Positions 1 to 64,000 of a stretch of DNA of 64,000 nucleotides are shown here, piece by piece. The stretch spans positions 1 through 64,000 of the IMG/VR virus record IMGVR_UViG_3300031951_000022; one strand, given 5' to 3'. This DNA is from a virus. Each line of letters starts with the position of its first letter. Within the stretch, counting starts at the first letter, position 1. The position numbers and the translations under genes were made by a program. The notes under the pieces were generated by a model that had not been told where the DNA came from, made no database searches, and worked only from the letters and a program-made list of their open reading frames with translations.

Positions 1-1665
1 TCCATTGACAGTGCCGAAGTTGTTGTACGAATAGTCGTTGAACGTGGCGTTGCCAGTGACAAAGGCACTACCGTCGTTCCACGAACTGTTGTTGAACGTG
101 GCGTCTCCATTGACGGTGCCGCCGCTGGAGTTGCCCGCAGCGCCGCCGAACGTCGCATCGCCAATGACTGTGCCGTTGTTGTACGAGTTGTTGAACGTGG
201 CGTCTCCATTGACGGTGCCGCTGTTGGACGAACCGTCATTGAACGTCCAGTTCTGCCCCGTCGTGAGAAAGACCCAATCGCTTGTGTCAGCAGACCAAGT
301 GTTGTTGTTTACCGTGAAAGAAACAGGGCTTGCAGAAGAAAAAGTGACCGTTCCGTTGATAGTGCCTGCTGGGTTGTCAATATACGATGACGCCGTGAAC
401 GTGGCGTCTCCATTGACGGTGCTGTAGTTGTACGAACTGTCGTTGAACGTGGCGTCTCCATTGACAGTGCCGAAGTTGTTGTACGAATAGTCGTTGAACG
501 TGGCGTTGCCGGCGATGGTGGCGTTGAAGTTGTTGTACGAATTGTCGTTGAACGTGGCGTCTCCATTGACAGTGCCTCTGTTGTACGAACTGTCGTTGAA
601 CGTGGCGTCTCCATTGACAATGCCGTCGTAGTTGACCGAATTGTCGTTGAACGTGGCGTTGCCGGTAACGGTGCCGCTGTTGGACGAACCGTCATTGAAC
701 GTCCAGTTCTGCCCCGCCGTGAGAAAGACCCAATCGCTTGTGTCAGCAGACCAAGTGCCGGCGTAGTTGTTTACCGTGAAAGAAACAGGGCTTGCAGAAG
801 AAAAAGTGACCGTTCCGTTGATAGTGCCGCCTGCTGGGTTGCCAATATACGACGACGCCGTGAACGTGGCGTCTCCATTGACGGTGCCGTCGTAGTTGAT
901 CGAATTGTCGTTGAACGTGGCGTCTCCATTGACGGTGCCGTCGTAGTTGATCGAATTGTCGTTGAACGTGGCGTTACCGGCGATGGTGGCGTCATCGTCG
1001 TAGTTGATCGAATTGTCATTGAACGTGGCGTCTCCATTGACAGTGCCGTTGTTGTACGAATAGTCGTTGAACGTGGCGTCTCCATTGACGGTGCCGCTGT
1101 TGTCCGCACTGTAGTTGAACGTCCAGTTCTGCCCCGTCGTGAGAAAGACCCAATCGCTTGTGTCAGCAGACCAAGTGTTGTTGTTTACCGTGAAAGAAAC
1201 AGGGCTTGCAGAAGAAAAAGTGACCGTTCCGTTGATAGTGCCGCCTGCTGGGTTGCCAATATACGACGACGCCGTGAACGTGGCGTCTCCATTGACGGTG
1301 CCGTCGTAGTTGATCGAATTGTCGTTGAACGTGGCGTCTCCATTGACGGTGCCGTAGTTGATCGAATTGTCGTTGAACGTGGCGTTGCCCGTGATCGTTG
1401 CGTCGGAGATAAAACCTCCGCTGAACGTTGCAACTCCAGTGACTACAACATTAATAGCCAGCCCCCTGAACGATGGGTTGGAACACGTTAGGTTGACAAC
1501 AGTCGGCGTTGCGCCGGAGTTGTTGTTGCAGGTCTGAGACAAGAACACGCTGTCTCCGCTGGCGGGGAGGCTTGCGGCAGCGGCGGTGTGAGTTGAGTTG
1601 GTCCACCAGTTGCCAAGCGTGTTCCAGTCACCATCAACCGCAGCGTTGAAATACAAAGTTGCCAT
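1..1665 (-). CDS. Repeat-rich beta-helix-like protein (adhesin/tail-fibre-like), truncated by the left window edge
   Basis: Absent from the ORF track because it has no stop in the window. ATG at 1665 follows AAGGAG; reads MATLYFNAAVDGDWNTLGNWW, then many GTVNGDATFNDxSxN units and three ~50-aa TASSYIGNP...WVFLTTGQNWTFN blocks. Frame spot-checked at several points down to base 1. Confidence 0.8.
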   Translation of the reverse strand, partial: MATLYFNAAVDGDWNTLGNWWTNSTHTAAAASLPASGDSVFLSQTCNNNSGATPTVVNLTCSNPSFRGLAINVVVTGVATFSGGFISDATITGNATFNDNSINYGTVNGDATFNDNSINYDGTVNGDATFTASSYIGNPAGGTINGTVTFSSASPVSFTVNNNTWSADTSDWVFLTTGQNWTFNYSADNSGTVNGDATFNDYSYNNGTVNGDATFNDNSINYDDDATIAGNATFNDNSINYDGTVNGDATFNDNSINYDGTVNGDATFTASSYIGNPAGGTINGTVTFSSASPVSFTVNNYAGTWSADTSDWVFLTAGQNWTFNDGSSNSGTVTGNATFNDNSVNYDGIVNGDATFNDSSYNRGTVNGDATFNDNSYNNFNATIAGNATFNDYSYNNFGTVNGDATFNDSSYNYSTVNGDATFTASSYIDNPAGTINGTVTFSSASPVSFTVNNNTWSADTSDWVFLTTGQNWTFNDGSSNSGTVNGDATFNNSYNNGTVIGDATFGGAAGNSSGGTVNGDATFNNSSWNDGSAFVTGNATFNDYSYNNFGTVNG

Positions 1666-1735
1666 ATTTTCTCCTTAAAAATTCTGGAAAAGGCTAATCA
1701 CTATTAACTAGCCAGTTCCAGAAAATTAATTAAAT

Positions 1736-2047
1736 TTAGCGAGTTGGTCTAACTGGTGGTAAAAACAACCCTTCAAGACTAGCCTTAACATCAGAGCCAA
1801 GCAACTCAAGAATTCGTGCTTCAACTTGAGCTTGAGTATAATCACCAGCCGCTGTATAAGCATCACCTTCCCAAAGAACTAATGGTCTTGGACAAGGACG
1901 AATTTGAGCCACAGCACTCTTTCTAGTAGAATTATCAATAATGGTAACATCTAGTGATGAGAGAGTAATGGGCTTTTGAACTCGCACTTCACCATTAGCT
2001 CTGGTAATAGTGGGAGGTTGAATAGTAACTGGATTGGGTAAATTCAT
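1736..2047 (-). CDS. hypothetical protein
   Basis: 103-aa ORF with AAGGAG SD. Confidence 0.7.
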   Translation of the reverse strand: MNLPNPVTIQPPTITRANGEVRVQKPITLSSLDVTIIDNSTRKSAVAQIRPCPRPLVLWEGDAYTAAGDYTQAQVEARILELLGSDVKASLEGLFLPPVRPTR

Positions 2048-2074
2048 AATCTATCTCCTTTTAAAGTCGTAATG

Positions 2075-2524
2075 TTAGTAACCGGGAACAAAAGCAACAA
2101 CGTCCCACTTGTCTCGCCCAGCATGATATGTGGCAGCTAATGTGTCCATATTATTTGGGGCGATACTCCAAGGCAGTGGCGATGTGGCACTAGTGGGAAT
2201 GTTAAATTTGTTGCCTAGAGTCACGGTGCGAGATCCGGTAGAATCTTGGGTTATTCTCCAACGTAATGTTTTGCCATTAACGGGATTGGTTGGGTTGGCT
2301 AAAGTAGCGCCTCCAGTTAATGTAACGTCAAAAATATCTCCGGCGCTGGCATCGGTATTTAAGGTTGAAGCATAACTTAATGATACAACATGAGGATTTC
2401 TAAGAACAGAAGCTGATATCTTTTTGGTTACTGGAGATCCGGCCGGATCATCAACAATAACAAAAAGATCGTCTGGTGTTACTGAAGTTGCGCTAGTAAG
2501 TTCTGAAATTTTTACATCTGCCAT
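2075..2524 (-). CDS. putative virion structural/tail-associated protein
   Basis: ADVKISELTSA N-terminal motif typical of phage fibre proteins; Ser/Thr-rich beta-type sequence. Confidence 0.55.
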   Translation of the reverse strand: MADVKISELTSATSVTPDDLFVIVDDPAGSPVTKKISASVLRNPHVVSLSYASTLNTDASAGDIFDVTLTGGATLANPTNPVNGKTLRWRITQDSTGSRTVTLGNKFNIPTSATSPLPWSIAPNNMDTLAATYHAGRDKWDVVAFVPGY

Positions 2525-2526
2525 AA

Positions 2527-3132
2527 CTACTCCTCTATAGATAGTGGTTGATTCAATTCTGTATTTAATACCATGTTGTTTTCGGTCAAAAGCCTAAATG
2601 TTTCTTGTTGTTGTTCAATAACCATTTTATAGTTTTGATTAATGGGTATAGGATTACCTATATTAAAAGTTAATTTTCCCTTAAAAGTATCTGTCATTCT
2701 AGCGGCGCTATCTTCGCCAAAATTATCAAAAGACAATACTGGATAGCTCATAGCAAAAGTATTATCATATAGGTTATATTTATTTTGTCTTATTGCAGAG
2801 GATAGCTGTTCTGTTCTGGTGGTTTCTAGTTTGTTAATACCTGTTATTAGTCCTGGCTCTAAGGCTCCACTTAATAAGTAATTATTTACTACGTTCGCCA
2901 AGGACGATGTTGTTTTCTTAGCTATTGGTCTTTTATTATTATGTACAAAAGTTCCAACACTTAAAATAGAGTCAACAAACCTATTATTTATTACTGTTGT
3001 AGCTGGGGTGTCTGCTCCTGAGAGGGAGACTGAGGATAGTTTTGTAGATTGACCAATATTAATAGCAACGCCATTATTATTGTTAGTGCTACCAGAAACT
3101 ACGGGTTGTCCGTTAACTTGGGCTATTGACAT
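2527..3132 (-). CDS. hypothetical protein, possibly structural
   Basis: 201-aa Asn/Ser/Thr-rich ORF, preceded by a CTTTGGTGTA motif. Confidence 0.55.
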   Translation of the reverse strand: MSIAQVNGQPVVSGSTNNNNGVAINIGQSTKLSSVSLSGADTPATTVINNRFVDSILSVGTFVHNNKRPIAKKTTSSLANVVNNYLLSGALEPGLITGINKLETTRTEQLSSAIRQNKYNLYDNTFAMSYPVLSFDNFGEDSAARMTDTFKGKLTFNIGNPIPINQNYKMVIEQQQETFRLLTENNMVLNTELNQPLSIEE

Positions 3133-3197
3133 AATAAGCCTATTTTAGAAGGTCTATAAACACTAATATAGTGTTACACCAAAGAACTCTGATAGAC

Positions 3198-3434
3198 TTA
3201 CCATTTATTCAAAGGACACTGTTGATCTGCCCAAGCTAATTTGTTCATAAATATTTTGCGATTACTAATTGAACAGCCGCACTCATTACACAGCTTATCT
3301 TGGAGATTGAATGATTCGCAATCAATACATATAGCATATCTAGAATTTATAGTTTGTTGAGTGCTTTTTGGTAATCCACGGCTAATATGCCAAAACAAAG
3401 ACTTTAAAAATGTTTGAATCCTGAGTAATAGCAT
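3198..3434 (-). CDS. small Cys-rich protein (DUF6171-like)
   Basis: RYAICIDC...CNECGC...CPLNKW pattern. Confidence 0.6.
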   Translation of the reverse strand: MLLLRIQTFLKSLFWHISRGLPKSTQQTINSRYAICIDCESFNLQDKLCNECGCSISNRKIFMNKLAWADQQCPLNKW

Positions 3435-3879
3435 AATAATTTTATAATGGTATAATATTGTTGTCTTTATCTATAGTAAAAACTGAAAGACCCTCTACAA
3501 TGGCCTGACTATTAATCCAAACCAGAGATCCGCTATGTAGGTTAATAGCTAGTCTATCTCCGTTTTTTTTGAAGTCTGTGGTCAAAATAAAATGGCCGTT
3601 ATTATAAGTAAACCTGTCACCATGTTTACATTCTTCAAGGTATTTCATTTTCCCAATCTTCCCAAAGCTCTTCTGCTTTCATATCTTCTAGCTGTCTCTT
3701 TAATTGTTTTTTGCTTTTAGACACAAATCGCTGTTCCTCAGATATTTTTGATTTTTTGTTTTGAGAATTATCGAGAAACTTTTGTCTTCTTAAATCTTTT
3801 TTATCTTGTTCTGACATGACTGTTTAATAAAAGTAGGGTTACATATTCATAATATGAGGATGGGTGAGGTACGCAAGAA

Positions 3880-4635
3880 TTATTTCTTTTTTAGATTTTG
3901 TTTAATCCAATCCAAATGTTCACTAACTCTAGTGTGTCCCGATTCTGTAGCATAGTCTGATTTTGGTGGAGTTGTCCCGTTTGCCAAAACACAAGAATTA
4001 ATACCAGCTAATTTCCCGTCTATAAACAAACCACCCCCACTATCTCCACTACAAATTAAAAACTCTAATTCTGTTCTTCTATATTTACCAGGAGACGGTG
4101 AGCATATTAGCAAATGTTTTTCAACACGATCTATAATATTAGATCCTGCCCTACGCTTATTATCAGATATAATTGCACCAGTTTTAAAGGTACCAGTCAA
4201 GCCAAACCCAGATATAGAACACACCTTATCTACTTCATCTTTTTGGTCGTATAGCTCAGGATAAAAATCCATATCCATTTTTCTATCACAATATCCTATT
4301 GCAATATCATTTAATCCAAAGTGTTTATCATCAAAATCTTTATGTGCTATAATTTCTACAATACAATATTTTGTTTCTCCTACCGTTACTAAACACCTTT
4401 TAGAGTTTTTAACAACGTGGGCCGCTGTTAGTATGTGGTGTGGATCAATAATAACAGCAGAAGCACAGAACTCCGAATTGTTTGTATAAACTCCACAAAT
4501 AGGCACAACATTATGAAATTTTGTACCATATTCTATGTATTTAGAATCTGGCGTATAGGGGTCGATAGTTCCAGCAAAAACCGACATATGCAAAAATAGT
4601 ATAACAGTTATTGCTAGATAAATGATGTTTTTCAT
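3880..4635 (-). CDS. trypsin-like (S1) serine protease with signal peptide
   Basis: LTAAH, NDIA and GDSGG catalytic motifs; hydrophobic N-terminus. Confidence 0.9.
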   Translation of the reverse strand: MKNIIYLAITVILFLHMSVFAGTIDPYTPDSKYIEYGTKFHNVVPICGVYTNNSEFCASAVIIDPHHILTAAHVVKNSKRCLVTVGETKYCIVEIIAHKDFDDKHFGLNDIAIGYCDRKMDMDFYPELYDQKDEVDKVCSISGFGLTGTFKTGAIISDNKRRAGSNIIDRVEKHLLICSPSPGKYRRTELEFLICSGDSGGGLFIDGKLAGINSCVLANGTTPPKSDYATESGHTRVSEHLDWIKQNLKKK

Positions 4636-4682
4636 ACGACCTCCTATAAGTTTAGGAATATTAAAAGCCTAGATTAATACAC

Positions 4683-5201
4683 CTAATGAGTGGTTCCTTT
4701 CCTAAAAACAATAGAATATCGCTTATTTGAAACTGGTAAAATTGCGTGTTTCCACTTATATCTAATTTCATTTCTCATTTGTACTAGACTTAACCTAGGT
4801 ATATTTAAGGTAAAATCTTGAAAGTCATTACTAAATACCATTGTAGCATCCGAAAGCAAGCTCAAAACTGAAATAATCTCACCACTAGCCAGACTATCAA
4901 TATGAGCAGCTATGCGATTGCCGATACAATATTCATTAATAGATACTGAGTCGGGTTTTTCTGGCAAATAACCCTCATTCACCAATTTGTAGCAAAGGGT
5001 CTCTAAGAAGTCGGGTATTCCCTTTGACTCCATTTGGTTTTTATATGGCACATTCGAGCCGTATCTTCTAATGCTATTACGATCAGACCCCTTATTGATT
5101 TTGGTAGAAGGTTCAATATTAGAGAGAATTTCCTTCTCTTCCTTGAGGGAGATAAAGTTGGTGTAAAGATTCAAGCCTATAGCTTCAAAATTTTTTATCA
5201 T
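4683..5201 (-). CDS. AlkB-family 2OG-Fe(II) dioxygenase
   Basis: INEY...IAAHID...WKHAI...RYSIVFR. Confidence 0.85.
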   Translation of the reverse strand: MIKNFEAIGLNLYTNFISLKEEKEILSNIEPSTKINKGSDRNSIRRYGSNVPYKNQMESKGIPDFLETLCYKLVNEGYLPEKPDSVSINEYCIGNRIAAHIDSLASGEIISVLSLLSDATMVFSNDFQDFTLNIPRLSLVQMRNEIRYKWKHAILPVSNKRYSIVFRKGTTH

Positions 5202-5207
5202 TACTAC

Positions 5208-5582
5208 TTATTTAATAAAAGCCAATAGTTTTTCATGAGACAAATATCCAACCTGCCTATTAATTTCTTCGCCCTTAGAGTTTAATAACATATAATCGGG
5301 TATCTTTTTTACTTTATATTCTTTTCTAAGCTCTGGGCGACTATCTATGTCTATATAGACTATTATAATATCCTGATATTTTGCTATATTAGACTTGATA
5401 TCGTTTTTAGTTTTTGTGCAATATCCGCACCACTCAGCACTAAATAATACTAGTATTGGTAGCTTGGTCTCGTTTGCTAATGCAACAGCATCTTCTAAAG
5501 AGTCTACGCTAATAGACGGGGCAGATAATGACGTAGCACTAAACAAACCTATTAAAACTGTTAGTAGTATTTTTTTAATCAT
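5208..5582 (-). CDS. thioredoxin-family protein with signal peptide
   Basis: FSAEWCGYC active site. Confidence 0.85.
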   Translation of the reverse strand: MIKKILLTVLIGLFSATSLSAPSISVDSLEDAVALANETKLPILVLFSAEWCGYCTKTKNDIKSNIAKYQDIIIVYIDIDSRPELRKEYKVKKIPDYMLLNSKGEEINRQVGYLSHEKLLAFIK

Positions 5583-6490
5583 ATTTGACCTAGGATTCGA
5601 CCCTTTTGAGTTCTAATTACATATCCGATTCTTACTAGGAAAGGCTCAATACTATTTTCTATTGTATCAATAGCAATGCCAGTCATAGAAGATATGCTTT
5701 TCAAACCTAAAGGATTGCCTTTCGATTTTTTGAGAATATCAAGATACAACCTATCATAACCATCTAAACCCCTATTATCAATACCCTGACTATCAAAAAC
5801 TTCCTCGACTGTTACAGATCGGTCTTGGTGGTAGGCTGCGTAGTTCTTATACCACTGTAGTCTAGCGTTTAAAATTCTCGGTGTTCCCTTGCTTCTTTTG
5901 GCAATTTCCAAAAGATCATTTTCTGAAACATTTAGTCCGAGCTTTTGTGCGTTCAACCCTGCTAGTTTAGCTAGTTCATCTGGGTTATAGAACGACAAAT
6001 GTTCTTTAATAGTAAAACGATCATAAAACGGCTGACTTAAACTACCTCCACTAGTAGTAGCTCCAACAATAGTAAAGATGGGTAGTTCAATAGATTGTGG
6101 TTCTTCTTTATCTTCCTTGTTTTTAGCTGTAATATTAATTACAAAATCTTCCATCACAGGATATAAGAATTCTTCCACAATTTTAGGAAGTCTGTGAATT
6201 TCATCAATAAATAAAACTGATCTTGGGGCTATTCCCATGATATATGGAAGAATATTTTTAATGCTACGAATATTGGCTGCGTTGGCAGTATATAGATTCA
6301 CCCCTAGTTCATTGGCAATAGCACTAGCTATGGTTGTCTTACCAAGGCCAGGAGGCCCGTCTATTAAAGTATGAGGCATCGCCCCATCTGAATTTAAACA
6401 GCCACTCACCATGATCTTGAGCCTGTTTACTACCTTGTCTTGTCCAATAATATCGTTAAAGCAAGATGGTCTGATAGTGTTGCGTGACAT
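5579..6490 (-). CDS. ruvB: Holliday junction branch-migration helicase RuvB
   Basis: GPPGLGKTT Walker A, LFIDEIHRL Walker B, GATT, RSKGTPR, IEPFL..GY..RTQKGR. Confidence 0.95.
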   Translation of the reverse strand: MSRNTIRPSCFNDIIGQDKVVNRLKIMVSGCLNSDGAMPHTLIDGPPGLGKTTIASAIANELGVNLYTANAANIRSIKNILPYIMGIAPRSVLFIDEIHRLPKIVEEFLYPVMEDFVINITAKNKEDKEEPQSIELPIFTIVGATTSGGSLSQPFYDRFTIKEHLSFYNPDELAKLAGLNAQKLGLNVSENDLLEIAKRSKGTPRILNARLQWYKNYAAYHQDRSVTVEEVFDSQGIDNRGLDGYDRLYLDILKKSKGNPLGLKSISSMTGIAIDTIENSIEPFLVRIGYVIRTQKGRILGQI

Positions 6491-6493
6491 AAA

Positions 6494-6901
6494 TTATACT
6501 CCAAGTGATGCCAAAGAATTTTTGATAAGTAATCCAAGATCGTCAGTTTGATGCTTTTTATAGGTATCCATTAACATAGAATGAGCCTCTGCCACAGTAA
6601 ATCCGTATCTGCTTAAAATATCTATGCCTTGATCTAATATTTGTTTAGAAAGTTCAGTTTGTTTAGTTTGTACAGGAATGGGTGGTGCTGGTGTTTTTGG
6701 CTTGATGCTCTTTTTTTGATAAATAATTTTACAGCGTTTGGTTAGCTTAACTCTAAACACATTTCCACAATCACAAACAACCTTAAAATTCTTAGTAGAA
6801 GTTTCTCTTAAAGAAAGCCAGTGTGTTTGACCACATGATTCACACAAGTATTTAAGATGAACATCTAGCTCAATCGGTTTCTGGATGCTCTTTGTTTTCA
6901 T
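6494..6901 (-). CDS. Zn-ribbon protein with C-terminal RuvA domain III-like helical bundle
   Basis: CESCGQTH...CDCG, Pro-rich linker, then GIDILSRYGFTVAEAH...LGLLIKNSL; directly upstream of ruvB. Confidence 0.55.
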   Translation of the reverse strand: MKTKSIQKPIELDVHLKYLCESCGQTHWLSLRETSTKNFKVVCDCGNVFRVKLTKRCKIIYQKKSIKPKTPAPPIPVQTKQTELSKQILDQGIDILSRYGFTVAEAHSMLMDTYKKHQTDDLGLLIKNSLASLGV

Positions 6902-7292
6902 TTGTTTTTACCCAAAAGATAAAGTCGTTTGCTTCGTTATCGTAAGCACTCTCTACCAAACCCTTACTCACCAGCGCTTGTAGAATATTACTAATCATTC
7001 GACTGTTCATGGACGTTACAATATCCATAAATATCTCATCAGAGATAATGTAGCGAAATTTTTTAGACTTACGATTTTGTTGTTTCTTAGCAAAATTTTT
7101 CGTGATTATTATCGACTCATTATAAGATAACACACTGTCTAGTTCTTTTTGTTCTGTTTCATTTAGCTCATTTAGTATTGCGTCCTCTGTCTCTTCCTCT
7201 TGCTCATTAGAGGAAGCAAAATTCTGATATACTATAGCTCTTGTATTTTGAACAAAATTTTCTAAATCTTCTATTACATACCATTTTGTCAT
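6870..7292 (-). CDS. hypothetical protein
   Basis: 140-aa ORF overlapping the next gene. Confidence 0.65.
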   Translation of the reverse strand: MTKWYVIEDLENFVQNTRAIVYQNFASSNEQEEETEDAILNELNETEQKELDSVLSYNESIIITKNFAKKQQNRKSKKFRYIISDEIFMDIVTSMNSRMISNILQALVSKGLVESAYDNEANDFIFWVKTNENKEHPETD

Positions 7293-7761
7293 AAAGTTTC
7301 CATATCTTTCTAAGATATTTAAGAAAAGTACTCTTTCACTGTTTCAATTAAGGATCTCAAACAGCCCCTTATAGTACTGAGGCTGACAGATAAAATACCT
7401 AGCATGACTTTGTAAATGTAAGACATATTCTATTTTTAGACTATCTATAATAAAGTTTTTGGATTTCCAAATATTTTCATTGTGCTGATTATTCCCCAAA
7501 TACAGTAGCGAACTAGATCCGCTAACTGTATTGGAGAAATAACCATTCACAGGAAAACCATACACATACCATGTATTAGGAGATTGTTCTACCACATCAT
7601 TTAATGTATCGTATAAAAACTTACCCCAAGCATCCCAAGCATCTGCGTCAAACTTGAAGTAGTGTTTATACTTATCAATAGCAGAATCATTCTCATAATC
7701 ATCTTCTGGATAATATTCTGAATCGTCGTTTTCATACAACATATTGTAAACCCTTTTATAA

Positions 7762-7817
7762 GAAGTGGTGATGGAATCGAACCATCTTTTAACTAGTATC
7801 CGCCCAGCGGACCACTT
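7762..7817 (-). ncRNA. minimal tRNA-like element without anticodon arm
   Basis: 7-bp stem AAGTGGT/ACCACTT, hairpin CCGC-TGG-GCGG, T-arm GATGG-TTCGATT-CCATC. Confidence 0.55.
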
Positions 7818-7828
7818 TCCTCCAACGA

Positions 7829-8686
7829 TCAATATTGATCGTCGTAATCCTCATCGTCTAGATCATCTTCATCTTCATCAAACTGACCCCAATAATTGTC
7901 ATCATATTCATCATACAGCTCTTCTTCTTCGTCATAATACGAATCCTCATTAAATTCACTCTTATACAGTGGCTTTAACAGTTCGCCCTGATATTCACCC
8001 ACTACCTCATAACGACAAGTACGAAGCTTTTCACAATTACAATCACTAGGAACACTGACTACATCCTTTGGATTGATTTTAACAATCACAATCTTGTCGC
8101 CAGCATCAAGACTACCATATCCGGCTACATAGTTCAATGCACCAGCATGAAGTCCTTGAGAACAACCAACACCACGATTGTCATCAACTTTTGCTCTAGT
8201 CATATGGCAAACGTCGCCAACCTTATTACGAAACTTTCCAGCATACTTATCCATGTAATCAGAACGAACAGCCTTATAGGCTAGAAAATGTCCATCCTCT
8301 GTTACTGGTAGATACTGATGTTCCAGAAAATCATACAGTTCCTTTTGGCTCTGCATACTTGGATTTTCCATAAGATTATTCAAGAAATTAACTAGGGGTT
8401 CAAAAGGCAAACCCTTGCTCATAAACTCAAGAATACGCTTACTAATCGCACCATGTACTTCTTCGCCTTCGTAAAAGACCTTACCATTCTTAACCTCTAC
8501 CGCTCCATCACTAAAGCTGGCAACGGCCTTTTCAATATCCACTAATTCGACCAACTCCTGCTCTGTAGCAGAACTTAGTTTTTCCATAATCAGCTTATAA
8601 TTAAGATGGTCTGGAAGAATCTGATGAGCCTTATTATTAAGGATCAGAGTCAAATTACCATCAACCCACATAAAAGGAACGCTCAT
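7829..8686 (-). CDS. rIIB: rIIB-like protein
   Basis: NPS..SQKELYDFL, TEDGHFLAYKAV, CSQGLH, VKINPKDVVSVP, KLRTCRYEVV; acidic tail; follows rIIA. Confidence 0.85.
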   Translation of the reverse strand: MSVPFMWVDGNLTLILNNKAHQILPDHLNYKLIMEKLSSATEQELVELVDIEKAVASFSDGAVEVKNGKVFYEGEEVHGAISKRILEFMSKGLPFEPLVNFLNNLMENPSMQSQKELYDFLEHQYLPVTEDGHFLAYKAVRSDYMDKYAGKFRNKVGDVCHMTRAKVDDNRGVGCSQGLHAGALNYVAGYGSLDAGDKIVIVKINPKDVVSVPSDCNCEKLRTCRYEVVGEYQGELLKPLYKSEFNEDSYYDEEEELYDEYDDNYWGQFDEDEDDLDDEDYDDQY

Positions 8687-8714
8687 TTTTAAATCTCCTG
8701 TTTTCCTGTGAAAA

Positions 8715-11360
8715 TTAAACTATCGTACTAGCAACTAAATCTCTGAATTGTTCAACATTATCCATCTTTGAAAACCATACCGGCTTACCATAATACCCCT
8801 TAGATGTTAAAGTCGATAACGGATTAGCATCTTTGAGGTCTTTCAGGTTCCAGTGATCGTCCTGACTACACACAATATACTTCAACATCGGCTGTTTGTC
8901 AAGCACAACTTTAATTTGCTTACGCAGATTTTCGATATTCGTCAATTTATCCTTGATCGAAGTATCTGCCTTAAACATTTTAATCAAATCGTCATTAGCA
9001 TAAAACTCTTTTACTACTTGTGTAATTTGAACATAAAGACATCTGGCCTGTGTTACGTCCTTACTATTTATTCCATTGATTCCCAAATTGTGCAGAATCT
9101 TTGTCATATGAGCATAGTAGTCTGCGGACTTGAACTTTGGAATATTAAAGTTGTGGACTGTATTGGCGAAAAATTCCATCACCATACATTGATCCACAAG
9201 AGAAACAATATCTGCATCTTTAATATAGGTGCCGTAGTCTAGTCCGAAAATATTTAGTATATGCCAAACGAAAACCCTGTCGGTATAACCCACATTGTAG
9301 TAACGATATGAGTCTTTGTGTTCTGCTTTCTCATATTCATTTCGAGCATATTCTACAACCGCATTATACTTAGAAATATCTCTAAGATTATCATCATAGA
9401 GCTTTGTGGTCTTACTCTTAAAGAAGTCGTTGAAACTAATAAGGTTATAACCTTGCTTGACTAGCTGTTCAGCATAGCTTTGCTTAATGGCAAATACTTT
9501 ATTGTCTCCAAGCAATGACTTTACAAGTTCTTTGTTGTGTTCATTACTAATGAAACTATAAATACTCTTAATAGACGGATAACCGCTAGTAGCAGCATAT
9601 CTAATAATTGGAATATAGATAATTTCTTCTTGATCCAGAACACTATCTCTTTCTTCTTGGTCAGAGATTTCTTTCATGTAGGCAGAATCATTCATAGAAT
9701 GACCACCAGTAATAGCCTTGGCACTAGTCATACTACCATAAACCAGAAACAAACTATCACTACTAACAGTCCCTAAAGGATCTCGACTACCTACTTTACG
9801 AGTGCCACTATTTAGTAGGCTCTTATAATCTGAGACATTAAGGACGTTAGACTCTCCACCAATATCAGCAATCAGCTTATCAAAACCATCAGTAGAATCT
9901 TCTGGGTTGTCACTATCAATCATTAGGTAGGCAAAACAATCCTGTTGATTGCAATATTTGGTGACAATCTTTTTAGCTGACTCAGCACCCTTAACGTCGC
10001 ATCGGAAAAATACAATTTTATTACTCTTACGATTGCTATTCCAATAGTAAGAACCCTTACCGTTTAGTGTCTCATGGTGAATTTGATTAGTCAAATAAAC
10101 CATTCTGCGAGAACGATAACCGGCAGTTCTAAAGTTAAAGACGTAAAGCTGCTTACTCTTTTTAAGAGCATATTCTAGGTCTTTACCAGACTCTAATTCA
10201 TGAACCTTGCCATTCTTGTCAGTCCAAGATGCTCCAGCAGTCCATCCACCAGCAAGATCACTGAGACTATAATAAGTCTGATAAGCATCAACTAAGCTTG
10301 TGGCAGTAGCCAGCTTATCTGTCATATCCTGTTTCAGTTGCAGATAAATATCTTGTGTCTTATCTCGTAGACACTTAATAACTTGCTTGGTATACTGCAA
10401 ACCTTCTCGACTAACATCCATTTCCAGTTCACCAATATTGAACTGAATTTCAAGATAAAGACCAGCGTGAAGAATTTCTTTAACAAGATTCTTCCAATTA
10501 TCAACATCAGCCTTACCAAAAGCTCTATTCCAAGCCTGAATATGGTCTGGTTGATCCGGCTTATCTTCACCAACAATCTTAGAGGCATCTACTGGATAGG
10601 CAATATTTCCCATGATAGCAACCACGCCGCTGCCAGGACTATTATATTGACTAGGATATTTGGCGTTATCAGTTGCTACTCGACCAATCTTCCATCCCTG
10701 ACCTTCAATCACAACATTGTGATGAGAATATGACCCGTCATTAACGGAGCCACAAACTCCGCCATGAATAGTAGGCTTGATTCTAAAGTAGTGAAAAATA
10801 CGCTTTGCTTTAGTGGTAAATTCATGAAAATCATGCTGCTTAACAGCAAAACTAATTTCTAAACCATTAGGTTCAGTAGTATCTGTGATGGAGATAAGGT
10901 TAAGACTAGGCACGCCCTCTTCGTTCATAGCGGCAATATAGGACAGTTTCTTTCCGTTGTAGTAAGAAACAGTGCTAAAGCTTTTAGTATATGCAAAAGG
11001 ACTCTTGCTACCAAGTCCAAGACAACCCACAAAATCGTTGCTGTCATTCTTGTTACTAGCACCGTATGTAGTATAAAGTTCCTCCATATCGGTCTGACTA
11101 AGGCCAGTGCCGTAATCTCTAACCATAAAAACAGGATTAGCCTGCGTTGGGAGCGTTACCTTAAAAGGATTTTTATGACCAGAAGCAATATGACTATCAT
11201 AAGCGTTTGTGCTAAGTTCACGCACAACCGCCATAATCTTGTCAGAATAAAGAGAGTCTGACAAAATCTTAAACATTTTAGAACTTTGAGAAATGCTAAA
11301 CTGATTAGCAGACTTAACACCCGCAGAATGAATCTCAACCGTTCTGTCAGCCAACTTCAT
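8715..11360 (-). CDS. rIIA: rIIA-like protein (N-terminal GHKL/HSP90-like ATPase)
   Basis: LSDSLYSDK.AVVRELSTNAYD, VRDYGTGLS, GCLGLGSKSPFAY, SREGLQY. Confidence 0.85.
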   Translation of the reverse strand: MKLADRTVEIHSAGVKSANQFSISQSSKMFKILSDSLYSDKIMAVVRELSTNAYDSHIASGHKNPFKVTLPTQANPVFMVRDYGTGLSQTDMEELYTTYGASNKNDSNDFVGCLGLGSKSPFAYTKSFSTVSYYNGKKLSYIAAMNEEGVPSLNLISITDTTEPNGLEISFAVKQHDFHEFTTKAKRIFHYFRIKPTIHGGVCGSVNDGSYSHHNVVIEGQGWKIGRVATDNAKYPSQYNSPGSGVVAIMGNIAYPVDASKIVGEDKPDQPDHIQAWNRAFGKADVDNWKNLVKEILHAGLYLEIQFNIGELEMDVSREGLQYTKQVIKCLRDKTQDIYLQLKQDMTDKLATATSLVDAYQTYYSLSDLAGGWTAGASWTDKNGKVHELESGKDLEYALKKSKQLYVFNFRTAGYRSRRMVYLTNQIHHETLNGKGSYYWNSNRKSNKIVFFRCDVKGAESAKKIVTKYCNQQDCFAYLMIDSDNPEDSTDGFDKLIADIGGESNVLNVSDYKSLLNSGTRKVGSRDPLGTVSSDSLFLVYGSMTSAKAITGGHSMNDSAYMKEISDQEERDSVLDQEEIIYIPIIRYAATSGYPSIKSIYSFISNEHNKELVKSLLGDNKVFAIKQSYAEQLVKQGYNLISFNDFFKSKTTKLYDDNLRDISKYNAVVEYARNEYEKAEHKDSYRYYNVGYTDRVFVWHILNIFGLDYGTYIKDADIVSLVDQCMVMEFFANTVHNFNIPKFKSADYYAHMTKILHNLGINGINSKDVTQARCLYVQITQVVKEFYANDDLIKMFKADTSIKDKLTNIENLRKQIKVVLDKQPMLKYIVCSQDDHWNLKDLKDANPLSTLTSKGYYGKPVWFSKMDNVEQFRDLVASTIV

Positions 11361-11401
11361 AATTCTATCTCCAAAAGTTTGATCTTGCCTGTGATGCTAC
11401 C

Positions 11402-11430
11402 AGTATAACATCGGCAATTGGTCTTGTCAA
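11402..11430 (-). promoter_or_regulatory. sigma70-like promoter of rIIA
   Basis: TTGACA-17 nt (contains GCCGAT)-TATACT. Confidence 0.75.
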
Positions 11431-12013
11431 GCTTGAGTCTGTTTTTTTTGCTTCCGCACTAACGCTAAATATCCTAGATAAATATCTAATAGTCCGTAAT
11501 AGCGTATACTTGGTATGGGTAATAGCAACCACCAAATTCCTGTGAGAATTGCTATCAGTCCTAATATTCTAGTTAAACAATATGAAGGAAAATATATAGA
11601 GAATAGATATGATAAGGGTCCGATAATTAATACAAAAATAAACATCATACTAACTATCAAAGCCAAACTAGCCATTATTCATCACTATCTTGTTCATAGT
11701 CCTCATATAAACCATATGTATCTTCTTCGTCGTATGAGTAGTTATCTTCATTATATGGAGTCCAATCCTCAACATCATCGTCTGTATCAGTATGATAGTC
11801 TGATTCTTCGATCAAAACACTAATAGTATTTAAAATGTCAAATAGCTTTTCTAGAGTTTGATCCATTAAATTAATCTTTTTTTCAATATTTTTGATACCT
11901 TTTTTGAGTTCTGCTATGTCTAGAGATAATTTCTGTTCTTGTTCTTGATGATTAATAGTATTTCCGACTACCTGTTTCATAAGATCATCAATATCTTTAG
12001 ACATTATTATCTC

Positions 12014-12319
12014 CTATTTTAGCTTTCTATATTCTGGAATGTCGCCATTTGCAAGGATTTTATTATCCTCATAGGGTGAGGCAGCTCGTCTATAAAACTC
12101 TTGTTTAATATTCTCTAATACACCAGTTATCATGGCGATATTCTTATACGATAAACGACCCATTAAACCGGCAATAACTCGTGAAAAACAATAATTAATT
12201 TTGCCTAGATAACTACTAAAATCGAAAGCGTCTGCCTCACGACTATTTTGAATAGCTTTTGTTAAAACTTCAATAGCATCATCTAGTTCTTTTCGTTCTA
12301 TTTCTGAAATATAGGGCAT
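12014..12319 (-). CDS. conserved phage protein (DUF6899-like)
   Basis: MPYI...G.INY...GVLENIKQEFYRR..PYEDNKI..NGD. Confidence 0.6.
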   Translation of the reverse strand: MPYISEIERKELDDAIEVLTKAIQNSREADAFDFSSYLGKINYCFSRVIAGLMGRLSYKNIAMITGVLENIKQEFYRRAASPYEDNKILANGDIPEYRKLK

Positions 12320-12322
12320 ATT

Positions 12323-12877
12323 TTACTCACTACAACGACATTGGTATTTATTACAATATGAACATTTTGGCCCAGGTTCCGCAAAACCCCAAGCATTAGC
12401 ATATCCATCAAAGCTTTCTTTGCCGGTATCAATACAAACCAATTTTTGGGTATTGTTGCGGTCTACTAAACCAATATTATAATAGTGGCAATCCCAAAAT
12501 TTCAAACCAGATTTTTCATAAATCTCATTAACTAAGTTTTGTATCTTAGCCAAGCTTAATTTTTTAGGCTGAATATCCTCGGCCACTTCTGTAACATATC
12601 CCCAATCACTAATACAGTCATAGTCTGGATCGTCCCTATCAAAAAACTTTAGTTTGCATACAGGGCTATAAATTTTAGGGGCTAAATCAAATTTGCTCAA
12701 TTCTTTTTGTACAGATCGGGAGTAGTTGGCTTTTCTTTTTGAACGGAATTCTTTAAAACCCAAAAAAGAGTGTCCTTTAATTGGATAAAATTGACAATAT
12801 CCGCCCTCATCAAACCAACTACTACAGTCAATCTGGTGTTCTGTATACTGGTTGTTCTGTTTCTTTGACATAGCCAC
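12323..12877 (-). CDS. minimal protein-kinase-like fold protein
   Basis: DEGGY, GFKEF, LAPKIY, DCHYYNIG, CIDTG; paralogue at 55930. Confidence 0.55.
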   Translation of the reverse strand: MAMSKKQNNQYTEHQIDCSSWFDEGGYCQFYPIKGHSFLGFKEFRSKRKANYSRSVQKELSKFDLAPKIYSPVCKLKFFDRDDPDYDCISDWGYVTEVAEDIQPKKLSLAKIQNLVNEIYEKSGLKFWDCHYYNIGLVDRNNTQKLVCIDTGKESFDGYANAWGFAEPGPKCSYCNKYQCRCSE

Positions 12878-13672
12878 CTGTTAAGTTTTCTACAAGCTTT
12901 ATTGCTCTTTCTAAGGAATCAGAAAATGTAATAAGCATTGAGGTTTGTTTAAAGTCCTCTTTAAAAGTACCATAAACAGCATAAAACGGATCACCAATTC
13001 TTTCGTCATCGAAATAAAAATCTTCCATCTTGTTTATTGTTTCCAAAACAGAACCTCCATTATAGTCTGTAATTTCTCTAACACTTTCAATAATGTAGTA
13101 TCGAAAGCTAGACTTGGCGTTCCCTTTATTAGAACAATACCCATGAAAAAATCTGTTATGTGTCATTAAACAGCCTAATGTCGTCGGAGTAAAGAGGTAC
13201 TACTATATTAGGGTCATTATAGGGATTAAATCTGGTTCTAAGATCATATAAAATACCTTGAGGATTTATACGCCCCCAACCAACAACACGATAATCTTTT
13301 AAAGCTCTAAGTCTTTTAAGTTCATCTTTAGCGTTATTTACCCAAAAACGATCAGCACCAGCAGACCACGCAAAATCTATAATAGTATCTAAAGGATCAG
13401 AGTGTTTATTCATAATCAAACAAATCCTATTTTGGTCTTTTCTACCAGAGTAACTTCAATTTCGTTGGCGGCAAATGTTTGTGTGGTATATGATCTACTA
13501 TTCCACCATCCACACTCATAATAAATATCATTATTAGCACGAATATTAATACCAGTAATAGTACCAAATACGTCCTCCGTTAGTTTCACTTTGCTTCCGA
13601 CCTTATAAACATCAATCGTAGTATTTTTACTCATATTATTTCCTTCCTATGGATTTTATATTAATAACTGAA

Positions 13673-13746
13673 TAGCCCGAATCGGATTTGAACCGATACT
13701 GTCAAAATTTTAAGTTTTGTGTCTCTGCCAGTTGGACTACCGGGCC
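13673..13746 (-). tRNA. tRNA-Leu(UAA), short variable loop
   Basis: Cloverleaf; anticodon arm CAAAA-CT-TAA-AA-TTTTG; T-arm ATCGG-TTCAAAT-CCGAT. Confidence 0.85.
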
Positions 13747-13846
13747 ATAAAAGCGACTGACTACAATAACTCGTAGTATGAGGTTGATTATTAAGTGTGC
13801 CTCTCCTTTGAACTATCATAGTCAATCGCCGCTAATTTATTTAGTA

Positions 13847-14128
13847 TTAGCTATTTGTATGGGCTTTAAGACGAGCGACAATCTGAGCGAGTTGCTCAAT
13901 ATTATCAACTGCCTTTACCGGCTTTGCTCGCTCCATCGCGGGCAGTTCGATACCCTTCTTAGCCAAAGCAGACTTAGTTCTAGCATAACGGGCCATAGTG
14001 GTAGGAACCTTCTGACCAGTCTTAGACGCAATTTCAGCATATGTCTTTGAAGAAAACACAGCCTCAAGAAATTGCTCATCGGTGCAACGAACACGCTTCT
14101 GCTTATCAACCGAAAATACTTCTGCCAT
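13847..14128 (-). CDS. small basic protein, possible HTH DNA-binding
   Basis: Likely start MAEVFSVDKQ after GGAGG; KTYAEIASKTGQKVPTT HTH-like segment; own promoter at 14204-14231. Confidence 0.55.
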   Translation of the reverse strand: MAEVFSVDKQKRVRCTDEQFLEAVFSSKTYAEIASKTGQKVPTTMARYARTKSALAKKGIELPAMERAKPVKAVDNIEQLAQIVARLKAHTNS

Positions 14129-14846
14129 AATCAACCTCCAAGTCTTACTTCCAAGTCTTTGTTGATGAGTCAGTCGCTCGACCAATCTCTCACCAACAAC
14201 ATCATTCTATCTCACAGTATCGGAATGTCAACTGCCAACCTTGATTTTTTTTGGTTTTCTGCAAACATTAGTCAGCTAGATTAGTAGCCGTTTGTTCCGG
14301 CAGCTCTGTTGTTGCAATCAAAGAGAGGTGATCTTTTAGGCTTTGGTTTTCTGTTTCTAGAAAAGAGATCATTTTATTAGCTTGAAACAAAGCCTCATGT
14401 AGATACTTAACTTTGTTTGCTAATTCATCACCGATATAGTTATTCATACTAGTTTTCATTGTGCTTCCTTGTTTTAAAGAAACTAGATAGCTCTACTATA
14501 ATACACTTTTTAAGAACAAGAATAGATCTTTGATTTGATTTTTATTGAGCATCGTTTGGTCTGCAAATGGAGTGCCGTTAATCAACACAGCATAGACATA
14601 ACGAATTTTCTGCCATAATGACATACGGTAGTTGTTTGCGTATATGGCAAATTCTGCCATCTCAATATCTGCGTCATATTCTATTCGCAGCACCTCCGAT
14701 CTGCAATCGCAGGTTGTTAAAAACTCAGCGGGTTTTTGTTGTCTTTTTTTGCTTTTTTTCATTTTTAAATATACGATCAAAATTCTTCGACCAAGTAGTA
14801 TAGTCTACGCTCTTTGGTCTTGTTTTGTCACCCTTACCGTTTTGGC

Positions 14847-15470
14847 TCATAAATATTTTCCAGATTTTTTAAGATTATCTTTTGCCCACAACGGTTGAAG
14901 GTTGGTATAATGAAAACATTTTTGCTGTTGTTCTGGATCAGTTAAATCAAATGCACAGCATGGTTTGATATGATCAATATGCCACTCTCCAAAATTATCC
15001 CAACTCATACCAACCGTAAATTGTTTCTCTAAATATAGTTTCAGATATTCCCAAGAACAGCCAGTTAAATCATAAGAAGTGCTATTTTTTGAACCTCTAG
15101 ATAGAGCCATTCTGATACGATTACTAATAATAGTTCTTAATCTAAAATTAATGTTCTTTTTTCTTTTCTCTCGTCGTTTTTTATTTATTTTTTCTCGATG
15201 TTTTTCTCTATATTTTCTTCGAATGGCTAAAATTTTATCTGGATTTTCCTGTATCCATTGTTTATTATACTGGTTGAGTGTTTCTCTGTTTTTTACTTTA
15301 TATTGTTGTTGCTGTTTTTTAATTTTCTTTTTATTTTTTAATTTCCATTTTGTGCAATATTTTTTATGACAATTTTTACAATATGAAGATTTTCCATCTG
15401 CTGACGCTTTTTGATTATGAAAGTTGTCTATGTTATGTTTTTTATTACATTTGCTGCATTGTTTTTTCAT
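14847..15470 (-). CDS. HNH homing endonuclease
   Basis: CSKC..CKNC N-terminus, Lys-rich linker, WHIDHIKP...HYTNLQPLW..DNLKK. Confidence 0.85.
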   Translation of the reverse strand: MKKQCSKCNKKHNIDNFHNQKASADGKSSYCKNCHKKYCTKWKLKNKKKIKKQQQQYKVKNRETLNQYNKQWIQENPDKILAIRRKYREKHREKINKKRREKRKKNINFRLRTIISNRIRMALSRGSKNSTSYDLTGCSWEYLKLYLEKQFTVGMSWDNFGEWHIDHIKPCCAFDLTDPEQQQKCFHYTNLQPLWAKDNLKKSGKYL

Positions 15471-15511
15471 TGGAGTATACTCTATTTGCTTATTATATAC
15501 ACCAAAGTGTC

Positions 15512-16249
15512 TTATTCTTCAAATACATATGACCAATAACGAGAATCTGTTTTATTTTGTTTAGCGTCCCAAAAAATACACCTAGCAATATACAAGGGAA
15601 CACCAAGTTTTCCGCAATTAATACTCCAATGTCTTTCCATCTTCTTATATAGAGATAGTCCAGTTTTATTCTGATATGTAAGAGTTTTCATTCCATATAA
15701 CTCAAGCATATGAGTATCTCCACAAAATACTCTACATTCATTTGGATGAATCTGTTCAAGACTGAATGATACTTTTGCGGAGCCTAGTCCGCTAATCTTA
15801 TTTACGATACTGTCTCTCTTTTTAACGTGACCCTTTTTAGCAGTAAAATAGAAGTCTCTAGGATTCGCCCAAAATAGATCTTTAAAATTCCAGATAAACT
15901 TTGTTCTATTATTATAGAGGCCGCAACCACTATTCTTAATTTTTTCTCTTAGTATTTCTTTATTATCAATCCATTCATCAAAATTTTTAATTGCATTATA
16001 GCCATTAACGTTTGATTTCCAAGTAGTATGAACACTCATAAAACTGAAAAGATATCTACGAAAAATATCTTCAGTGTTTTTTGGACGAACACTCTCCCAA
16101 TAGTCCTTATATGCTACAGCCTTATCTTTGGGAAAGCTCTTAAAAAACTCGTCAGCCTTGGTTGTATTGATAACCAAAGGTTGTTTGATCTGTTCGACTT
16201 GATCCATAATCCTCAATCTCCTGTGGGTTGGTTTCACACAGTATACCAA
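15512..16249 (-). CDS. HhH-type DNA glycosylase-like protein (8-oxoG glycosylase-like)
   Basis: GLYNNRTKFI, ISGLGSAKVSF helix-hairpin-helix, DTHM; true start probably MDQVEQ. Confidence 0.6.
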   Translation of the reverse strand: MVYCVKPTHRRLRIMDQVEQIKQPLVINTTKADEFFKSFPKDKAVAYKDYWESVRPKNTEDIFRRYLFSFMSVHTTWKSNVNGYNAIKNFDEWIDNKEILREKIKNSGCGLYNNRTKFIWNFKDLFWANPRDFYFTAKKGHVKKRDSIVNKISGLGSAKVSFSLEQIHPNECRVFCGDTHMLELYGMKTLTYQNKTGLSLYKKMERHWSINCGKLGVPLYIARCIFWDAKQNKTDSRYWSYVFEE

Positions 16250-16280
16250 TTGACCTCTCTTGTGTCAAGCCTTTAGCAAA

Positions 16281-16979
16281 TTATCTTGGGAAGTACCCTA
16301 AACTAGCCTCTACTGACCAGTCTATATTATCGTCGATAATTTTTTTAATTTTTTTATCTAGTTGAATTTTAGGTTTATCTATAGGTGCTGGTGGATTACC
16401 AAATATTTTTAAATTAAAACGATCTCTAATAATATTTAAGTAATTTTCATGATTATACAAAAAACTATCATAAGAGATTAATATATAGTTGGATGCTAAT
16501 ACTGGCATTATTTGAGAAAGATAAATACATTTTTCTTTTCTCATATGAAAAATATTACGATATCTTATAGCTCTATTCCCGGTAGTATAGTCTCTATCTT
16601 GCATTATTTCTTTGCCATGATAGTCTACTGAATACCACTCACTAGTTAAAAATCTTTCTATAGTTTCTGTGTGTTGTTTGGGAACATGATGAGGTAAAGA
16701 ATAAAAAGCGGCTATCCAATCATAGGGATGACGTACAATGCCAGTAAATAAAACATGACGATCATACGCAATACGTTCTGGTTTAGCAAAACCCATCCAG
16801 TGTTTAAATCCATAAAAGTATGTCAGATCTAGATTAAACTTTTGTTTAAAGCACTGTTCTAAAAAATTAGTGCCAGAATGTCTTTCTCCATATATAGTAT
16901 ATCGGAAAATATGTTCGTATTTACTTCTAAAAATTTGCATCAAAAAAATAAATCTGTAATTAACAGTAAGAAAAAACAA
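16281..16979 (-). CDS. sulfotransferase-like protein
   Basis: YGERHSGTNFLE (PAPS-binding-like loop), IVRHPYDW. Confidence 0.55.
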   Translation of the reverse strand: MFFLTVNYRFIFLMQIFRSKYEHIFRYTIYGERHSGTNFLEQCFKQKFNLDLTYFYGFKHWMGFAKPERIAYDRHVLFTGIVRHPYDWIAAFYSLPHHVPKQHTETIERFLTSEWYSVDYHGKEIMQDRDYTTGNRAIRYRNIFHMRKEKCIYLSQIMPVLASNYILISYDSFLYNHENYLNIIRDRFNLKIFGNPPAPIDKPKIQLDKKIKKIIDDNIDWSVEASLGYFPR

Positions 16980-17024
16980 TATTATAAAAACAATAAAGAC
17001 AATATTAGTAAAGGCAATAAGATA

Positions 17025-18164
17025 TTATCTATCTAATTTCAGACAATTATTCCCGTCAACCCTAGCAAAGTTAGGAGTACCTTTACCAGTTAATCCATTA
17101 TAGAGAAACTCCACATTTTGACCGATCCATTTTTTTCTTTCTTTAAGGAATTGGGTCGCTTCTTCATAAGACCCCTTAAAGGTAGCATCAAAAATCTTTC
17201 CGTTCCAATCCAAGGTGATAGTCTTTCCTGTACCACTCCAATTACCAGTTCCTTCTTTAATATCGACGATAATAGCTTCTTCGGAATCTTCCGGCTTAAC
17301 CTTCAAAAGATTCTTACTTCTTTTATGTTCATAGCCCATATTAGAATATCTGAGCATAACACCCTCATGACCATCATCAATAAAACTAGAATAGTGCTTG
17401 TCTAGATCTGATTCAGAATTAACACTGAAGTCTTTGACAGGCATAACATATTTATACGAGTTTACTACGTTAGAATCAATCCACTTCTTGCGTTCCTTAT
17501 AGCAACAGTCTTTGCTAATTCCAAAATCGTATCCATCATAAACATAATATCTAACAAGTTTTTCGCTACGATCCAAATCATCCTGAGAAATATTAACGGT
17601 ACGGCGGATTAACTTGCTCATTTCATTAAGTTGTTGACGAAGATCATTATTAAACAACTCACCGTCCAAAACCGCGTCGGGATACTTTTCAAAGAAAGGA
17701 GCCAAAGATTTTTCAATATGGGGACAAGACAAATACTTTTCACCTTTTCTGGTAAATAAACCACTCTTGGTAGCCACACATCTCATGCCATTAAACTTGC
17801 ACTGAAGAATATACTCTCCTTCAGAAAAATCAATCTTATCACTATAGTCCTTATACAACTTAGCCAACATAGGTTCGATATAACCCATATCGTCAACGCT
17901 ATTAATATCGTCAAAATATCCCGTCTTTTTTTGCTTTTTATATTTAGCCTCAATCTCTTTAGTGGCCTGTTCAACAGAAGATGTTTCGTTTTTCTTTCCC
18001 TGATTCTTACCTTCTGCAACAGTCCATTCGCTAGTAACCTGTTCGCCATTTTGTAGCCCGGCGATTGTACGGTACTTAGAACCATTTTGCTCCATCTTCC
18101 AAATGCGAATATTACCCAAACTGTCTCTGGAATAAAGGGGTTCGTAATGCTTATTCATTTCCAA
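17025..18164 (-). CDS. ATP-dependent DNA ligase
   Basis: PMLA, KFNGMRC (KxxG), LDGELF, YYVYD, EGVMLR, LLKVK. Confidence 0.9.
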   Translation of the reverse strand: MEMNKHYEPLYSRDSLGNIRIWKMEQNGSKYRTIAGLQNGEQVTSEWTVAEGKNQGKKNETSSVEQATKEIEAKYKKQKKTGYFDDINSVDDMGYIEPMLAKLYKDYSDKIDFSEGEYILQCKFNGMRCVATKSGLFTRKGEKYLSCPHIEKSLAPFFEKYPDAVLDGELFNNDLRQQLNEMSKLIRRTVNISQDDLDRSEKLVRYYVYDGYDFGISKDCCYKERKKWIDSNVVNSYKYVMPVKDFSVNSESDLDKHYSSFIDDGHEGVMLRYSNMGYEHKRSKNLLKVKPEDSEEAIIVDIKEGTGNWSGTGKTITLDWNGKIFDATFKGSYEEATQFLKERKKWIGQNVEFLYNGLTGKGTPNFARVDGNNCLKLDR

Positions 18165-18219
18165 TTTCTCCTGTGTGTTCCACCATCATATCATGCGACA
18201 ACCCTCTTGTCAAGTATCG

Positions 18220-18432
18220 TCAATCTGGTTTGGTTTGCTTGAATGTTTTATTTAATTTTGCCACTAAATCGCTGCCAGCAGTTTGGAAAAAACAAGGAAA
18301 CACAGCATGAAAGATAAGATAACAACCCGCTAAAATACAAAGAAGCCCATAATATAAAGCAAAAATATAATGCTCTATGTACGTCATGCTATTTTCTTGC
18401 AGATGGTTTTTCCATTTGGATAATAGGTTCAT
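18220..18432 (-). CDS. small membrane protein (DUF6356-like)
   Basis: HLQENSMTYIEH...FHAVFP. Confidence 0.55.
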   Translation of the reverse strand: MNLLSKWKNHLQENSMTYIEHYIFALYYGLLCILAGCYLIFHAVFPCFFQTAGSDLVAKLNKTFKQTKPD

Positions 18433-18778
18433 TTTGATATTTCCTATTTTGAACCACTATTAAATAGTTCACAGCTTTAATTAACCCGTCTAGATTATCA
18501 CCAAGCTTACCTAAACCTTCGTTACATTTGCTACATAGCCAACCTCTAAAACTATCATCCTTATGATCATGATCCAAACACCATTTAAACGGAACTTTTC
18601 CGCAACATTCGCATAGTTCTGGTTTTGGTGGCGCCTCTTTATGTAATTTGCTTCTAACTTTAGAATGTTTTTTAACACATTTTCTACATCTACTGTCTAA
18701 TTTATCTTTATACATATTATGTTTGGGAAAACTTTTTTTATTTTTCCTTTCTCCACAATATGAACAGATTTTTCTCAT
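18389..18778 (-). CDS. endonuclease VII-like nuclease
   Basis: CECC..LDHDH...FRGWLCSKCNEGLG. Confidence 0.8.
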   Translation of the reverse strand: MRKICSYCGERKNKKSFPKHNMYKDKLDSRCRKCVKKHSKVRSKLHKEAPPKPELCECCGKVPFKWCLDHDHKDDSFRGWLCSKCNEGLGKLGDNLDGLIKAVNYLIVVQNRKYQNEPIIQMEKPSARK

Positions 18779-18947
18779 ACTATTTTTGTTTTTTACTTTT
18801 TTTAATTTTATTCTCTATCTTATCCATTCTTTTAGATAAAATCTTTAAGTATTTCATTTCTTCTTCATGATTTTTATCGTTTTGCTTTTGTGTCTTTTTA
18901 AATAGTTTTTTCCACAAACTCATAAATATTTACTCCTTAATGTTAAG

Positions 18948-19301
18948 TGGAGGCGTTCGGTACTGCCCCGAAGTGCCGCGATATGTCAAAATATATTATC
19001 TACAAGTTTATTTTATTCGTAAGTTTTAAGAAAGACTAGAAAATAAACAACATTCATCTTTCCGTACCAACTAATCTCAGGCTAGAACCCGTTGGCTATT
19101 CTAGCAGCCGAAGGATTTTACGACAATCTTTTGAACGCTACCTTCATCGCTTTCTAAGATTGTTGCTGTTATTTAATTAAGCAGCAAGAGCTAACTGAGT
19201 TGTGCCAGTTAAAGCATTTGATAGATTTTTAAAGTGGCCCTTCTATCAACCACTACTTGCAAATATATTAATCTTTATCCGGTCGATACTATTTCGCCCC
19301 C
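18948..19301 (-). ncRNA. ssrA: tmRNA, one-piece; tag (A)GTTQLALAA*
   Basis: 5' GGGGGCGAAATAGTATCGAC pairs with 3' CGCCTCC-A (G3-U wobble); TTAACT then GGC ACA ACT CAG TTA GCT CTT GCT GCT TAA at 19206-19177. Confidence 0.92.
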
Positions 19302-20297
19302 ATATATGTTATTTTACACCTAATGGATTACTTTCAAGTCTTTTAATTTCATTGATAATTTGCTTGTATTCGCTACCGCTGACCCAATACCGCTTTTCTT
19401 GCTCAATTTTGAGTTCATTATATAGCGACACATTTATAATAACCGACACAAAGAACAATAACAACAAACAAGTTTTAAAGGGGAAGTGTTTAAGTCTATC
19501 TACCATAAAGCCATATCCTTTCTCAAGTGGTTATTGTACGATATCTTTTTCTAGTTCTTCTATTTGCTGTTCATAATCTTGAATTTGTTTAAGAATATAT
19601 TCACAATGCTGACAACAATCAGATAGTAAATATTCTCTTAATTCAGAAACTATGTCTTTAAGTTTTTGTATTTGTTGAAACATTATTTTTATGCCAGAAA
19701 ATCATAGTGTTAGAATCATTGTTCCAAGCACATTCTAAAATATCATTAGCGGCTAATTTTGCCAAGCCGGAATTTTCTATCCAAGTTTCTATATTATCTA
19801 CAATATAGTAGTGAGTTTCTTCGTCTATGATAGGATTATTATCTTCATCATAACCAATACAATATTCATGAACAAGAGATATAGCTTGTTCGTTAGTGAT
19901 AAAACTATCTAGGTTTTCGCCGCAATTAGACGAAATGTTTTTTGCTGCTGATTCTCTAAGAATAGTAGCATATCCATCCAAATCTGTAACAGAGTAGGTG
20001 TCGTTGTTTTTCATGATTAGATATATCTATTAATGGTTATGTTTATAAATTCTGGATTATTAATCTTATCCTCAATTCTTTTGATCGAATGTTCCATATT
20101 TTGCTGTCCCCTTGGTAGCCATCTACTATCGTCATAAAGAGCAGTCATAATTTGAGGTATCCAGTGTTGATAGGCTATATTAAATTCCTCTGGAAAATAT
20201 GTTTTTAACAAAGACTCGATAGCATATAATTCGGATACAATAGTATCTCTATGTTGCAAAAGGTCTTTTAGTCTATTCTTTTGCTCAACAGTCAAGC

Positions 20298-20705
20298 TCA
20301 TACCATGACCTCTTTTTGTTTAAGCTTAATCATTTTGTGTGCTGTTTTCCATACTCCAGTATCTTTGTTCTGCATATCTCCAGCCATCCAAATATGGGCA
20401 AAGCCGGTGTGCTTATCCAAACCCCAAGCCTTTATTCCAAATTCATCTAGAGAATCTACAACAAACCTACCCCTATATCCCATAGGAATAAATTCACCCT
20501 TGTGGACGTAATAGGGGCCGGATGAAACCTTAATGCGATCACCCTTGACCAGATCCCTCCAATTAAAGTCACGAATAATCTTGGTGCTTCGCTTTTCCTT
20601 GCTTTGAGCCTTAAAAGCAAAAGCAGTATTGCATTTAGGACACATATAAGCTCTAGGGCCAGTCAGATGGCCGCAGTTATCGCAAGTTTTCTTTCCCTTG
20701 GGCAT
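20298..20705 (-). CDS. Zn-finger protein
   Basis: GKKTCDNCG...CPKC; own promoter at 20738-20766. Confidence 0.6.
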   Translation of the reverse strand: MPKGKKTCDNCGHLTGPRAYMCPKCNTAFAFKAQSKEKRSTKIIRDFNWRDLVKGDRIKVSSGPYYVHKGEFIPMGYRGRFVVDSLDEFGIKAWGLDKHTGFAHIWMAGDMQNKDTGVWKTAHKMIKLKQKEVMV

Positions 20706-21475
20706 AATGTTATCTCCTGTGAGTGATGTATGTTCTAAGCATACACAGCATATCGGCTTTTGTCAAGTGTTCACTTTCAGAATTTTTTCTTTGTATTCTC
20801 AGGAAGTTGTGGCCCATCAATAATTTCTAAGCTGCCTGGAGAATAGTGACAAAAATAACTAGATTCAATTTTACGCTTAACTAAATTATCTTCATATAAT
20901 TCAACATATACATTGATTCTATATCTGTTTTCCCACAGATTAATAATTTTAGTCATTAAATGATTTTTAGGCTTTTTAACTTGCTTAAACAACAGACTTT
21001 CGATTTCCATATCCATTAAGAATTCTCCTCAAAAATCTTTTCGATGTTAGTTATAAGAACCAGCCTATCTTCTCCACGATTATCGGATACATAATAAGTA
21101 TCGCATGAAAACTCGTCGCCAGTATTAGCATCATGCACTAGCACTGGTCTACTCCAGTCAAAAGTGCCTACTGCATTAATATTGTTCGCTCTTTCATGTA
21201 AAAAATTGTACAGGTTAAGCCAGGTCATATTATTCATTATCTACTTCTCCTATTTGCTCTATTAAGAATACGGATGGTTTCTTTAGCGTTTGATGGAACC
21301 ATTACAAGCTGTGGGGCTGTTTTATGTTCCCACGACATATACCCTATAGCCCTATTCTCAACGCTACATTCTTTACAGATAATCTTACGACTAGTTTCAA
21401 CAAGAAACTCATAACGATCAACACCAACACAATTTTTGCAATAGATACAGTTCATATTTTCCTCCGTTGAGCGGA

Positions 21476-21943
21476 TTATACCATAACCATCGGTATAGTC
21501 AAGCTATCAACTTGAATAAACTTTCCAAAACTGTCACAAAAATTACCACAATCAGTACTATAATAGATTTTATTTAATCCAACAGCATTAAGTAGCTTAC
21601 TACAGTTCTCACAAGGCTTACTTCCTAAAATAAGTCCTTTTCGATTAATGCGAACAACAACCACTGACCAATTAGCATCAATGGTATTATAGCGATCCAA
21701 AAGTTTAGAAATAATATGAGACTCAGCATGATAAAAAGCAAATTCCTTATATTTGGGAAGATTAAACTGCTCTCCTATTCTATAAGCTCCTGTATGGGTT
21801 TTAATAGGATTATTTTGAGCAAAACAAATCATTTTTGTGCCATCAAAAACAGAACAATAATGCCAACAGCGTATTTCCTTACAGGGGCTCCAATTATTAT
21901 ATGCTTTACGAATTGTCTTTTGAATAATTTTCATATAAGCCAC
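21476..21943 (-). CDS. cytidine/deoxycytidylate deaminase-fold protein
   Basis: HAE and SKPCENC Zn-binding motifs. Confidence 0.75.
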   Translation of the reverse strand: MAYMKIIQKTIRKAYNNWSPCKEIRCWHYCSVFDGTKMICFAQNNPIKTHTGAYRIGEQFNLPKYKEFAFYHAESHIISKLLDRYNTIDANWSVVVVRINRKGLILGSKPCENCSKLLNAVGLNKIYYSTDCGNFCDSFGKFIQVDSLTIPMVMV

Positions 21944-22153
21944 TCCACTCGCTAGACCCCTATCCTAGCACACAAACACATATCGTCAAGTGGAACTGCC
22001 AAAATTTAGCTTACTTAGATGCCAGTATATATAAACCTATATTGGCATAGGAATATCCAGTATAGGCTATAAACATACCATAATTACCTTTATACCACTG
22101 CTCTGCTGCAACATACGCATAAATCAATCCGCATACCGCTATTAACCATCCAC

Positions 22154-22609
22154 TCATTTGGTTTGTCCTTTATTAGAGTAAAAACTTAAAATTTCTTCAC
22201 ACAAGGCTATTAGCTCATGGTGTAATAGATTGCCTTTAGCTTGATTAGCATCTTTGCAAGCTATATTACAATTATCCAATGAATTTGGGCCACCTTTATT
22301 TTTAGGAATAATATGATCTAAGTGATAGGATTTGCCATCCATAAGATCTATTTTTCTTCCAGTTAAATAACAGGTTGGGTTTGGTCCGATTTTATCTAGT
22401 AATTCTTGTACCTTAAATGTCATGGGCGGATATTTCCATTCCTTTTTATCTCTATGAAACCTAATAATTTTATTTCTAATTATTTGATTTAAAGTATCTT
22501 CTTTAGATGGTTTGGGGACGTAAATTGGTTTGTTTTTATAATTATCTCTATTACCCCTAAAGTTAGAGATTTTTTTATTTAATGTTTTATGTATTAAGCT
22601 TTCTGACAT
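22154..22609 (-). CDS. HNH endonuclease
   Basis: CYLTG..HLDHIIP..KGG.NSLDNC.IAC..AN.AK. Confidence 0.85.
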   Translation of the reverse strand: MSESLIHKTLNKKISNFRGNRDNYKNKPIYVPKPSKEDTLNQIIRNKIIRFHRDKKEWKYPPMTFKVQELLDKIGPNPTCYLTGRKIDLMDGKSYHLDHIIPKNKGGPNSLDNCNIACKDANQAKGNLLHHELIALCEEILSFYSNKGQTK

Positions 22610-23505
22610 AGTATAGACTCAAACCTCTCTATTGCTAAATCTTTTGCTTTTAGTTCCATATCAACATCAAATTCCAAACCATAAGTCTCAAACTTATTAT
22701 AGGCAAAATCATTATGAGCCCTAGGATTATTTCCCGGTCTACTTTCGCTATAATGAAATAGTGGCTTTGTTTGCCATGTATCATAACACATACTAATAGC
22801 TTCACACTCAGTTAGATTATTTGAATGACATTTATGATGCAGGTAATCGAAGCATATTGGGATTCGTGTGGTTGGGTGGAAAATTTCTACTAATTCTTTT
22901 ACGCTCCAACAATTAAGCTTATCGTCATTTTCTATCGAAATGCGGGCTTGGCAGTTTTCATCAAGTCTTTTAAAGTTTTGGTAAAATCTGTTTGCTATTT
23001 CTTCTCTAGAGCCATTGTTATTATGAACATGAAAATTAAGAGGAGAATTTGTATTTGCGGGCAAACCTATTCTATCAAAAAAACTACTGTAAAAATTTAG
23101 TTCTGTGATTGTTTTTTCAACAACCCTATCAGATAGACTAGCTAAACTGTTAAACTCTGACGGATGGGCTGAGACACGAACACCAGTAGTTTTAATTGTT
23201 TGTTCAATATTATCAAATTCGTCTTGAATAAGATCGTGATTTGGCAAATCTTCCAGACTTACATTTGCTTCGTCATAAGTTATAAGAGGAAAAATATCAC
23301 TACTAACACGATAGGTATAATTATGTTCGCCGCAAAACTCAATAGTTCTGCGGGTTGTTTCTAAATTATTAAAAATTCTATCTCCAAGAATAGTAAGAGC
23401 TTCTTCTCTTGGTAAAGAATTAAATCTCTTGAAAGTCATAGTCTGATGACCAATGCCTTGCTCTTTAAGTTTAAGAGATATGCAACACAAACCTAGTCTA
23501 TTCAT
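22594..23505 (-). CDS. uvsE: UV-damage endonuclease (UvsE/UVDE)
   Basis: RLGLCC, YRVSSDIFP, SAHP, IENDDK, FDYLHH, FHYSES, AH.D, ELKAKD. Confidence 0.9.
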   Translation of the reverse strand: MNRLGLCCISLKLKEQGIGHQTMTFKRFNSLPREEALTILGDRIFNNLETTRRTIEFCGEHNYTYRVSSDIFPLITYDEANVSLEDLPNHDLIQDEFDNIEQTIKTTGVRVSAHPSEFNSLASLSDRVVEKTITELNFYSSFFDRIGLPANTNSPLNFHVHNNNGSREEIANRFYQNFKRLDENCQARISIENDDKLNCWSVKELVEIFHPTTRIPICFDYLHHKCHSNNLTECEAISMCYDTWQTKPLFHYSESRPGNNPRAHNDFAYNKFETYGLEFDVDMELKAKDLAIERFESILCQKA

Positions 23506-23735
23506 AAAGCCTCCGATGCTAGTATACTGTATTGTCGGAGTTTGTCAACTAGCTACTTGAGAAATTTCTTCAACGCTGTAGATTTTTACTACTTCGTAAG
23601 CAGATTCTAATCTATTCCGAAAAAGAATTTTAGCCTCATATTCAGATAGAGCTTGAACAATCTCATTCATAAAAAGTGTCTGTTTTGATGTGTCCAACTT
23701 AAAATAAATTAATGCTGTAACATTAAATTTTTTCA

Positions 23736-24389
23736 TTATATGATCCATTCATTATTATATCCACCAAGAGCTTCGCTGATAGTGGGAAACTGCTCACAGA
23801 AAATCTTTTTACATTCTTTGGCAATGTCTATGTGTTCTTTTTGAGTTCCACTTTTTTCCCTTAAAGCAATATAAGTCATCCATGAGCGGGCATTTCCTGT
23901 CATATAAAGTCTTGTCGGAGTAGCCAAAGGTAAAACAAATCTAGCACATTCTTTAGCAATACCATCAGCGATCATATCATCGTAAATAGCTTTAGCTTTT
24001 GCAAAATGCTCGCGGATCTTAACATTCCACTTAACTCTAATTTCGTTTGAAATATCGTCAATACTGTTTTGTCTGTTTTTAGTATCTTGTCTGCGGATAT
24101 CAAATAGAGGTATTTCCTCTCCTAAAAGGGTTGTATCGGCATATCTTTGACTAAATTCCTGAAATTGGAAGCTTCTATGTCTAAGAATTTGTGCAGCCAA
24201 TCCTCTGGTTGTGTTTATTTCTAGAGTTAAAAATCCGTGTTCAAATATTGATACGTGTTTATGTTTAATACAATATTTTAATAAATTAGCTATATTATCA
24301 TTGTCTTGTCCTTTTGGATTCGACACTCTCGCACAATAAGCCATTAGTTTTTCTGCGTCTGGAGTAACGCTAATAAGTTTAACTGACAT
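23736..24389 (-). CDS. thyX: FAD-dependent thymidylate synthase
   Basis: H.SIFEH, QILRHRSFQFQEFSQRY, KECARFVLP. Confidence 0.95.
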   Translation of the reverse strand: MSVKLISVTPDAEKLMAYCARVSNPKGQDNDNIANLLKYCIKHKHVSIFEHGFLTLEINTTRGLAAQILRHRSFQFQEFSQRYADTTLLGEEIPLFDIRRQDTKNRQNSIDDISNEIRVKWNVKIREHFAKAKAIYDDMIADGIAKECARFVLPLATPTRLYMTGNARSWMTYIALREKSGTQKEHIDIAKECKKIFCEQFPTISEALGGYNNEWII

Positions 24390-25082
24390 AATTATTCCTT
24401 AGATTTAAGATATTCGTTTTGGTGGTCTACCCACTTATCATTTGTATGATGGTTATATATTGCTTTAGCAAGTTTACTAACGCTAGGTACAGAGCCACAA
24501 CTACTAGGGTCATCATTATCCAGTTTTGACCAATAATATTGACCATCGTTTTTATCTTTGATAGTTTCATAACCAAGGCTTTTAGCCCATGAGCGTATGT
24601 CTGTCCACAACATAAATCAGTCCTCAACAACTAAAGTTATCAGATTTTTCTGGTTTGTCAACATATTTTCTTTGCTTGCTATCGTATTCTTCTAGTGGCC
24701 TATCATATCTTTTCCACGCTTCCTTATGTTTGAGACCAATAATCTCCACTCTCTGTTGATTTATCATTTCTTTTTGATAGTTAATTAGCTCATACAACTC
24801 CATAATATAGTCATAGATTTGTTCATGCTTATAGGCTTCTAATATAAGTTGCACCTTTTTTGGGTGCATAGGACCATATTTAAATTCTGTAGGTTTACTC
24901 ATTTTTGTAAATATTCCTGAGCCGAATGACGCCGTTTATTAAGCCAACCCGCCACAAAACCATCTATATAAATCTTTTTCATTATTGGTATATACTCTGA
25001 ATTTTCCAAGATATATTTATAATTAGCTTTTGTCCATTGATTAAAGTTATTTTCTTCATCACTCAGATTATCATCCCATACA

Positions 25083-25700
25083 TTATTTGTGTCGTTCATA
25101 AAGATTATTAAACTCTTTTATAACTGTTGAGGGAGTGTTGTTAATGATAAATTCATCTTCATTATCTGTAATATATGCTTGTAGTTCATCGTTTAATACG
25201 TCAGAGCTATATCCTTTCTCAAAAATATACTTCTTTGTTTTTTCTAGCTGTTTACTAAACTTGCGACATAGCTTATTTACTTCTGAGTTATACTTGGAGC
25301 TGTATAGATAAAGAGCATGGGCTAATTCATGTCTCAAAACAGCTTTATCTTGGGCTCCTATAATATAGAAATCATCATGTCTATATTTAAAAAACTCTAA
25401 TAGTTCTTGTTCTTGTGTTGTTAAAGGGTCAAAAAATCCCCTCTTAAAAGGTATTAATACTTTGCTGGGAAAATTAAATCCAGTCCAGTCATGGTGATAA
25501 GTATCTCCACCATACTTTATGGAATACCAAGCACGAACTTGTCCAACAGTAAATATCTTGTCTTTAAAATCTGGATTAGGACTTTCATAAAATTCTTGAA
25601 AGCGTAAAAAAGCCGACCCTAGTTCAGCTTGAGAATCAGCACTGATCCAAACGCTATTATAGGGTTGTTGTTTTATTTTCAGCATAATCTCTGTACGCAT
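25083..25700 (-). CDS. conserved phage protein with HExxH motif
   Basis: FLRFQEFYESP, RHELAHALY, DELQAY. Confidence 0.55.
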   Translation of the reverse strand: MRTEIMLKIKQQPYNSVWISADSQAELGSAFLRFQEFYESPNPDFKDKIFTVGQVRAWYSIKYGGDTYHHDWTGFNFPSKVLIPFKRGFFDPLTTQEQELLEFFKYRHDDFYIIGAQDKAVLRHELAHALYLYSSKYNSEVNKLCRKFSKQLEKTKKYIFEKGYSSDVLNDELQAYITDNEDEFIINNTPSTVIKEFNNLYERHK

Positions 25701-26707
25701 CTAGTTTAAAACACTGACTCATAGTATCTATTAGTGTTTGAGTGTGAATATTTAAAAGAACTCTAATACCTTCTAAAGCATTAGATGTCTCGTCTGGATC
25801 TAAATCATATTCTAAAACTCCCTTACTAATACTACCAATCTGATCTGCAAAATTATATAACTGAGAAATTTCTTCTTCCAAATTAAATCGGTCTTTCATT
25901 TTATAAACTCCTACTCAATATTATATTGTTCTGGAAATAAATCTAAGTATAGATCGCCAAACAGAACCAACTCGCCGTCTGCATATTGTACTCCATAGAT
26001 CGGCAGTTGGCAAGACTCTTCTGAACTATTTTTAGTTTGTTCTTCACTATTCATATGCCACTTCCCATAACACATCATTAAAATCTTTCAAAGGATACTC
26101 CGACTGTATCATTGGATAATATCCCCATAAATATATCACGTTTCCTCTTGTCCAACCAAGTTCATCTGGTATGCAAAACCATACTGGAGTATTTGGTTCT
26201 AAAGTATAATGCTGACCAATAGGTACTAGTAATAAAATCAATAAATAAATATATTTCATTCCATACCTCCCATTAGCCACTTTTTAACATCCATAGGATG
26301 AGTACTACTAAATCTTTTAGAGGTACTAATATAACCAGCGGCAAGATCTAAAATAACATTCTGTTTTTGAATAACTCGTTCTAGATCCATATTTCTAGAC
26401 TTAAGATTATAATTATCTTGTCTACAGCTTTGAATTTCTTTATTTGCTTGAGCCATAGTATCTACTAGTCTATCAATTTCTTGATTTTTTTCTTGTTCTA
26501 GTTTTTCTAGTTTTTCTTCTAATTCTTTATAACTTTTACCCGGAGCATAAACCGTATGAGTAAATTTTTGTAACTCATCTTGATAAAGTCTAAGTTCTGT
26601 AATAATCTGTCTTAGTTCTTTATTTTTTTGAATTAATTCATCACGACTTAAATTATCATAATGAGTGCCTTTTGCAACGTCTGAATAATTATTCATTTAT
26701 TATCTCC

Positions 26708-27284
26708 TTAATTTTCTTGATTAAATAGTTTTTGTAGTTCTTTGAAACTCCAAGGCTGACCGAATGGTTTATTATAGTTAATCGTATTATCAACACCAAC
26801 GTCCAGAGTTAATCTGTTTGATATTCTATCTTCATGATCTAATTTAGAGTGAACATGACCATAACAATGAAAACTGCCTTTATGACTAGAAGGCCAACTT
26901 CTGTGAGGATAATGAGATAAAAATATTTTTTGGTTACAATGTATTATTTCTTTAACATCTTGTACTGAACTAAATCCATTCATGTCAACAGTATTATCAT
27001 CTAGATAAAAATCTTTTCTGCGGTCATGATTCCCCCATATTAAATGAACATCGCGGCAATTTATGCGAAGTCTATAGTCTAGTGGTTTTTTACCTTTAAA
27101 ACAAAAATCACCAAGTATGTATAGAGTATCATCATATCCAACAACTTCATTTATATTATCAAGAATAGTCTTGTTCATATGATGAACATCTTCAAATGGG
27201 CGATTACAGTATTTGATTATATTATTGTGACCTTGATTAGCCCGAAGGCTAACCAAAGTGAGTATCAGATATAAAATATATCAT
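26708..27284 (-). CDS. calcineurin-like metallophosphoesterase split by a 22-nt non-coding gap (27251-27230)
   Basis: [11 protein letters not shown] (27284-27252) joined to [12 protein letters not shown] (from 27229) restores DxHxGH; downstream LGD, GNHD, SHYP and GHVH motifs are intact; predicted 184 aa. Confidence 0.85.
27230..27256 (-). other. putative programmed translational bypass element (T4 gene 60-like)
   Basis: Take-off GGT, stop TAG, 10-bp stem with C(UUCG)G loop, matched landing GGT. Confidence 0.7.
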
Positions 27285-27288
27285 AATA

Positions 27289-28143
27289 TCACTTATTGTT
27301 TTTCCTTTCATATCTTTGTCCAGCTTTATATGCTAAAATGAGCGTTCTGCAAAGTTCTTGTTCCGACCAGTTTCCTGCGTAAGATTCAATCTTATCAAAT
27401 AACTCGTCTATTGTCAAGTGGTCAGCATCAATATATCTTCCATTTTTCTTTTTAATGTTATCTTTTGCTGTCAAGATTTGACAATTTGCCGGATGCCTTA
27501 AGACTTGTGGAAATACACCCAGACTAAATCCTGTTCTTCTAGACAACATATGATCTCTAACAACACCACTTGTATTATTTTTGTTATGAAAAACTCCATA
27601 CTTTTTAAGTAATCTTAATTGTTTTTTGCAATCTATAAGATCAAACATTTTCTCAATCCAATCTGCTTCTTGATAGTATATTTCAAAATCGCTTTTTTCG
27701 GATATGGGAATCCAATAGCCGTTATTTTCCATAGTTTGTCTATATTTTTGTAAATACTCTGGATTTTCCCATTTTTGTTTAGATTTAATACCAATAAGAT
27801 CTTTTGATTTTTTTGTATGAGGTCTAGAATAAGACTGTTTATCTCTATGCTTATGCATAGCTTCTATTCTTTCTTGATTAAATTTTTTACCTCTATTTGC
27901 TGTGCCATATTTATACCTAAGTTCATCAGTAACTTTTGATCTTATTAATTGTGATTGTTTCTTTTTTTGTTGTTCAGACCACCGTTTATTGAAATTAGGA
28001 TTGTTTTTTCCTTTCATTGAGGATTGCATATTTATTGCATAACATTCTTTACTACAATACACAGACTTTGCTTTCGCTTGTGAAGCATATCTATTGAATG
28101 TTTTATTACATACTGGACATTTTAATCTTAATAATTTAGACAT
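27289..28143 (-). mobile_element. free-standing homing endonuclease gene (Zn-finger, NUMOD-like repeats, C-terminal HNH-like)
   Basis: CPVC..YCSKEC, KGKNNPNF, RDHMLSR...HPANCQIL..DNIKK; flanked by two copies of the phosphoesterase 5' end. Confidence 0.7.
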
Positions 28144-28183
28144 ATTATAATCTCCTTAAAAATATAATACACCAAAGTCTGAT

Positions 28184-28222
28184 TTAATGTCCAAAATGCG
28201 TATCAGATATAAAATATATCAT
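28184..28222 (-). pseudogene. orphan 5' end of the phosphoesterase ([12 protein letters not shown])
   Basis: ATG ATA TAT TTT ATA TCT GAT ACG CAT TTT GGA CAT TAA; first 23 nt identical to 27284-27262. Confidence 0.85.
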
Positions 28223-28384
28223 GAAAAATACAAACCGTCTATCTTCTTGATAATGTTAATATAAACTTCTGGTTGCTGATGAATCTCAGTTCCTTCTGGC
28301 CCGTTATTTATTTTCTTAAGTTTATCTTCTACTAGTTCTCTTAAAATATCTAAATCTTGATTGGTTAGTTTCATATTTATCTCT

Positions 28385-31300
28385 TTACTGTAAGAATTTT
28401 TCTTTCATCAATCTATTTATTTGTAAAATATTTAATCCAACAACTTGTCCTGAATCGGTTCCAATATACAAATCTAAAACCCCATTAATATTTTTTACAT
28501 TAAAACTTTCATTTTGAAAAATTACTTCTATAGCATCCATATCTTCGCTATAAGAAGTTGCCGGAGTAAACTGACAAGGATTGTATTTTTTAAAATATTC
28601 ATCAACAGTCATGGTATTATAAACGCCACATTTTTCCAATTCTTTCCTAAAAGATTCATGTGCGTCTAAAACCCTATTAATATCAACGGCGTTTTGATGT
28701 CCTTTTAAGGGGTTATTATATTTGCCCCAACCACACCTATCATATAACTCTTGCATCTTAATATCAAGATCATCACTAAGTTCTTGATAAGTTTTGGGAG
28801 GAAACATCCAATCGAATAAACTAGTAAAACCTTTTAGGAGACTCATAATTGTTCCTTTTCTGGTCTTAATACTTTTAGTTCTATTGCTGATGTTAATAAC
28901 AAATGCTGATTATTAATATTACAGCTCTTTTTCCAATCTATAATCTTTTGTTCAACTCTGTGATAAGTTTCAGCACTTAATTTATCTACAGTAGAGAATA
29001 CTAGCACATCATCTGGTTTTAAACTCATTACTGATATTTGTGGTAGATCGTTCATTTTGATAGTATCCATAGCGTTGTGATAAATAAAGTTGCTTGAACT
29101 ATTGGAAAAACAGCAACATAAAGAGACCAACGATTAAGAGCCAAAGGAATAGCTGAACAGATAAAACAAACAATGGGAAAAGTTAATATAATCCACATCA
29201 TTATATGAGCTAACATACTATCTTGTGCTTGAGGACTATCCATGCTCATTAGTCCCGCCATTAAACAAGGTAAAAAACCAACGACCCCAAATACCAAGTT
29301 AAAAAAAGACAATACTTTTATTAGTAAAATCATTTTCTAACTCCTGCTCCACCAGTAACTAATCCAGTAAGCCACAAGGTTGCTAAATATGTCCATATAT
29401 TCATGGGAATATTAGTATGAAACAAAGTGTTAACTGCCCATATGGTTATAAATGGACAAACTATAACAAGTATAACTATAAAAATTAAGAACCAAATAAA
29501 CATATCAGTTTTCATTATTTTTCTTTCTAATTTGATATAAGTTGATACCCTTTTTGATATTTTTAATAACAGCACAGATCTTTTTTATAATATCCGTACC
29601 TGATATAGTTTTACCATCAATTATAGTATACGAATCACCAACATAAATGGCTAACTGCTCAGACGCTTTAATCATATCATCTGTGATCTGGTTGTCAAGA
29701 TATTCTAGATCGTGGCTTAGTCCTTTAATTGTCCAGCCTTTGAGTTTAAGTTCATTTCTGAGTTCTATATTTTCTTGTCTAGTTTGAGAAGTAGGTTCAA
29801 CCCAAGGAAAATCTCTGACAATCCTTTTATAGAATTCTAGATTCTTGCGGTGTCTTTTATTGCTAGTTTGAAGTTTCTTAATCTTCTTTTCTAATCTCTG
29901 AATTTTAATTTGTTCTGGCGATAGTGTTGAATAATTTTTAGCATCTGTTTTGTCAGGAAAAACTGGCCATTCTAATGCTAGTTCTTTTAAAAGATCATGA
30001 GGTTTTTTGTGAAGTATATCAAAATAAAAGGTGTCTTGGTATGAACCAGTAATTTGATGATATTTTTGCGGCCAGACTTTAGACAATTCATCCAATATAA
30101 TTTGGCCGTACCTTAATCGTTCAGATTTAGGCTTGTCACCTTGATTCGCATAAATATTCTCAATATTTTCAAGAAATTTTTTATATGTCATTTGAATCAC
30201 TATTAAAAAATGTTTCGTTACCTAAAAAACCCAAAATAAATCCCATAGAAAGCATTGCTGCAAATGGATCATTCCAATATAAACAAGAACATATAAAAAT
30301 AGCAGCAGCACTATATGCTATAATAAGTTTTTGAATTTGTGATTTAGTCATTATTATAACATCCATTCTCTTAGGTCAATTATATTAAACCAATCATATG
30401 TTTTATCAGTATTGATGTGCAAATATTGTATTTCTGGTTCTTTTTTGTATTGAATCCCATTTAGATCAAAAGTTCCGCGTTCTTTAGTTATAACTGTGAA
30501 AGAATTTATCGCTTCCTCTCTTGAGGAAAAGGTTCCTATCCAATCCTTATCGCCAGACTGAGGATAATAATCATTACCCATAGTTAATAGATAAAATTTC
30601 ATCTTCCCAAAATCCTTTCCTCTAAGAACATAAAATATCCATTATAAAATACTCTGCACATTATATCCAATATTTCTTCATCGTTTTGTGAGTTCTTGAT
30701 ACTGTATAGTAGATATTCTCTTTTGTTAGAAAATTTCGGACTACTCCAATCTATTTCGTCTAAAAAAGTTTCAAATTTTTCTCTAATACTCTTACTCATA
30801 TCAATATATAGATTCGATAGGAAAAGGTTTGTTATGTGTTTCTGGTTGTTGAACTTCTTTAAGAAATTGTTCTCCAGAAATTTTTCTTGTTATTGCTGTA
30901 AAGTTTCCATTAAATGTATAAGAGTTTCCATGATAGTCCATAAAAGTATTCTTGGTTAATTCATAAAGATTTCTGTATGTTTTCCCACTACTATCAGTAA
31001 CATCAACAACAGTATATATTTTTTGAGGATTTATTACTCTGCATGATTTAATTCCTGACCCAATAGTAATTATCAGAAATAAAATGGACAATCCAACAAC
31101 TGTTCCATGAATGAATGTAAAAAGATAGTGGTTAAATTTTCCCATTATTTTCCTATCTTAACTATTTCAAAACCCCAACCAAAAATTCTAAAATTAAAAC
31201 CTTTTCCCCAATCGTATGTATAATAATACATTTCGGTAGTTAAATTTAAAGATATACCATATTCATAAAGATCATCGCTGGGTTCCCAGTTAGTGTCAAT

Positions 31301-32831
31301 CTTGGGTCTTTTATAAAACAAGAAATTAAATGGATGAAACCACTTCGTTTCAATATTATCATACCATTTTCTGTTATCTTCAGGGAGATATGTTTCTTGA
31401 CAGTTTTCACAAATCCACAATCCCCCATTGGTTTCATAACCATTATTATGGCTCTTGATGGGACAAAGATAACTATTGTTCACACTATTTTCTCTTTCGC
31501 AGGTATAAATAGTTTCTCCACAAACAACACACTTTTCGGTAGGAGCATCTGGATCAACACATTTTGTATTAGTATCACTCATAATAATGAAGTTTTCTTT
31601 TATAAATATCTGGATATTTGTTTTCTATGGTTTCAGAATCATTTTCGATTCCTAAAGCATACAGAACGTGGGAATAAAATGCAAGACCCTCAAATTCACT
31701 TTCTGGATATTCTCTATGATCCCTATCATAGTCTACTACTAAAATTCGTAGTTTATCTAAAAATTCTTCATTAGTCATAATACTTCTGTAAGAATTCTCC
31801 AACTTTTAAGTTTGAGCCCCTCATTAATAACTTCTATTGGCTTACCTTTAAGTTCATCAATAGTTTTAACTTTAGCATCTTTTAGTAGCTTATTAATCTT
31901 TTTTATCATTTCTACTCTTTGATTTGAACGATCTTCTTCTGTCCATTTGGTATATTGATCCACCCAAATATCTTCACTCCATCCTCCCTCAATAAAATCA
32001 ACACATCCTTTTCCATCAAAACTTAATTCCACAGTTAAACCAAACTGAGCATCTTGGTATCCACCATATCCGAAATATACTTTTTCAATTTTACCAAGTT
32101 CTTTTTTAGAATTCATCTTCTGTTACCTCTCTAAAGTCACTAGTATGTCTCATAACCTCAATTCTGCCATTATCTAAGTCTGCCAAAACACAATGACCGG
32201 GAGCGTTTTTAATTTCGGTTAAGAATACAAAAAACTTTTTCTTATTTGATCCATATCCCAACGAATCATAATATTTAATTTTATCTTGGTCTGATAATTG
32301 ATTCCAAAAATCTGGATTAAAATTTTTTGGTTCAAAAACAACTACTGTGCCGGGAGTAAAAGTATTCATATTTAGTCTTCTTTTGCTGCTTTAATTACAT
32401 CTTCTCTTGAGATAATTACTGTAACACGATAAGTGTTTGACTTCCATTGTTCCCAAGCCTTACATAATACGCATCTAGGTTCATAGTTTGTACAAGGTTC
32501 TCCATAAATATCAATCATTTCGTTCATAGTTAAAGGTACAGTAACTTCAACAAAATTTAAACTAAATCCATAATGCGCTTTTAGATTTTCTAATTGATCT
32601 TTTTGAGATAGTGGGATTTTATACATCTTATTTATCTACTTTAGAATTCCACTTAAATTCAACTTTTCCTGTGTCATCCACTATTACCCAATGAGCCGCT
32701 TTATTGATAATGGCTTGTCTTTTAAATTTATGGTCTGTCCAGTTTGTTCCACAACCCCAGCCTATAACAAAACCAACCAATAGAATTAATACTGCTGGTA
32801 TAAAAAGTTCATTATCATTATAATATGTCAT
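28385..32831 (-). other. array of ~15 small hypothetical phage ORFs, several membrane-type
   Basis: Tightly packed or overlapping minus-strand ORFs of 60-230 aa; no recognisable motifs. Confidence 0.7.
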
Positions 32832-32836
32832 ATTGT

Positions 32837-33859
32837 TTACTCTTTAAGCAAAAAATCGTTATTGATAGCCTTAAAACTAACTTCTCCACAAAAACTACGA
32901 ATAACAATTCCCTCACGATCCTGAGAATCTTTCGCAGAAGGGAAGTGGGTTTTATACTTACCCTTTGCCATCTCCAATAGATCGGTTTTAGTATATCCGA
33001 AACTTGAGCCTTTGTCAACTATAGGAACAAAATTCAAACCAAGTTGAGAGGTTACAATTAAAGATTTATCTAAACATAATTTTTGACCTGTTCTAATATC
33101 TACCACATTAAATATATAAAGATCAACATGAGATAATCCTAATGGGTTTTTTTGAATACCCGGCCCAACAACTTCTCCCTGTAATGCTAGTCTGTGACCC
33201 TTTTCCCAAAAATTCCTTAAACCCTGCTCAATATTGTATTTTCTACTTAAGACCCAAAAGTTATGGGTGTCGTTTTCTTTATAGGAGAAATTTCTTCCAC
33301 AAACATGATAAGTTTCATCTTTGGGATCAATTAAAAATGTACTAGAAGTACCATCTAATTTAAGACTAATATAATAAGGTTGTCCAGTTAATCTTTCAAT
33401 AAAACCATATTCATCATCTAATTGAACCCGTATTTCATCTGTTTTACTTATGGGCCATATGAATTTCTTAGCATCTCCAGATATAGAAGTTGGGATGGGA
33501 GGATCATATTTTTCAATACCCAATAGGTCTGTAACATCAGCCCCAGCGGTCAATCCTGCTAGTATAGGAAAGACACTTATGGGTAATGCCAAGCCCTGAC
33601 TAAGTTGTTTCTTTAATTTACAACTCTTTAAACGATATTTTTTTAGATTATCATTCCAACAACTCTTACGAAGGAATTCAAATTCTGGAAGTTCTGGAAG
33701 TAAACTATCTATCTCTATAAATAGACAAGTATCACCGGGTTGAAATTCACCCTTTTTACTAACAACTTCCCAACCTAAAACACCAACAGTTTCTATACTG
33801 TCTGCATCTGGTATAGATTTAACATATTTCACAGTTTGTATACTTGCTAGTTTTCTCAT
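32837..33859 (-). CDS. RNA ligase (Rnl2 / DRB0094 family)
   Basis: MRKLASIQ N-terminus, SQGL, KLDGTS, QGEVVGPGIQ.N, EGIVIR, FKAINNDFLLK. Confidence 0.9.
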   Translation of the reverse strand: MRKLASIQTVKYVKSIPDADSIETVGVLGWEVVSKKGEFQPGDTCLFIEIDSLLPELPEFEFLRKSCWNDNLKKYRLKSCKLKKQLSQGLALPISVFPILAGLTAGADVTDLLGIEKYDPPIPTSISGDAKKFIWPISKTDEIRVQLDDEYGFIERLTGQPYYISLKLDGTSSTFLIDPKDETYHVCGRNFSYKENDTHNFWVLSRKYNIEQGLRNFWEKGHRLALQGEVVGPGIQKNPLGLSHVDLYIFNVVDIRTGQKLCLDKSLIVTSQLGLNFVPIVDKGSSFGYTKTDLLEMAKGKYKTHFPSAKDSQDREGIVIRSFCGEVSFKAINNDFLLKE

Positions 33860-33860
33860 T

Positions 33861-34148
33861 TTATGCTATTCCTACAATCCAACCGGGACTATCATCTATC
33901 CATATATCTACAACTATATTTTGTCTTTTAATATAATCGGCTTTTGGTTCATCATAAGAAAAATATGTTTCTATTCCTTCTGGTAGAGATTTCATAACTT
34001 CCTGACGATGTTCTAATATATTTCTTCGTGCTGTAATACAAATTACATTATGTCCGTGATCTTTTGCTAATTCTATCACTTTGTTCCAAAATGGTGGATC
34101 AGCAGTATATGTATCGTCATAATCTATAGCGATGGTGAGTTTATTCAT
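33861..34148 (-). CDS. small HAD-superfamily protein
   Basis: IAIDYDDTYT, ITAR, K, WIDDSP. Confidence 0.7.
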   Translation of the reverse strand: MNKLTIAIDYDDTYTADPPFWNKVIELAKDHGHNVICITARRNILEHRQEVMKSLPEGIETYFSYDEPKADYIKRQNIVVDIWIDDSPGWIVGIA

Positions 34149-34830
34149 TTAGTTTTTAATTGTTCTAAGTATTTTGCTCTTGCGTCTTTTAAATATGCTT
34201 CAGCAATGTCAAATAAATATTCATAATCATCATTACCAGCCTTTTTTATTAAAATAAGGTTTCCAATAGCAGCATCTAGATAATCCTGCCAAGAATCTCC
34301 TTGTTTAAGTGTAAAATATCCCATATTATTGTAAACCCTTATCAATAGCATCCCAACCTATATCACTATTATGATTATGCCAATAAGGAGGGCTATTATT
34401 TGGAATATGAGGCCAATATTTTATTGGCTCTTGAGTATTGTCTTTTGGAGAATATACTGGATAATTAGATCTTTCAAGAGATTCTACTCTTTTAATTAAG
34501 TCTTTAACTGCTCTTTCAAGATTAAGTAAAGACTCTAATACAACATCAATTTTTTGTTTACGTTTAATTTGTTTCTTTTTCTTTTTCATACTATCCATTC
34601 CTTCTCTAATTTATCGAGAGTTATATCAACTGTAGAGTTTGTGTAAAAGCAATCAAAATCGCTATCTTGAATTTCTCTATATTTGTTCGGCCAAACTTCC
34701 CACAAAACATTCATTACTGTTTGACCATATCTCCACTGATTTTCTGCTTTTATTTTACCGTTTGATCTTGCTGCTTGATGGCTCAAGAATGTATCGTCTA
34801 CTTTTTTTAGAAATTCATTAAATGTAACCA

Positions 34831-35130
34831 TTATACTTCTAACATTTCTCCAATTCCTTCTAACACGCTTTTTCTAACAAACTTACTCATATTAGATACG
34901 AGAATATGATTCTTAAAAAAATCTTCGCCCTTCTCTTTTACAATAACTCCAAAAACATTTCTAGACCAACCTGTAGTAACTGTACGAACATCTTTAAAGT
35001 CAACCTCAACATTAAAGCCAAGGTCTATTTCGTCAAGTATAGACTTACGCAATTCACTAGCAAGTTTAGTGCTGCTTAAATCACTACCATACATATCTTG
35101 AATTTCGTAATAAATCAATGGTCCTTTCAT
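34831..35130 (-). CDS. STAS-like domain protein (DUF4325-like)
   Basis: VEVDFKDVRTVT.GW...VFG. Confidence 0.6.
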   Translation of the reverse strand: MKGPLIYYEIQDMYGSDLSSTKLASELRKSILDEIDLGFNVEVDFKDVRTVTTGWSRNVFGVIVKEKGEDFFKNHILVSNMSKFVRKSVLEGIGEMLEV

Positions 35131-35206
35131 ATATTCTCCACATTCTTTTCTATAATATCAGCAATAAAATCAACTTTGTTTTCTGTTTCCATTATTGAAG
35201 TCCCAA

Positions 35207-35332
35207 TTCTTGATCGTGTTCGCTTAGTTTATTTAGTGCTTGATGTCTGAGATAATTTAAACCCGCCACAAATCCACACTCAAAGTAATAGAAATCATTA
35301 GGGGTTCCTTCGTGATCTCCCTCTATCCATAT
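35207..35332. repeat. 126-bp exact direct repeat, copy 1 (copy 2 at 38761-38886)
   Basis: Identical sequence within paralogous ORFs 35192-35410 and 38746-38952. Confidence 0.9.
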
Positions 35333-35406
35333 TTCTTGTGCTAATTCTTTGGCTCGGCTATAGGCAGATTGAATACTCTCTTTTTGTTTTTGTTGCCAAG
35401 TTTTTT

Positions 35407-35898
35407 TCATTTTTCTTTTTCTCTTTTTTCGTATTCTTTTTGGGTCAGATATGTTCCATCTGCTTTTTTGCTAGTAAACTGCCCCATACCCATACAATGT
35501 CCACAAATGGTCTTAGACATTTTCGGCCCAGCAGCACCATATTCTTGAAGCAAAATTTGGTAATGGGAGTTTACGCTGTCGCAGTAATCATAATGTTCGC
35601 CGTATGGCAGTTTAACACATTTCGGGCATCTGTCAACCATTAAATGTTTATTGAGCCACAAAGCCATCTTGGCATCAAACATAATTTTGTTAACATCTTC
35701 AACCCTTTCTCCCGTTCCTTCACAATAAATACAAGATATTAGGTGTTTCTTGTAATATAACTCTAGTCTTTTTGTTTTAAGATAGTCGTAAAGATTATAT
35801 TTATTTGGAGGAATGACAAAGTACAATACAATTATAAAACCGATACATCCAACTATGGATATAAAATTTAGAAAACTCATTTTATTATGATCATTCAT
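35407..35898 (-). CDS. membrane-anchored protein with DnaJ-type CxxCxGxG zinc motifs
   Basis: N-terminal TM segment, CIYCEGTG, CGHCMGMG; paralogue at 37411-38091. Confidence 0.65.
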   Translation of the reverse strand: MNDHNKMSFLNFISIVGCIGFIIVLYFVIPPNKYNLYDYLKTKRLELYYKKHLISCIYCEGTGERVEDVNKIMFDAKMALWLNKHLMVDRCPKCVKLPYGEHYDYCDSVNSHYQILLQEYGAAGPKMSKTICGHCMGMGQFTSKKADGTYLTQKEYEKREKEK

Positions 35899-37410
35899 AG
35901 ATAAGCCTCACCCCACATATATTTTCCTCTTACTATTCTACCAAATCTATTAATTGTAAACTCACCAGTGTCAGGAAATTTTTCTTCCCATTTACAATCG
36001 TGTCTTTTGAGCCAATGGACAGCATCGTAATAATTATGAAATATCAAACACTTTGGTATTGGTCCTACTGGCATAAGACTATCAATATCTGTTTGGTCGA
36101 AATATATTACTAGTTTATTCATTTTGGTCCCATATCATTAGTTTTAAAGTTTGGATTGATAAAATAGTAAAATAATTCATATAGTTCATAAACTAAAACA
36201 ACAGATAAAAATACTGTTTGTAATATTAAAAAACCGAAGAAACAATAGAATAAAAAGTATTTTAACATGGCAGGTGAGGTATCATTACTAATACTCTGAA
36301 AATAACACTGATATCCAAGGCCAATGTTCCAGACCTAAGCTTTATTTTCTCATATTAGTCAAATCCCATTCTCCTTTTCCTTGTCTTACCATGTATGTTG
36401 TATTGAAAACGCCCCAATTATCGTTGGTTAATACCCTTCGTGAGAAATCTCAACAATACGGATATTAGAGCAACAGGACATTACCTCCCGGTGATCAAGT
36501 CGGTGGTGAGTGTTAATTCACTTCTTCTCCCGTATTATAGTCGATAACTGGCTTTTTACAAGCCTCCATCATTCTTTCTAAGTTCCACTGCAATCCCTCT
36601 AAATCATCAGATATTGGATGAGCCAAACTTTCAGAAATATTAACAATATCTCCGTTATCGTCATAGTAAACCTCATGAATACCATAGCTAATATCGGTAT
36701 CTCCAAGAGGAATTTTGGTAACTTGTTTCACGACCCTATATGACCAACTCATTTTCTGCTCTCCAGTTCAATTATACGCTCATATATCTCATGTGTAATA
36801 AGTTCAACAAAGATTATCTCGTCTTTAGATAAAACATCATCAAGAAATTGACTAAACTCACGAATATCACCAATATGAGTAGGCGAACTAATATCGTTAG
36901 TGTTCTTCCAGAACTTTAGTTGTTGTTCAAGAAATTCTATAACTTTAAGTTGTTTGCTGGATGGTTTCATTTTTAATGGTTTTTGATTGCTCTGAACTAA
37001 AAACTAAATAAAGATTTGATAGATCATCAAGAGAATAACCTTTATTATGTGGTACTCCCCATTTTGCCTTATCTTTCATATTTTTGTGCATGAGATATAG
37101 TGAGTCAAGAATCATTTCATAAAAATATTTCTTCAAATTTTCTTGACTTACATCAATAGCTTTGAGTGCTGACTGAATTTTATCATGGTTTATGCTCATA
37201 TTATTCCTTTCTTTTAGGCAACTTTTTAGGCTTTACTGTCGGCTTGTTTTGTTCATTTATTTCTGGAAGTTCCAACTCATCAATTTCTGCTGATCTTATA
37301 GCATCCAACATCTTATTCAGATTTTGTAGTCTTGTGACCAACTCCTGACCAACATTAATTTGTTTATCGGTACTCATGGTAGGTCTAGTTTAACAGAAAT
37401 TTTTGATTTG

Positions 37411-38091
37411 TCAATCCGGTATTCCGCTCTCTAGTCTATATAACATAGCCTCTATTTGATTGGTATTTTGCTCTATAACCATTTGTCGTGGTGTTTTATT
37501 GTTAAATGCCGGATTAGGAGAGTCCAACCAAGAATCAATAAATGTTTCTTGTACTATTCTTTTTAGTCTTTCTTTAAGCTCATCTGTGGTTTTCATTTTG
37601 TTTCTTTCTCTATCTTCGTATTCTTGTTGGGTTAAATATCTTTGAGTTTTTATATCAAACGAAGAAAACTGTCCCATTCCTAAACATTGTCCACAACTTG
37701 TCTTTTCCATTTTCGGCCCAGCAGCACCATACTCTTTAAGAAAAATATGATACTGAGAGTTAACTTTATCGCAATAGTCGTAATGTTCAACGTATGGTAG
37801 TTTAACACACTTGTCGCATCTGTCAACCTTCAAATGTTTATTAAGGTATAATGCCATTTTAGCATCAAACATAATTTTATTAATGTCCTCGACTCTTTCT
37901 CCTGTTCCTTTACAGTATATGCAAGTTATGAAGACCTTTTTATGTTTTTGATTATATGATTGTAGATTTTTTCTATGCAAAGGATCTAATACAAATAAAC
38001 ATATTAAAAATCCTATTGCAGAAACTACTGCTACTTGATAGCAAAATTTATTATTCATAATCAAAACACTCTGCTTTCTTAACTTGACCAC
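37411..38091 (-). CDS. CxxCxGxG membrane protein read in frame into an MbcA/ParS/Xre antitoxin-like C-terminal domain
   Basis: CIYCKGTG, CGQCLGMG; C-terminal WLDSPNPAFNNKTP...IEAMLYRLESG; internal ATG at 37596. Confidence 0.6.
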   Translation of the reverse strand: MVKLRKQSVLIMNNKFCYQVAVVSAIGFLICLFVLDPLHRKNLQSYNQKHKKVFITCIYCKGTGERVEDINKIMFDAKMALYLNKHLKVDRCDKCVKLPYVEHYDYCDKVNSQYHIFLKEYGAAGPKMEKTSCGQCLGMGQFSSFDIKTQRYLTQQEYEDRERNKMKTTDELKERLKRIVQETFIDSWLDSPNPAFNNKTPRQMVIEQNTNQIEAMLYRLESGIPD

Positions 38092-38760
38092 GCCTTATAT
38101 ATCTTATATCGTCCTCAATATATTTTTGTGCTTGTTCTATCGTAAAAAACTTGTGAGTATTCCGTATCATACCACCAGCACCAAAATATTCATAAGCAAA
38201 AGCCCAATACCAAAATAATAAAACTCTTTTTTTAACTTGATACCATTCTTCTCCGTTACCATTAACGAATTTACATATTCTATATTTAGTCATTGATATA
38301 TGCTTTCATAATAGGAACAAACTGATCTATACTTTCTTGTGTAGTATCTTTTGTATCTCCATGATCTATAAATAACCATCCATTCCATCCTGACCAGATA
38401 TATAATTTGGTTGGTGAAGTCTCAGAGATTTTAAATAATCGTCCATTATAATCGACTATAGCAGATAAGAGGATATTTCCATCTGTTCGTGATCGTCTTT
38501 CATTAATGATTCTCATACTACTTCGTGGCTTTCTATTTCCATACTATAATATCCAAATTTATAATAGCTAGTATCTCCATACCTTTCTTTTATAGGTTTG
38601 GAAAGTTTACAGTTGTCTACAAAATATTCGGCGGTTTGCTTATTAGCGAATACTTTTACAATCTCTTTTCTAGGATGAGATACGAATAGCCCACCAATTT
38701 CGTCTTGGTAAACACCTTCTACTTCACCAACAACAATATAAACAGTCATTCAAATCCCAT

Positions 38761-38886
38761 TTCTTGATCGTGTTCGCTTAGTTTATTTAGTGCTTGATGT
38801 CTGAGATAATTTAAACCCGCCACAAATCCACACTCAAAGTAATAGAAATCATTAGGGGTTCCTTCGTGATCTCCCTCTATCCATAT
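38761..38886. repeat. 126-bp exact direct repeat, copy 2
   Basis: Identical to 35207-35332. Confidence 0.9.
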
Positions 38887-40296
38887 GTCTTTAGCTAACT
38901 TCTTTGCAAGATTATATCTTTCTTTTATATCTTCTAGCTTGTCTGTGTTCATTATTTTCTTTCTATCATTGTACCATCTTTAACAACATAAATTTTAGGG
39001 ATAACATTAGATCTAATATATGCTCGTCCACCGTCTATCATATTGCCATTTTTAAACGTTTTATATTCGTGCCTAAACTGACTATACTGGAGGTTTCCAT
39101 CGTCATCCTCTACGCAGCCAAATGTCTCATTCTCTATTTTGTCAGCGTTAGCAATGTAGATATTATCGCCATAAACCCTGAGAGAAAAGTATTTGTTTCC
39201 AAAGGTAGGATGTGGAGTCTCTCTATAATAAATGTCTTCTGGGGCATCGGTATAATGCAAATCAGTTGTGCATACATATTTTATAGGAACACCATCTTTC
39301 TCAGAATAATGCTCAATAACTTTATTGGTTCTAGTATATGGAAAGTGTTTAATCATTTGTGTACTTCTCTAATTCTTTTACCGCCTCGTTTCGCCTGTGG
39401 TGCCACAGCCTAGCTAGGCCAGTTAGTTCATCATTATAACCCGTTGTGTTGGGATTGTCAAATACAAAATCGGCTATCGCCTCAGATAAATTTAACATTT
39501 CTTGCTGATCTAGTCTGTGTTCTGTATATCCTTCGTAGGCAAATACTTTAAATAAATATGGCCTATTATTAATATTAGGATTATGGTGTATCTCAATATA
39601 TGTTTCTGGAGTAATTGATATAGACTTTTGTTGATAATCGCTCATTCTTGCACTTTTGTTCCCATGTCATAAGGGTATCCATCTTCTGGATCGTCACTAT
39701 AAACACCTTCGTATTCATTATCCCACCAAGGAATTTTACTATCTGGTAAAGAGTTGTCTGCTTCGTTTTCGATCATGATGCTTCCGGTGATACACCGCCC
39801 TCTTTTGTTTCATAAGATTTAATAGTCCACCCTAACTTCAACAAGTCCTGTTTAATCTCATCTGTTACTACGCTTTCTGGAACATACTCTTGAACGTGGT
39901 CGCAAGCTATACCGCTACAATAGAACTGCATATAGTCCATATTGTCTCTTATTGTATTTAGGTCTTTATTATCATTAATCAATTCAGCAGCTATCCCTCC
40001 AGCATAACGCCAGCTACAACTCCATTCCTCTCCGTTTTTATAAAATAAATTATTGCAAAGACCTGCGTATAAGTTTTGTGCATAAGCGTCGGAATTTCTA
40101 CATTTATTTCTAATATATTCAGAAGATAGTAAATCCGATTCTAAATCTACTTTAGTCTGTGCCATAGATAACTTTGGTGTATAATTATATGGGGTGTGTG
40201 AGGACATTCCTAACCGTACAAATTAATTATACCAAACGCCCAAATAGTTGTCAACCTCACTTGACTCTATTTGGGTTGTTTGTTTTTAGGTGAAAA

Positions 40297-40971
40297 ATGA
40301 AAATTAAAGTTTGTACAAAATGTAAACATAAGTTTCCAGCAAGTCTGAACTATTTTTACAAAAATTACCAAAAATTGACTAGTCGTTGTAAAGTATGTAT
40401 TAATAATTATAGAAAAAAGAATAAAGAAAAATTAAATGCTTATAATAAAAATTACTTACTTAACAATCCAGACAAAGCTAAAAAATATCAAGAAAATAGT
40501 AAAGAAAGAAAAAAACAAAATTTTAAATTATGGTATCAAAAAAATAAAAATAAACAAGCCATAAAACACAAAAAATGGAGAGAGAACAATTTAGAGAGAC
40601 ATAGAAACAATTATAAAAAATGGAAAAAAACGCATGATAGAACTAGTTATCACAGAGATAGGAGAGAAAATATTCCAACCGTTAAATTAATAGACAATGT
40701 TAGACGAAGAATAAATATAGCCCTGCAAGGTAAAAATAAATCTTCAATAGAATATTTAGGCATAGAAATTAAATTATATAAACAATATTTAGAAAATTTA
40801 TTTCAACCAGGAATGAATTGGAATAATTATGGAATAAATGGTTGGCATATAGATCATATAGTTCCACTTTCATCTGCTAAAAACAAAAAAGAACTAATAA
40901 AATTATTTCACTATACTAATACACAACCGTTATGGGCGAATGATAATCTTAAAAAAAGTAATAAAATTTAA
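40297..40971 (+). CDS. HNH homing endonuclease (paralogue of 14847-15470), opposite strand
   Basis: WHIDHIVP...HYTNTQPLWANDNLKK. Confidence 0.85.
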   Translation: MKIKVCTKCKHKFPASLNYFYKNYQKLTSRCKVCINNYRKKNKEKLNAYNKNYLLNNPDKAKKYQENSKERKKQNFKLWYQKNKNKQAIKHKKWRENNLERHRNNYKKWKKTHDRTSYHRDRRENIPTVKLIDNVRRRINIALQGKNKSSIEYLGIEIKLYKQYLENLFQPGMNWNNYGINGWHIDHIVPLSSAKNKKELIKLFHYTNTQPLWANDNLKKSNKI

Positions 40972-41520
40972 TTAAAATAAAGACTTAGTTTCATCGGTAA
41001 ACCCATACAGGATGATAAAAATATTGAACTTGAGGAACATAAACAACTTTCTGAGTCCTATACCACAAACATCTTTGTTCCACAACTATAGGCTGTTGTA
41101 CAACATATGGGGTATATTGATAAACAACTACTGGTTGTGGTGGAGGATTATAGGTTTGCTGAGTAATAGTAGTCTGTGTTACTGTAGGAGAACTATATAC
41201 ATAAGGAATCCAATCTTGAGCATAAGCACTATTAGTAATAGTCATAGCACAAAGAAAATATAAGCACTTCATCAAATTTCTCATTGTATCTCCTTAAATA
41301 ATTTATAAATCAATGTTCACATTATGTTTATTAAGTAATCTATAAAACTCATCACGAATCTTATCAAGAGCATCATTAGCGCTCTTAAAATCATGATGGT
41401 TTCGTTGCCAGCTTCTAATCTGTTCACTAAAATCCCAAAGAAAACTTTGAACTTTTGGGGCTTGAGTAGCAACATCATATTCGTGTTGATCTTCCGGCAA
41501 ATCAAACCTTAGTAAAACTT

Positions 41521-42282
41521 TCATGACCAAATTTCCCTTCGTATCTTAATTAGTTCAATTAGTTTCTCAGTATCTTCCTTATCATATTGTTTTTCTGTTT
41601 TTTCTATTGATGACAATGCTTTTTTATACTCTTTAGAAATCTTTGATGAAAAATGTTCATCTTCAAAGTCTTTAAACTTGTAAACTTCATGAGGGTCTGG
41701 TCTATTAGGTCTAATATCTTTCCACCACAGATAAAGCTCTTTTACTTTTTGTGCAGATAAAGCCTGTGGAGTCATTTCACCATAGTGTTTGTCTTCTTTG
41801 CTTGTGCCGTAATCTTCATTATAAACCAAAGAAGAGGCCCAATTCAAATGATCTAATCCGGCTTCTCTAGAGCGGCCATTAACAAATTTATATTTCTTAG
41901 ACTTATCATATCTGCTAGTTGTCGCCAGTTCTATTTCGACATAATCAGACAACTCATTGAATAAGCCATGTAATACTTTATAGTCAAATTCATAATATTC
42001 TCCGGGCTTGAGTCCGGTTTTTAACACATGAGTCTGATCTATCCATCTGTTCTGGATATAAATCTTTATTGTATGATACAAATCGCTGGGGAACATTACA
42101 AAATCTTGTAGCTTTTTAAGACCCTTTTCGGCCAACCAATATCTAGTCGGATACTTCTTTTTTGCTTCATTATGCCAATCGTCCCACTCTTTCCAGCCCA
42201 AAGCATAAGGCTTTTTTGTGCCTCTAATAATGTCAGCTAAATTTGAACAACTCCAGTAATTATAGCGTGATCGTCTTAGCAT
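41521..42282 (-). CDS. conserved phage hypothetical protein
   Basis: 253-aa ORF; ELYLWWK..RP.R.DP...LIKIR motif. Confidence 0.6.
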   Translation of the reverse strand: MLRRSRYNYWSCSNLADIIRGTKKPYALGWKEWDDWHNEAKKKYPTRYWLAEKGLKKLQDFVMFPSDLYHTIKIYIQNRWIDQTHVLKTGLKPGEYYEFDYKVLHGLFNELSDYVEIELATTSRYDKSKKYKFVNGRSREAGLDHLNWASSLVYNEDYGTSKEDKHYGEMTPQALSAQKVKELYLWWKDIRPNRPDPHEVYKFKDFEDEHFSSKISKEYKKALSSIEKTEKQYDKEDTEKLIELIKIRREIWS

Positions 42283-42716
42283 TATTTTGATCTTTCTTCT
42301 CTATGCTTATCACACAGTACGCTAATCCATCCACCTTTAGTTGGCTTGCCGGGATCGCCACAAACCTCACAGATTTTATAACTTAGCTCATCTGCCAAAG
42401 ACACAAGTCCTCTTACATAATCATCTCCACCACTATAATATATTCTCAATCCACCAAACTTTTCTTTTATTTGGTCAAATTTTACAGGAACGTAGTCTAA
42501 ATCTGACTGATCGTTTTCTGTCCTAATTCTTATTCTGTCTGCTATATTTTTCTCATGTTTAAAAATTCTCCAACAAACAGAAGATATCAATTCATACCAA
42601 CCTAAACCACACTCTATGCCGAAACTCATGCACGACTCTCTACGAGATTTTAGTCTATTAGAAAATAGATCTGGATATTCTTCATAAAGAGTGTCCCATG
42701 ACTTTTCATTGTCCAT
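42282..42716 (-). CDS. conserved phage protein (QIKEKFGGLR motif, C-terminal Zn site)
   Basis: QIKEKFGGLRIY...CEVCG..GWISVLC..H. Confidence 0.65.
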   Translation of the reverse strand: MDNEKSWDTLYEEYPDLFSNRLKSRRESCMSFGIECGLGWYELISSVCWRIFKHEKNIADRIRIRTENDQSDLDYVPVKFDQIKEKFGGLRIYYSGGDDYVRGLVSLADELSYKICEVCGDPGKPTKGGWISVLCDKHREERSK

Positions 42717-43063
42717 CGCTCTATTCCTTTTAAGGCTTACTAATTATAGTAACGCTCACATCTCTGAACAAAAGCAGGAAGCATCTTACGAAGATTATGT
42801 GGCATAGTATCAAAAGAGGAATGACTAGGTTCAAAAAACCGCTCGACCAAGAGCAATCTTTAACCCCATTTTCTTACTAAACTTATCACCCTTGCGACAT
42901 TGAGCATAGCCGATAGAAAAATCTCCCTTGTACTGTGTTGGAACAGCCACCAAAACTCCCTTTGGTTCGCCTCTTTTGTCACGATAATAAGTGATAAGAC
43001 TATACTTTGGAATATTCAGATCAATCATTTTTATTCTCCTTTGTGGGTGTACATGGAAGTATA

Positions 43064-43486
43064 TCATACTATCGTCGTGCTGTCAACCGGCACTTTACAG
43101 TTTTTGGTAAAAACTATACCCTTTTTCGCTGGTGCTGGGATAGGTTCGTCGAATTTTTCGACATAGGAAACCACCCAACCATACTTAGGCTTATCATTCC
43201 AACCATAAAGAGGATCGTTCTGTGATACTAGATGTTTATTATAATCATCAATCCAAGATATTTTATCTGGATATTTAAAACTACCACTAAATGTAATAGT
43301 ACCAATAATTCTGGCTTTAAATTTGCCAAGTTTACCCGGAGTTTCAACTAGATATAATGGATGGTTAACATACTTCATTGGAATGTGATAGGATCGTGTC
43401 TCTATGCTTTTCAGCCCATCAATTAAAAGAGTTGACCAAGGAACCTGTATGTTTAAACCATTCATTTTGTAACTTCTATGTGCCAC
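43064..43486 (-). CDS. ASCH/PUA-like domain protein
   Basis: LNIQVPWS.LLIDGLKSIETR. Confidence 0.75.
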   Translation of the reverse strand: MAHRSYKMNGLNIQVPWSTLLIDGLKSIETRSYHIPMKYVNHPLYLVETPGKLGKFKARIIGTITFSGSFKYPDKISWIDDYNKHLVSQNDPLYGWNDKPKYGWVVSYVEKFDEPIPAPAKKGIVFTKNCKVPVDSTTIV

Positions 43487-43611
43487 CTGTTGCCGTGAAG
43501 TTCAGCCACAACTCCCATATTCAGCTTAACAAGTTCTGCTACTATTTCGGCCAACTTTTGTGTTTCATTCAGATAAAGATAAATCATGCTGTTTCTCCGT
43601 TGTGAGCGTTT

Positions 43612-43640
43612 AGTATAAGTCTCTTATCGGCAGTTGTCAA
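43612..43640 (-). promoter_or_regulatory. sigma70-like promoter
   Basis: TTGACA-ACTGCCGATAAGAGACT-TATACT. Confidence 0.8.
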
Positions 43641-43650
43641 GATGGTTCTT

Positions 43651-43690
43651 TAAAAAAAAGAAACGATGGCGTGTATGCCGTCGCTTCTTA
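43651..43690 (-). terminator. intrinsic terminator
   Basis: CGACGGC/GCCATCG hairpin followed by a T-run on the minus strand. Confidence 0.6.
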
Positions 43691-44446
43691 ATTAATTTAT
43701 GATTGTTCGTCAATTTTAACTTTTACTTAAATTCCTAAGAGATTCACTATCTTCAGTCATTACTTTTTTGGCTATATTCATTTGATGCTCATAAGGATCA
43801 AATCCTGTTAATTGATAATAAAAATGAAATAATCGCTCAATTCTATTAGACGCATCATTCCATAACTTTTCGCCATCTTCACTACCGCCATCAATAGTAT
43901 CTCTATAATCTTGAATACAAGAAATAGCGATCATAATATCTTCAGCAAGAGTTGGTTTCATTTCTTTTTCCCATATTTTTTAAAGGTCGCATAAACGGTA
44001 ATACAAATAGCAATAGATTGAATAGCATACCAGAAGTATAATTCGTTCATTATCTCATTAAGACCCATACTTACCATCGCTAAATCCTTCTTTATAGCCG
44101 TCATCATATGCTGTTTCTATAACTATTCTGAGTAATGCCAACAATTCTTTAGGAATAGTTAAATTTTTGTTTCTTACAAATATTTGATTAATGTTGTGTT
44201 TTTCGATCCAATCGTCAAATTCTTTATTATTCATTTTTGGACAATTTCTTATAAGTTAATGGAGCAGGATGTTGTTTTCGTTCTGTGGCCGCAACTAATT
44301 CTCCGTCCTCGTTCATTACTGGTTTAGTTTTACCATTTTCTATAATTAGATGAAATGCCTCGCCAGTTTCAGTATCCGCCCAAACTACCCAATTTAATGG
44401 ATTACCATGAGCATCAAAAACAGAATATGAACAATGTTCGGGAACT

Positions 44447-44992
44447 TTAAGTATCATTTTTCTCTGGTTGATTCACAAAAGTAATGAAATTCTCAAGATT
44501 TTGAATATAATCTACTAATTCTGGAATAGTATTTAAATATCCATGTCTAATAACAGCACTATACATATTAATGTTCTTCGCCCCTTCAATATCTCCAAAT
44601 TTTGGATTAGCAGTAACCATCAATGTTTCTGTTGGCTTAAAATTTGTGTCTGTTTCTATGGTCTTATAAGCATCAAAATGAGGTTTGTAAACTTTGTGTT
44701 TATTTAAGTTAATAATATAGTTCCAATAAATATTATTAGATTCTGATATGGTTTTAATTAAATCATAAGAACCATTGCTTAATGCTAAACAATAATATCC
44801 ATTATCTTGCAAGAGTTTTATTCCTGCTGCACTATCTTCGTGGGCCGTTAAAGCATACCAACTATTAGGGAAAGAGTATGGAGAAAAATCTTTTTTATTT
44901 ACATGATCTACATAGTCTTGTATTTCTTGTCTGGATATGTTCCTCATATCAAAAACAGTACCAAAACAATCAAAAGCAATACATTTAATCAT
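44447..44992 (-). CDS. HAD-family hydrolase (haloacid dehalogenase type II-like)
   Basis: IAFDCFGTVFD, ALSNG, YKP, GDIEGA. Confidence 0.75.
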   Translation of the reverse strand: MIKCIAFDCFGTVFDMRNISRQEIQDYVDHVNKKDFSPYSFPNSWYALTAHEDSAAGIKLLQDNGYYCLALSNGSYDLIKTISESNNIYWNYIINLNKHKVYKPHFDAYKTIETDTNFKPTETLMVTANPKFGDIEGAKNINMYSAVIRHGYLNTIPELVDYIQNLENFITFVNQPEKNDT

Positions 44993-47900
44993 TTCTTTTC
45001 TCCGATAATACTATACAAAAAATCGGCCAATCCCTTAATTTGCTTGTTTCCATAGACAAATATTATTTTAGAATCACTATCATAGTGAGATAGTTCTATA
45101 ACGTGTTCATCAAAATGAGATTTAACTATAATTTTAATTTTATTATCTTGATCTTGATAGTAACCTGTTTCTGGACTATTCATGCTCAATTTTCCAAATT
45201 ATATTATGAAATGTTTTTTCTCCGTCCACGGCAGGATAACAATAGATCATAACCATAAATAAAGAACCGCCAAAATATAAAAATGTCATATCTCCAGTAA
45301 TATCAATCATTGGTTAATAATCCTTTTGGTCATACAGTTCTGGGTATTCTTTGGTTAGTTTGTCTCTAGGATCAAAGTCTTGATTAAATTCTTCACAAAC
45401 AAAAGCATAAAATTCATATCCTTCATATTCACTCTCTTGATAACGTCCCTGCTCTTTATCGTATTTAACAACAAGTTCTTTTAGTTTATTTAGAAAATCG
45501 GTTTGTTCAGCAGTTTTTCTAACTTTTTCTTTGTGAAGTTCTAATTCTTCTTGGGTTAATTGGTAAAAATAAATATCTGCCTCTTCTCTAATTTTGTCGG
45601 CTATTGCACTATTTAGTTCTTCATCACTCATAGAGTATAATAGTTTCCAACATTCATACAATTTATCTAAATTAGTCATTTCTTTTTCCCTATTATACAA
45701 TTTTAATATGCAGATATAACCATGAGATTATTTCAATAATTTTCCAAATACCAACAATAGACAATACAAACATAATAGCGAGTGGAAGTATCAGTCCTTT
45801 AAAATTAATATCAATCATTTATTTCTCCAACTATCATATATAATAGGTTGACCATTTTCATCTTGACCAATAATTGGCCTAGTATGACTCCAACCTTCTT
45901 TTGGTTTCTTGTCTCTAATAAAGTTGAAACAATCTTTTAGATTTTCCTTACTAAAAGACATAATATCATTTACATATTTAGTCAAATTTTGACTACCATC
46001 TTCAGTATAAATATTCCAATCGTTCTCCTTCATCCAGTTATTATATGCAATATGTGCAGATCTACTACTTTTAAAGCTATCAATCAATCTAAACTCAAAA
46101 ATATCAATTCGTCTAATAATATCTTGTCCATAAACCAATTCGTTGCCTTGTGGTTTTCCATATTTCTGATTATATGTCATTTACATTTTCCTTTTGTCTC
46201 AATCATATCGTCTACAATAACTTGATTGCATTTATATCCACACAAATAATGATGATTATTAGCCAGAACTATTTTTCGCCATGTACTCTGAAATGCTTCT
46301 GGATTTTCACTAATCCAAGCACGATAAATTTCACAGGCTTTTTTAACTGTGTCAAATTGATCAACTATCCAAAATTGAGTGGTGATATTTTCTTTTTCGA
46401 TTTGTCTTAAAATATAGTTTCCATACAGAAACTCATTACCTTGTGGTTGGCCGTATTTTTCAGTAAGAGTTAGATTCATTTTTCTTTCCATGACATTGAA
46501 TTACTCCAAATTCATCAACATAACAATTGTCTAATGATTTTGTTCTTTCCACTAATTTTTCAATTCCACCAACCGGCCCGTCTACTATTTCTTTCATGAT
46601 TTTATTACATTCAATAATACTGTTATAAAGAATCATGATCTCTTCATATTTATCGTCTGGTATTGAGCCAAGAGGTAATGGAATTATACCCAATCTTTGC
46701 AAATTGTCAAGTTGTTCCTGTAAGATTGTTTTGATATCGTCAATATCTTCGTTAGTCATTATTTTTTTCCAGTTTTTTCATATCTTCTTTTAGTCTTTTA
46801 TGAAAACATTCTTCTCCATCATCATCAGAAAGTAGCCAATCAATCCTTTGAGCATAAATGGCTGCTTTTTTAATAAGATTAACGGCATTACGAAATTCTA
46901 CAATTGTAAGAGGATCTTTAAAATCCCACTGAAGATTATCGTCCCATTCTGATTTTTTCTTATTTTCATAATCCAGAATAACTTGTTCAATACTATCAGC
47001 GATAGCATTTAGTTCATATTGTTTGTAATCAAAATATCCACCGCTCATAAGTTTTTCTCCAAAAAGAATTTAGTCATTATTGATTTTCCTTCATCCATTC
47101 ATAGAAAGCCTTGTTCGCATCAAGATAGTTATCGAAATAGGCCACCTTTTTAAATCTATGCACTCCAACCATTCTGAGAATTAAACGTCCCCAAATCAAT
47201 TCATTGCCTTCTGGCTTGCCCCACATTTCAGTATACTTCATTCTACTTCCCAACTTTCAATTTCCATATCATAATATCCATTACGATAGTACGAAGTATC
47301 ACCATAGCGTTCTCTTTTACCTTTAGCCAATTTATTATCAGATACAAACTTTGTTGCATCACTAAAGTCTGAGAATACTTGTACAATTTCCTTATCTGGA
47401 TGGGGCAAAAACGGCCCACCTATTTCATCTTGAAAAACATTTTCTTTTGTGCCAATAACAATATAAACTATCATTTCTTTTCTCTAATAGTTTCCCACGA
47501 ACAATTTGGAGGCATAAGTTCTGGTTCTGAAAATGTTATTTTTGTAACCCTAATATTTTCATCAAACACAACAGCAGGGCCAGTAAAAGTAGCCTTTATA
47601 GTATTATTAAATTCTAATGTCACAGACTGTATCATGCTATTTGTTTTTATAGTTTTAATTTCCTTATTAAGTTTATTTATCACTATATCAGGCTCAAGAA
47701 TACTATCTTCTATTTGTTGTTTAGAAAATTTCATTATTTTTTGCAATGGTTTTGATTAATTTTATTGCTTCTATTAAAGTTGCATTTTCACAATCCCTTT
47801 TACAAAAAGAACTGTGACTTTGACCACAAGGCCCAGTACAGTTTATTTTACGCAATTCTTCTAGTCTGTCAACTAATGGTTTTTTAAGCCATTCGGCGGG

Positions 47901-49587
47901 ATTGTTGTATATTGTATTCATTTCTTTTCCTCAATAGTTTCCTTTAACAAACTAATAGCCGTTTCTAAAAATGAATAATAATCGGCCAATCCCCAACTAT
48001 CCTCATTAAACATAGAACGATAGTCTGTTAAAAATTCTTTAATATTATTTTCAAGTTGAATGTTCATTATTTTGCTCCAGCATATTATTCAAATATTTAG
48101 CTAAATTTTCCACATCAGTTTCAGTCCAAGAATAAAAATTTACATTAATAGTGCGACTGTTACCAAAATGCTCAATATCCAGTTGATAACTTTCCAGAGC
48201 GTCAAGAATTAGACCAACCTCATGCTTATCAAGATTAATATTCATTAGTTTTCATTTCTTTTGATTTGTGGTTTATTTGCCACTAAAGGCTATTTGATTT
48301 CTTGGTTCAGTGGGTTTTTTACCACCTATTTGTCTTAAAAGAATATGAGCATTAGTATAATTTGGGTCATTTTTAGACCGTTTTTCTACCAAATACCATC
48401 CTAGAACTTGTTGTAAAAGTTCCATTTCACTATCGGTCAAAAGAATAGATTTATACATTTTTCCCCTAGAATAATCAACTTCACCATATTACTACTAGTA
48501 GCAGTATATCCTATGGGTAGTAGGTTGTCAATGGGGATTATCGGTCATTTCCCGCAGTGGTCTTTAATTAGTTTTTTCACCACGGGTAATAGCGATAAGT
48601 TAAAACGGCGAAAATAAAGGCGAAAGTTAATGCTAAAACTTAATCAGCGTTCGCTTTTGGTGGAAATGTCAGATGGAAATGTGGTAAAAGCTTGGTTTTT
48701 ATAGGGGGTTGAATATAATTTCTGAACAAAATATGGCACAGAAAGCATTGAAACTATGGTGCAGAGAGTGATAAATATCAGTGAATTGATAAAAGGCTGA
48801 TGAAATTGTCTCATTTTGTATTTTCCCCTTTTACTATAAAGTAGGTGGCTATGGTGCAGAAAATGTATGTGGATAGTAGTATGATGTAGAATGTTGTTTC
48901 AGTCATGACCATATTCATTATATAAAAAGATATAACATAAACCAAAAAATGCTAAACAGACCGGGAAAATTATGTGACTATATTGATGCAAATATCCTAA
49001 GTTATGGTGAGCCATAATATTTCATGATTCTGTATAGTAGTGTTAGTGATATTACTATTGTTGATCCAATTATAAATCCCCTAGTAAATTCATCGTGAAT
49101 TAATGTGGGGCAAAGCGGCCTATTGACAATACTAGATAGAAGTGGTATAATACCATTCATCAGTCCAATCCCATTAGTTCCTTTAGTCTTTTCCACATAG
49201 ACTTGGAGGGAATAGTATTAATATCAGTTGAAGGAATGACCGGAGTTGGTTCGCCACAAACCTTTTCTCTAGAGCATTTCCTTGCACAACTTTTCTTAGT
49301 ACTAGATTTTACTTTTTTCTTAACGGGCTTAATTTTTTTCTTTGCCATATTTCTCACTGACTGTTCTCATAATTCAAATCTATTATATTAGGTGAGACTA
49401 TCGCCTTGGTATGTTATTTTAGGTAAAGGGTTATCTTCAGCATAGTCTGATACTTTTTGTAACTTGACCACTAGAAGTAAACTATCTTTTTCTTCATTAG
49501 GCACTGATCCTACTAGTCTTACTATGTCTGAAAATAATTTTCCGGGGTTAATATCTAGAGTTTGTAATTTATAATAAACCATAAAAT

Positions 49588-49638
49588 CTCGCTGACTACG
49601 ATCAAAAAAATCAAACCCGACAAGATAGGCTGAGACAA
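49588..49638. repeat. ~50-bp CTCGCTGACTA...GAGACAA element, copy 1 of 4
   Basis: Other copies at 50409-50457, 51211-51258 and 60857-60906. Confidence 0.75.
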
Positions 49639-51421
49639 TCCCATGACCTATCTTACCGGGCCTATAAAATTTACTAACTATAAGTTAAGGAAAAATTCAC
49701 TATCCGGAGTTTTCCACTTATGAATTTTGGGTAGTTTAATAGCTTTAGTTATTCTACCCCTATTGTCTTTGTGGTGAGCTATAATATGAATTTTACCATC
49801 TTCATTTCTAAAGCTCCAATTGTAGTTTCTAATTATGTTTTCGGGACTAGTTTCATTATCATATATCTCACCCATTATATGAAATGTAATAACCCGATTA
49901 AATAGTCTAGGCATTGGTGGCCTCCTCTATTAATTCTTCGATATGAATATCGCTCATTAACATAGGATCACGCCGCATAATTTCATACTCTAATTCTTCA
50001 TTAGACATATAGTGCTTATCTTGCATCAAGCATTCTTTTAGTCTGCTTTTTATATCCAAAAAATGCATACCACCAACTATATCATCAACATATCTTTCAA
50101 TAACATAATCACGGTTGAAACTATCAATCTTATACATAGGTCACCTCATAGAAAAGTTAAAAAATACTCATCTATGATTCCAATTGTTCCCCATCGCCAC
50201 AACGGGTAACTATCGGCTCCGTAGTTATATTGTATTTTACTTGACGAGATGAAGAGGTCAAATCTTTTTTCTTATGTTGTCATCTTAATCCTATTCATGG
50301 TGGTGGTTAAAGTGGTGTTCGTGATGACCCGTGAATTTTAAAAAAATGTCCTATAAGTTGACCAGTAAGCCTTAGGAGTGGTTTTATGATTCTCAAGAGC
50401 CTTCAACTCTCGCTGACTATGTCCAACCAGGCGAATCCGGCGGATGGGCTGAGACAATTAGTTAAAGTTTTCTAAGAACTTAAGTTGTATTTAACAAAAA
50501 GTTTTGGGCTTGACAGCACTAGATGAGAGATTATATATTATGCAGAGGGGGCATTAATCATTACTTAGTTATTTATATCTCTTACTCCTAGTATAACTCC
50601 TAAGATTCCACTCAGAGCAAAAGTAATAGTTAGCATAAGAATCCTTTAAGAATGAACAAACTGGACAACCAACTTCCCCATTGTACCATAAAACAGACAG
50701 TACGCAACCCCAAGCGCCACAAGGAGTTGTAAACTGTCAAGAAGTTTGATACAGTCCAATAGTGATATTATCATCCCTATAGACATCACCAAATTCAAAA
50801 TCGGGCATTTCTATATTAGGATCAAATTCAGTAATAAATTCTCTTGCATAAGCCACAGCATCAGAAGAATTATTGAATACTTTAACTTGAGCAACACTAT
50901 TATCTTGACAATAAACAAAAGCCCACATGTTTAGTCCTCCAGAATATCAGGATAGTATTCTTTAATTTCTTTCTGTAAATCCCCAATACTCATATTCTCC
51001 TTATTCTCAACCAACATACTATAAGCAAAAGAGTACAGAGTATCAAAGTCCATATCTTCTAAGAGTCTTGAAGCATACACACGAACAATATCAGTAATAT
51101 TATCTTCAGTTATTTTAATCATCTCAACCTTTCCTTTCTCTGCACCACCACTATACCATATCGTCCTACAGTATACAAGACCTTTAGTAAAACTCAAATG
51201 CCCCAATATTCTCGCTGACTATCTTCAAATTGCGAATCCGTAGGATGGGGTGCGACAACAATAACTGTTAACTTTTTATATTGGGTTAGGATTATATCAT
51301 TCGTCATAAGTCTTTTCATAATTTCACCTAAACCCTTGACAGCACTACACTTACACCTCATTGTATCGTCACTTACAGCAAGAGTCTATAGCGTAAGTGT
51401 GAGATTCTTTGACAAAATTGA

Positions 51422-51503
51422 CGTAAGTGGTTGTCAGAATTAAACTTACGACAAAATCCGGCGGCCCCGCCCGCCATAAGTCCCCTTGGGCAAAGGACTT
51501 ACG
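51422..51503. repeat. 82-bp double-palindrome module, copy 1 of 8
   Basis: C(G/C)TAAGT-N15-ACTTACG, 24-bp GC-rich spacer, CCTAAGT-N15-ACTTA(C/G)G; other copies start at 52582, 55621, 57345, 58077, 61108, 62042 and 63044. Confidence 0.9.
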
Positions 51504-51533
51504 ACGAGTTTCGGGGTCTCGATTTTACGCTAT

Positions 51534-52487
51534 TCAGACCGCATTAGCAAAATCCATAGCGATATTTAGTGCCTTGAGATTATCGTTGGCATTTTGACCG
51601 AACCATAGAGAGTCGAGCCGATTATCGGTCGTGCGACCTTTACTGTAGTTAAGATATTCATTAAAGCCATTGTAAGCAGCCCACCAAGTTCCACGAACAT
51701 TAGTAGCAGCTTGCTTCGGCCCTTCGACGCGAGACAGAATATCATCCATGATATTGCGGGTACGAGTCTTAATATCTTCATCAACCGTCTTGTCGATACC
51801 AAGTACCATCTTAACGTACTTCTTAATATCGTTCTGATTAAAGTTCTTAGAAGCGAGGAATCGGAACTGTTCTGCCGTAGCTTCAAACTCGGCATTAATA
51901 TTGTCCATAATATCACGCACGTTATCCAGATTATTTTTACTGGAGCGAGTGTGACGAATACGAATCAGTTTACTAGCCTTGTTATGATGAGCAGCAGCCA
52001 GAGTGTTGACACAGACCACACGAATCGGAGTATATCCGACACGAATAGCCGTTGTACCATCATGGCTATTACTCAGCAGGATAAACTTACAAACTTCATC
52101 ACCCTTAACAATTTCGCTATTGTCTCGGTTGAGTTGAGCAAGAACCCAAACTTTCTGACCGCTATGGAGCGAACCGGCAGTATGCAGATTGCACTCGCCA
52201 GCGTCAAGAAACGGCTGAAACCAATCAAAAGCATCCTGATTCTGGAGGGGCGTATAACGAGGCCCAACAACCCCAAGGATGCTATTATCAGTCTTGCGGT
52301 ATGTAGCACGGTGCGATACGTGAATACCGTCAACGGTTTGCAAATCCTTCAAGCCTACTTCCCAATCCAGACCGGCAGCAGTAATAGCTTCGCTAATCGT
52401 GGGGGCTTCATCCAACTGATTGCCAAGGCCATGCCAAGGGGTAGCACCAACAAACATCATTTTTTCAACAGCAGCAGGCATAATCAA
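51534..52487 (-). CDS. DUF932 family phage/plasmid protein
   Basis: PWHGLG, AGLDWEV, Y.PLQN, TAGSL..G, NSHDG, PIRVVCVNTL, RHT. Confidence 0.9.
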   Translation of the reverse strand: MIMPAAVEKMMFVGATPWHGLGNQLDEAPTISEAITAAGLDWEVGLKDLQTVDGIHVSHRATYRKTDNSILGVVGPRYTPLQNQDAFDWFQPFLDAGECNLHTAGSLHSGQKVWVLAQLNRDNSEIVKGDEVCKFILLSNSHDGTTAIRVGYTPIRVVCVNTLAAAHHNKASKLIRIRHTRSSKNNLDNVRDIMDNINAEFEATAEQFRFLASKNFNQNDIKKYVKMVLGIDKTVDEDIKTRTRNIMDDILSRVEGPKQAATNVRGTWWAAYNGFNEYLNYSKGRTTDNRLDSLWFGQNANDNLKALNIAMDFANAV

Positions 52488-52635
52488 CCCTTTCGTGTTA
52501 TCTACTTTCGTTCTTCCGATACTCTGATTCTACTATATCTTATCGGCGTGTCAAGAGGAAAACTTGCGAAAAAAATCTCGTCGTAAGTGGTTGAAAATAC
52601 TGGACTTACGACTTGCCGGCCCCGCCGCCTTGCTC

Positions 52636-53151
52636 CTAACCCTTTGGGGCGTAAGGGTTTAGGAGGCTCATGTTGTAGTCTTTTTCAAATAATTTGATAT
52701 TTTTTAATGTATAAGCACATTCATCTGGGATATAACAATAAAGTCCTACACACCTTGCCCTTTCATATTCGCGTGAGATAGTCCGGTTAATATGCCTAAG
52801 AGTATCGCCACTACATATAAGATCATCAAGGATGATATACCTAAAAGGTGCAACTCCCTCCATAGTGAATTCTGAATATCTTTTTTCTGAATCTTTTCTA
52901 ACAATCAGAATATGTTTATCCAGCAGTTCCGCCACTTGTGGAACAACCATGAGGCCACTGGTACCACAACAAGCAATAGTATCAAACTGATTAGAGATTT
53001 TTCTTAAATCACATACAGCTTTGATAATAATCTTATTACGTTCCCGATGATTTAATACTCTGCAAGTATGGTCAGCTCCTTGAATATACTGTCCGTCGTT
53101 TGTTTTACGGAAGTCTTCAACATCGTGCCAATTTTTAGTGATATCTTGCAT
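52636..53151 (-). CDS. phosphoribosyltransferase-domain protein
   Basis: YIILDDLICSGDT PRPP-binding loop; SG and VRK motifs. Confidence 0.8.
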   Translation of the reverse strand: MQDITKNWHDVEDFRKTNDGQYIQGADHTCRVLNHRERNKIIIKAVCDLRKISNQFDTIACCGTSGLMVVPQVAELLDKHILIVRKDSEKRYSEFTMEGVAPFRYIILDDLICSGDTLRHINRTISREYERARCVGLYCYIPDECAYTLKNIKLFEKDYNMSLLNPYAPKG

Positions 53152-53157
53152 AGTTAA

Positions 53158-53249
53158 AGCGGACGATACGATTCGAACGTACTAATGAAAAGAAGGAGAA
53201 AGGAGTTTTCCTTATAAAGAATTACTTGTCCCACCAAGCTGCGTCCGCC
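53158..53249 (-). ncRNA. tRNA-like RNA with pyrimidine-rich insert
   Basis: GCGGACG/CGTCCGC stem, GCTTG-GTGGGA-CAAGT D-like arm, GTACG-TTCGAAT-CGTAT T-arm; no regular anticodon arm. Confidence 0.6.
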
Positions 53250-53464
53250 GAGGAGAAAGACTACTCATCTACCAATTCATCTGCAATGTTATGATAATAA
53301 TTATCCCATTCTGGAGTACTGTCTACGACATCAGTATCATCTTCATATAAATATAAATCGTCATAGTTGGATGCAAGATTATCGTAATCATGATCGTATT
53401 CGTCGTAGTAACTCATAACATCTCCTATAAACCTATCTTACACCATCTAGAGAAACTTGTCAAG

Positions 53465-53537
53465 TGGGCCCCCAGGGACTCGAACCCTGAACCTAAGAGT
53501 TAAAAGCTCCTTGCTCTGCCAATTGAGCTAGAGGCCC
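53465..53537 (-). tRNA. tRNA-Lys(UUU)
   Basis: Cloverleaf; AGGAG-CT-TTT-AA-CTCTT. Confidence 0.95.
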
Positions 53538-53759
53538 GAACCTTATTCTACAACAGAGTAACTATAACTATCCACATCATCCATATAAGCAGCCTGTACC
53601 CTGTCAAATACATCCATATAATTAAAGTCAAGACTATCCATAGATATAATCAAATCGGTCAAACTCTGTCCTTCACTATTAAGAATATCATAGATATGAA
53701 CATTCTTCATCTATTCTCTCCTTTTTGATTATCATACCGTGTCCGAATCATTCTGTCAA

Positions 53760-53831
53760 TAGCCCTATGGAGAATCGAACTCCAATCTCCACCTTGAAAG
53801 GGTGGCGTCATAGCCATTAGACTATAGGGCC
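53760..53831 (-). tRNA. tRNA-Glu(UUC)
   Basis: Cloverleaf; CCACC-CT-TTC-AA-GGTGG. Confidence 0.95.
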
Positions 53832-53865
53832 ACAAACCATCGTAACTCTAACGTCAGCCTCCGAA

Positions 53866-53939
53866 TAGGGCGTGTAGGAGTCGAACCTACCTTTTGAATA
53901 CCTTATAAGAGTATGTGCAACTACCGGCTGCAACGCCCC
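53866..53939 (-). tRNA. tRNA-Ile(UAU), atypical D-arm
   Basis: ATACT-CT-TAT-AA-GGTAT; T-arm GTAGG-TTCGACT-CCTAC; promoter at 53951-53979. Confidence 0.75.
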
Positions 53940-53991
53940 ATGTTTCTTAGATCATACTCTCTTTATCGGCTGTTGTCAACTACTTCTTTAG

Positions 53992-54078
53992 CGGAATCTG
54001 AGGGATTCGAACCCCCGGAGGATTTTAACCCTCGGCGGTTTAGTAAACCGCTGCCTTAAACCACTCGGCCAAGATTCC
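53992..54078 (-). tRNA. tRNA-Ser(ACU)
   Basis: GCGGT-TT-ACT-AA-ACCGC, long variable arm, G73. Confidence 0.85.
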
Positions 54079-54080
54079 AA

Positions 54081-54151
54081 CAAAGGCGGAAGGAATCGAA
54101 CCTTCATCTACGGTTTTGGAGACCGTCATTCTACCGTTGAACTACGCCAAT
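54081..54151 (-). tRNA. tRNA-Trp(CCA) with two U-U mismatches in the acceptor stem
   Basis: ACGGT-CT-CCA-AA-ACCGT; acceptor ATTGGCG/CGCCTTT. Confidence 0.75.
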
Positions 54152-54154
54152 AAA

Positions 54155-54226
54155 CTGCCCGACTAGGACTCGAACCTAGAACCTACAAATTAACAGTTTG
54201 CCGCACTACCATTGTGCTATCGGGCA
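54155..54226 (-). tRNA. tRNA-Asn(GUU)
   Basis: GCAAA-CT-GTT-AA-TTTGT. Confidence 0.95.
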
Positions 54227-54294
54227 ATAACTTGGTGTATAAAATGGTAACACACCATACAAGTATACACCTATTCTACCAAAAGGATTCATAA

Positions 54295-54801
54295 ATGCAA
54301 GCCAAACCAAGAAAAAATCGTAGTAAAATATGGTCAATGCCAGTAGATGATTTTAAATTATTAGTATCACAAAGTTCTACAATAGGCGAAATTTTATCAT
54401 ATTTTAAATTACGAAATAAAGGAGGTAATAGTAATACAGTTAAAAGACGTATTAAATATGAAAATATTGATATATCTCATATAAAACTTGGTAAAGGGTC
54501 CAATAAAGGTAGAACATTTAAACCCCGAAGATCCAATCAAGAACTTTTTACAAAAACATCTAATGCTCAAAACAAAGATCTAAAAAAGAGAATCTTAAAA
54601 GATAAACTATTACCATACCAATGTGAGTGTGGTTTATCACATACATGGAATAATAAACCATTAATATTACAACTAGATCATATCAATGGAAATCCACAAG
54701 ATAATAGGCTATCAAATTTACGATTTCTATGCCCAAACTGTCACAGTCAAACAGAAACATATGCTTCAAAAACTAGATGCCCGGCTAGGAGTCGAACCTA
54801 G
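54295..54801 (+). CDS. HNH endonuclease inserted in the tRNA cluster
   Basis: LQLDHINGN.DNRLSNLRFLCPNCHSQT. Confidence 0.9.
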   Translation: MQAKPRKNRSKIWSMPVDDFKLLVSQSSTIGEILSYFKLRNKGGNSNTVKRRIKYENIDISHIKLGKGSNKGRTFKPRRSNQELFTKTSNAQNKDLKKRILKDKLLPYQCECGLSHTWNNKPLILQLDHINGNPQDNRLSNLRFLCPNCHSQTETYASKTRCPARSRT

Positions 54802-54849
54802 AACCCGCTGGTCCAAAGCCAGCTGCTCTACCAATTAAGCTACCGGGCA
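54777..54849 (-). tRNA. tRNA-Gln(UUG)
   Basis: GCTGG-CT-TTG-GA-CCAGC. Confidence 0.9.
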
Positions 54850-55068
54850 ATTATTATTTATCTCTATGAGAACCACTATCTTTCCTACTATCTCTCAAAT
54901 ACTTAGCCGCCTCTATCATCCAATATCCCATTTTTTCAATTTTATCTGCTTCTTTACCAGTAAGGTATGATGCAGTATGAATAAAAATATACTCTATCTT
55001 ACCTTTAGATACTATATCTAGTACCCCAACTGTACTATCAATAAATTGTTCTGGTTTTTTCATATCTA

Positions 55069-55140
55069 AGCCCACAGAGGGAATTGAACCCCCATCCGAT
55101 GATTACAAATCAACTGTAATAGCCATTATACTATGCGGGC
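55069..55140 (-). tRNA. tRNA-Thr(UGU)
   Basis: GTTGA-TT-TGT-AA-TCATC. Confidence 0.9.
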
Positions 55141-55929
55141 AGACTACATATCATACTCATTACGCCATGCTCTGTCAATATCTTGACGTGTACGCTGGCG
55201 TTTGGGTCTGTTGTCCATAAGCGTATCTCGGTGTTCGCGGTGGCCCGTTGGGAGTTCCCACTGGTGTTTGGTTTTGACCTTGATATTGCCGTACTTGCGG
55301 CGAGGACGCATATCGTCGTTGTTCTGGGGCGTAATCATACCATAATCCATCTTCGTGTTTATAAAAAACCTTATCTACGTTAGGGTCATACGCCATTAAG
55401 CAGTATTGTATAGGATAAATTACCTTTGTCAACTCTTTTTTTTCTTGCAGAGCTGGCAGTTTAATTTCACCCTTTTGATAATCTTTTACACCATTCCACA
55501 CAAAACCGATCAAAGCAATAGCTACGCCAATCCATTGTATCATACGTTCATTCCATGTCAAGAGCCTTTTCCGTCCCATAGAAGAATTATCGGCCATCTC
55601 CTTTTCAATCTTTAGCTTTTCCTAAGTCTTTGCGGGGCAACAACTTACGGCAAATCGGGCCGGCCCGGCCACGCCTAAGTCCTTACGTGGCAACGGGTTA
55701 CGATCACTTTTCCATAGTCCACTTAGCCTTTTTCACAACCTTCTCTGTTTTATATACCTTAGTATCTGGTAATGCTGAAACATAGTCTTTAAATCCACGC
55801 TCATCTATATAAAAATACTCATCTAATATATCAAACTTATTAGTTTCCCATAAAGCGTCACACGCTGCCCCAAGAGGACTTTTATTAGTAGAATAAATAA
55901 GTTCTAAGGTGTTGCTCTTAATATAATAC

Positions 55930-56541
55930 TTAGGCATACTCTGGTTCCTCATGTTGACCACAACAGGCTTCACAGTTACAGTATGTGTTCTCCGAACCCT
56001 CCCAACAAACTTCGGGCCAATCACTTTCGTCAACTGGTGTTAAACTTTCTCGCCCAAAATCAATAACCACCAATACTTTTTCTTTACCTCTTTTAACATA
56101 TCCTAAATTATTCTCATGGGCATCAGTATAAGAGATACCATTATCCTCCATGTCGTTCAACAAATCTTGTATAGCATAATAATTAGAACACAAATCATTA
56201 CAGGCACAATCTCCATCACAATCCATAACGTCTTTACAGACATAAGGCTTTGCAATTTCGGTCAAATATCCCCAGTCGCTCAATACCATTTCCGTAACTG
56301 TAATCATCTCACCCTTGTCATTCTGCTTAACAAAATAATTAGGTATTCTAATCCTACAAACAGGACTATAAACCCTTGGGGCCATATATGGAGCTAAATG
56401 ATCCTGAACAGCATGAGCAAAAGAGGCCAAGCTTTTATTAGGAAAACTTTTGAAGCCATAGCTTTTACCTTTTACCTTATAAAAAGCATTTTGGCTACCA
56501 GCGTCTTGATATTTTCCAACATAACTATATTTAGTAGGCAT
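55930..56541 (-). CDS. minimal protein-kinase-like fold protein
   Basis: DAGSQ, GFKSF, MAPRVY, DAHENNLG, VIDFG; paralogue of 12323-12877. Confidence 0.6.
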   Translation of the reverse strand: MPTKYSYVGKYQDAGSQNAFYKVKGKSYGFKSFPNKSLASFAHAVQDHLAPYMAPRVYSPVCRIRIPNYFVKQNDKGEMITVTEMVLSDWGYLTEIAKPYVCKDVMDCDGDCACNDLCSNYYAIQDLLNDMEDNGISYTDAHENNLGYVKRGKEKVLVVIDFGRESLTPVDESDWPEVCWEGSENTYCNCEACCGQHEEPEYA

Positions 56542-56550
56542 GATATTCTC

Positions 56551-57264
56551 TTAGTGGGAGGGAAACAAGACATTAGCCAAACCACGCGGACACAAATCAC
56601 AATGTACACTATTTTTGGTTTTGGTGCAAGTCACGACACCTCGACCACGACGGATTTCTGGACAAGTAATAAACTTCTCACCCTCCAACACAACCAGCTT
56701 CGGCAGTGCTGCTCTCCATGCGTCGGCTTTAGCCTTACTGCGAGGACGCTTGGGAGCGATTTTAGTATCACTATCGCACCATGCAAAAAGTTTGAAACCA
56801 GCCTCTTTCGCTTGTTTCATATCTTCGCCATCGTGGATACTAGCATACATATTTATGTACTTGCCAAGTTCAGTAGACAGCCGAGTATCATAGATATGGG
56901 TATAAGCCCACATGGTCGGCAGACTACCACCACTAGCAAGAATACTCTCACAAGCCCACAATACATTATTGACATATTCATTGTCGAGTTGACCGTCTTT
57001 AAAAAAGTCGCCACGTTCATGCCAGCGAACATCTTTATTTTTCTTGACAGCATCTACGAGCATCGCACGGATACGATTTTTTTCCGTGATAAGATTTTGC
57101 ATAGCAGCAGGACGAACACCGGGATAGATATTTTCCAAATCCTCAGCATAGCATCCGTTCCCGAGAAAATCACAATCGGGAGGACAAGTATCGCCAACAG
57201 GACGACTCACTACGATACAGTTTTCCTTACCCAACTTATCGTTACCATTTGCCGTTTTCATCAT
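56551..57264 (-). CDS. Cys-rich putative Fe-S protein (gp88-like)
   Basis: GNDKLG, TCPPDC...CYA, VRWHERGDF, WAYTH, C-terminal CP..C..CDLC. Confidence 0.65.
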   Translation of the reverse strand: MMKTANGNDKLGKENCIVVSRPVGDTCPPDCDFLGNGCYAEDLENIYPGVRPAAMQNLITEKNRIRAMLVDAVKKNKDVRWHERGDFFKDGQLDNEYVNNVLWACESILASGGSLPTMWAYTHIYDTRLSTELGKYINMYASIHDGEDMKQAKEAGFKLFAWCDSDTKIAPKRPRSKAKADAWRAALPKLVVLEGEKFITCPEIRRGRGVVTCTKTKNSVHCDLCPRGLANVLFPSH

Positions 57265-57481
57265 GCTTCTCCTAGCGTGTCTCTCGATTCTACACTATAT
57301 GATCGACAAGTCAAGAGAGAAACTTTAGCAGAGAAAAATTTAAGCGTAAGTCGTTGTGTGGCAAGCACTTACGTCAAGGCCGGCCGCCCGGATTTGCCCT
57401 AAGTCCTTATGCGTAAAGAACTTAGGAGAAGCTCACAAGCTTTTAAGAATTGTTCGGTAGCTTCTGCGTGATTATTCATAA

Positions 57482-57553
57482 TAGCCCCAAGAGGAATCGA
57501 ACCTCTAATCACTGCTTAGAAGGCAGTTGTTATGTCCATTTAACTATGGGGCC
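57482..57553 (-). tRNA. tRNA-Arg(UCU)
   Basis: ACTGC-CT-TCT-AA-GCAGT. Confidence 0.95.
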
Positions 57554-58158
57554 ATAATACCGATAGCCGCCAGTATTACCAGCGGCGTATCGGATTATTA
57601 TAGCACAGGTGCTAGGTTCAGGCAACAGCCTCAACTTCCTCAATCTTACTGGTCTTAGCCTTGTGACCGTCACCGGCATCCTTCACACTGATACCAAAAA
57701 TCCGACTACGAGCAACCTTCCAACCCTGCTCCGAATAGTCCTTGATACCCTGAGCCTTTACCACCACCGGAGTCTCATCCGGCAGAGCATCGGCCAGAGC
57801 CGAACTGATCGTCTGCTCTACAACCTCATGGTCAAGAACTTCGCTGGCAACAGCAACCTCAAAACGATAAACGTGCATAATATAAACCCTTTCCAAAAGT
57901 GTTATCGAACCAAGTAAACCAATTCTACCTAATGAATCATCACTTGTCAAGGGCTAGGTTGAACATTATTTGTTGCGATCAACCAGCGTCTTGTCGTGTG
58001 ATGCTATCATTCTACAATAAGTATCGACACTGTCAAGTCCATTCGTGAATCATTTTTTCAGATTTGCGAAATTTGCTCTAAACCGTTGCAGCATAAGCAC
58101 TTACGTCGAATCCGGCCCCGCGGCCTCGCCCTAAGTTCTTTAGGAGCAAGGCTTTAGG

Positions 58159-58530
58159 TCAAGAAAGAAAACCCTCACAACCCAAGTCCCTCATTTCACG
58201 AAGAAGAAAAAGAGCCTTTTCAGGAGTATTCAGAGTGATGCTCTGCTTGGCATTTGGATTACCAGCAACATGCCTATCGCCCTGAAATCCACCAGTAAAA
58301 ACATCGGTCCAATCCTTGCTCTCTTTCAATCCCCAGCCAGTAGCGGCACGAATAGCCTTAATGCAAGGGATTCGGTTGTCAAGAGTCATACCACCAGTAA
58401 TGGTAACGGTCTTGTTCTGGTTCACACCAAGAGCAACCTCAAAAGCGGTTACGATCCGCTCATAGATTTCCAGATTGCAGTTCGTCGCAAGATTCATAGC
58501 CTCACGAACACTCAGTTCCAACTTAATCAT
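58159..58530 (-). CDS. ribosomal protein bL12 C-terminal-domain-like protein
   Basis: NRIPCIKAIRAATGWGLKESKDWTD...EKALFLLREMRDLG; likely start MIKLELSV. Confidence 0.65.
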   Translation of the reverse strand: MIKLELSVREAMNLATNCNLEIYERIVTAFEVALGVNQNKTVTITGGMTLDNRIPCIKAIRAATGWGLKESKDWTDVFTGGFQGDRHVAGNPNAKQSITLNTPEKALFLLREMRDLGCEGFLS

Positions 58531-59005
58531 ATATTCCAAAACTTTCTGTATATTTAGGTTCGATCTCGTAAATACCGTCAAAATTTCCATTTCGTTCTTC
58601 TAGGACATATACCTGTTTACCACCAGTAATCAAGGTATCATATTCACTATTGTCCCAAATAAACTCATTGTTATCGCTTTCTCGTCGCCAGTGTGGGTCA
58701 CGAAGTGGATTATAATACAGCTTTTCCAGATTGTCAACAGGCAAAATCGGATAAAAACTTTTTCTCAACATAAATTCTTCACATCTTACCCATCCACTCA
58801 CATCATGCACACCAGCCTCAAATACCTGTTTAGCCTTATTGGGTCTATTCCACAGTTTACAACCCCGCATTTCTAACTGATACTCAGCAGGGTCATAATA
58901 GTACACATCGACAGTTTTACCGCCTTGCTTCACTTTCACTTGCCAAAACTTATAGTTTGGCCCATTACTAAGGTGAAATCTAACTTCTGCATGAAGATTT
59001 TTCAT
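58523..59005 (-). CDS. hypothetical phage protein
   Basis: VRFHL..G.NY..WQVK; YYNP.RDPHW. Confidence 0.6.
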   Translation of the reverse strand: MKNLHAEVRFHLSNGPNYKFWQVKVKQGGKTVDVYYYDPAEYQLEMRGCKLWNRPNKAKQVFEAGVHDVSGWVRCEEFMLRKSFYPILPVDNLEKLYYNPLRDPHWRRESDNNEFIWDNSEYDTLITGGKQVYVLEERNGNFDGIYEIEPKYTESFGIYD

Positions 59006-59070
59006 TGTCCATCACTTTATTGGTGTATACTGTAGTATAGTGCTTACCATCTTATCACAAGGAAAACCAT

Positions 59071-59535
59071 ATGTCAATACCAGAAACGAAAGTCTGTGCA
59101 AAATGCAAGATAGAAAAATCGGCTAATGAATATAGTATAGTTAAAACAAAAAGAGGTAAATATAATCCTCATTTAAGTAGCCGTTGTAAATTATGCAGAG
59201 CGGAGGACCAAACCAAACACCGCAAACCATACGATTCAGATTATGCTCTATCTTGGAAGTCTAAAAATCCGGATAAAGTTAAACAATACCAAAAAGATAT
59301 CTATCAAAAAAGAAAGTTACGTTGGGAAAACTTTATGAAAACACAAAAATGTAGTAGATGCGGCATATCTGATTATCGAGTCTTACAATGGCATCATATT
59401 GATCCATCAACTAAAACTATGACAATAGGCGCCCAAGCAAGACAAGGAAAATGGAATCAAATCATGGAAGAAGTCAAAAAATGTATTTGCGTCTGTGCTA
59501 ATTGTCATTTTATTCTTCATTCTGAAGAAAATTAA
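59071..59535 (+). CDS. HNH endonuclease
   Basis: CSRCG..VLQWHHIDP..K...E..KC..VCANCH..LH. Confidence 0.85.
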   Translation: MSIPETKVCAKCKIEKSANEYSIVKTKRGKYNPHLSSRCKLCRAEDQTKHRKPYDSDYALSWKSKNPDKVKQYQKDIYQKRKLRWENFMKTQKCSRCGISDYRVLQWHHIDPSTKTMTIGAQARQGKWNQIMEEVKKCICVCANCHFILHSEEN

Positions 59536-59760
59536 TTATTTCCTACTTTTAGGATTATCAACAGCCTCTGCTAACTTTTCCCACAGATCCTCTACCAGTT
59601 GTTGATTACAGTCAACAGCTCTAAAAGGAACGTAATAAATAGCGTCCAAAAACTCATTGACAAGTTGTTTTAGTTCTTGGAGTTCAATACTTTCAGTTTT
59701 CATCTTTCTCTCCTTTGTCACCATTATACCATTCTTTATCGGTAAGTCAAGTACCACCAC

Positions 59761-60352
59761 ACTGATAGTTTTACGAAGAATACGTGGTACTGTATTGTCT
59801 TCAACCTCAAGGTTTTACCTTATCTAAGGAAACTATCAGCAGAGTTGTAACCAGCGGAACTTTTTACGCCCCAGTTCCTATAACCCACCAATACCCCGAT
59901 ATTATGAACCCTTGGAGCAAGGTAAACACTGGTGGAAACCGCCCACGGAAACCTCCCTGTAACCGGATGAACTGCTAGCATCATGTTCCGGTTAGTCTGG
60001 CTCTTGGTGACGGTTACTGGTTGTATTGTATATGGCAACGTTTTTAGCCTATCACAGAGGATGGGAAGGGCGAACGTTTTTAATCCTAACCTATTATCTA
60101 GGAACCATAATAATCATCGTGGTGAGGATGCCATCCCCCATAGATTGGTACTTCTATCTAACGTATAACTCCGTTAGCAACCCCACGCTGCATAACAGCC
60201 GTAGGTTTATCGAAATAGGTTATCCCAATCTAGTCCCGCCGCATGGACCCACGAAAGTTTGTCATAGTACGCTAGGTTTAGTGCTGCTTCTCTATCCTAG
60301 CACGGCTTAGTATGATGTTATCTCTGGCACTTAACCGCTATGTTTGTATTGT
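59761..60352 (-). ncRNA. candidate large structured non-coding RNA (~590 nt)
   Basis: Dedicated promoter at 60359-60386, no credible ORF, elevated GC, many nested stems. Confidence 0.6.
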
Positions 60353-60427
60353 GTCACCAATATAGCATACGTTCTTGGTTTGTCAAGCGTACAACACCGA
60401 ATGAATCGGATTTTCGTTGGTGACTAG

Positions 60428-60529
60428 GGGCGAAGGGTGGAATCGAACCACCTCATGGGCATTTGCTTGCCTACTCCACTGGTCAGTGTCTCGGAACTTC
60501 CCACACGCTACCATTACGCTACATTCGCC
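60428..60529 (-). ncRNA. tRNA-like RNA with expanded anticodon arm
   Basis: Acceptor GGCGAA(T)G/CTTCGCC, D-arm GCGT-AATGGTA-GCGT, T-arm GGTGG-TTCGATT-CCACC; promoter at 60545-60572. Confidence 0.6.
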
Positions 60530-60589
60530 ATGTCTTACTCTATCATTCTACACTCTATTATCGGCTTGTCAAGAGGGTTTCTTGAATTT

Positions 60590-63500
60590 TTAGTTGGCAG
60601 ACGGAGACAAAACCTTTTCGGCCGTTTCCACAATATAATTCATCATCACCTTTTGCAAAACCTTTTCTGCCAAAAAAATAGCATTAGCCTTATCCATATT
60701 ACCCACACCTTGCATTTGAGCAATACTTACCACAGTTCCAGTAAACTCCATAATTTCTGCCAGAACCATATCGCTTTTAGTTGGTACAGCAATCATGATT
60801 TTCTCCTCTATTAGGATTCTACACTATGAATTAATGCTTGTCAAGGGTACGCAAATCTCGCTGACTAAATCCACCCAAGCCGAATCCGTAGGATTAGGAG
60901 AGACTAGCAATCCGCTCTAGCCAAATGTCTTTACCATATTTTTCGCTAGCTTTCCTAGTCGCGTCAGTTTCGCTAAACGATACAACATAACCCACAAAGC
61001 GATTATGCTGAAAAACACGCCAAGTGTAACCGGCATAGCAGTTCATGGTTTTCATACCCTGATTCTACAGTATTATCGGCATTTGTCAATAGGAGTCTTT
61101 AATTTGTCGTAAGTTGTTGTGGAGCAAAGAGTTACGACGAATCCGGCCCGCCGCCCTAGTCCTAAGTGCTGCCGTAGCAACGACTTAGGAGAAGGGTTTT
61201 TGGTTTTAGTGTACTAGTGTTCAGAGCATAGCCGCAACTGCATTGCGGAAGAGTCGGTTGGTGAACACACACCTACGCACGTTCTTAGTACGCTCTGCAT
61301 AGAAGTTGCGAATACTACCGTCAACCATTTCACACGTTACAAGATGCTTAGTACGCTTGAAATTAGGATCATTAACACGGTAATTACTACGAGCATTAAG
61401 CCTCTTAATCTGGTAGTCATCCATAGTATAAACAGGCTCAATAACCCTAGCAAGAATACGCTCAGGCTCACCATGATAAGGCTGCTCATATTCAAAGTTA
61501 TAAACTTCTCCAACCTTAGCATTGGTAAGCGAACCATGTACGCCACGAACAATATTATACGCCAGAGCAAGCAAAGCAATGACACCAACCACACCAGCAC
61601 CAATCATCACAATCGTTTCATTCGACATAAAAACCCTTTCTTTAGAAGACAAACCCTCAATGACTCAAGTCTATACCATATATCGGCAGTTGTCAAGCGT
61701 GAACTTTACCAAAATTCTCAACCCAAAATTCTTGCATTTCATACAGGTTGACGCCCGTATCATGCCAAGAAATTCGGTCAGGAGTTTCGATACCAATCTT
61801 TCCATGCTTGCAAACCTCACGAATTTCATTCTTGAAAGTGTCGTAAGAATCACACTGGGCCGCAAATCTATTTAGACCTTCATCATTTGATATCCACAAA
61901 CAGACATTCCATGTGGCATAATTAGCATAACCGTTGTAAGTGCCATCAGGACTCATGATTAACCCTTTCGTTAGGTGACACCCTAAGCATACCATATAGA
62001 TCGGCTAATGCAAGGGCTAATCTTGAAAAAATTTTTTTAGACGTAAATCCTTGTGGCATAAGTACTTACGTCGAGCTGGGCGGCGCGGCCTCGCCCTAAG
62101 TCCTTTAGTGGCAAGGCTTTACGCTCAATTTCACTCAAAGTCTACGAAAATTACTTGATTGTAACCCCGCGGCTTAATAGTGAGACTGTCACCATAATCG
62201 TAAGTATCACTCTTAACGCCAGTCATACCAGCCGCAAGCTTAGCCTTTCGCACAATATTACGTTGTGATGCCTCAGAGTTAATAGCAAACTCATAACGGT
62301 TAGCCCAAGAGTAATTAGCTTCACCACCAAAAGTATCGGTCTGCGTAACGGTAACCTTCATCATCTTATTATTCCTATTAGAGAAAAAAGTATCGATCCA
62401 ATTTTTAATGTCTTTACTCATTCACCTCCATAATAGTCTTCATACATTGGGGTGTCATCCCCGTAATATCCATAGTCTTCATCTGTACCCCAACCAACAG
62501 ACTCCATAGCCGAATCGTGGTCGCCATCCATGCTATCATCATACTCATCTGCGTCATCCATAGCCCTATCTGTCCACCAATTTTCATCCTCATGACCATC
62601 ATACAGGTACTCGGCAAAAAGAATATCGCTAGGATCATGCTCAACAATCATATCATCATCCTCGTAAGAGTTATCGGGATCGAAAAGGGGGTCAGGGTGA
62701 CTCATGACTTTCTCCTATTTAAGAAACATACCATACTTCGCCGTTCTCGTCAACCATCTCTTGCGGCTCTGGATACATTTCTTCCCAAAGCCCCGTCACT
62801 TCCGCATAGTCGAAAGGATCGCAGTTCGGTTCGTCAATCGGCTCGACCATACCCTCGTCAACCATTCCGTTCAGGATCGCGTTGATTTCATCAAAATCGT
62901 TCAGCATGATCTTTCTCCCTTGTGATGCTTTCATTCTACAGTATTTATCGACCAATGCAAGCGAAATCTTTGGAAAAAAGAAAATATAATTCCATGCCAA
63001 ATGAAGAAAATTCTTTCGGCACAGCATTTGCGTTGAAACTCGCCCTAAGTGCTTACGCCACAACAACTTACGTCAAGCCGGGCGGGCCGCGTTCGCCCTA
63101 AGTCCTTATGCTGCAAGCACTTAGGTTAAGAATTAACTTCATTTCTTTCTTGCAGGAAAAACCAAATTAGACAATAATGATACTATCTCTTCATTAACAA
63201 AGCCAATAATAAATGCCACAAATACCCACACCCAGTTTATATCGTCTAACATCTGTGTAAGCCTTTAGTTTAGAAGTACAGCAAAAATCAGACCGAAAGC
63301 AAAAGCCATGCCGAATATAATAAATTCCTTACGCATATTACCTTTTCTTCCTAATAGGATAAACCAGATCAGCCACCACCCACGAACTACCCACACCAAT
63401 TATAAAACCAAGGCCCATCCATAGCCATTCTACATTTAGATTATCTAACATCCATGTATTCCTTTGTTTTAGAGCTTATCCCCCATATCTAAAATAGCCA

Positions 63501-63985
63501 GAGCAATACCGCCCACAACTATAATAGAAAACATATACAATAAAAAGGTCAAAATTATCATGATACCACCATCCTATCCTCAAACTCTGTACCATCCTGC
63601 AAGTACCATTCATGCTTTTTCTGATAAACTTTAACAGAAGAATACTGATTAATACGCTTTTTAGTAGTAACAGTCCGCTGGCGGGACAGGTAGCAACATC
63701 CAGTGAGTGATAACTTGATCAGTTTTGCCCCATTTAGTATTTCCATTTTCTTTTCCTTTGTGATAGCTGTCGAGCATATTACTTCTCCACGTAATTGGTA
63801 AGTTCGTTCTGATTGAAGATACCATGCTGGCCGTTTTCGTCAACAACAAAAAACATAATCAAAGGCTGTCCGCTATGCGGAAGCATCCCTGTCTTTTGGA
63901 TAATCACATCAAAACTTTTAACGGTTACTTTTTTACCGCTGGGGGTGGTGGCGTGAATCGTAATATCAGTGGTCGAAGGATTCAT
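60590..63985 (-). other. probable early region: small ORFs, most units with their own sigma70-like promoter
   Basis: Promoters at 61062-61089, 61668-61696 and others; ORFs 60590-60796, 61221-61652, 61693-61995, 62131-62421, 62418-62705, 62719-62907. Confidence 0.65.
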
Positions 63986-64000
63986 TTTATCTCTTTCTAT

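Follow-up and report, generated by a model that had tools for sequence, protein, structure and literature searches.

The window analysed here is the whole stretch of 64,000 nucleotides (positions 1 to 64,000 of IMG/VR record IMGVR_UViG_3300031951_000022), part of a genome of 157.7 kb. Its minus strand carries a gene for a calcineurin-like phosphoesterase that is split close to its start (Table 1). An ATG opens a frame of 11 codons that closes on GGT and meets a TAG directly afterwards; 22 nt, counted from the first base of this stop and closing in a second GGT, separate it from an open frame of 173 codons. The latter matches Pfam Metallophos_2 and phrog_547, has a solved relative in aq_1665, and is without its first metal motif only. 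Taking out the 22 nt restores that motif, DxHxGH, and leaves the rest of the enzyme undamaged. An earlier sequence-only reading of this DNA had described both the minus-strand layout and the restored motif, and on re-reading both were found as described. The same reading had overlooked what stands upstream of the split gene, namely a nuclease cassette with a duplicated gene start, and a conserved 5′ stem-loop.

Table 1. Features of the split phosphoesterase locus (positions in the window)
Feature	Position	Strand	Evidence
Orphan first copy of the phosphoesterase start, 12 residues then stop	28184..28222	-	also in L002, L432, L433, L436, L071, L211, L213 and others
Putative free-standing homing endonuclease, 284 aa: zinc finger, NUMOD3 repeats, HNH-like C-terminal domain	27289..28143	-	Pfam hits, invariant residues
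5′ stem-loop around the start codon, its 3′ end one base short of the take-off codon	27256..27294	-	-11.3 kcal/mol, z -3.9
Second gene start, 11 codons, take-off codon GGU at its end (27254-27252)	27252..27284	-	codons 2-10: pS 0.36, pN 0.044 in 18 carriers
Take-off stem of 13 bp, C(UUCG)G loop at 27246-27243	27230..27259	-	95.7% pairing over all cells, 5 pairs with both sides changed, 0/500 shuffles (shuffles can be beaten by related sequences; the pair counts are the stricter measures)
In-frame UAG stop adjoining the take-off codon on its 3′ side	27249..27251	-	read from the sequence; UGA in L434, its pairing partner changed to match
22-nt coding gap, landing codon GGU at 27232-27230	27230..27251	-	sequence and comparison of carriers
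Remainder of the calcineurin-like phosphoesterase, 173 codons, aq_1665/1XM7 family, beginning at the resume codon CAC (His)	26708..27229	-	Pfam, phrog and structural relative; GDF, GNHD, HY and GHxH motifs intact in 17/17 carriers

The genome encodes an RNA ligase (32837-33859), UvdE and ThyX, and its genes use Shine-Dalgarno sites; gene content and the use of these sites indicate a large phage, and the sites themselves point to a bacterial host. Neither a second intact copy of the phosphoesterase gene nor a Gly tRNA was found in the 157.7 kb. ARAGORN calls a tRNA-Ile (anticodon TAT) and a tRNA-Ser (anticodon ACT) at 53865-54078 (minus strand) of the window, both unusual in bacteria. Reassignment of the stop codon was considered and rejected, as TAG ends 17 of the 109 long frames and a TAA also follows in frame. 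The insert occurs in 17 other non-redundant loci from independent samples and in 3 more, and a contig from another sample runs across it unbroken with the 22 nt retained; therefore it is not an assembly artefact. Two short pieces of low identity that stop at the junction probably come from intact relatives. Two sequencing runs that may be RNA showed no joined form; their coverage was thin, and they were left out of the weighing for or against splicing.

Carriers were sought in viral and metagenome contigs, and the 22-nt gap was found at the same codon in 21 distinct phage loci (the window, 17 non-redundant loci and 3 reached via the neighbouring gene). Many close relatives of the gene are intact, and no cultured phage with a close relative was found (best identity 39%). 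Among 18 loci compared, the gap differs by at most 3 bases, and the downstream genes diverge from that of the window with dS of 0.9-2.8. The stop after the take-off codon is UAG in all carriers except one (L434), where it is UGA, and GGU serves as both take-off and landing codon in the window and 16 of the 17 other loci compared. Six relatives have a landing triplet that does not match (GGA in L071, L434, L436 and L439, GAC in L178 and AGU in the RNase HII gene L041), and a hop there would need relaxed P-site pairing. On the tree the carriers are interspersed with intact alleles (6 changes, of which 2 are forced), as expected of a mobile cassette or of repeated loss; L178 forms a long branch and its position on the tree was left unused.

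The take-off codon and the stop lie in a stem previously put at 10 bp, which in fact has 13 bp and includes the landing codon. Its folding energy is -17.6 kcal/mol (z -6.6, matched by 0 of 200 shuffles), and within the 157.7-kb genome it is both the sole UNCG/GNRA hairpin of at least 7 bp and the most stable stop-containing 32-mer. Covariation was computed on nine distinct cassettes, for which slid controls were at most 57% paired. In L434 the change from UAG to UGA is accompanied by a change of the pairing partner bases, so that both the stop and the pairing are kept. A GGC is hidden inside the hairpin and would have to be passed before landing. The likeness to the hairpin of T4 gene 60, on which the sequence-only reading had built, holds to the letter: the 14-nt core TAGCC-TTCG-GGCTA is identical to that in the T4 record.

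A second structure, the 5′ stem-loop over the start codon, is present in 19 of 19 hop carriers (median -10.4 kcal/mol, z -2.7) and is weak or absent in most intact genes. The same region in 25 intact genes has a median of -4.4 kcal/mol (z -0.3), with one intact gene folding equally well, and the nominal p of 4e-7 for this contrast overstates independence because the carriers are related. The two arms vary together between carriers, and the four orphan start copies that were tested do not form the structure. Codons 9-11 are invariant at the DNA level among 18 carriers, and the freezing of codons 8-10 at this level is explained by the stem-loop. It is also found with the 6-nt and 7-nt gap variants and with a GT9 glycosyltransferase case, both described below; a clear 5′ hairpin was not seen in the RNase HII cases. 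The stem-loop could replace the nascent-peptide signal of T4, or it could serve translational coupling only. A three-codon frame, GTG ATA TTA TGA, lies behind a purine-rich run at 27293-27282 (minus strand) of the window and shares bases with the ATG of the second start; in many carriers a similar frame is kept or the GTG is used in frame, which may couple initiation through the 5′ stem-loop.

Upstream of these elements, the ATG of the orphan start overlaps the stop of a 51-aa gene, as in the intact relatives, and the orphan copy marks the point of nuclease insertion. The gap is, on this sequence comparison, the tail of a MobA-like cassette that consists of orphan start, HNH-like nuclease, second start and gap. 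The nuclease is a putative one, identified by motifs, context and weak fold matches. Its HNH-like domain has invariant R-D-H, H-x-x-N and N residues (39 homologs), and its best structural matches are HNH nucleases with Z of 4.1 (rmsd 3.5, 71 aligned) and 3.6, which are below clear significance; Foldseek gave no match under E 0.001. It has no detectable relation to MobA, since hhalign against the MobA of the gene 60 homolog L379 returned a probability of 0.3%. All 19 distinct full or near-full homolog loci that we examined adjoin a phosphoesterase start, with the nuclease directly upstream, and the nuclease is missing beside intact close relatives. The nucleases of carriers are 45-77% identical, so the cassette is old.

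The second start is broken at the motif in 16 of these 19 loci and unbroken in 3. On dividing the 16 by size of insert, we found 22 nt in 6 loci, 24 nt in 2, 26 nt in 1, 6 nt in 1 and one extra base in 6. The gaps of 22, 24, 26 and 6 nt, which cover all frames, resume at the same His codon. The 6-nt insert (L435) makes a stop hop between two UAU codons (UAU-UAG-UAU), and the one-base inserts sit at UUU-Y or CUU-C. These last loci (L211, L213, L437, L440, L442 and L443) are candidate natural +1 frameshift sites (UUU-U, UUU-C, CUU-C or a run of 8 T) in a start supplied by the nuclease cassette, and a single-base assembly error at the same codon in all six is unlikely. In L438 the phosphoesterase is unbroken, and the nuclease homolog is an open frame only if TGA is taken as Trp. 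A distant phosphoesterase (L288, about 1478-1500) has an independent 7-nt stop-containing gap at the same motif, with a very strong 5′ hairpin (-20.7 kcal/mol, z -7.7); the gene upstream is GIY-YIG-like and decayed.

Taken on sequence evidence, the phosphoesterase gap very probably works as a programmed translational bypass, compact in form and carried by a homing-endonuclease cassette. This agrees with the hop proposed in the sequence-only reading and is argued for by the conserved in-frame stop, the covarying stem, selection on both sides of the gap, and the gaps of 22, 24, 26 and 6 nt that resume at one His codon. Excision of the 22 nt from the mRNA with joining of the ends, whether by the phage RNA ligase (as had also been suggested), as a micro-intron, or as a group I intron that begins at the orphan start and takes in the nuclease, is very unlikely. 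The phage does encode a ligase, the gap can be written as GT...AG with an internal CTAAY, the sequence behind the orphan start allows a weak P1-like pairing, and matched codons would be unnecessary, which suits L041 and L178. However, there is no Rfam intron match in 26600-28500, the cut points are 8 bp apart on a perfect stem with neither a bulge-helix-bulge nor a U.G splice pair, and the GT-AG reading fails in L439, L041 and L435 and would place a splice signal in a bacterial host, as judged by its Shine-Dalgarno sites, which has no spliceosome. Seven nuclease-less carriers with more than 1.1 kb of upstream sequence have no orphan start to splice from, and a group I catalytic core finds no room in the nuclease-less carriers, which also lack the first exon. 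Retention of the stop through a compensatory change is a further point against excision. Finally, all frames are present among the sister cassettes, and inserts of 1 and 6 bases cannot be introns, which argues for ribosomal re-pairing and not splicing.

The gap might instead be skipped when nucleic acid is copied, either by an RNA polymerase that jumps the hairpin or by its deletion between the GGT repeats in the DNA of a sub-population, which we hold to be very unlikely. A hairpin between 3-base repeats is a possible slippage substrate and one sister cassette (L437) has the 8-T run, but the repeats are of 2-3 bases only and imperfect in several carriers. Also, no allele with precise excision was present among the intact full-length genes fetched, the intact close relatives use other codons, and skipping in copying gives no reason for keeping an in-frame stop.

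Selection bears on two other readings. If the gene were dead, with the insert a scar recently spread by homing and the downstream frame not yet decayed, the mixing of carriers and intact alleles on the tree would be accounted for by a moving cassette; the enzyme is probably non-essential, and recombination could join the insert to fresh downstream DNA. Yet the downstream frame has a median dN/dS of 0.13 in 17 carriers, as compared to 0.13 in the 13 carriers without nuclease and 0.10 in 8 intact relatives, and the 17 carriers have no premature stops or broken frames and keep all catalytic and metal motifs. The decay of the downstream frame in relatives, which the sequence-only reading had named as fatal to its proposal, is thus not seen. 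The 13 nuclease-less carriers cannot home and have a pS of 0.64, and even the 60 codons adjoining their insert have a dN/dS of 0.15. With the age of the cassette against it as well, and the covariation and the 5′ hairpin left unexplained, a dead gene is highly improbable. Just as improbable is entry into the downstream frame with no hop, by a +1 frameshift, from a TTG (27256) or with the first Met as internal start, with an N-terminus that is altered or missing: although in the window the TTG leads into a +1 frame with no stop in the gap and sister cassettes appear to use +1 shifts, a TAA inside the gap closes this frame in 14 of 18 carriers (so that neither a simple frameshift nor the TTG start can be the general route), the product would have 7 extra residues in the DxHxGH metal site or lose the site, the first Met has no Shine-Dalgarno site, and the 24- and 26-nt gaps are unexplained. 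Moreover, the 17 codons from the landing site to this Met are themselves under selection (pS 0.50, pN 0.12). As the upstream mini-frame is also under selection at the protein level, both parts are translated and must be joined.

Two RNase HII genes and one GT9 glycosyltransferase gene have the same 14-nt core after a Gly codon that belongs to a motif. In RNase HII L189 the gap is of 35 nt with landing at GGU, in RNase HII L041 it is of 36 nt, ends in AGU and has a homing-endonuclease-like gene upstream, and in GT9 L130 it is of 21 nt with landing at GGC. The Pfam match of both RNase HII cases starts at model position 8, right after the gap. The idea of a portable cassette, put forward earlier, is supported by these genes to this extent; against it, a stop together with C(UUCG)G fixes most of the 14 bases, and the core also occurs after ordinary stops and between genes. 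Convergence is therefore possible, and common ancestry with T4 or among the genes is unsupported. A search of bacterial and archaeal genomes for the 18-nt core gave 7 matches, none of which splits a gene, and scans with other take-off codons returned, among the matches listed, the true gene 60 homolog L379, which served as positive control; the other matches listed were hairpins that stand between genes or behind normal stops. In L379 (about 2871-2887, minus strand), gene 39, mobA and gene 60 make up a cassette whose MobA is intact; take-off is at GGG and landing at GGA, and here too a hairpin stops two bases short of the take-off codon. In nine loci (L148, L183, L185, L187, L188, L193, L199, L207 and L356) the same hairpin stands on the stop of a frame of about 70 aa ending in WEPG; the next 60 nt or so are conserved, appear to be structured and have no Rfam match, and in L148 an RNase HI-like frame comes after. 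The PHP motif of the phage's own dnaE gene, outside the window, is interrupted by a stop-containing gap of 10 nt (about 125453-125462 of the genome, minus strand), with an HNH-like remnant upstream and a hairpin of -18.2 kcal/mol that ends exactly before the stop, like the 5′ stem-loop of the phosphoesterase; its take-off and landing triplets are not an exact match.

The closest known system is T4 gene 60 with MobA. It has in common with the phosphoesterase element a Gly take-off codon with an adjoining stop, the identical hairpin core with UNCG or UUUG loop variants, a Gly codon inside the hairpin (GGG is passed in T4, GGC here), an AU-rich 3′ part of the gap, a Gly landing codon and a 5′ stem-loop. 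Also shared are an upstream nuclease (putatively of HNH type here), a cassette-encoded copy of the target sequence and loss of the nuclease while the gap stays; the gap of the MobA element protects against the nuclease and outlives its loss (Manning and Atkins, 10.1101/2022.08.31.505936), and published MobA/gene 60 elements also swap nucleases. The differences are several. The target here is a calcineurin-like phosphoesterase and not a topoisomerase II large-subunit gene with CTE and NTE extensions, topoisomerase being the only target of the published gene 60-type cassettes (10.1101/2022.08.31.505936; 10.1101/2024.12.09.627546), and the nuclease is not related to MobA in any detectable way. 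The gap is of 22 nt (6-36 in relatives) as opposed to 50 in gene 60, the shortest predicted homolog of which has 20. Only 11 codons (13 with the GTG start) precede take-off as against 46, and there is no KKYK-type peptide, the T4 signal being about 30 residues before take-off; the earlier argument that so short a lead excludes a T4-type nascent-peptide signal is sound. A mini Shine-Dalgarno sequence (GAG, GGA, AGG or GGG) at 5-7 nt before the landing site is absent from the 22-nt gap, no 3′ barrier hairpin was found, and the landing match is looser, whereas published gene 60 homologs always keep a codon pair read by one tRNA (10.1101/2022.08.31.505936). The 5′ hairpin abuts the take-off codon (1 nt as compared to 9 nt in gene 60), covers the start codon and is conserved, which it is not in gene 60 homologs. 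From these comparisons, the element would work like gene 60, but its target gene and the absence of both a peptide signal and a mini Shine-Dalgarno sequence put it outside the MobA/gene 60 family.

Other systems share fewer traits. The 10-nt bypass in the terminase gene of Streptomyces phage Hau3 is likewise a short natural phage gap with a 5′ stem-loop proposed as stimulator; in the portion of the account of Antonov et al. (PMC10732093) drawn on here, the trigger is a rare UUA codon, the role proposed is regulatory, and neither a gene 60-type take-off hairpin nor a nuclease cassette is reported. Its junction peptide was demonstrated in E. coli. The byps of Magnusiomyces mitochondria (10.1101/2022.08.31.505936) are likewise mobile, being short hairpin inserts of 27-55 nt that carry matched codons and sit in a number of unrelated genes, with no peptide signal and no Shine-Dalgarno sequence, but they act on yeast mitochondrial ribosomes, have an unassigned sense codon in place of the stop and need no nuclease to be present, spreading as GC-cluster elements. 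Synthetic 'stop hops' (9 nt read as one residue; PMC5009743) have exactly the form of UAU-UAG-UAU in L435, which differs in being natural, in the same nuclease family and with a 5′ hairpin; a 2016 review knew no natural in-frame stop hop (PMC5009743). Searches of the open-access literature turned up no description of a phosphoesterase gene with a bypass.

The comparison of loci suggests a history in which the nuclease was inserted just after the DxHxGH codons and left the orphan start behind, the cassette having supplied a new start of 11 codons together with the 22-nt insert. By analogy with the T4 gap and MobA, this insert presumably spoils the cutting site of the nuclease itself. As for decoding, conservation and the T4 mechanism suggest that a ribosome would arrive at the GGU of codon 11 with UAG in the A site, where the UAGCC-UUCG-GGCUA tip would fold and block termination. 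The peptidyl-tRNA-Gly would then release its codon, and the 5′ stem-loop, with its 3′ arm still in the ribosome exit path, would zip up and push the ribosome forward, at the same time shutting the start site to a trailing ribosome. The tRNA would go past the GGC in the hairpin and re-pair with the GGU 22 nt on, and decoding would restart at His, so that the metal site DTHFGH comes out whole. A peptide signal like that of T4 cannot operate on a chain of only 11 residues, and RNA structure is the likely substitute. The peptide signal of T4 is worth about 9-fold (Wills et al., 10.1101/2024.12.09.627546), and by this analogy the efficiency of the hop may be low here.

We lean slightly towards a more general reading, in which a two-hairpin RNA module of about 65 nt, made of a 5′ zipper over the start codon and a T4-like take-off hairpin, would suffice with no nascent-peptide signal, would be reused by unrelated nuclease cassettes in phosphoesterase, RNase HII and GT9 genes, and would form one end of a natural series at a single codon that runs from +1 frameshift through stop hop to 26-nt bypass. 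The main new elements are the conserved 5′ stem-loop and the series of inserts of 1 to 26 nt at one codon. Few cases of programmed bypassing have been shown, and the gene 60 cassettes in print share a single topoisomerase site and rely on a lengthy nascent peptide. The present cassette takes up about 65 bases; natural variants exist in its stop codon, loop, gap length and landing codon, and it fits a reporter directly. Two questions become testable with it: what moves a ribosome forward when a peptide signal is missing, and by which route single-base frameshifts grow into a long coding gap in a nuclease cassette. A further consequence is mis-annotation, in that gene callers truncate these phage phosphoesterases at the catalytic motif, with a start about 17 codons late.

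Follow-up and report, generated by a model that had tools for sequence, protein, structure and literature searches.

Our analysis indicates that a stretch of about 590 nt on the minus strand of an uncultured lake phage is probably an operon-like string of small, independently folding RNAs, organized as five hairpin-closed modules. Three of these modules, D1, D2, and D3, are members of new phage-restricted RNA families, and in each of them the fold is conserved through compensatory changes. The other two, MA and MC, appear from sequence comparison to be accessory modules that were inserted at spacer sites. Over evolution, each module has behaved as a unit of its own. The analyzed DNA, which we call the window, is the opening 64 kb of a complete IMG/VR virus record of 157,712 bp. 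Read along the minus strand, the features of the locus are as follows.

60359..60386, minus strand: sigma-70-type promoter TTGACA-16-TATATT with a TG-extended -10 box, 11 of 12 consensus matches
near 60352, minus strand: expected transcript start, from the position of the promoter
60342..60352, minus strand: 5' leader, with the initial AAUACAA-type spacer; relatives have these words between the -10 box and D1 and between modules
60263..60342, minus strand: accessory module MA, aligned with relative G001; centroid fold, z = -1.5; rare among relatives
60115..60256, minus strand: core domain D1, a four-way junction; alignment A2, 36 distinct sequences
60030..60111, minus strand: accessory module MC, between D1 and D2; single-sequence fold
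60022..60029, minus strand: spacer ACAAUACA before D2, its last base (60022) being the first base of D2
59848..60022, minus strand: core domain D2, a four-way junction; alignment A3, 33 distinct sequences
59751..59840, minus strand: conserved 3' module D3; fold and nine distinct relatives, read by eye
59723..59750, minus strand: next promoter, TTGACT-16-TATAAT, near-consensus, serving a 55-codon gene; 3' limit of the RNA locus

The minus strand carries nearly all genes of the window, and the locus is found in a tRNA-rich part of the phage, a setting that has been reported for ROOL and GOLLD. Specifically, nine of the ten tRNA genes in the window fall within 53.4-57.6 kb (ARAGORN/Rfam), and the window also encodes a tmRNA, a DNA ligase, an RNA ligase, and an rIIA-like protein of 881 amino acids whose cultured relatives are only distant. 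The tmRNA is full length (18945-19301, minus strand; Rfam, 75.3 bits), and two of the tRNAs called by ARAGORN on the minus strand have unusual anticodons, namely, a tRNA-Ile with UAU (53865-53940) and a tRNA-Ser with ACU (53991-54078).

That annotation, made from the sequence by eye, had described a promoter pointing into GC-elevated sequence that has no credible open reading frame and belongs to no family it could name. All of this was borne out. The promoter has the spacing and extended -10 box listed above, and GC content is 0.44-0.47 within the region compared to 0.33-0.41 in the flanks. From about 60352 to the next promoter, no open frame exists on either strand, and all six frames are broken even when any single stop codon is reassigned. 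A coding reading of ORF 59820-60038, or of others, finds no conserved open frame among relatives, in one of which (G003) whole sub-blocks are missing and among which D2 differs in length by numbers that are not multiples of three. No Rfam family matches the locus, whether the window was searched at gathering scores or positions 59400-60800 at E values of up to 10, and two divergent relatives returned only a partial match to a flanking tRNA look-alike along with chance-level matches. Likewise, a blastn search of the locus against 50,697 phage records gave zero matches. Within the string we found no further promoter in this window, and the same promoter and leader cassette stands directly upstream of D1 or D3 in relatives. 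A search between 60900 and 59300 found no intrinsic terminator that would set the 3' end of the RNA in this phage. The annotation had also called the entire region highly structured. By folding energy, this did not hold for the whole 592-nt stretch, which folds no better than its shuffles (z = -1.21), and the case for structure therefore rests on covariation rather than on folding energy. It did hold for D1 alone, which folds into the same helices from the single sequence (z = -2.83; 0 of 200 shuffles).

Evidence for conservation comes from related phages. The rIIA-like protein led us to related contigs, of which three large ones were searched using the locus as query. One of these, G001 (223 kb), can be aligned with most of the locus (79-84% identity) and has an additional insert of 139 nt. 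A minimal relative, G003 (180 kb), keeps only the blocks 60253-60118 and 60026-59849, which are arranged as promoter, D1, 10-nt spacer, D2, and U run; its promoter is shared with the tRNA look-alike that neighbors the string in this phage. When IMG/VR was scanned by exact word, with one conserved word for each of the D1 and D2 blocks, we recovered 51 and 56 stretches, nearly all of them from lake-phage contigs of up to 244 kb. A scan of 185,579 prokaryote genomes found the conserved D1 word in only two contigs of metagenome-assembled genomes (MAGs), and the comparison with the viral counts suggests that the modules are restricted to phages. Both of these contigs, L111 and L112 (JBJTKU010000149.1 and RFNS01000242.1), are short and had been assigned to Candidatus Planktophila and to an alphaproteobacterium. 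Probably they are phage sequences that ended up in MAG bins, or possibly they hint at a host. In total, D1 and D2 are carried by about 80 related IMG/VR phage contigs and D3 by about 20. Even within the clade D1 is not universal: G004 and G007 have it, but the complete 197-kb relative G002 does not.

In the fold of D1, the closing helix opens onto a 4-bp hairpin, a long arm, and a 3' hairpin, the last of which adjoins the 3' strand of the closing helix. Along the long arm there is an internal loop, then a 5-bp helix, and then a junction from which a variable hairpin and a 6-bp hairpin emerge. The loop of the 6-bp hairpin (60170-60165) is complementary to the internal loop (60223-60218), which makes D1 a pseudoknot, and this loop-loop contact covaries (CG in 24 sequences and GC in 12; AU in 32 and GC in 4). 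In the model, the pairing would form within one molecule, since only the 5-bp helix lies between the internal loop and the 6-bp hairpin, which is able to bend back along that helix.

Covariation in homologues, which had been named as the check on the first-pass proposal, was found in D1, D2, and D3. In alignment A2, with its 36 D1 copies, 97.9% of cells are paired and 19 pairs have changed on both sides. None of 500 shuffles did as well, although here and for D2 such counts overstate independence because many of the sequences are closely related; sliding the partner by one to three columns lowered the paired fraction to 37-46%. Because the A2 copies had been fished with a word from the 3' hairpin of D1, we repeated the test on D1 copies reached through D2. 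This set yielded 28 double-change pairs, which involve every helix including the closing helix and the 3' hairpin, in an alignment that leans towards the model to which it was fitted. Very diverged copies of D1 (27-30 bits) retain all of the helices with different letters. Furthermore, when only one side of a pair changes, the usual outcome is a G-U pair on the minus-strand RNA, where the opposite strand would have A-C; the annotation had already noticed mismatches that resolve in this manner. Some departures from the common form were also seen. A few D1 copies carry T-loop-like hairpins, and a CCA follows D1 in part of the copies only. In L093, a 69-nt mini D1 (12364-12432, minus strand) stands in tandem with a full D1, and in it the whole long arm has given way to a small hairpin, whereas closing helix, short hairpin, and 3' hairpin are preserved.

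D2 is likewise a four-way junction, in which the closing helix leads to a second helix or arm with a subdomain inserted in it, to a variable arm, and to a hairpin that has a conserved 11-nt loop and abuts the 3' strand of the closing helix. Across the 33 copies of alignment A3, 99.5% of cells are paired and seven pairs show double changes. On four of five measures none of 500 shuffles was as good, and on the fifth, which counts further pair types, 13 of 500 were. Model R2 detects D2 in 45 of 50 sources, that is, the window, 47 D1-bearing loci, and the two MAG contigs. As a side observation, the conserved loop (59872-59861, minus strand) contains GGGCGUAAA, presumably the same nine letters as are found in the 560-570 region of 16S rRNA, a coincidence that may be due to chance.

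The hairpin of the inserted subdomain ends in a loop (59980-59973) that in the window is the palindrome UGCUAGCA. Most relatives have a perfect palindrome of 6-10 nt at this apex, and it differs between lineages and sits on unrelated stems, with at least five six-letter cores represented (GCUAGC, UCAUGA, UGAUCA, UGCGCA, and UCCGGA); in a few copies the palindrome has only four letters or is lacking. These classes were judged by eye. Given that a six-nucleotide palindrome is expected by chance at about 1 in 64 per center, a count of palindromes over the whole sequence is uninformative, and the argument rests on the fixed position and on the repeated replacement. The middle four letters of the apical palindrome cannot pair within one hairpin. 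In the ornate RNAs GOLLD and OLE, the latter of which is bacterial, loops that switch between palindromes (L21a and L9.3, respectively) have been read as pairing between two chains and support kissing (10.1101/2024.12.08.627333). By analogy, D2 probably pairs with a second copy of itself through the apical loop, forming a symmetric kissing dimer.

At the 3' end of the string, D3 has a closing helix of 10 bp (59839-30 with 59771-62) around two inner hairpins. An H-type pseudoknot is formed between the 3' tail (59757-51) and the last hairpin, whose loop (59790-84) is its pairing partner, and this pairing is kept in nine distinct relatives through four sequence versions. One inner hairpin also covaries. 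Both of these statements come from reading the sequences by eye, as a column-wise count of D3 pairs was dropped, indels having put the aligned 3' tails out of register. A related form of D3 comes after D2 in many other contigs.

What joins the modules is a short spacer. The word CAAUACA, whose threefold recurrence the annotation had pointed out, occurs at 60351-45, 60028-22, and 59797-91, which are 3 of the 18 copies in the 64-kb window, and three of the five hairpin-closed modules have an AAUACAA-type spacer upstream. In relatives, the AAUACAA word also serves as the transcript leader after the -10 box. It does not flank the true tRNAs of this phage, and it matches no known RNase site that we could name. 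A second word that had been seen twice, AAAAACGUU, has a different explanation, since its two copies are the two strands of one MC helix. As judged by eye and from predicted folds, MC would be closed by UAUGG/CCAUA with its two AACGUU words pairing with each other, and MA would form a three-way junction closed by CAUAG/CUAUG. Among relatives anchored on D1, MC was found only in G001 and in L089/L092, and an MC-like module lies upstream of D2 in L138.

Comparison of the interval between D1 and D2 across relatives provides natural examples of empty and filled sites. In 19 loci, the interval consists only of a 10-12-nt spacer that ends in AAUACAA. In most of the remaining loci, it holds one or two unrelated inserts of 60-220 nt that start and end with their own closing helix, and the spacer word flanks most of these on both sides. 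Some of the inserts resemble tRNAs and have a T arm, and the interval of L079 also holds a second copy of D1. Tandem D1 occurs in L136, L079, L093, and L077, while D1 is present without D2 in L067 and L099. In L127, D2 stands behind a different module and is closely followed by what by eye is an apparent tRNA. L117 has D3 by itself, preceded by a promoter of its own and by the same leader. When we looked for covarying pairings between D1 and D2, none were found, and the only matches were of low information, being rich in G and U or invariant. One candidate, in which the D1 3' strand would pair with CGUGG in D2, was rejected, as D2 does not follow when D1 changes.

An argument can be made that the locus is instead one large ornate RNA. 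Here the whole 600 nt, or at least D1 and D2, would be a single molecule, with spacers as flexible linkers and accessory modules as decorations. D2 does follow D1 in the same order in 44 of the 47 D1-bearing loci that were searched, D1 is upstream in nearly all D2-anchored loci, and the window has one promoter upstream of the string and none inside it. A U run after D2 in many relatives, including the minimal ones, is also in keeping with this, and D1 plus D2 behind one promoter would fit a two-domain RNA equally. Moreover, GOLLD has a conserved part and a variable part, its 5' half, with a linker that may carry tRNAs (10.1101/2024.12.08.627333). Yet every module closes on itself right at the spacers, no covarying helix connects the domains, and D1 without D2, D2 without D1, tandem D1, and D3 behind its own promoter all occur. 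Of the stems listed in the first-pass annotation, those at 59761-71/59830-40, 59849-54/60017-22, 59856-61/59873-78, 59885-93/59927-35, 59960-67/59987-94, and 60158-63/60172-77 correspond to helices that are kept in relatives, and that at 60271-76/60296-301 forms in the predicted single-sequence fold of MA. The sole long-range stem that tied two modules together, 60088-95/60214-21 between D1 and MC, uses nucleotides that are paired elsewhere in the covariation-supported fold of D1 and is impossible in relatives without MC, which speaks against an integrated fold. Thus, of the multi-domain RNA that had been proposed, the promoter-driven structured noncoding locus stands, but the single 590-nt fold is not supported, given modules that are inserted, deleted, duplicated, and separately promoted. 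We regard a single molecule as unlikely, if by no means far-fetched.

Two further explanations were weighed, and we consider both very improbable. The locus could be a cis-acting leader, such as a riboswitch, attenuator, or thermosensor, that controls the 55-codon gene (59703-59536) which lies downstream on the same strand with no terminator in between. However, that gene has its own near-consensus promoter (59750-59723), and what comes after the modules in relatives varies among several genes unrelated to one another, a further promoter, a run of U, and what looks like a tRNA; together these argue against a leader of the next gene. Three separate conserved folds also far exceed what a leader needs. 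Alternatively, the locus could consist of decayed tRNA genes, or of a DNA-level element such as a recombination or replication site that has no function as RNA. The tRNA-rich region, the four-arm cloverleaf topology shared by D1 and D2, and the recognizable T arm of some inserted modules in relatives are consistent with decay, and the duplication of the spacer at filled sites resembles a target-site or recombination scar. Nevertheless, compensatory changes in every helix, including the pseudoknot, reflect selection on pairing that decay would not preserve, and the G-U pairs that arise from one-sided changes on the minus-strand RNA would be A-C on the other strand. In addition, a tRNA covariance model matches neither D1 nor D2, nor the 69-nt mini form.

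If the locus is a string of small RNAs, it may work as follows. The string would be transcribed early from the host-type promoter at 60386-60359 on the minus strand, and cleavage of the transcript at the AAUACAA spacers, or close to them, may release stable small RNAs, as happens with tRNA operons and the rnaC/rnaD transcripts of phage T4. Processing at these sites is a guess by analogy, and one that we hold to be more doubtful than probable, although when set only against a single two-domain RNA it has roughly an even chance. D2 would act as a dimer through its apical loop. Early in infection, the products could serve as decoys or scaffolds that bind protein or RNA, rather than as regulators of the neighboring gene; this role is also a guess, for which we would claim some chance but well short of an even one. 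A more elaborate scheme, which strikes us as quite unlikely, is that D1 and D2 build an RNA-only assembly of higher order, ring- or cage-like and comparable to those of ROOL and GOLLD, from small exchangeable cassettes. In such an assembly, the palindromic loop of D2 would join two chains, the loop contact of D1 would act between chains as in the pRNA of phage phi29, and accessory modules and tRNA look-alikes would be swappable cargo or adaptors.

The closest analogues of the string that we recognize are rnaC/rnaD of phage T4 and the GOLLD and ROOL RNAs, none of which is a homologue. In T4, rnaC and rnaD (species 1 and 2, 139 and 119 nt) are cut out of tRNA precursor transcripts. Their genes, like this locus, specify small structured RNAs and sit next to tRNA genes of the phage that run on the same strand. 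The two RNAs share the size class of D1 and D2, and rnaC ends in a T-arm-like hairpin adjoining the closing helix, which is a likeness to both domains. We know of no spacer-delimited, reshuffled array and no palindromic loop in T4. Homology was rejected after a search of T4 68000-74000 with model R1, filters off, in which the best score of 5.9 bits did not fall on rnaC or rnaD. GOLLD and ROOL are encoded by phages or prophages, often near tRNA islands, and have elaborate folds with pseudoknots that form homo-oligomers via kissing loops (10.1101/2024.12.08.627333). The present locus resembles them in being phage encoded and in lying near tRNA genes, and the D2 apex shows palindrome switching of the kind described for GOLLD. 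The locus differs in that neither Rfam model matches, even at E values of up to 10, and in that its units are small (90-175 nt), self-closing, and shuffled as separate cassettes.

Other comparisons reach less far. With tRNA operons, the string shares several compact RNAs in a row behind one promoter with short spacers, as well as the four-way junctions of D1 and D2 with a hairpin adjoining the 3' strand of the closing helix, a similarity of topology rather than of descent. Strings in relatives hold or directly precede a tRNA look-alike, and one of them has what seems to be a true tRNA in such a place. Unlike tRNAs, D1 and D2 have no anticodon loop, and most copies lack the consensus of the D and T loops; the true tRNAs of this phage, in turn, lack the AAUACAA spacer and encode no CCA. 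Neither the tRNA model (RF00005) nor ARAGORN matched D1 or D2 in the window, and the model matched neither the mini D1 of L093 nor a T-loop-like D1 in L123. Derivation from tRNA, to which the topology and the few T-loop-like copies would lend themselves, was therefore rejected on the failure of the tRNA model and is kept as an analogy only. The system of Y RNA or YrlA was rejected because the genome has no Ro gene: a search of the whole phage record for TROVE (PF05731) found none while control genomes responded, and Rfam Y RNA gave no match. Finally, phi29 pRNA has two interlocking loops and the HIV-1 dimerization initiation site has a palindrome in its apical loop. D1 similarly pairs a bulged internal loop with the loop of a downstream hairpin, and D2 shows a palindrome of 6-8 nt at its apex. 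There is no relation in sequence or family, and phi29 pRNA and every other Rfam family remained unmatched at E values of up to 10.

The functions of structured RNAs that phages encode beside their tRNA genes have been lacking for some fifty years in the case of T4 rnaC/rnaD and for more than ten in the case of GOLLD and ROOL. With this locus, three RNA families that are new and well supported join them, from lake phages that are abundant and uncultured. Their form is one not described for those RNAs, consisting of short self-closing cassettes with a fixed spacer that are inserted, duplicated, or dropped like the genes of an operon. Sites that are naturally empty or filled reveal which modules are core and which are optional. 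Should the modules act as decoys or scaffolds toward host factors, they would represent a new layer of phage-host interplay.

Several observations concern the surroundings of the string. About 1.2 kb downstream of it, an ORF of 143 amino acids (58159-58590, minus strand) weakly resembles ribosomal protein L7/L12 in its C-terminal domain, with an E value of 4e-5 that just misses the Pfam cut-off. On the other side, outside the 590 nt, lies the tRNA look-alike (60429-60528, minus strand) with its own promoter (60572-60545). It has acceptor, D, and T arms, and about 40 nt with two small hairpins take the place of the 7-nt anticodon loop; it scores 32.5 bits with the Rfam tRNA model and is not called by ARAGORN. 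Homologues of this look-alike are found near the RNA string in L059, L070, and L073, and in L093 a sequence similar to its 5' end comes after D2. A promoter cassette of about 55 bp (60531-60586, minus strand) is nearly identical (91-96%) in distant relatives and repeated within genomes. It occurs at several places in G001 and G003 and heads different cassettes in each phage, which recalls the mobile promoter cassettes of T4-type phages.
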